IMG/VR virus record: IMGVR_UViG_3300025296_001443
DNA: 20,000 nucleotides
Origin: an uncultured virus (IMG/VR IMGVR_UViG_3300025296_001443)
Taxonomy: Duplodnaviria > Heunggongvirae > Uroviricota > Caudoviricetes
Direction: 5' to 3' (one strand)
The notes beneath the pieces were generated by a model, which searched no databases, had not been told where the DNA came from, and worked only from the letters and a program-made list of their open reading frames with translations. Numbering within the stretch: the stretch's first letter is position 1; every line of letters starts with the position of its first letter. Position numbers and translations under genes: made by a program. Below are positions 1-20,000 of this stretch, piece by piece.

Positions 1-15
1 ATTAATTTCTTTCAT
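1..15 (-). CDS. 5' end of a gene running off the window (MKEIN...)
   Basis: ATG at 15-13 is preceded by an AAAGGA Shine-Dalgarno-like sequence, and the orientation matches the operon. Only 5 codons are visible. Confidence 0.4.
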
Positions 16-31
16 AATTCCTTTACGATCA

Positions 32-60
32 ACTATAATATAAGCTATCAATAAAATAAA
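32..60 (-). promoter_or_regulatory. possible sigma70-type promoter (TTTATT-N17-TATAGT)
   Basis: Lies in the 16-74 intergenic gap upstream of the ATG at 15. Weak evidence because the DNA is AT-rich. Confidence 0.25.
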
Positions 61-74
61 AAGTATTAACCAGA

Positions 75-332
75 TCATTGAATTGAATACTTAATTCTTT
101 TTCGTTTAATAACAGGATAGCCGTTATTTCTACACCATTGGTCTTGAATCTTCTCGATCATCTTGGATTCTTCCTGTGCTCCTCCATGTTTATTCTTTTT
201 TTCTTTTAATCTTCGTTCTATTGCTTGTCTTTTTGATTCTTGATAAGATTCCTCTAATTCTTTTTTCTCCTTCTGTGCTTCATCTAAAAAATCTTTTAGA
301 GTTGAATCTGAATTCAATTTTTCGAATATCAT
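75..332 (-). CDS. hypothetical phage protein (charged, coiled-coil-like)
   Basis: 85-aa ORF with an ATGA overlap with the upstream gene; rich in E/K/R. Confidence 0.7.
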   Translation of the reverse strand: MIFEKLNSDSTLKDFLDEAQKEKKELEESYQESKRQAIERRLKEKKNKHGGAQEESKMIEKIQDQWCRNNGYPVIKRKRIKYSIQ

Positions 333-736
333 TTTTCCTTTAATAATTCATTTATCTCATCTCTTATCTTTCTTAATGCACAATCTCTTTTCCAATCTCT
401 TTCAAAGAAAAACTGTGGATTATTAATATCTTTTATTTTTTGATCAATGTACACTGAATATCTTTCTGCATACTTTAGTGGAATATAACTTTGATTTCCA
501 TGTATCTTTCTTGATCCCCGACCCTTTAGTCTTATACTATATCTTCCTTTATGTAGATACTTCTTCATTGTTCGAATGAATATCCATCCTTCTATCGAAT
601 TAGGAATATCAGTCATAAAGTGTAGACATTCTCTTTCTCTTTTTTTACGAAGTTGCAACTTAATGTTCGGTGATCTAGGTTCCGAAACTAACCTTAATGC
701 TGCAACAACTTCTGCTTTATTATTATATATAGTCAT
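329..736 (-). CDS. hypothetical phage protein (basic)
   Basis: 135-aa ORF with AGGAG RBS upstream; no recognisable motif. Confidence 0.75.
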   Translation of the reverse strand: MTIYNNKAEVVAALRLVSEPRSPNIKLQLRKKRERECLHFMTDIPNSIEGWIFIRTMKKYLHKGRYSIRLKGRGSRKIHGNQSYIPLKYAERYSVYIDQKIKDINNPQFFFERDWKRDCALRKIRDEINELLKEK

Positions 737-791
737 ATCGCTCCTATAAGTAATAATATAATTAATACTTCCATTTTTATACCTTTCTATT

Positions 792-1130
792 TTATAAGTA
801 TGGTTGTTTAATTAAAACTACATTTCCCCATATATTTCTTCTATTTATATCAGTTTCACTACGAGCATCTTTTGGTACTTCTTGATTATACCAATGCCAA
901 TAAGCCCTATAAGCCATCGTTGCTTTTTGATTTAATTGAACATTATTTTTACTTAATGCGTTCTCGTCACAAAGCATTTCGTAGTTTTCTCCATCCCATC
1001 TAGCTTGAGCTACTTCCACAGTTTTATCGTGAATTATAGCTCTTACATGCTCCCATTCTATAGGTTTAGCATGCATAAAACTAAAATGGAATCCAGTTTT
1101 TAATATTACTATATGTTTAATTATAGACAA
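792..1130 (-). CDS. DUF3846-like phage protein
   Basis: 112 aa, TTG start after a GGAGG RBS. The pattern 'EMLCDENAL..N...N.KAT.....IWGNVVLI' resembles DUF3846 proteins. Confidence 0.6.
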   Translation of the reverse strand: MSIIKHIVILKTGFHFSFMHAKPIEWEHVRAIIHDKTVEVAQARWDGENYEMLCDENALSKNNVQLNQKATMAYRAYWHWYNQEVPKDARSETDINRRNIWGNVVLIKQPYL

Positions 1131-1404
1131 TCGGTTTTACCTCCTCCTCTAATTTAAGTTTTAGTTTTTCGTAAATGGTATTAGGTATATCTAATTGATA
1201 TAACTCTCCATTCGCATGTTCGAAAAGAATACGCCAACAATCCTCTCTCATCTTAATCGAGAAATGAATTGGCCACTCTTGTCTCTTATCGAATTTTGTA
1301 ATATCTTCAAAGTCATGACTTTTAAAATGTCTAGGCCAATTTTTAGTTCTAGCTATTGTATTTGAAAAAATTAAATCACTTCGTTTAATTACTAGATGGC
1401 TCAT
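1117..1404 (-). CDS. hypothetical phage protein
   Basis: 95-aa ORF overlapping both neighbours in the operon orientation. Confidence 0.7.
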   Translation of the reverse strand: MSHLVIKRSDLIFSNTIARTKNWPRHFKSHDFEDITKFDKRQEWPIHFSIKMREDCWRILFEHANGELYQLDIPNTIYEKLKLKLEEEVKPIVYN

Positions 1405-1595
1405 GTATTACTATCCAGTATATCTCTTAATTCATCTATATCAGAACCGTCATCGCTAAAATCAGAGACCTCTAAATCGACAGATGCAGCGACTTCTTTA
1501 TCAGTCATAACCTTATCTTCTTTTTTCCAACCATCTGGTGGAGTATTTTCTTTATTAACATCTTTGATTATTTTACTTAACTTTTCTTTCGTCAT
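1401..1595 (-). CDS. hypothetical phage protein with acidic C-terminus
   Basis: 64 aa, AAAGGA RBS, ATGA overlap with the next gene, D/E-rich tail. Confidence 0.7.
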   Translation of the reverse strand: MTKEKLSKIIKDVNKENTPPDGWKKEDKVMTDKEVAASVDLEVSDFSDDGSDIDELRDILDSNT

Positions 1596-1629
1596 AATTT
1601 TCCTTTCTATTTTTTACTTTATATATTTT

Positions 1630-1658
1630 TTTATATTAAAAATATTCCTTAAAAACAA
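1630..1658 (-). promoter_or_regulatory. putative sigma70-type promoter TTGTTT-N17-TATAAA
   Basis: -35 at 1658-1653 and -10 at 1635-1630, in the largest intergenic gap (1596-1730) and upstream of the ATG at 1595. Confidence 0.45.
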
Positions 1659-1730
1659 GAAAAAATACTACGATAGATAGTATATAAAAGAGTACAACCT
1701 GCTCTATAAAGCTCTCTAAATCACACTATT

Positions 1731-2060
1731 TTAGTGGATTGTATACTCTTTCTCTATATCTACTTGATAACGAAGAATTTCATTTTTATATTCAATTACT
1801 TCATAATCTAAAAAATTAAACATTTTCATTTTTCTTATACAGAATTCATAGAACCTATTTACTCTAGGAAAATAAGGTTCACTATCATATTGTGGAAACT
1901 CTAATAGTAATTTTTTTTCAGGATTTAATTTACTTGTATATTTAAATTTAACCCAATAATTTTTTGTGGGTAAACACATTAGTTCAGTAATTAGACTATG
2001 ATGAGCTTCTTTAAACATCATCTCCTTTTGGTTTTTCTTTTGGAAAAATAATCTTTTCAT
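1731..2060 (-). CDS. hypothetical phage protein
   Basis: 109-aa ORF. The true start may be the ATG at 2021 or 2018, after AAGGAG. Confidence 0.65.
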   Translation of the reverse strand: MKRLFFQKKNQKEMMFKEAHHSLITELMCLPTKNYWVKFKYTSKLNPEKKLLLEFPQYDSEPYFPRVNRFYEFCIRKMKMFNFLDYEVIEYKNEILRYQVDIEKEYTIH

Positions 2061-2256
2061 CTATACACATAAACTTAATTATAGTTCCATATTTATTAAC
2101 TTCTTTAGGTCCTATCTCTTTGGCTTTTTTAATAGCTTCTTCATATCCTGCAATCATACACTCATAGTGAGAATTATATAATTCAGGTAAATGATGAGGA
2201 GGTAAACAGCTATTATAGACTGAACTACACATTATCATACTTAATATAAATTTCAT
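2011..2256 (-). CDS. small Cys-containing phage protein with hydrophobic N-terminus (possibly exported)
   Basis: Start moved to MKFILSMIMCS at 2256 because of a TAATG overlap with the upstream stop. The four-Cys pattern C..C..C...GY...KFMC resembles small proteins of marine alphaproteobacterial phages. Confidence 0.7.
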   Translation of the reverse strand: MKFILSMIMCSSVYNSCLPPHHLPELYNSHYECMIAGYEEAIKKAKEIGPKEVNKYGTIIKFMCIDEKIIFPKEKPKGDDV

Positions 2257-2555
2257 TATTCTTTTAAACACCTCATTATTAAATTTTTAAGAACAGGATT
2301 ACTTTTAAATATAGTATAATATTGTTCTGTTAAAGTTGCTACTTTTTCTTCACCATGCAGGCCTACTTCAAAGTCATTTAAAGCCATAATTATATGGAAT
2401 AATTCATGAAATAAAGTCTTACCAAGTAATTGTTTAGTAAGTCCTTTTCGAATAGTTAATGTATTAGTATTGTAAGTATATAAAGCATAGTCATCTATCT
2501 TTTTAAAGATGACTTTAGTAATAGTATTTTTGTATTTAATTTTGGTTAGTTTCAT
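2256..2555 (-). CDS. small HExxH (zincin/ImmA-IrrE-like) putative metallopeptidase
   Basis: 'KTLFHELFHII' motif with a downstream 'EEKVA' Glu; 99 aa. Confidence 0.6.
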   Translation of the reverse strand: MKLTKIKYKNTITKVIFKKIDDYALYTYNTNTLTIRKGLTKQLLGKTLFHELFHIIMALNDFEVGLHGEEKVATLTEQYYTIFKSNPVLKNLIMRCLKE

Positions 2556-2577
2556 GGGGCCAATCTCCTGGCCCCAT
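2554..2577. promoter_or_regulatory. GC-rich perfect hairpin overlapping the RBS and start codon of the HExxH gene
   Basis: ATGGGGCCA-atctcc-TGGCCCCAT forms a 9-bp perfect stem with a 6-nt loop. On the minus strand the loop is GGAGAU and the 3' arm ends in the AU of the AUG. Confidence 0.7.
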
Positions 2578-2585
2578 TATAACAT

Positions 2586-3329
2586 TTATCTCCCAAGCAT
2601 TCTACTTTTTGTTTGAGCATTTACTTGAGTATTTAGCCCTATTCCATTAGCTTTTGACTGTCCACGGCTATAAGCTACCCTATCTCGAATACTCATTCTA
2701 GATTTAGCACTTGTTAAACGAATACCCTTCTGCTCTAGCCATTTAGTAATAGCCATTTGCTCGTTCTTATAAAGAACTGGTAAACCATCAGGATTACCTT
2801 GAGGTATATATGCAGGAACAATCTCATTATACTTATCATTTAATCTCTTTGATAATCTACTAGCTGCTCCTTGTTTAAACGCATGAGACATCTTATTAAT
2901 ACTAGCACGACTACCTGGAACTGCTTTAAATTCTTCTGCAGTTAATCGTTCTATTGTATTAATAAAGTATTTACACATTTCTGTAGCTACCAATCTATTA
3001 GATTTTCTACCTACAAAAGTAATAACTTTAACTTTCCTATAGTGTTTATCTAATTTCATTGTAGTGTAAGTCTTACAGAAATATAGTTTGGCTGTAGAAT
3101 TTCTTATATAGCCTTTCCATAAATCTCTATCGACCTCTACATCTTCGCTATCCATAGGTTCTACTTGATCTTCATCTTTCAAATCGCTAATAGATAGATT
3201 GTGTTCTTGAAGTAACTTTTGAGCTTTATCTGCAGCAAGCATTGCTTCGTTCTCAGAAGCTCCGTTTTCTATAGACATTTTCAAAAGCTTTTGTATTCGC
3301 TTTAGAATACTCTCTTTTTCTTCGGGCAT
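2586..3329 (-). CDS. DUF2786 domain-containing protein
   Basis: N-terminal 'ILKRIQKLLKMS..GASENEAMLAADKAQKLLQEHNLS' and C-terminal 'AYSRGQSKANGIGLN' are typical of this family; AAGGAG RBS. Confidence 0.85.
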   Translation of the reverse strand: MPEEKESILKRIQKLLKMSIENGASENEAMLAADKAQKLLQEHNLSISDLKDEDQVEPMDSEDVEVDRDLWKGYIRNSTAKLYFCKTYTTMKLDKHYRKVKVITFVGRKSNRLVATEMCKYFINTIERLTAEEFKAVPGSRASINKMSHAFKQGAASRLSKRLNDKYNEIVPAYIPQGNPDGLPVLYKNEQMAITKWLEQKGIRLTSAKSRMSIRDRVAYSRGQSKANGIGLNTQVNAQTKSRMLGR

Positions 3330-3375
3330 ATTTCTCCTTTCTTATTATTAGTTGTTATTCTTACTTTATATTATT

Positions 3376-3768
3376 TTAATTCTTATTCGACAAGATTTTC
3401 TTTATTGTGTTCCAATCTTTCGCTAGAGCTTTTTCTTCCCATTCTTCCCGAGTTATACCTTTTGCTAAATCTTCTCCATCACAGCTGTCAAATAAATAAA
3501 TTTCTTTATCCTTTTTCACAATTATATAGACAAGACCTCCATGATAGGTATAAGACTTGTGCCATGCGATTTGCTCTATACTCAGTTTTAGTTTTAATTT
3601 GGTTTTTTCTCTTTTGGGGGACCGCAAATACTTTCCTTCCAACCAACCAGTTTGACCGTATGAGCAGTAGTGCACATCAGGAATTCCTCGTTCAATCTGT
3701 GTCTCAATTCTCTGAATAAAAAAATCGTTTAATTTTAATCTAATCGTTTGCCAGATTTTCTTTTCCAT
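3376..3768 (-). CDS. PD-(D/E)xK nuclease, VRR-NUC / Holliday-junction-resolvase-like
   Basis: 'RIE....GIPDV......GWLEGK' catalytic pattern and 'EQIAWH' helix; this family is a usual neighbour of phage polA. Confidence 0.8.
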   Translation of the reverse strand: MEKKIWQTIRLKLNDFFIQRIETQIERGIPDVHYCSYGQTGWLEGKYLRSPKREKTKLKLKLSIEQIAWHKSYTYHGGLVYIIVKKDKEIYLFDSCDGEDLAKGITREEWEEKALAKDWNTIKKILSNKN

Positions 3769-4516
3769 TAAACTTACATACCGGGATTGGTTTCATTTTA
3801 TGTAAATTCTTCTTTCTTATTTTTAAATATTTTTGATAATCAGGCTCTATTGGATTATTCATTAAGTATTCTATTTCTGAATAAGACATACCTAATTGAT
3901 CTACATCTTTTCTTCCGTCATTCCATAAACCATCAGTTGGTTGAGCGTTAATAATTTCATCTAATATTTTTAACTCTACAGCCATTTCCCATACTTGAGT
4001 TTTAGTACAATCAGCTAGTGGAGAAATATCAACACCTCCATCTCCATATTTTGTAAAAAAACCTACACCAAAGTCTTCAATTTTATTCCCTGTGCCTATC
4101 ACAATTCCTTTGGTACTAGCGGATATTTGATATAAACACATCATTCTCATTCTTGCTCTTGAATTAGCTAATCCCATTTTATCTGTAAATTTCATATCTA
4201 TCATTTGATTTTCAAAAGCTAAAAAAGTATGTGTTAAATCTATTTCAACACCATAACAATTTTGAAATTTAGTAGTTAACCAATTTTTATGTTTAATAGA
4301 TAAGTCATGATCTTCGGGCCTTTGAGAAATAGGCATTGATGCCACAAGTGTTTTAATTCCAGTTAGTCCACAAATAGTGCTTACTACTGATGAATCAACA
4401 CCTCCTGATATTCCTATTACTAAACAATTAGCAGGAGTATCCATACTTTCTACATAATCAATAAGCCATTTTCTAATAAAATTTATTCGCTCAAATGGAG
4501 TCATTATTTTTTCCAA
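3740..4516 (-). CDS. nadE: NH3-dependent NAD+ synthetase
   Basis: PP-loop 'GISGGVDS', plus 'NSRARMRM', 'GTGNKIE..VGFFTKYGDGGVDISPLAD..KTQV' and 'PTDGLW...D.DQLGMSY'. There is no glutaminase domain. Confidence 0.93.
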   Translation of the reverse strand: MEKIMTPFERINFIRKWLIDYVESMDTPANCLVIGISGGVDSSVVSTICGLTGIKTLVASMPISQRPEDHDLSIKHKNWLTTKFQNCYGVEIDLTHTFLAFENQMIDMKFTDKMGLANSRARMRMMCLYQISASTKGIVIGTGNKIEDFGVGFFTKYGDGGVDISPLADCTKTQVWEMAVELKILDEIINAQPTDGLWNDGRKDVDQLGMSYSEIEYLMNNPIEPDYQKYLKIRKKNLHKMKPIPVCKFNGKENLAND

Positions 4517-5762
4517 TCGGTATATATTTTACAGTATCTTTAACTTTTAAATATCTAAATGGATCAATAACTACAGAGCCCGGCATAAAATAAAATTCTT
4601 TCCAAGCTTCATGTTTAGTTCCTATAAAAAATAATTGAGGTTCTTTATCCCATTTATAAGTATCCTTTACTTTCATAATATCATTATCGTCTACCCAAGG
4701 ATCCCACATAGTAACTTCTTTACCTTTTTCTTTTAAAATATTTTTCAACAATATGGAAGGACTTCCTACTGTTAAATTAGTTTCAGGTTTAAAACATTTA
4801 CCTAGAATATTTATTTTTTTATCTTCAGCATATTTTATACATAAGTCAGCTAACCATTCAGTTTGAACTTCTCTTTGTTTCATTATATTATCATACCAAT
4901 TATAGGATAAATTTAATTTTTGAGCTAAATAACTCAGAGCTATATTATCTCTAGGATGACAACCCCCTCCATCTCCCATTCCACCTGTTAAATATTTAGG
5001 ACTTATAATTCTATCAGTGCATAAAGAAAGAGCTTTTGTTACATCATCAACATCAGTATTAGGTAAGTAATGACAAGTTTCCATAATAGTATTGATCATT
5101 GCTATCTTCGTTGAAATAAAAGTATTATAAACTACTTTTATTAATTCAGCATTTTCTAAAGTAGTTTCATGAAATGGAGCATCATTTATAGTTCTATAAA
5201 ATTCTTTAGCTTTTTCGGCAGCATTTTTATTATCTACTCCAAATAAAATAACTTCACTATTTAAAAAATCAGGAATAGTAGTACCCATTGCTATAAAGAA
5301 AGGATTATAACAAAGTTTTAAATGTTTTCCTAATATTGGTTTAATAAGTTTTGTAATAGTACCAGGAAGAACAGTAGATATAATAACCACAACTTTATCT
5401 TTTCCCTGTTTTTCGATTTCTTCATTTAAATCTTTTATTCCTTTTACTAAATAATCATAATTAAAGTCTGCTCTTTCTTTAGGTATTCTTGTTATACCTT
5501 CATATTTTTCTTCATGAGGAGTTTGAATTGGAACAAATATAATATCACTTTCTTCAACAATATTATTTATAGGTTTTAATTGTAGTTTAGATTTTTGTAA
5601 TAACTCAATAGCATCTTCTTCTTTATATGTTAAAGTTTTAAATCTAATATCACGAAGTGTACGATCATTAATATCTGTTCCTATAACAGTATGACCTTTA
5701 CTTTCACATGCTAAAGCTACTGGTAGACCAAGTTTTCCTAAACCAATAAAACCTATTTTCAT
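4491..5762 (-). CDS. ugd: UDP-glucose/GDP-mannose 6-dehydrogenase family protein (divergent)
   Basis: Rossmann 'IGFIGLGKLG', 'ISTVLPG', 'AELIKVVYN' (catalytic Lys/Asn), 'GGGCHPRD' (catalytic Cys268) and a C-terminal 'LGKCFKPET' domain. The substrate is uncertain. Confidence 0.88.
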   Translation of the reverse strand: MKIGFIGLGKLGLPVALACESKGHTVIGTDINDRTLRDIRFKTLTYKEEDAIELLQKSKLQLKPINNIVEESDIIFVPIQTPHEEKYEGITRIPKERADFNYDYLVKGIKDLNEEIEKQGKDKVVVIISTVLPGTITKLIKPILGKHLKLCYNPFFIAMGTTIPDFLNSEVILFGVDNKNAAEKAKEFYRTINDAPFHETTLENAELIKVVYNTFISTKIAMINTIMETCHYLPNTDVDDVTKALSLCTDRIISPKYLTGGMGDGGGCHPRDNIALSYLAQKLNLSYNWYDNIMKQREVQTEWLADLCIKYAEDKKINILGKCFKPETNLTVGSPSILLKNILKEKGKEVTMWDPWVDDNDIMKVKDTYKWDKEPQLFFIGTKHEAWKEFYFMPGSVVIDPFRYLKVKDTVKYIPIGKNNDSI

Positions 5763-7604
5763 TTATTTTGCGTTACCCCAATTGTCTCCTTTCTCGACAT
5801 CCACCTTAAGAGGCACTTTCAACTTTACGCAAGTTTTCATGATTTGTAAAGCTTCTTCAAAACATTTTTGTTTATTCCAAGGAATTGAAAAATCTAATTC
5901 ATCGTGAATAGTTAATTTTAAATCAATCTCATCTAATAAACCTGCTTCATATATTTTTATCATTGCAGATTTTGTAATATCTGCTGATGAACCTTGAATT
6001 AAAGCATTTAATGCAGTATGAGTATAAGCTCTTTTAAGTTCTTGTTTAGGATAATGGGAATAGGCTTCTGATAAAGAATAGGCTCTTTCTCCCCAACTAT
6101 CTCTAGGTTCCCATAAATCAAATCTTCTTTTTCTTCCTAATAAAGTTTTAATGTAACCTCTACTCCCTGCTATATGCGATACTTGTCTTGATAGTTCTCT
6201 AACAAAAGGTACTCTACTATGATATTGATTAAATAATTCATAAGCTTGATCTTGTTCTAATCCTAATTGTGCTGCTAATTTTTTATTTCCCATACCATAA
6301 AATAATCCTAAATTAATAGTCTTGGCTTGCTTTCTTTCTATACCTGCCATATTAGCTACCATTTGATGAAAGTCTGTTTTATCATTTCTACAAAATTCTT
6401 TTTGGACTTGTAAAGCACTCTTCATATCTTTAAGACAAGCATAATGTATTAATACTCTAGGTTCTTGTTGAGAATAATCAGCACAATGCCATTCTGAATC
6501 TTCTTCAGGTATAAATAAACTTCTGATCATCGGACCAAGTTCAGGGTCTCTAGCTGGTACTTGTTGAAGATTAGGATATTGAGAACTAAATCTTCCTGTA
6601 ACTGTACCCATTGGATTAAAACTACAATGTATACGACCATTAACAGATTTATCAATAATCATATTTTTAATAAATGTATTTCGTATCTTGTCTAATTTAC
6701 GAATATTTAAAATACTTTGACTAACATCGTCCACTTGAGTTTCCAACCAAGCTGCAGTGAAAGATGGAGTACCTTTTGCGGTGTAGTTATATTTAATGTT
6801 ATTTTTATCATATGCTTCCTTTAAGGAGGCGTTTGCCCATACATTAACTATGGTTCCTCCTAAAGTATTTAGTCGTGATTGCATATGAATTTGTTTTTTT
6901 TCTAATTCGTTATATAATTTATGTGCTTTATCAACATCAACTCTTACTCCTTTTTTTCTCATATGAAATAGAACAGGTATAAGTCTTGATTCAAATTTAA
7001 TTATATCTTCAACACCTTCTCTCTTTATTCTTTCTTGTTGTTTTTGATATATCTGTAAAGTAAGTAAAGCATCTTCTTTAGCATATTCACTTACTTCATT
7101 AGCATGTAATCTCCATAAATTTTCTTTTACTTTAGCACGTTTACCAAACTTATATAAGACAGCTTGTTCGAGTTCAACTTCGTATTTAGATTTTCTTAAA
7201 TAAAACTTTGCTAAAGAGTTTAATGAATACTTTAATTTATTTTCATCAAGTAGATGTTCTATGGAAAGTACATCTAAAATCTCGTGACTACGAGTAAGGG
7301 TAAGTCGCTTATCCAGTGAATAAAGCCACTCTACGTCATACATTGCGTTAGCAAATATAAGCTTTTTCTTCTTTGAGTAAATATATAATAAAAAACTAAT
7401 TACTTTTTCTTTATTTAAATTTCCACCGCCTTGATGTTTAATTGGAAAATATTCATTATATCCACTATCAGTTGCAATAGAAATACTTGCTATAAAACCA
7501 TCTTTTCTAAAACCACCTGGTCCCATTGTTTTAAGATTAGGATCACAGGTCTCTGTATCTATTGCTATTAAATTTGCTTCATCTATTTTATTTACATTAA
7601 ACAT
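5763..7604 (-). CDS. polA: phage family A DNA polymerase with 3'-5' exonuclease domain
   Basis: ExoI 'IDTET', 'TGRFSS..PNLQQVP', motif A 'DYSQQEPR', motif B 'RKQAKTINLGLFYG' and motif C 'IHDEL'. There is no 5'-3' exonuclease domain. Confidence 0.96.
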   Translation of the reverse strand: MFNVNKIDEANLIAIDTETCDPNLKTMGPGGFRKDGFIASISIATDSGYNEYFPIKHQGGGNLNKEKVISFLLYIYSKKKKLIFANAMYDVEWLYSLDKRLTLTRSHEILDVLSIEHLLDENKLKYSLNSLAKFYLRKSKYEVELEQAVLYKFGKRAKVKENLWRLHANEVSEYAKEDALLTLQIYQKQQERIKREGVEDIIKFESRLIPVLFHMRKKGVRVDVDKAHKLYNELEKKQIHMQSRLNTLGGTIVNVWANASLKEAYDKNNIKYNYTAKGTPSFTAAWLETQVDDVSQSILNIRKLDKIRNTFIKNMIIDKSVNGRIHCSFNPMGTVTGRFSSQYPNLQQVPARDPELGPMIRSLFIPEEDSEWHCADYSQQEPRVLIHYACLKDMKSALQVQKEFCRNDKTDFHQMVANMAGIERKQAKTINLGLFYGMGNKKLAAQLGLEQDQAYELFNQYHSRVPFVRELSRQVSHIAGSRGYIKTLLGRKRRFDLWEPRDSWGERAYSLSEAYSHYPKQELKRAYTHTALNALIQGSSADITKSAMIKIYEAGLLDEIDLKLTIHDELDFSIPWNKQKCFEEALQIMKTCVKLKVPLKVDVEKGDNWGNAK

Positions 7605-8068
7605 TAATTTAATTTTCCTAAAATAAAATTAATATTTATATAAGCCCAATCTCTATCTGTCATACACCATAATCTTTCAGCATCTTTATGAATATACTTT
7701 TCTCCAAATACAATATTTTTAGCTGAAGTATTTAAAAGTAATTTAACACAATGAATACAAGGACTCACTGTAAGATAAACAGTATGAATATCATACACAT
7801 CTTTACATTGAAGTAATGCGTTTTGCTCAGCATGTATTGCTTCGCATTTATCTAAATCTTTTCCACTTGTGGAATTTGCTCCTTTACAAGGATTATCTAA
7901 ACAATGAGAAAATCCACTAGGATTTCCATTATATCCAGTTGCTAATACATGATTTTTTTTATTTACTAAAATACAACCAACTTTTCTTCTGACACAAGTT
8001 CCTCTTTCTGAGACTAATAAAGCCATTCTTAAAAAATAAAAATCAGCTGGTTGTCTATAATTAGCCAT
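7604..8068 (-). CDS. dCMP deaminase family protein
   Basis: 'C.RRKVGC', 'TGYNG', and zinc ligands 'HAEQNA' and 'PCIHC'. Confidence 0.93.
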   Translation of the reverse strand: MANYRQPADFYFLRMALLVSERGTCVRRKVGCILVNKKNHVLATGYNGNPSGFSHCLDNPCKGANSTSGKDLDKCEAIHAEQNALLQCKDVYDIHTVYLTVSPCIHCVKLLLNTSAKNIVFGEKYIHKDAERLWCMTDRDWAYININFILGKLN

Positions 8069-8894
8069 ATATTAAATAATCTAATCTTTCTGAAAGTAAT
8101 CCATTAGGTCTTAATTCGTTACCTGTTACATCTGCCATTTCCCATAAAATATCAATAAATTTAGTAGGAGTTTTTTTATACTTTTCAATAAGATTATTTA
8201 AATTAAAATCTTTATCATCATAATTACTTTTAAATATATTATCTAATTTACTAAAATCATTTTCATAGACATGTCTACTTCCTGCTTGTATATTTAATTC
8301 ACCTAATTTACATTTTAATCCACGTAAATTTAACCAACAAATTATATAAAAAGAGATTGCACTAAAGTTAAAAGTATCATAAGGAGTACCTAACCAGCCG
8401 TCATTACTTCTCATACTAGCAATCGTATGTAACCATAACTCATCACTTGCTTCTCTTAATAAAAATTGTAAAGATAAAGTACAAGGAATATCTTTACTTG
8501 ATCTAGGATTCTCTCTCCATATATTTATAACAGCTTGTCTACTATCATTATCTTTTATTAAAGTATCAATTATATATGAAGTTTGAGTAATGATTTTAGG
8601 ACCATAAGCTCCAAAAAAAGTTACACCATCATCACTAAATCTTTTAACTCCATCAACATATTTAGATACACTTGCAACATCATTTCTACCGCTTAACATC
8701 CATGCTGCTTCACCAAACATAAAACTATAAGATAATTTTCTTTCAGGTATAGTTATAATAGGGTCTTCCATACCTATTTTAAAAGAGTGATTAATTTTTT
8801 CTTTTATATTTAATCCTCTAGGTTTACACATAAACTCAGAACGATTATAAATATCCTCTAACATTTTTTTATATCTAATATTGGTTTCTTTCAT
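8061..8894 (-). CDS. thymidylate synthase-family enzyme, dCMP hydroxymethylase-like
   Basis: 'EAAWMLSG', 'AYGP', 'SRQAVI', 'DIPCT' (Cys138), 'MRSND..LGTPYD' (Asp173 at the base-specificity site) and 'GSRHVYE'. Confidence 0.88.
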   Translation of the reverse strand: MKETNIRYKKMLEDIYNRSEFMCKPRGLNIKEKINHSFKIGMEDPIITIPERKLSYSFMFGEAAWMLSGRNDVASVSKYVDGVKRFSDDGVTFFGAYGPKIITQTSYIIDTLIKDNDSRQAVINIWRENPRSSKDIPCTLSLQFLLREASDELWLHTIASMRSNDGWLGTPYDTFNFSAISFYIICWLNLRGLKCKLGELNIQAGSRHVYENDFSKLDNIFKSNYDDKDFNLNNLIEKYKKTPTKFIDILWEMADVTGNELRPNGLLSERLDYLIYG

Positions 8895-8896
8895 AT

Positions 8897-9103
8897 TTAT
8901 TTTTGATCCTTTTCATCTAAATAAGATTTAACTAATATTTTTATTAATTTAGACATTGAAAATCCTCTTTTCATACAATGTTTTTTTAATCTAGCGTGTA
9001 GTTCAGCTCCTAAACATAAACCCATAACTCCATATCTTCTTGTTGGACTTATAAGTTTTGGTTTTTTTGGCTCTACCAGTTTATCTATTTCATTTATATT
9101 CAT
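8897..9103 (-). CDS. ribbon-helix-helix (CopG/Arc-like) DNA-binding protein
   Basis: Beta-strand 'MGLCL' followed by two helices, 'ELHARLKKHC..RGFSMSKLIKILVKSYL'. Confidence 0.7.
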   Translation of the reverse strand: MNINEIDKLVEPKKPKLISPTRRYGVMGLCLGAELHARLKKHCMKRGFSMSKLIKILVKSYLDEKDQK

Positions 9104-9292
9104 TTAATATTTCACTTTAATTTTATTAGTATCTATCCATTTTGCTAAATTATTTCCTTTTTTATTTTTATACATACATAAAACATTCATTTTAGGAAAT
9201 TTAAGAACTAAAGATTGTAACATTTTTTTAAAAGACATTGCCTCTATCGTTTCTTCTTTATCTTTAGTTTTAATTTTATAAGTGTATCGCAT
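9104..9292 (-). CDS. hypothetical small basic phage protein
   Basis: 62-aa ORF that abuts or overlaps both neighbours. Confidence 0.7.
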   Translation of the reverse strand: MRYTYKIKTKDKEETIEAMSFKKMLQSLVLKFPKMNVLCMYKNKKGNNLAKWIDTNKIKVKY

Positions 9293-9848
9293 AATTTTTC
9301 ATAATTTTATTAGTGAATTCATCTAATTTGTATCCATCTTTAAACATATCATATCTCATAAAATCTTTTCTGTCACGCAGAGGCGATAGCGTGGATAAAA
9401 AATTACTTCGATCAGGTTTACCGAACCAATGATAGTAATAATAATCTACTACTTTATCAATATTATGATATTCTTCATGTCTTAATTCTCTATTAATTCT
9501 ATGATTTTCTTTTACTCTTTCAATATCTTCTGGAATACACCATACATAAAAAGTTTTTTGATCTTTTAATCTATTATATAAAAACCTAGGATTATAACTA
9601 GGTCCATTTCTATAAATATAAGCATAGCATTGTTCACTTGGCCAATGTCTATCTAATAAAACTAATTTTCCTTCTAATTTTTTTCTAATAGCATATCTAG
9701 CACTAGCTGTATGCCACAATTTCATATTCTTATGAACTCTTAAATGCATATAATAAGAGTTTTTATATTTCTTTTTTATATGATTAATTAAAGTAGTTTT
9801 ACCTACACCATCTGGTCCATCAAAAATTATTATTCCATTAGTAGACAT
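9276..9848 (-). CDS. thymidylate/dNMP kinase-like P-loop protein
   Basis: 'IIIFDGPDGVGKTT' Walker A and 'LLDRHWPSE' (the DR motif of TMP kinases). Confidence 0.82.
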   Translation of the reverse strand: MSTNGIIIFDGPDGVGKTTLINHIKKKYKNSYYMHLRVHKNMKLWHTASARYAIRKKLEGKLVLLDRHWPSEQCYAYIYRNGPSYNPRFLYNRLKDQKTFYVWCIPEDIERVKENHRINRELRHEEYHNIDKVVDYYYYHWFGKPDRSNFLSTLSPLRDRKDFMRYDMFKDGYKLDEFTNKIMKNYAIHL

Positions 9849-10858
9849 TTAAAAAATTCTTTCGTTCTTTCTTTCGACCAAAATTTATTTCTTAAAATTT
9901 CAGCTTGATTATTAAATACTTTAATTAACTCATCACTGCTACAATTTTCTAACTTTTCAAGATCATGATAAAAACCTAATACTTTAGTTTCTTCAGGATG
10001 ACCATAAATAATACAACCAGCATCTAATGCCATTTTATATCTTACTCTCCACCAACCACTCCCTTGTAAAGTATGATAATGTGGTGGACTTATTATTCCC
10101 CATATTTTACAGTACTCGGCAAATAATTCATGTTCTTTTAATCTTATCTGTCCTTCTTTTATATTTCCATAAGTTTTCACAGGCCAATTAAAATATTGAT
10201 GTTTTAACCAGTTTTGTTTACTTACTAAACTAGCACAAGCCCATTCTTTTTTTCTTTCGTGAGATTGACTTGAAAATAAATTTATTAAATCAGGATGATC
10301 TAAATGTAAATCACAATAAATTGAAGGATCCCAATTTATAATTTCTTTAGCCCTCATTCCTAAAGTTTCATAATTACCACCATCATATGCTGGAATTAAA
10401 AGTTTATAAGGCCATTCTTCAAAAGCGAATGTATCTACAAAATCTTCTATTTCTTTTTTATAAGCTTGAGCCTCATCCCAATTAACTTTTCCTACTGGAT
10501 TTCCTGCTTTACTTAATTTTTTCCATATTCTCCAATGACCTCTACTAAAAGTTCCAAAACCACTTACTGAATCTTTAGTTTGCCAATCATCTATTGATAC
10601 AATAGCATCGGGTCTTTTAATTAAAGTATATGCTGCACCATACCAGAAACGTGCTGATAAACTATTAGGACCAAATACAAATACAAAAACTTTATCATAT
10701 TGAGAAACATTTTCTCCCGGGACGATTGCTTTTTGAGTTACATCATGCCCTAAATCTTTTAAAACTTTTGGTAATATTCTAGCTGATGTAGATATATTTA
10801 ATGTACTTCTTGCTGTACCTACAGCTAATGCATTAAAGCCTGTTATTAATATTTTCAT
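9830..10858 (-). CDS. putative GT-B fold (DNA) glycosyltransferase
   Basis: Start moved to MKILITG at 10858. N-terminal 'MKILITG...LKDLGHDVT...YDKVFV' and C-terminal 'WGIISPP....SGWWRVRY.MALDAGCII' match the two-Rossmann GT-B layout. About 340 aa, similar in size to phage DNA glucosyltransferases. Fold inferred by eye. Confidence 0.6.
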   Translation of the reverse strand: MKILITGFNALAVGTARSTLNISTSARILPKVLKDLGHDVTQKAIVPGENVSQYDKVFVFVFGPNSLSARFWYGAAYTLIKRPDAIVSIDDWQTKDSVSGFGTFSRGHWRIWKKLSKAGNPVGKVNWDEAQAYKKEIEDFVDTFAFEEWPYKLLIPAYDGGNYETLGMRAKEIINWDPSIYCDLHLDHPDLINLFSSQSHERKKEWACASLVSKQNWLKHQYFNWPVKTYGNIKEGQIRLKEHELFAEYCKIWGIISPPHYHTLQGSGWWRVRYKMALDAGCIIYGHPEETKVLGFYHDLEKLENCSSDELIKVFNNQAEILRNKFWSKERTKEFFKCLLME

Positions 10859-11279
10859 TTTGTTCTTTCTCTTCCTCAACAATTTGATCTATATTAGGAG
10901 CTTGCCAACCTTTAGGTTTAATTACATCAAATGCTGTTCCTCGTTTTTTTGATTTACTTTTAGCTCTTACTTTTTTCATATTAGCTGTTTGTACTGCTTT
11001 CCAAGCTTTTTCAAAAGGTAAATTAAATAACCAGGCAGTACCTAAAGCTATATAAACTATATCAATAAGAGCATCTAATGCTGCAGCATCGTCTTTTTTA
11101 GTTATAGCTTGAGTATATTCAGCTAATTCTTCCATTAAAAAAGAAGTTCTAAAATTAACTAATTCAGAATCATCGGGTATTCCTACTTTTTCATTCTTTT
11201 TAAAACCAAATTTATTATGAAATCTATTTATATCTCCTAATAAATCTTCGTGTAAATTAAAAATATCTGAATTTTTCAT
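10833..11279 (-). CDS. MazG-like all-alpha NTP pyrophosphohydrolase (DR2231/dUTPase-like)
   Basis: 'FH.KFG', 'EELAEY', 'DALIDIVY.A.G', 'AV..ANM.K' and 'KPKGW.AP' motifs. Confidence 0.88.
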   Translation of the reverse strand: MKNSDIFNLHEDLLGDINRFHNKFGFKKNEKVGIPDDSELVNFRTSFLMEELAEYTQAITKKDDAAALDALIDIVYIALGTAWLFNLPFEKAWKAVQTANMKKVRAKSKSKKRGTAFDVIKPKGWQAPNIDQIVEEEKEQNENINNRL

Positions 11280-11449
11280 TTAACACTCTTACTATTTTGC
11301 CAAATGTTATTATTAAATACTTTAATCAACCGGCTAAGTTCTACATTATATTCTTTACCTTGTTTATTGGTAAACATCACCGTACAGTCGTCATGACACG
11401 GTAATTTATTTCCCTTCCAAACTAATGTTACTTTATCTTTATCATTCAT
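11276..11449 (-). CDS. hypothetical 57-aa protein (absent from the ORF track)
   Basis: Translated by hand: MNDKDKVTLVWKGNKLPCHDDCTVMFTNKQGKEYNVELSRLIKVFNNNIWQNSKSVK*. It fills the gap exactly, overlaps the upstream gene by 8 nt and has an ATGA overlap with the MazG-like gene. Confidence 0.75.
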   Translation of the reverse strand: MNDKDKVTLVWKGNKLPCHDDCTVMFTNKQGKEYNVELSRLIKVFNNNIWQNSKSVK

Positions 11450-11636
11450 ATTTTTTAAATGCCATTCTCCAAAGCCATGATCTTGTAATAGATACTCCTG
11501 TAAATATTAAAGCAATTCCAATACTATCCATAATGGTTGGATATAATCCAAAAAATGGAAAAATATAAAGCTGTATTAATATAGCTAAAATAAATCCTGA
11601 TCCCACATCTATAAAACTTTCTATAAAACTTCTCAT
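11442..11636 (-). CDS. small two-TM membrane protein (family often found next to phage methyltransferases)
   Basis: 'S.IES..DV.SGF...' with two hydrophobic segments and 'S..RSW.WR..F'; ATGA-coupled to the MTase. Confidence 0.75.
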   Translation of the reverse strand: MRSFIESFIDVGSGFILAILIQLYIFPFFGLYPTIMDSIGIALIFTGVSITRSWLWRMAFKKYE

Positions 11637-12691
11637 AATAAACTTTCTTGTGTCGGTGCCTTTCTAAAATCTATAATTTGTAAATCTTCTTCTTTTTTAT
11701 TCTTCTCTTTAATACTACTTTTTATTATTCTCGATACATATTCAGCGACAGGTGGCATTACTCCTCTTGCAATTTGTGATCCTATACTAGAAGCTGGTCC
11801 TTCCCATTTATAATCTACTGGAAAACCTGCCATATAAGCTAATTCTTTATGACCAAATAATCTATCTTGAGTAGGATGTATATAAAATCCTCCTGCTATA
11901 ACTGGTATATGTGCATTTTCTTTTAATCTCCATTTCATAAATTGAGGTCTCCCTTTTACTCCTCCACGCATTCCTCCTCTCACCCAAGTTTCAGGTGGAT
12001 TATACCTTTCCCATGTTACTCTTAAACTTTCTCCTTGTTTACAATATTTAAGATAAGGTTTTTCATTTTCTCCTAACTTCATTAAATGTCCTACATCTGA
12101 TCCGTGTTCCTTTTTAAATTGAGCTAAAACTTCTCCAGTTGTAGGTAATGGTTGAAAATTTAAAGAACGTGCATTTAATCCATATTTAGTTGCTATAAAG
12201 AAAAATCTTTTTCTACTATGATTTAAACCAGTAAAGCCTCCATCAATTAATAAGTGAGTAACTTGATAATTTAATTTATTTGCTTCTTTAGTTAATTCCA
12301 TAATCATTGGATATCCTCCATTTTTAGAGTAAATTCGAGGAACTGATTCAATAGCTAAAGCTGTAGGATTTAATTCTTTTAAAAGATTAAAACTATTTCT
12401 CCAACACGCAATTCTAGGATCATCTCTCCATGCTCCTGCTCCTTTCTGTCCTCCTCCTAAATTAGACCAGGGAGCACAAGGAGGATTACAATAAACAAAA
12501 TCAATTTTATTTTTAAATTTTTTTCTAGGCCATTCTTCTTCACCTTCATATACAGGAATATTTGGAAAATTAGCTTTAAAAGTTTTTTTATATAAACCAG
12601 GTTTCATTTCAAAATGAGCTTCAACATCAAAATGTTTACTTACTCCTAAAGTAAATCCACCTGCAAATATGTAACTTCCTAATGCTTTCAT
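11633..12691 (-). CDS. divergent C5-cytosine DNA methyltransferase homolog (possible carboxymethyltransferase)
   Basis: Motif I 'YIFAGGF', IV 'PPCAPWS', VI 'ESV', VIII 'HSRKRFF', IX 'ELAYMAGFP..Y' and X 'QIARGV.PP'. Confidence 0.87.
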   Translation of the reverse strand: MKALGSYIFAGGFTLGVSKHFDVEAHFEMKPGLYKKTFKANFPNIPVYEGEEEWPRKKFKNKIDFVYCNPPCAPWSNLGGGQKGAGAWRDDPRIACWRNSFNLLKELNPTALAIESVPRIYSKNGGYPMIMELTKEANKLNYQVTHLLIDGGFTGLNHSRKRFFFIATKYGLNARSLNFQPLPTTGEVLAQFKKEHGSDVGHLMKLGENEKPYLKYCKQGESLRVTWERYNPPETWVRGGMRGGVKGRPQFMKWRLKENAHIPVIAGGFYIHPTQDRLFGHKELAYMAGFPVDYKWEGPASSIGSQIARGVMPPVAEYVSRIIKSSIKEKNKKEEDLQIIDFRKAPTQESLL

Positions 12692-14199
12692 CTTAATTCG
12701 TAACTATACTTCGTTTCTGGATGCAGTAAGAACAAATTTTTTCTAGCTCTAGTAACAGCTACATAAAAAACTCGATGTTCATCATCTGGTTCCGTATTAA
12801 ATTTTCTCCATGTCTTATAAGAAATATCAGAGATAACTACTACATTATCACTTTCACCACCTTTTATTCCATGAATAGTTGATAATCTTATTCTTGCTTT
12901 ATCTTTAAAAATATCTCCTGATCTAATTAAAGATTCAAACATTAAAATATCTTCAGGATCTAAACCAAAAATAACTTCTTGCCATTCTCCTTGAGCTATT
13001 AGTCCTACATTTTCTTTTAAATATTGAAGAGAAAATTCTATATTTTGATCAATACCTTCTAATTTTTTAAAACCCCTAGTAATTCCAGTTTTACTTTTAA
13101 TGCATTGATATAATTTTTTTAATTCATCAAACGAAATAGTTTCACCTCTATTTAATTTAATCCATGATCTAATAGCAATAACAAATTTATTAGTTTTAAA
13201 TTCGTGATGACTTTTTTCATAAAACCAACCCATTCTTTTACAGTATGCTTCAGCTTTAAATAATTGATAACCTGATCGTGCTAATATAAGCCATTCTCCT
13301 TCTGACATATCTACATCTTCAATAGAATAAATATCAGTTATTGATCCTTGATCCTCCTTGGAAGTCCATTTTTTACTTTGTCTTAAAGAAATTTTATGAG
13401 AAATATCACAAGCTAATTTATGAATAGTTTTTGGTAATCTATAACTTATAGGTAAGACTTTAATATTTCCTTTAATATTTAAAAATCTTTTAACATCAGC
13501 TCCTGCCCAACGATAGATAGCTTGATCATCATCACCTGCTATATATCTAAATTTACAATACTCATTTATTCTTTCTATTACTTTCCATTGTTTAGTTGTT
13601 AAATCTTGAGCTTCATCTACAAAAATAATATCTAATTGTGGAATAGTTTCTTCTTTTATAAAAATATCTAACATATCTGTAAAATCTAAAAGATTTTTAG
13701 ATTTCTTAAAATTCATTAATGCTTTAGAAAAATATTCTTGTTCTTCCCAAGTATGTTCACATTCTAATTCTTTCCATACTTCTTTTAAATCTCTTTCACT
13801 TGACCTTGAAACTTCATCACAGAATAAAAGTAAATCACCTCTTTTATTTCCTACAGATAATCCTGATGTATCTTCTTCAGATACTCCTGACATTTCTACT
13901 CTTGCAATTTCACTAAATTCTTTTACACGTTCTCCTTTAAAAACTTGACCACTATTTATATTTAAAGTTCGATAACATAAACTATGTATAGTTCTAAAAT
14001 ATTCTAATTCATCTTCTGAAAGATTAAACTTTTTAATAACTCTACCTCTTGCCTCTCTAATTGCTCTACGAGTAAAAGAAAAAAATCCAATTTTTTCAGG
14101 TTTATATCCTTCTGCAATTTTTTCTTCTAAAAGTTTTAAAAGAGTTGTAGTTTTTCCTGTTCCAGGACTACCAAAAATTTTAATTGTCTTACTTTCCAT
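12688..14199 (-). CDS. UvrD/Rep-like superfamily 1 helicase
   Basis: 'GSPGTGKTT', 'FRTIHS', 'VDEAQD', 'GDDDQAIY', 'SYRLP', 'STIHGIKGGE' and 'FYVAVTRAR'. Confidence 0.94.
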   Translation of the reverse strand: MESKTIKIFGSPGTGKTTTLLKLLEEKIAEGYKPEKIGFFSFTRRAIREARGRVIKKFNLSEDELEYFRTIHSLCYRTLNINSGQVFKGERVKEFSEIARVEMSGVSEEDTSGLSVGNKRGDLLLFCDEVSRSSERDLKEVWKELECEHTWEEQEYFSKALMNFKKSKNLLDFTDMLDIFIKEETIPQLDIIFVDEAQDLTTKQWKVIERINEYCKFRYIAGDDDQAIYRWAGADVKRFLNIKGNIKVLPISYRLPKTIHKLACDISHKISLRQSKKWTSKEDQGSITDIYSIEDVDMSEGEWLILARSGYQLFKAEAYCKRMGWFYEKSHHEFKTNKFVIAIRSWIKLNRGETISFDELKKLYQCIKSKTGITRGFKKLEGIDQNIEFSLQYLKENVGLIAQGEWQEVIFGLDPEDILMFESLIRSGDIFKDKARIRLSTIHGIKGGESDNVVVISDISYKTWRKFNTEPDDEHRVFYVAVTRARKNLFLLHPETKYSYELR

Positions 14200-15001
14200 T
14201 ATGTTTTGTATATATTTTTCTTAAAGTAGCTCGTTGTTTATCTGATAATAAAATATGTTTATCACCATTTTTATTTACTTTTTCAATTACTGATTGACAA
14301 AAATTATTTTCCCATTCATTTAATTTATTTTTATTAATAGTATTTAAAAAATTAATTAAGTTTTGATATTTATCTCCTTCTATTCTATTTAATAATTCTT
14401 TAGGAATAGCTTGATGAGTAACTCCTTCAATACCTTTTCTTCTCATATGAAAATATAATTCTCTACATAATTGAACATCTAATAAAGCATCGTGATAATT
14501 ATGAACTCCTCTATGAAAAAAATGTTTAAAACATTCTTCTAATTTAGGAAATTTATAATCATTATAATCTGCTTTTAATTTTAATTGATCTTTAGCCATC
14601 ATCATAGTACAATGTAAGTTTTGTGGCTTTTTATAAATAAATTTTAAAATTGATAATTCTCGTTCTAATATTTGTAAATCAAAAGCTAAATTATGAGCAA
14701 TCATTGTATGACATTTACTTATAAAATAAGTCATTATAGATAAAGGATATTGTAAAGCTATTCCAGTATCTTGTGCTTCTTGAGTAGATATTCCATGAAT
14801 ATCTTCAGCTTCTTTAGGAATAATAAAATCAGGCATATCTCTAGATTTAGGTTCTATTCTGCTAGAATATTGAGCTATAATTTTTTCTTTATCATCACAA
14901 ACTTGAAAAGCTATACTTACAAGTCTAGGTTGATCTTTATGATTAAAAAGTAAATCCCTTCTCCATAATCCATTAGTTTCCGTATCAAAAAATATATACA
15001 T
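14189..15001 (-). CDS. DEDDh 3'-5' exonuclease (DnaQ/epsilon-like) with extra C-terminal helical domain
   Basis: 'FFDTETNG', 'IHGIS', 'AHNLAFD' and 'HDALLDV', followed by a tail of about 80 aa containing 'LNEWENNF...LSDKQRATL'. Confidence 0.9.
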   Translation of the reverse strand: MYIFFDTETNGLWRRDLLFNHKDQPRLVSIAFQVCDDKEKIIAQYSSRIEPKSRDMPDFIIPKEAEDIHGISTQEAQDTGIALQYPLSIMTYFISKCHTMIAHNLAFDLQILERELSILKFIYKKPQNLHCTMMMAKDQLKLKADYNDYKFPKLEECFKHFFHRGVHNYHDALLDVQLCRELYFHMRRKGIEGVTHQAIPKELLNRIEGDKYQNLINFLNTINKNKLNEWENNFCQSVIEKVNKNGDKHILLSDKQRATLRKIYTKHNGK

Positions 15002-15189
15002 TATAATCCTTTCGTTAATTTAAATTCAAGACCTTTAATTTCTACTTTTGCGTCTTGTTTATTTTCTTTAAGATAAATTTCCATAAACAAACAAGCTGCT
15101 GTTAATGCTTGTACATCAGCTTTGTAATTTGGATCACTATATTTTTGTGCATGTTTTAGTAAAACATTTATTGCTGCTATCTTATTCAT
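15001..15189 (-). CDS. hypothetical phage protein
   Basis: 62 aa, GGAGG RBS, overlaps both neighbours (TAATG coupling downstream). Confidence 0.7.
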   Translation of the reverse strand: MNKIAAINVLLKHAQKYSDPNYKADVQALTAACLFMEIYLKENKQDAKVEIKGLEFKLTKGL

Positions 15190-16687
15190 AAGCCTCCTTT
15201 CCTATATTTGGTTGTTTAAATTCTTCAGTTTGTATTTGAAAACTTGGTATTGACCAAGTATTCGTAAATTTTCCTTTTATCTTTTTTCCGCTATGAGTAG
15301 CACCTAAATTTTTAAGATAGGCAGTAATTTCATGTAGTTTAAATTCTTTAAATCGATGTCTATCTAAAAATTCCATAAAATCATTTATTCTAAATTCTGT
15401 TATTTCATCTTGAATAATAGATTTTCCTCTTAATAAATCTTCTATTTCTGTGGAAGAAGTGGAACCAGTACAAAATCTTTCTAATAGATCAAATAATCTA
15501 CCTTCATTACTACTATCTTTAGGTGCTTCTACAGCAATAACTCTTGACATTAAATCATTAACTGTTTCAGTCCATAATTTATCATCTATTTTAGGAAGAA
15601 GTATATCTAAATTTTCAAATACAACTTGTTTAAAATCTATAAAACTATAAATTTGTTTACTAGATAATGGACCAATTTTTTTTTCACTTAAAGTTAAAAA
15701 ATATTGTGGTGGATTAGTTAATATTTTAGTAATACTATTTAATGTTGGCATTGTACCATTATCATTAACTCCATATTCGCATGTAATACATTTAGTTTTA
15801 TTACACACTGAATTAATTGGTGAATCTTTACATTTATAATTATAAGTTTTTTTATCTAAACTTTGTAATACAGTTGTAAATTCTCTAGGTTTAAGTGGTG
15901 GATCAATATATTCATCATTATATTCTTCTAATTTATCTTGCCAATCTTCTGGAAATCTTTTCCTTAAATAAACTCCAAGATTAAAAAGACCATTATTTCT
16001 ACTTCCTTCACCTAGTGCTCCTTTAGAAAGTAACTGTTGGAGACAAGGAGGACCGCCTGGTAAAATTTCGTTGGATTTATTAAGTTTTTTGATAAATTTT
16101 AGATCCAGAGATTCAAGTGAATCTAATGAAAATTTTTCTATCCATTTTATAAAATGTTCTGGCGTTAATACTTGTCCATCATAAAGAGCATATCTATCAG
16201 TGGATTCACCACCAAAGTAAGGCATATTAAGCCAACTACCTACATCTTCTTTATTTAATAATTTAGTTTGTTGAGGTCTTAAATCATATTTTACAAATCC
16301 GAATGCTTTAACAATGTCTTTTAATTTATTAATCATAGAAGAAGCAGATACAAAATTTTTAGTAAAAATAAAAATGTGTGCTCCACCTGATTTTGATCTA
16401 CATACTATTAAATTCTTTTTAACAAACTGTTTACTAATTTTTTCTATATCAACAGAATAGTCATCTACATCAAGACAACCCCATTTACATTGATTATTTT
16501 CATTAATAGGAATAACACCTAGACCAGTTTTACCATCTAGGTGTTCTTTCCACAATTGAGCAGTATAACTTTCTCTAATAGTCTTTCCATAGCCATCAAG
16601 CTTAGGACCTTTTCTTTCTGTAATAAAGAATTGGCCATAAGCCCGAGTTAATCCTGGAAAGACTTTAAAAAAATCTTCAGGCTGCAT
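15182..16687 (-). CDS. archaeo-eukaryotic-type primase (prim-pol) with PriCT domain
   Basis: 'HLDGK..LGV.P', 'WGCLDVD' (DxD), 'SKSGGAH', PriCT-like 'PPCL....GEGSRNNGLF' and a Cys cluster 'CKDSPINSVCNKTKCITC'. No Walker A motif. Confidence 0.87.
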   Translation of the reverse strand: MQPEDFFKVFPGLTRAYGQFFITERKGPKLDGYGKTIRESYTAQLWKEHLDGKTGLGVIPINENNQCKWGCLDVDDYSVDIEKISKQFVKKNLIVCRSKSGGAHIFIFTKNFVSASSMINKLKDIVKAFGFVKYDLRPQQTKLLNKEDVGSWLNMPYFGGESTDRYALYDGQVLTPEHFIKWIEKFSLDSLESLDLKFIKKLNKSNEILPGGPPCLQQLLSKGALGEGSRNNGLFNLGVYLRKRFPEDWQDKLEEYNDEYIDPPLKPREFTTVLQSLDKKTYNYKCKDSPINSVCNKTKCITCEYGVNDNGTMPTLNSITKILTNPPQYFLTLSEKKIGPLSSKQIYSFIDFKQVVFENLDILLPKIDDKLWTETVNDLMSRVIAVEAPKDSSNEGRLFDLLERFCTGSTSSTEIEDLLRGKSIIQDEITEFRINDFMEFLDRHRFKEFKLHEITAYLKNLGATHSGKKIKGKFTNTWSIPSFQIQTEEFKQPNIGKEAYE

Positions 16688-16689
16688 AA

Positions 16690-17475
16690 CTAAAATGGTG
16701 TTTTAGTATTTGTTTCCTTCGATGAAGATGAATCAGTATCTACTGGTTCAGAAGCTTTTACTTTACCTTCAGATACTGAATCTGAAAGAGCTTCAGCTTG
16801 AGCAAATATTTCTTTCTTCAATACTGTACCTACTTCTTCTAATTTATATTTAAACCAACTGCCTAAATCATTTTCTGCATTTACAGTTGCTAATTTAAAC
16901 ATATATAAAAATGAAGGTGGTTCTACCATCTGACCTTTTATATTCATCTTTTTCATTTTAAGAAGTGTATTCCACTTTCTTGAAACTGAAAGATTACTAG
17001 ATGTCATCGTTAAAACTGCAGGTTCAAACGATTTATCTTTTTTAACTAAAACGAAATGTTCAGCTGTATCAACTATTTGATTTTCACCTAACATTGACTT
17101 TCTAGTTTTGGGATCAGTTTTAGTTCCTTCAGGTTTCATATCATGTACTGCTACAAGACCTCCCCCTTTTTCTCTAGGTACCCATTCTACATAGGACTTT
17201 CTATATCCACAAGGTATAACTGTAATCGAATCACTATGTAATTGATTAGTAACTGTATTAAAGATATTACCTTCTTCAGCACCCTCAATATATTTTTCAT
17301 CTTTCTTTTTTCTTTGAGGTGAGCCGGCTTGTACTATTGCTAATCTAGGAATAGTAATATCATCATTAGTGATATTTTCTAAACCACGACCAGCAGCTTG
17401 AATAATTAAATCACCTGAAATATCGCCTGTTGCGATTTCATTTTGTGATTTAACTGCTACTTGTTTATTCGCCAT
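16690..17475 (-). CDS. putative phage single-stranded DNA-binding protein
   Basis: 'G.E.....D..IPRL..VQ..SPQ', 'YVEW.PR...GG.V', 'SRKWN' and 'N..GSWF', with a tail ending in 'PF'. It sits inside the replication module. Confidence 0.7.
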   Translation of the reverse strand: MANKQVAVKSQNEIATGDISGDLIIQAAGRGLENITNDDITIPRLAIVQAGSPQRKKKDEKYIEGAEEGNIFNTVTNQLHSDSITVIPCGYRKSYVEWVPREKGGGLVAVHDMKPEGTKTDPKTRKSMLGENQIVDTAEHFVLVKKDKSFEPAVLTMTSSNLSVSRKWNTLLKMKKMNIKGQMVEPPSFLYMFKLATVNAENDLGSWFKYKLEEVGTVLKKEIFAQAEALSDSVSEGKVKASEPVDTDSSSSKETNTKTPF

Positions 17476-17476
17476 A

Positions 17477-18061
17477 TTATTTCTCCTTTCCGAGTTTAAC
17501 TTTTGCTATACTGGCTTCGTATACAGAAAAATATTCTTCAGGTAATGTTTCACCTAAACTATATCTTTCTTTAGCAAAAGCTTTTAATGTGCCAGCATGA
17601 ACTGAAGATTTTTCGTCATAAGGTATATTTTTAAAATTTTTATTTAATACCTTAATTAGTTTATCCGCTTCATCATACTCGCCTTTTGCAAAACTAACTT
17701 TAACATCATGTTTAATTAGTTCGCTATGTCCATTTTTTTCTAACCATGTAAGAGCACCTGCTCTTTTATCTTCTGGTATAGAACAAAATAAATCATCTTT
17801 AACTGAAATTTGACTGCCATCGGCTAAATCAAATCTAGTCATATTATTACATGACGCCATCGCATCAGGTAATTCTTTTTCTTCAATCTCACGAATTTCA
17901 ACTTTTAATTCTTTAAGTCTTTCTTCTTCCTTCATAAGATTTTTCTTTTTTTTTATAAGTTTATTTCCAATAGCTGTAACTATTTCTAATCCACCTTTTG
18001 GTAAACTTTCTTTCTTCTTGTGTTTTTCGACTGAATCGAATATCCAAGTTTCTTTACTCAT
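17477..18061 (-). CDS. conserved phage replication-module protein (gp33-like, coiled-coil N-terminus)
   Basis: Start moved to MSKETW at 18061 (AAGGAG RBS). Shows the pattern 'LPDAM', 'WLEKNGH..LIK..V', 'VH..TLKAF.KE...G..LP'. Confidence 0.72.
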   Translation of the reverse strand: MSKETWIFDSVEKHKKKESLPKGGLEIVTAIGNKLIKKKKNLMKEEERLKELKVEIREIEEKELPDAMASCNNMTRFDLADGSQISVKDDLFCSIPEDKRAGALTWLEKNGHSELIKHDVKVSFAKGEYDEADKLIKVLNKNFKNIPYDEKSSVHAGTLKAFAKERYSLGETLPEEYFSVYEASIAKVKLGKEK

Positions 18062-18383
18062 TACTTTCTCCTTTCTGATAAAGATCAATCTTTACATTAT
18101 AATAACATTTATTTTCTCTATCCCATTTTAACATATTTACTTTTCCATTATTAATATCCGAGGCTACCATTGAAGCAATTCCAATAGCAACTGGATCACC
18201 CATTGCAAGTAAAAAATCTTTATCATTAAAATCTTTTAATTTATTTTTTAATAATTTTTCAACTGGTGATGATGAAAGAGTAATTTGTCGACCTGGTGGT
18301 AGTAATGGAATTAAATCTCCAAAACGACCAGCCCCAATAACATTTACATTTGGATTTTCTTGTACTATGTAAACTTTAGCCAT
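18054..18383 (-). CDS. conserved hypothetical phage protein, first gene of the leftward operon
   Basis: 109 aa, AAGGAG RBS; motif pattern 'VYIVQE', 'FG.L..LLP', 'DFLL.MGDP' and 'LKWDR....Y'. Confidence 0.8.
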   Translation of the reverse strand: MAKVYIVQENPNVNVIGAGRFGDLIPLLPPGRQITLSSSPVEKLLKNKLKDFNDKDFLLAMGDPVAIGIASMVASDINNGKVNMLKWDRENKCYYNVKIDLYQKGESNE

Positions 18384-18410
18384 AAAGTTTCTCCTTTCTT
18401 ATTTTTATTA

Positions 18411-18443
18411 TTTACTTATATATTAAAAACTATATAAAGTAAA
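18411..18443. promoter_or_regulatory. near-palindromic divergent promoter/operator element
   Basis: TTTACTTATATA-ttaaaaac-TATATAAAGTAAA is an inverted repeat with one extra base, centred between the divergent start codons at 18383 and 18472. Confidence 0.6.
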
Positions 18444-18471
18444 ATTATAATTAGAAAACAGAAAGATTTAT

Positions 18472-19947
18472 ATGCAAGTAAAATTTATAGACGAAAAAAA
18501 AAATTTAAAATACAATTTTAAAACTAAACCTTATCAACATCAATATGATGCATTTGATAAAAGTAAGAATAAAAAATATTATGCACTTTTTATGGAACAA
18601 GGTACAGGTAAGTCTAAAGTTATTATTGATAACATTGCTTATCTTTATCGGAGAGGTAATATTGATACTGCTATTATTGCTGCCCCTAAAGGTGTTTATC
18701 GTAATTGGCATGCTTCGGAATTTAAGGCACATATGCCAGAAGATGTGGTTATCTTTACAGATATATGTATCTGGAATCCAACAGAAACTAAAACAAATAT
18801 TGATAGATTAATTGAATTTTTAAAACCATCACATAAATTAAAATTTTTTATTATTAATATAGAAGCTCTTTCTACAGAGAAAGGTAAAAATTATTTACAA
18901 AGATTATTAAATGTTTCTAAATCTTTTTTTTGTATAGATGAAAGCACAAATATAAAAAATAGAACTGCTAGAAGAACTAAAGCATGTATGAAGTTAGGTA
19001 AATTAGCAACTTATCGAAGAATATTAACAGGAACTCCAGTGACCCGAGGTCCTCTAGACTTATGGTCTCAAATGCATTTTCTAGATGAGTTTATACTTCA
19101 ATCTAGTTTCTATGCTTATAGAAATACTTTCTGCGTAATTCAAAGAAGAAGAACATCTAGTCATAGTTTTGATGAAGTGGTAGGTTATCAAAGATTAGAT
19201 GAACTTCAAAAAATATTAGATGAACATTCTTTTAGAGTAACTAAAGAAGAATGTTTAGATTTACCTCCTAAATTACGCCAAATAAGACATATCGACATGA
19301 CACCAGCTCAAAAGCGCATGTACGTCATTCTTAAAAAACGTGCTATACTAGAACTAGAACGTGAGAAATTAGTGACAGCGCCTCTTATTATCACACGAAT
19401 ATTGAGATTACAGCAGATATTATGTGGTTTTATTAAATATGATAATAAAACTGAAGAAAATATAGAAGGTGAGAATCCAAGGATTCAGGAACTATTAAAT
19501 GTAATAGAAGAAACTCAAGGTAATATAATTATATGGGCAACTTATAGAAATAGTATTAAATTAATTAGAGATACATTAGCTAAAAAATTTGGAGCAAGTA
19601 AAGTTGCAGCATTCTTTGGTGATACTAAATCTGAAGATAGACAAGGTATTGTTGAAAGATTTCAATCAGGAGAAATTAGATTTTTTGTAGGTCAACCTAG
19701 AACTGGAGGATATGGACTTACATTAACTAAAGCTAAAACTGTAATTTATTTTAATAATACTTATGATATGGAAGTAAGACTTCAATCTGAAGATAGAGCA
19801 CATAGAATAGGACAAAAAGAGAAAGTATTATATATAGACTTCGTATGTCCTAATACTTTAGATGAAAAGATAATGAAAACTTTAAATACTAAAAAGAAAC
19901 TTGCAGATCAAATAACAGGTGATAGTTGGAAAGAATTATTTAAATAA
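18472..19947 (+). CDS. SNF2-like superfamily 2 helicase
   Basis: 'PYQHQ', 'MEQGTGKS', 'IDES', 'LTGTP', 'GGYGLTL' and 'QSEDRAHRIGQ'. Confidence 0.94.
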   Translation: MQVKFIDEKKNLKYNFKTKPYQHQYDAFDKSKNKKYYALFMEQGTGKSKVIIDNIAYLYRRGNIDTAIIAAPKGVYRNWHASEFKAHMPEDVVIFTDICIWNPTETKTNIDRLIEFLKPSHKLKFFIINIEALSTEKGKNYLQRLLNVSKSFFCIDESTNIKNRTARRTKACMKLGKLATYRRILTGTPVTRGPLDLWSQMHFLDEFILQSSFYAYRNTFCVIQRRRTSSHSFDEVVGYQRLDELQKILDEHSFRVTKEECLDLPPKLRQIRHIDMTPAQKRMYVILKKRAILELEREKLVTAPLIITRILRLQQILCGFIKYDNKTEENIEGENPRIQELLNVIEETQGNIIIWATYRNSIKLIRDTLAKKFGASKVAAFFGDTKSEDRQGIVERFQSGEIRFFVGQPRTGGYGLTLTKAKTVIYFNNTYDMEVRLQSEDRAHRIGQKEKVLYIDFVCPNTLDEKIMKTLNTKKKLADQITGDSWKELFK

Positions 19948-20000
19948 CCTTAGTTTTATATCTTGCTATTCTTCTACCAAACCATAGTGTATTTTTAGCC
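19940..20000 (-). CDS. possible 3' end of a convergent gene (...AKNTLWFGRRIARYKTKVI*)
   Basis: The frame is open from the window edge to a TAA at 19942-19940, overlapping the helicase end. There is no terminator between them. Confidence 0.3.
   Translation of the reverse strand, partial: AKNTLWFGRRIARYKTKVI

What the first reader, a model, noticed from the sequence alone, without database searches (positions are those of the whole stretch)
11633..12691. C5-MTase homolog with motif X Asn->Arg: predicted DNA cytosine carboxymethyltransferase
Seen: the catalytic PC and motif VIII RxR are intact. Motif X reads QIA-R-GV instead of the canonical QIG-N-(A/S)V (Arg309, codon 11765-11767). Motif I is YIFAGG instead of FxGxGG, and motif VI is ESV instead of ENV. 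Established: replacing this motif X Asn with a basic residue (M.MpeI N374K, Dcm N436K) lets C5-MTases use carboxy-SAM to form 5-carboxymethylcytosine. From memory, a natural phage enzyme of this kind has also been reported. Inference: this enzyme transfers carboxymethyl or another non-methyl group. No CmoA-like Cx-SAM synthase lies in the window, so the cofactor would come from the host or from elsewhere in the genome.
Basis: partly seen in the sequence, partly recalled or inferred. Interest (0 to 1): 0.85.

Follow-up and report, generated by a model that had tools for sequence, protein, structure and literature searches.

The report
Odd cytosine-methylase-like enzyme of hmC phages
A marine phage gene that looks like a DNA cytosine methyltransferase carries the arginine that marks carboxymethyl-transferring enzymes, but it belongs to a separate, unstudied phage-only family that always travels with the genes for hydroxymethylcytosine DNA, so its chemistry is probably something else and is still unknown.

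Summary
ORF 11633-12691(-) is a 352-aa C5-MTase-fold protein with intact PC, Glu and RxR. It has Arg309 (AGA, 11765-11767) at the motif X Asn position, which is Arg350 of the published phage carboxymethyltransferase CmoX. It also has YIFAGG, NPPCA and ESV in place of FxGxGG, GPPCQ and ENV.

The carboxymethyl reading is poorly supported. The protein is no closer to CmoX than to M.HaeIII and lacks CmoX's SPPC. No Cx-SAM synthase (CmoA) turned up in 0 of 44 related phage records, 15 of them at least 90% complete. Under the same kind of test, 63 of 80 CmoX-like loci had one.

In 253 homologues the position reads R161, Q47, K37, D3, G1, with 4 gaps and never N, and it changed at least 25 times on the tree.

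The family is almost entirely phage-borne. It always sits with a dCMP-hydroxymethylase-type ThyA homologue (15 of 15 near-complete genomes). In relatives it is fused to the neighbouring T4 beta-glucosyltransferase-like protein, to a class-I methyltransferase, to a UDG or to a 5-hmdU-kinase domain.

Best reading (about one in three): an hmC-pathway enzyme acting on 5-substituted cytosine in phage DNA. Earlier scan notes saw the same odd partner in other genomes.

The parts
11633..12691 (-). C5-MTase-like protein, 352 aa; member of a phage family marked by NPPCA / ESV / motif X R, K or Q
   Evidence: AF2 model pLDDT 95.3; Foldseek matches DNA C5-MTases
12656..12673 (-). motif I YIFAGG (canonical FxGxGG; first Gly replaced by Phe)
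12473..12487 (-). motif IV NPPCA with catalytic Cys72 (canonical GPPCQ; SpCmoX SPPCS)
12341..12349 (-). motif VI ESV (canonical ENV)
12206..12214 (-). motif VIII RKR (RxR)
11765..11767 (-). codon AGA = Arg309, at the motif X Asn position (SpCmoX R350)
10833..11279 (-). MazG/PRA-PH-type nucleotide pyrophosphohydrolase (candidate dCTPase role)
   Evidence: conserved neighbour in 18 of 27 distant loci
9830..10882 (-). GT-B glycosyltransferase, T4 beta-glucosyltransferase-like; fused C-terminally to the MTase-like domain in 13 relatives
9276..9848 (-). P-loop dNMP-kinase-like protein
8061..8894 (-). ThyA homologue with dCMP hydroxymethylase signature (L143D, C146, D169 kept, N177D in E. coli ThyA numbering)
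   Evidence: criteria from PMC13326640
7604..8068 (-). dCMP deaminase
4491..5762 (-). nucleotide-sugar (UDP-glucose-type) dehydrogenase, probable sugar-donor tailoring
3740..4516 (-). NadE-type PP-loop amidoligase (NAD synthase family)
   Evidence: shares only the PP-loop with SpCmoY

Best explanation
The gene encodes a member of a distinct, essentially phage-only branch of the C5-cytosine methyltransferase fold. This branch is an integral part of a T4-like hydroxymethylcytosine (hmC) / glycosyl-hmC DNA modification module. Shown: the fold; the intact covalent-catalysis set (Cys72, Glu115, Arg160/Arg162); a remodelled shell around the transfer site (Phe9, Asn69, Ala73, Ser116, Arg309); obligate co-occurrence with a dCMP-hydroxymethylase-type ThyA homologue; and fusion in relatives to the neighbouring T4 BGT-like glycosyltransferase, to class-I methyltransferases, to UDG and to a 5-hmdU-DNA-kinase domain. 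Inferred: the phage replaces C by 5hmC at the nucleotide level (MazG-like, hydroxymethylase, kinase). The enzyme then works after replication on that DNA. It flips a 5-substituted cytosine, attacks C6 with Cys72, and uses the resulting activation to alter the C5 hydroxymethyl substituent, by exchange or derivatisation through an exocyclic-methylene-type intermediate. This would run alongside or ahead of the glycosyltransferase. Arg309 (Lys or Gln in relatives) would line the pocket that holds the C5 substituent or the incoming group, and would not bind a Cx-SAM carboxylate. The transferred or exchanged group is not known.
For: A ThyA-like gene occurs in 40 of 43 records that carry the family and in 15 of 15 records at least 90% complete. 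62 of 65 ThyA-like neighbours have D/C/D/D at the L143/C146/D169/N177 positions and 1 has E/C/D/D; 2 are partial. PMC13326640 links this pattern to cytosine-specific hydroxymethylation. The best solved relative is MilA CMP hydroxymethylase, 1.1e-25, against 2.9e-07 for the best thymidylate synthase. Synteny across 27 distant loci (31-39% identity) keeps the ThyA-like gene (24/27), MazG (18/27), kinase (17/27) and dCMP deaminase (18/27) beside the gene. The one member on a large MAG contig also has the ThyA-like, MazG-like and kinase-like genes within 8 kb. Fusions: 13 proteins carry the window's 9830-10882 domain C-terminal to the MTase-like domain, E 2.8e-53 to 8.2e-35. That domain folds as GT-B, with T4 beta-glucosyltransferase the best TM (0.56/0.58), and all listed hits of the 38 with E <= 1e-3 are glycosyltransferases. 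Of 42 long members scanned, 11 carry Methyltransf_23, 3 UDG and 2 HMUDK_hel. The family is nearly absent from cells: 3 loci in 185,579 species genomes. It is absent from the two groups of cultured-phage hits checked. The pocket residues are family-invariant. Ordinary C5-MTases do take 5hmC into the active site, form covalent complexes, lose formaldehyde and couple thiols to it in vitro (PMC7176277 passages; PMC11347137 passages).
Against: There is no natural precedent for such an enzyme. Motif I (A10, G11, G12, F13) and the motif II acid Glu28 are at least 90% conserved, which argues that a nucleoside cofactor such as SAM is still bound, and the hmC-directed chemistry shown in vitro needs none. 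Fusions may reflect only co-recruitment of DNA-modifying enzymes and not consecutive chemistry. That the virion DNA contains hmC is inferred from gene signatures and was not measured. No coordinates were available to inspect the pocket. T4-type phages manage hmC without such a protein.
Confidence: 0.33

Rival explanations
1. An ordinary SAM-dependent 5-methylcytosine methyltransferase with unusual motif variants. It caps cytosines that escaped replacement by hmC, or marks particular sites, in the phage genome.
For: Every catalytic motif of PF00145 is present, and the model superposes on DNMT1/MET1, HaeIII and HhaI. No cofactor-synthesis gene is found in any of 15 near-complete genomes, so the cofactor should be a universal metabolite such as SAM. 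A basic residue at this position is compatible with methylation: M.MedI-N377K gave more than 99% protection with SAM (PMC12015181). Cofactor motifs I and II are conserved.
Against: A stand-alone 5mC methylase is useful to any phage, yet this family is found only beside a dCMP hydroxymethylase (15/15). Four residues lining the methyl-transfer site are invariantly non-canonical, and Asn never occurs at motif X although it is one base change from Lys. Plain methylation leaves both facts unexplained.
Confidence: 0.22
2. One reading: a CmoX-like DNA cytosine C5-carboxymethyltransferase that draws Cx-SAM from the host.
For: R309 aligns with SpCmoX R350, which contacts the carboxymethyl group in PDB 8YF3, and R350N is inactive. 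The conserved motif IV Gly is replaced by a polar residue in both proteins (S in CmoX, N here). 198 of 253 family members have R or K. SpCmoX can use host Cx-SAM in E. coli. A PP-loop amidoligase (NadE type) lies 7 kb away.
Against: CmoA is found in 0 of 44 related phage records with a working positive control, against 63 of 80 SpCmoX-like loci. No CmoA or CmoY hit occurs among 4190 ORFs from the window and 78 related loci. The motif is NPPC, not SPPC. Identity to SpCmoX is 20%, and the family profile scores 8YF3 no better than HaeIII. 51 members have Q, D or G, with at least 25 switches, and they sit in the same context. Only E. coli among 14 control genomes passes the CmoA cut-off, and 0 of 61 genomes in the order of the one MAG that holds a near-identical fragment pass it. 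The NadE-like protein scores as a genuine NAD synthase and shares only the PP-loop with CmoY.
Confidence: 0.1
3. An enzyme aimed at unmodified (host) cytosine DNA, to which the phage's own hmC DNA is immune because C5 is occupied. It would be an analogue of T4's C-DNA-specific functions. It could add a bulky group, or promote C-to-U deamination, with uracil excision to follow.
For: This explains why only hmC-making phages carry the family. Three relatives fuse it to a UDG domain, and one has UDG as a neighbour. The catalytic Cys is invariant while the cofactor shell is altered. That C5-MTases deaminate C when SAM is lacking is recalled, not taken from a call.
Against: The far more frequent fusions are to a glycosyltransferase (13) and a class-I methyltransferase (11), and these act on the phage's own DNA. 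Conserved cofactor motifs argue for group transfer. No accompanying nuclease was seen.
Confidence: 0.13
4. A transferase that moves another part of ordinary SAM (for example the aminocarboxypropyl group), or a group from a still unknown cofactor, onto C5 of cytosine. Arg, Lys or Gln at motif X would bind that group.
For: It needs no phage-encoded cofactor synthase. Motif I is altered where the methionine part of SAM lies. A long polar or basic side chain is required at motif X. In some relatives a class-I methyltransferase-fold domain of unknown role is fused or adjacent, and it might remodel a cofactor, but it is not CmoA-like. The precedent of MTase-fold enzymes transferring aminocarboxypropyl to carbon (Tyw2) is recalled.
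Against: There is no direct evidence, it does not explain the dependence on the hmC pathway, and no such DNA base is known.
Confidence: 0.07

Closest known systems
CmoX, DNA cytosine C5-carboxymethyltransferase of Synechococcus phage S-B43 (PDB 8YF3; PMC12783734)
   Same: Phage-encoded C5-MTase fold. Arg at the motif X Asn position. The motif IV Gly is replaced by a polar residue. PC, Glu and RxR are intact.
   Different: 20% identity. NPPCA/ESV here against SPPCS/ENV. No CmoA or CmoY partner (0/44 records against 63/80 and 47/80 loci). The Arg is interchangeable with K or Q in this family. The context is an hmC pathway, which 0 of 80 CmoX-like loci show.
Engineered M.MpeI N374K / M.MedI N377K carboxymethyltransferases (PMC12015181)
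   Same: A basic residue replaces the motix X Asn.
   Different: These are single engineered changes in otherwise canonical CpG methylases, and M.MedI-N377K still methylates fully with SAM. Here four further pocket residues differ. M.MpeI (4DKJ) is only a weak match, 1.4e-04, to the family profile.
Canonical bacterial C5-MTases M.HaeIII and M.HhaI
   Same: Best sequence and fold matches, with the same two-domain architecture and catalytic residues.
   Different: FxGxGG, GPPCQ, ENV-K/R and GN(S/A)V are all altered. The gene is not part of a restriction-modification system, and the family is nearly absent from cellular genomes.
T4 glucosyl-hmC system (gp56, gp42, gp1, alpha/beta-glucosyltransferases)
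   Same: The window has a MazG-type pyrophosphohydrolase, a gp42-like hydroxymethylase signature, a dNMP-kinase-like protein, a dCMP deaminase and a BGT-like GT-B enzyme.
   Different: The T4 stretch inspected around genes 56, 42 and b-gt lists no C5-MTase-like gene. That T4 has none anywhere is recalled. Here the gene is a constant member of the module.
Phage methyltransferase + TET (5mYOX) + glycosyltransferase hypermodification systems (PMC8256090; bioRxiv 2023.12.21.572611; search listings and abstract starts only)
   Same: A phage C5-MTase works in one pathway with DNA glycosyltransferases that decorate 5hmC.
   Different: In those systems 5hmC is made on DNA by methylation plus oxidation. 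Here a nucleotide-level hydroxymethylase is present. No Tet_JBP family was reported among the ORFs scanned with Pfam (window; the other parts of the 91%-complete relative). The relative does have three generic 2OG-Fe(II) oxygenases elsewhere.

Membership tests
DNA C5-cytosine methyltransferase superfamily (PF00145) | Profile match above the curated cut-off over the whole domain | tested here: met
   93.9 bits against cut-off 22; 10-323 of 324 positions
DNA C5-cytosine methyltransferase superfamily (PF00145) | Motif IV Pro-Cys nucleophile, motif VI Glu, motif VIII RxR | tested here: met
   Cys72, Glu115, Arg160/Arg162; invariant or nearly so in 253 homologues
DNA C5-cytosine methyltransferase superfamily (PF00145) | Two-domain MTase fold | tested here: met
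   AF2 pLDDT 95.3, pTM 0.93; Foldseek E 1.6e-18 to MET1 and TM 0.64-0.72 to HaeIII/HhaI
DNA C5-cytosine methyltransferase superfamily (PF00145) | Canonical SAM-site motifs (FxGxGG, ENV, motif X GN) | tested here: not met
   YIFAGG, ESV and A-R-G instead. The motif II acid Glu28 is kept.
DNA C5-cytosine methyltransferase superfamily (PF00145) | Transfers methyl from SAM to cytosine C5 | not testable with these tools
   needs an enzyme assay
CmoX (Cx-SAM-dependent DNA carboxymethyltransferase, PMC12783734) | Arg at the position of M.HhaI Asn304 / SpCmoX Arg350 | tested here: met
   BLASTP and HMMER alignments
CmoX (Cx-SAM-dependent DNA carboxymethyltransferase, PMC12783734) | SPPC motif, used by the authors together with R350 to call candidates | tested here: not met
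   NPPC here and in 245 of the 253 homologues (NPPCA 235; other NPPC variants 9; NPPCQ 1); authors' criterion
CmoX (Cx-SAM-dependent DNA carboxymethyltransferase, PMC12783734) | [quoted passage not shown] | tested here: not met
   0 of 44 records; positive control 115.6 bits; 63 of 80 CmoX-like loci have it
CmoX (Cx-SAM-dependent DNA carboxymethyltransferase, PMC12783734) | AMP-forming amide ligase (CmoY type) nearby | tested here: not met
   no SpCmoY homologue in 4190 ORFs; the NadE-like protein shares only the PP-loop
CmoX (Cx-SAM-dependent DNA carboxymethyltransferase, PMC12783734) | Uses Cx-SAM and forms 5cxmC | not testable with these tools
   needs an assay with Cx-SAM, or expression in cmoA+ and delta-cmoA cells
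NPPCA/ESV C5-MTase-like family of hmC phages (defined here) | NPPCA, ESV, motif X R/K/Q; motif I aromatic at the first Gly | tested here: met
   query signature and family counts
NPPCA/ESV C5-MTase-like family of hmC phages (defined here) | Co-occurrence with a dCMP-hydroxymethylase-type ThyA homologue | tested here: met
   window gene 8061-8894; 40/43 records and 15/15 near-complete; signature
T4-type hmC / glycosyl-hmC pathway (context) | ThyA homologue with N177D and L143D/E and with D169 kept | tested here: met
   criteria from PMC13326640
T4-type hmC / glycosyl-hmC pathway (context) | DNA glycosyltransferase | tested here: inconclusive
   GT-B fold with T4 BGT the best TM and language-model look-alikes. 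hhalign to T4 BGT gives only 29% probability over 58 columns. A DNA substrate is not shown.
T4-type hmC / glycosyl-hmC pathway (context) | hmC actually present in virion DNA | not testable with these tools
   needs nucleoside LC-MS; no cultured member was found

The most novel reading that the evidence does not exclude
A C5-methyltransferase fold has been recruited in nature to work on 5-hydroxymethylcytosine already in DNA. It would use Cys-C6 covalent activation to exchange or extend the hydroxymethyl group, and so produce a cytosine hypermodification that has not yet been described chemically, in abundant uncultured marine and other phages.
Probability: 0.3. Interest if true: 0.85.

Novelty: new variant of a known kind. 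Interest (0 to 1): 0.62.

Why it matters
Phage DNA hypermodification has repeatedly yielded new chemistry and tools, including glucosyltransferases for 5hmC mapping and carboxymethyltransferases for methylation sequencing. This family has at least 278 clusters at 50% identity with E <= 1e-30. It is constant in non-T4 hmC phages and sometimes intein-bearing. It has the full covalent machinery of a cytosine methylase, yet it sits in genomes whose cytosine C5 should already be occupied. Its substrate could be residual C, hmC or host DNA. Whichever it is, the answer should settle how these phages complete or diversify cytosine modification, and could provide a new enzyme for site-directed DNA derivatisation. 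The case also shows that 'Arg at motif X' alone is not a safe predictor of Cx-SAM use.

Tried and rejected
(1) CmoA in the same genome. The window's own assembly is not held. The nearest record G001 and 43 other related records were searched with TIGR00740, with no hit.

(2) The fused class-I methyltransferase domains as hidden Cx-SAM synthases. None of 11 hits the CmoA models at E <= 0.01; the best matches are weak and UbiG-like, and one is a weak CmoB hit at 3.8e-04. This is not excluded as an analogous enzyme, and the domain is absent from this phage clade.

(3) The NadE-like protein as a CmoY analogue. It scores as true NAD synthase, TIGR00552 at 156 bits, and shares only the PP-loop with SpCmoY. 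Rejected as evidence.

(4) The kinase neighbours as 5-hm-pyrimidine DNA kinases. 12 cluster members were scanned and none hit HMUDK_hel. Rejected.

(5) A two-residue deletion in motif I, my own first impression. HMMER aligns motif I to HaeIII without indels. Rejected.

(6) Cultured relatives. tblastn against 50,697 phage records gave 32 weak hits below 24% identity. The Flavobacterium group (SPPCS/ENV/G-M-S) and HCTV-16 (GPPC/ENV/GNAV) are not family members. Yersinia phage P37 was not inspected.

(7) Sequence-only identification of the 350-aa neighbour. Pfam and the PDB profile search found nothing. It was resolved only by fold.

(8) Literature. Searches found no description of a C5-MTase-like partner of dCMP hydroxymethylase. 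PMC8670742 has no occurrence of the methyltransferase terms I searched.

(9) Complex prediction for the MTase-like/GT-like pair was not available, so nothing was folded.

(10) Host inference. A 3.1-kb contig binned in a Marinoscillum MAG holds a 93%-identical N-terminal fragment. This is weak, and it was used only for a CmoA survey.

(11) DNMT3-type methylases having Arg at this position is my recollection. DNMT3 did not appear in the PDB searches, so it is not used as evidence.
Full report
OBSERVATION. The minus-strand ORF 11633-12691 encodes 352 aa. It is translationally coupled to its neighbours by ATGA overlaps at both ends. It matches Pfam DNA_methylase over the whole profile (93.9 bits). 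HMMER alignments to M.HaeIII and plant DNMT1/MET1 and direct translation give these motifs: motif I YIFAGG (HaeIII FSGAGG), motif IV NPPCA (GPPCQ), motif VI ESV (ENV), motif VIII RKR, and motif X QIARGVMPP (DNMT1 QIGNAVPPP). Codon 309 is AGA at 11767-11765.

THE KNOWN COMPARATOR. A natural phage DNA cytosine C5-carboxymethyltransferase, CmoX of Synechococcus phage S-B43, was published in December 2025 (PMC12783734; I read the abstract, Results, Discussion and some passages). In its crystal structure with Cx-SAM (8YF3), Arg350 replaces M.HhaI Asn304 and contacts the carboxymethyl group. R350N is dead, and the wild type accepts only Cx-SAM. The phage encodes its own Cx-SAM synthase CmoA and an amide ligase CmoY. 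The authors called 5,615 candidates by SPPC plus R350 and counted 4,257 CmoA genes on those contigs. BLASTP of the window protein against SpCmoX, taken from the S-B43 record, gives 20% identity and E 9e-11, and it aligns R309 with R350.

IT IS NOT A CmoX-CLADE PROTEIN. A word-indexed search (123 hits) and an exhaustive phmmer search (2,324 hits at E <= 1e-3, 278 at <= 1e-30, the best 150 listed) gave 253 distinct homologues at 29-90% identity. In their alignment NPPCA occurs in 235 and ESV in 247. The motif X position reads R161, Q47, K37, D3, G1, with 4 gaps and never Asn. SpCmoX itself has SPPCS and ENV. A profile of 59 family members scores M.HaeIII (2.9e-28) and 8YF3 (1.2e-26) about equally. 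The AF2 model (pLDDT 95.3) matches MET1/DNMT1, HaeIII and HhaI first, with 8YF3 at rank 15 (TM 0.62/0.66). On a FastTree of 247 sequences the motif X residue changed at least 25 times among R, K, Q, D and G. It co-varies with position 118, where the canonical basic residue after ENV is kept in the K and Q forms and lost in the R forms. It also co-varies with position 153, which is aromatic in R forms and acidic in K forms. A long polar side chain is therefore required, but a positive charge at exactly this site is not.

NO Cx-SAM SUPPLY. The window's own assembly is not held. With the CmoA model TIGR00740 I found no match in the nearest record (0/1), in five longer relatives (0/5, one of them 91% complete), or in 38 records of more distant family members (0/38, 14 of them at least 90% complete). 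The same tool finds SpCmoA in S-B43 at 115.6 bits. phmmer with SpCmoA and SpCmoY against 4,190 ORFs of the window plus 78 related loci found nothing at E <= 0.01. As a matched control, 80 SpCmoX-like IMG/VR loci (86-97% identity, many of them short) gave CmoA in 63, CmoY in 47 and a ThyA-like gene in 0. The 91%-complete relative has no class-I methyltransferase-fold gene at all. Host supply cannot be excluded. However, only E. coli among 14 control genomes passes the CmoA cut-off, and 0 of 61 genomes do so in the order of the one MAG that contains a near-identical gene fragment (this is a weak host hint). The phage is AT-rich (26.5-29.7% GC). Its PolA is closest (41-44%) to HTVC023P-type pelagiphages.

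WHAT THE GENE TRAVELS WITH. Pfam, PHROGs and NCBIfam show the window to be a replication and nucleotide module. In order it holds: primase, exonuclease, UvrD-like helicase, the MTase-like gene, DUF7220, a MazG/PRA-PH pyrophosphohydrolase, a 350-aa protein of unknown family, a dNMP-kinase-like P-loop protein, a weakly scoring ThyA homologue, dCMP deaminase, PolA, a nucleotide-sugar dehydrogenase and a NadE-type amidoligase.

The ThyA homologue's best solved relative is MilA CMP hydroxymethylase (1.1e-25, against 2.9e-07 for the best thymidylate synthase). It aligns with T4 gp42. It has Asp at the L143 and N177 positions and keeps D169. According to PMC13326640 (passages and section 28), this pattern marks cytosine-specific hydroxymethylases rather than thymidylate synthases or 5-hydroxy-dCMP synthases.

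The 350-aa protein has no sequence-family hit. Its model (pLDDT 85.9) is a GT-B glycosyltransferase: all listed hits among the 38 Foldseek matches at E <= 1e-3 are glycosyltransferases, and T4 beta-glucosyltransferase gives the best TM (0.56/0.58). Language-model look-alikes include T4-Gluco-transf clusters. hhalign to T4 BGT is weak, at 29% probability.

The window thus encodes a T4-like pathway for hmC and probably glycosyl-hmC.

THE ASSOCIATION IS GENERAL. I clustered ORFs from the window and 78 related loci. In the 27 loci whose MTase-like protein is only 31-39% identical, the ThyA-like gene lies within 10 kb in 24, MazG in 18, the kinase in 17, dCMP deaminase in 18 and PolA in 18, usually directly adjacent. 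In whole records, PF00303 is found in 40 of 43, and in 15 of 15 that are at least 90% complete. 62 of 65 ThyA-like neighbours share the D/C/D/D signature, 1 has E/C/D/D, and 2 are partial. Members with Q or K at motif X sit in the same context.

The family is almost absent from cellular genomes. A scan of 185,579 species gave 3 loci: two small MAG contigs, and one Dehalococcoidia contig that again carries ThyA-like, MazG-like and kinase-like genes beside it. Among 50,697 deposited phage records only 32 weak matches appear. The two groups I inspected are ordinary or SPPC-type methylases, not family members. So no cultured representative, and no chemical analysis of such DNA, was found.

FUSIONS. 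I scanned 42 long family members. Eleven carry a C-terminal Methyltransf_23 domain, 3 a UDG domain, 2 the helical domain of 5-hmdU DNA kinase, and 5 an intein with a LAGLIDADG endonuclease inserted at the catalytic NPP|C. Thirteen proteins carry, C-terminal to the MTase-like domain, a domain homologous to the window's GT-like protein (E 2.8e-53 to 8.2e-35). All fused forms have Arg at motif X, except one Q and one K. The fused class-I methyltransferase domains are not CmoA-like. In loci the same partners also occur as neighbours: a sugar epimerase/dehydratase, UDG and Methyltransf_23.

INTERPRETATION. Shown: this is a bona fide C5-MTase fold with all residues for covalent attack on C6 of a cytosine-type base; its transfer-site shell is remodelled in a family-constant way; and it is functionally tied to nucleotide-level synthesis of hmC and to enzymes that decorate a C5 handle on DNA.

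Inferred: the enzyme acts after replication on the phage's own DNA. Cytosine C5 is then already substituted, and a free-standing methylase or carboxymethylase would have no reason to occur only in hmC phages. I therefore think the most likely substrate is 5hmC itself. Cys72 addition at C6 would allow exchange or extension of the hydroxymethyl group. Ordinary C5-MTases show weak reactivity of this kind in vitro: thiol coupling and hydroxymethylation (PMC7176277), and covalent complexes with 5hmC and loss of formaldehyde (PMC11347137). I put this at about one in three.

The main argument against it is the good conservation of motifs I and II, which points to a bound nucleoside cofactor.

The rivals are as follows. 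A plain SAM methylase that caps residual cytosines (0.22). It is helped by the finding that M.MedI-N377K still methylates fully with SAM, but it leaves the obligate hmC linkage and the invariant odd pocket unexplained. An enzyme aimed at unmodified host DNA, to which hmC DNA is immune (0.13). Transfer of another SAM-derived or unknown group (0.07).

PRIOR NOTES AND LITERATURE. Earlier notes of this scan, on other genomes, describe hmC-glycosylation clusters with an 'unexplained' or 'odd' cytosine-methylase-like partner (e1-1067944, e1-5977057), and a sugar-modified hmC cluster sharing a few words with this protein (e1-6265167). They are unchecked leads. My family-wide counts agree with them. 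Six full-text searches found no paper describing this family or its linkage to dCMP hydroxymethylase. Subscription journals are not covered, and the supplements of the CmoX paper, which may list candidates lacking SPPC, were not read.

LIMITS. Presence of hmC in the virion is inferred from gene signatures. The neighbourhood counts use my own simple ORF caller and BLAST clustering. The 80 control loci are close relatives of a single CmoX.

Noticed in passing
window 7604-11279 (-): A T4-like hmC precursor set in an HTVC023P-like siphophage: MazG-type pyrophosphohydrolase, dNMP-kinase-like protein, ThyA homologue with hydroxymethylase signature (L143D, N177D, D169 kept) and dCMP deaminase, plus a BGT-like GT-B glycosyltransferase with no Pfam family (phrog_14998).
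   Followed up: yes
window 3740-5762 (-): A nucleotide-sugar (UDP-glucose-type) dehydrogenase directly upstream of a NadE-type PP-loop amidoligase. The 87%-identical relative G002 also has an NAD-dependent epimerase/dehydratase next to them, which this window lacks. This suggests an acidic or amidated sugar donor (uronic acid or uronamide) for DNA glycosylation. An earlier scan note proposed xylose in another genome.
   Followed up: partly
relatives P0140, P0152, P0185, P0192, P0230: Inteins with LAGLIDADG homing endonucleases are inserted exactly at the catalytic NPP|C of the MTase-like domain (query residue about 71-72), so the catalytic Cys would serve as the +1 extein residue. This is unusual for a methylase and hints that the gene is important to the phage.
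   Followed up: partly
family alignment, query residues 118, 153, 309: The motif X residue co-varies with the residue after ESV and with the residue eight before the first Arg of RxR. R forms lack the canonical basic residue after ENV and have an aromatic at 153. K forms keep Arg118 and often have Asp or Glu at 153. The three positions probably line one pocket.
   Followed up: partly
G002 (L089:16093-19755, + strand): The 91%-complete relative carries a carbamoyltransferase flanked by three 2OG-Fe(II) oxygenase genes on the opposite strand, inside the structural region. This could be another tailoring cassette (carbamoylation of a hydroxyl) or an unrelated auxiliary gene set.
   Followed up: no
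L078:8938-11389 and L067:2302-3330 / 5407-6435: One distant phage has two tandem paralogues of the MTase-like gene (355 and 475 aa). Another short record with inverted terminal repeats has a copy in each repeat.
   Followed up: no
P0124, P0129, P0146, P0163, P0166, P0169, P0178, P0204, P0187, P0208: Many long family members (about 700-1100 aa) carry 350-650 further residues with no Pfam match and no similarity to the window's GT-like protein. These are unexplored partner domains.
   Followed up: partly
window 16690-18383 (-): Three consecutive genes match Pam3 gp34-, gp33- and gp32-like families of unknown function. They are conserved next to the primase in most related loci.
   Followed up: no
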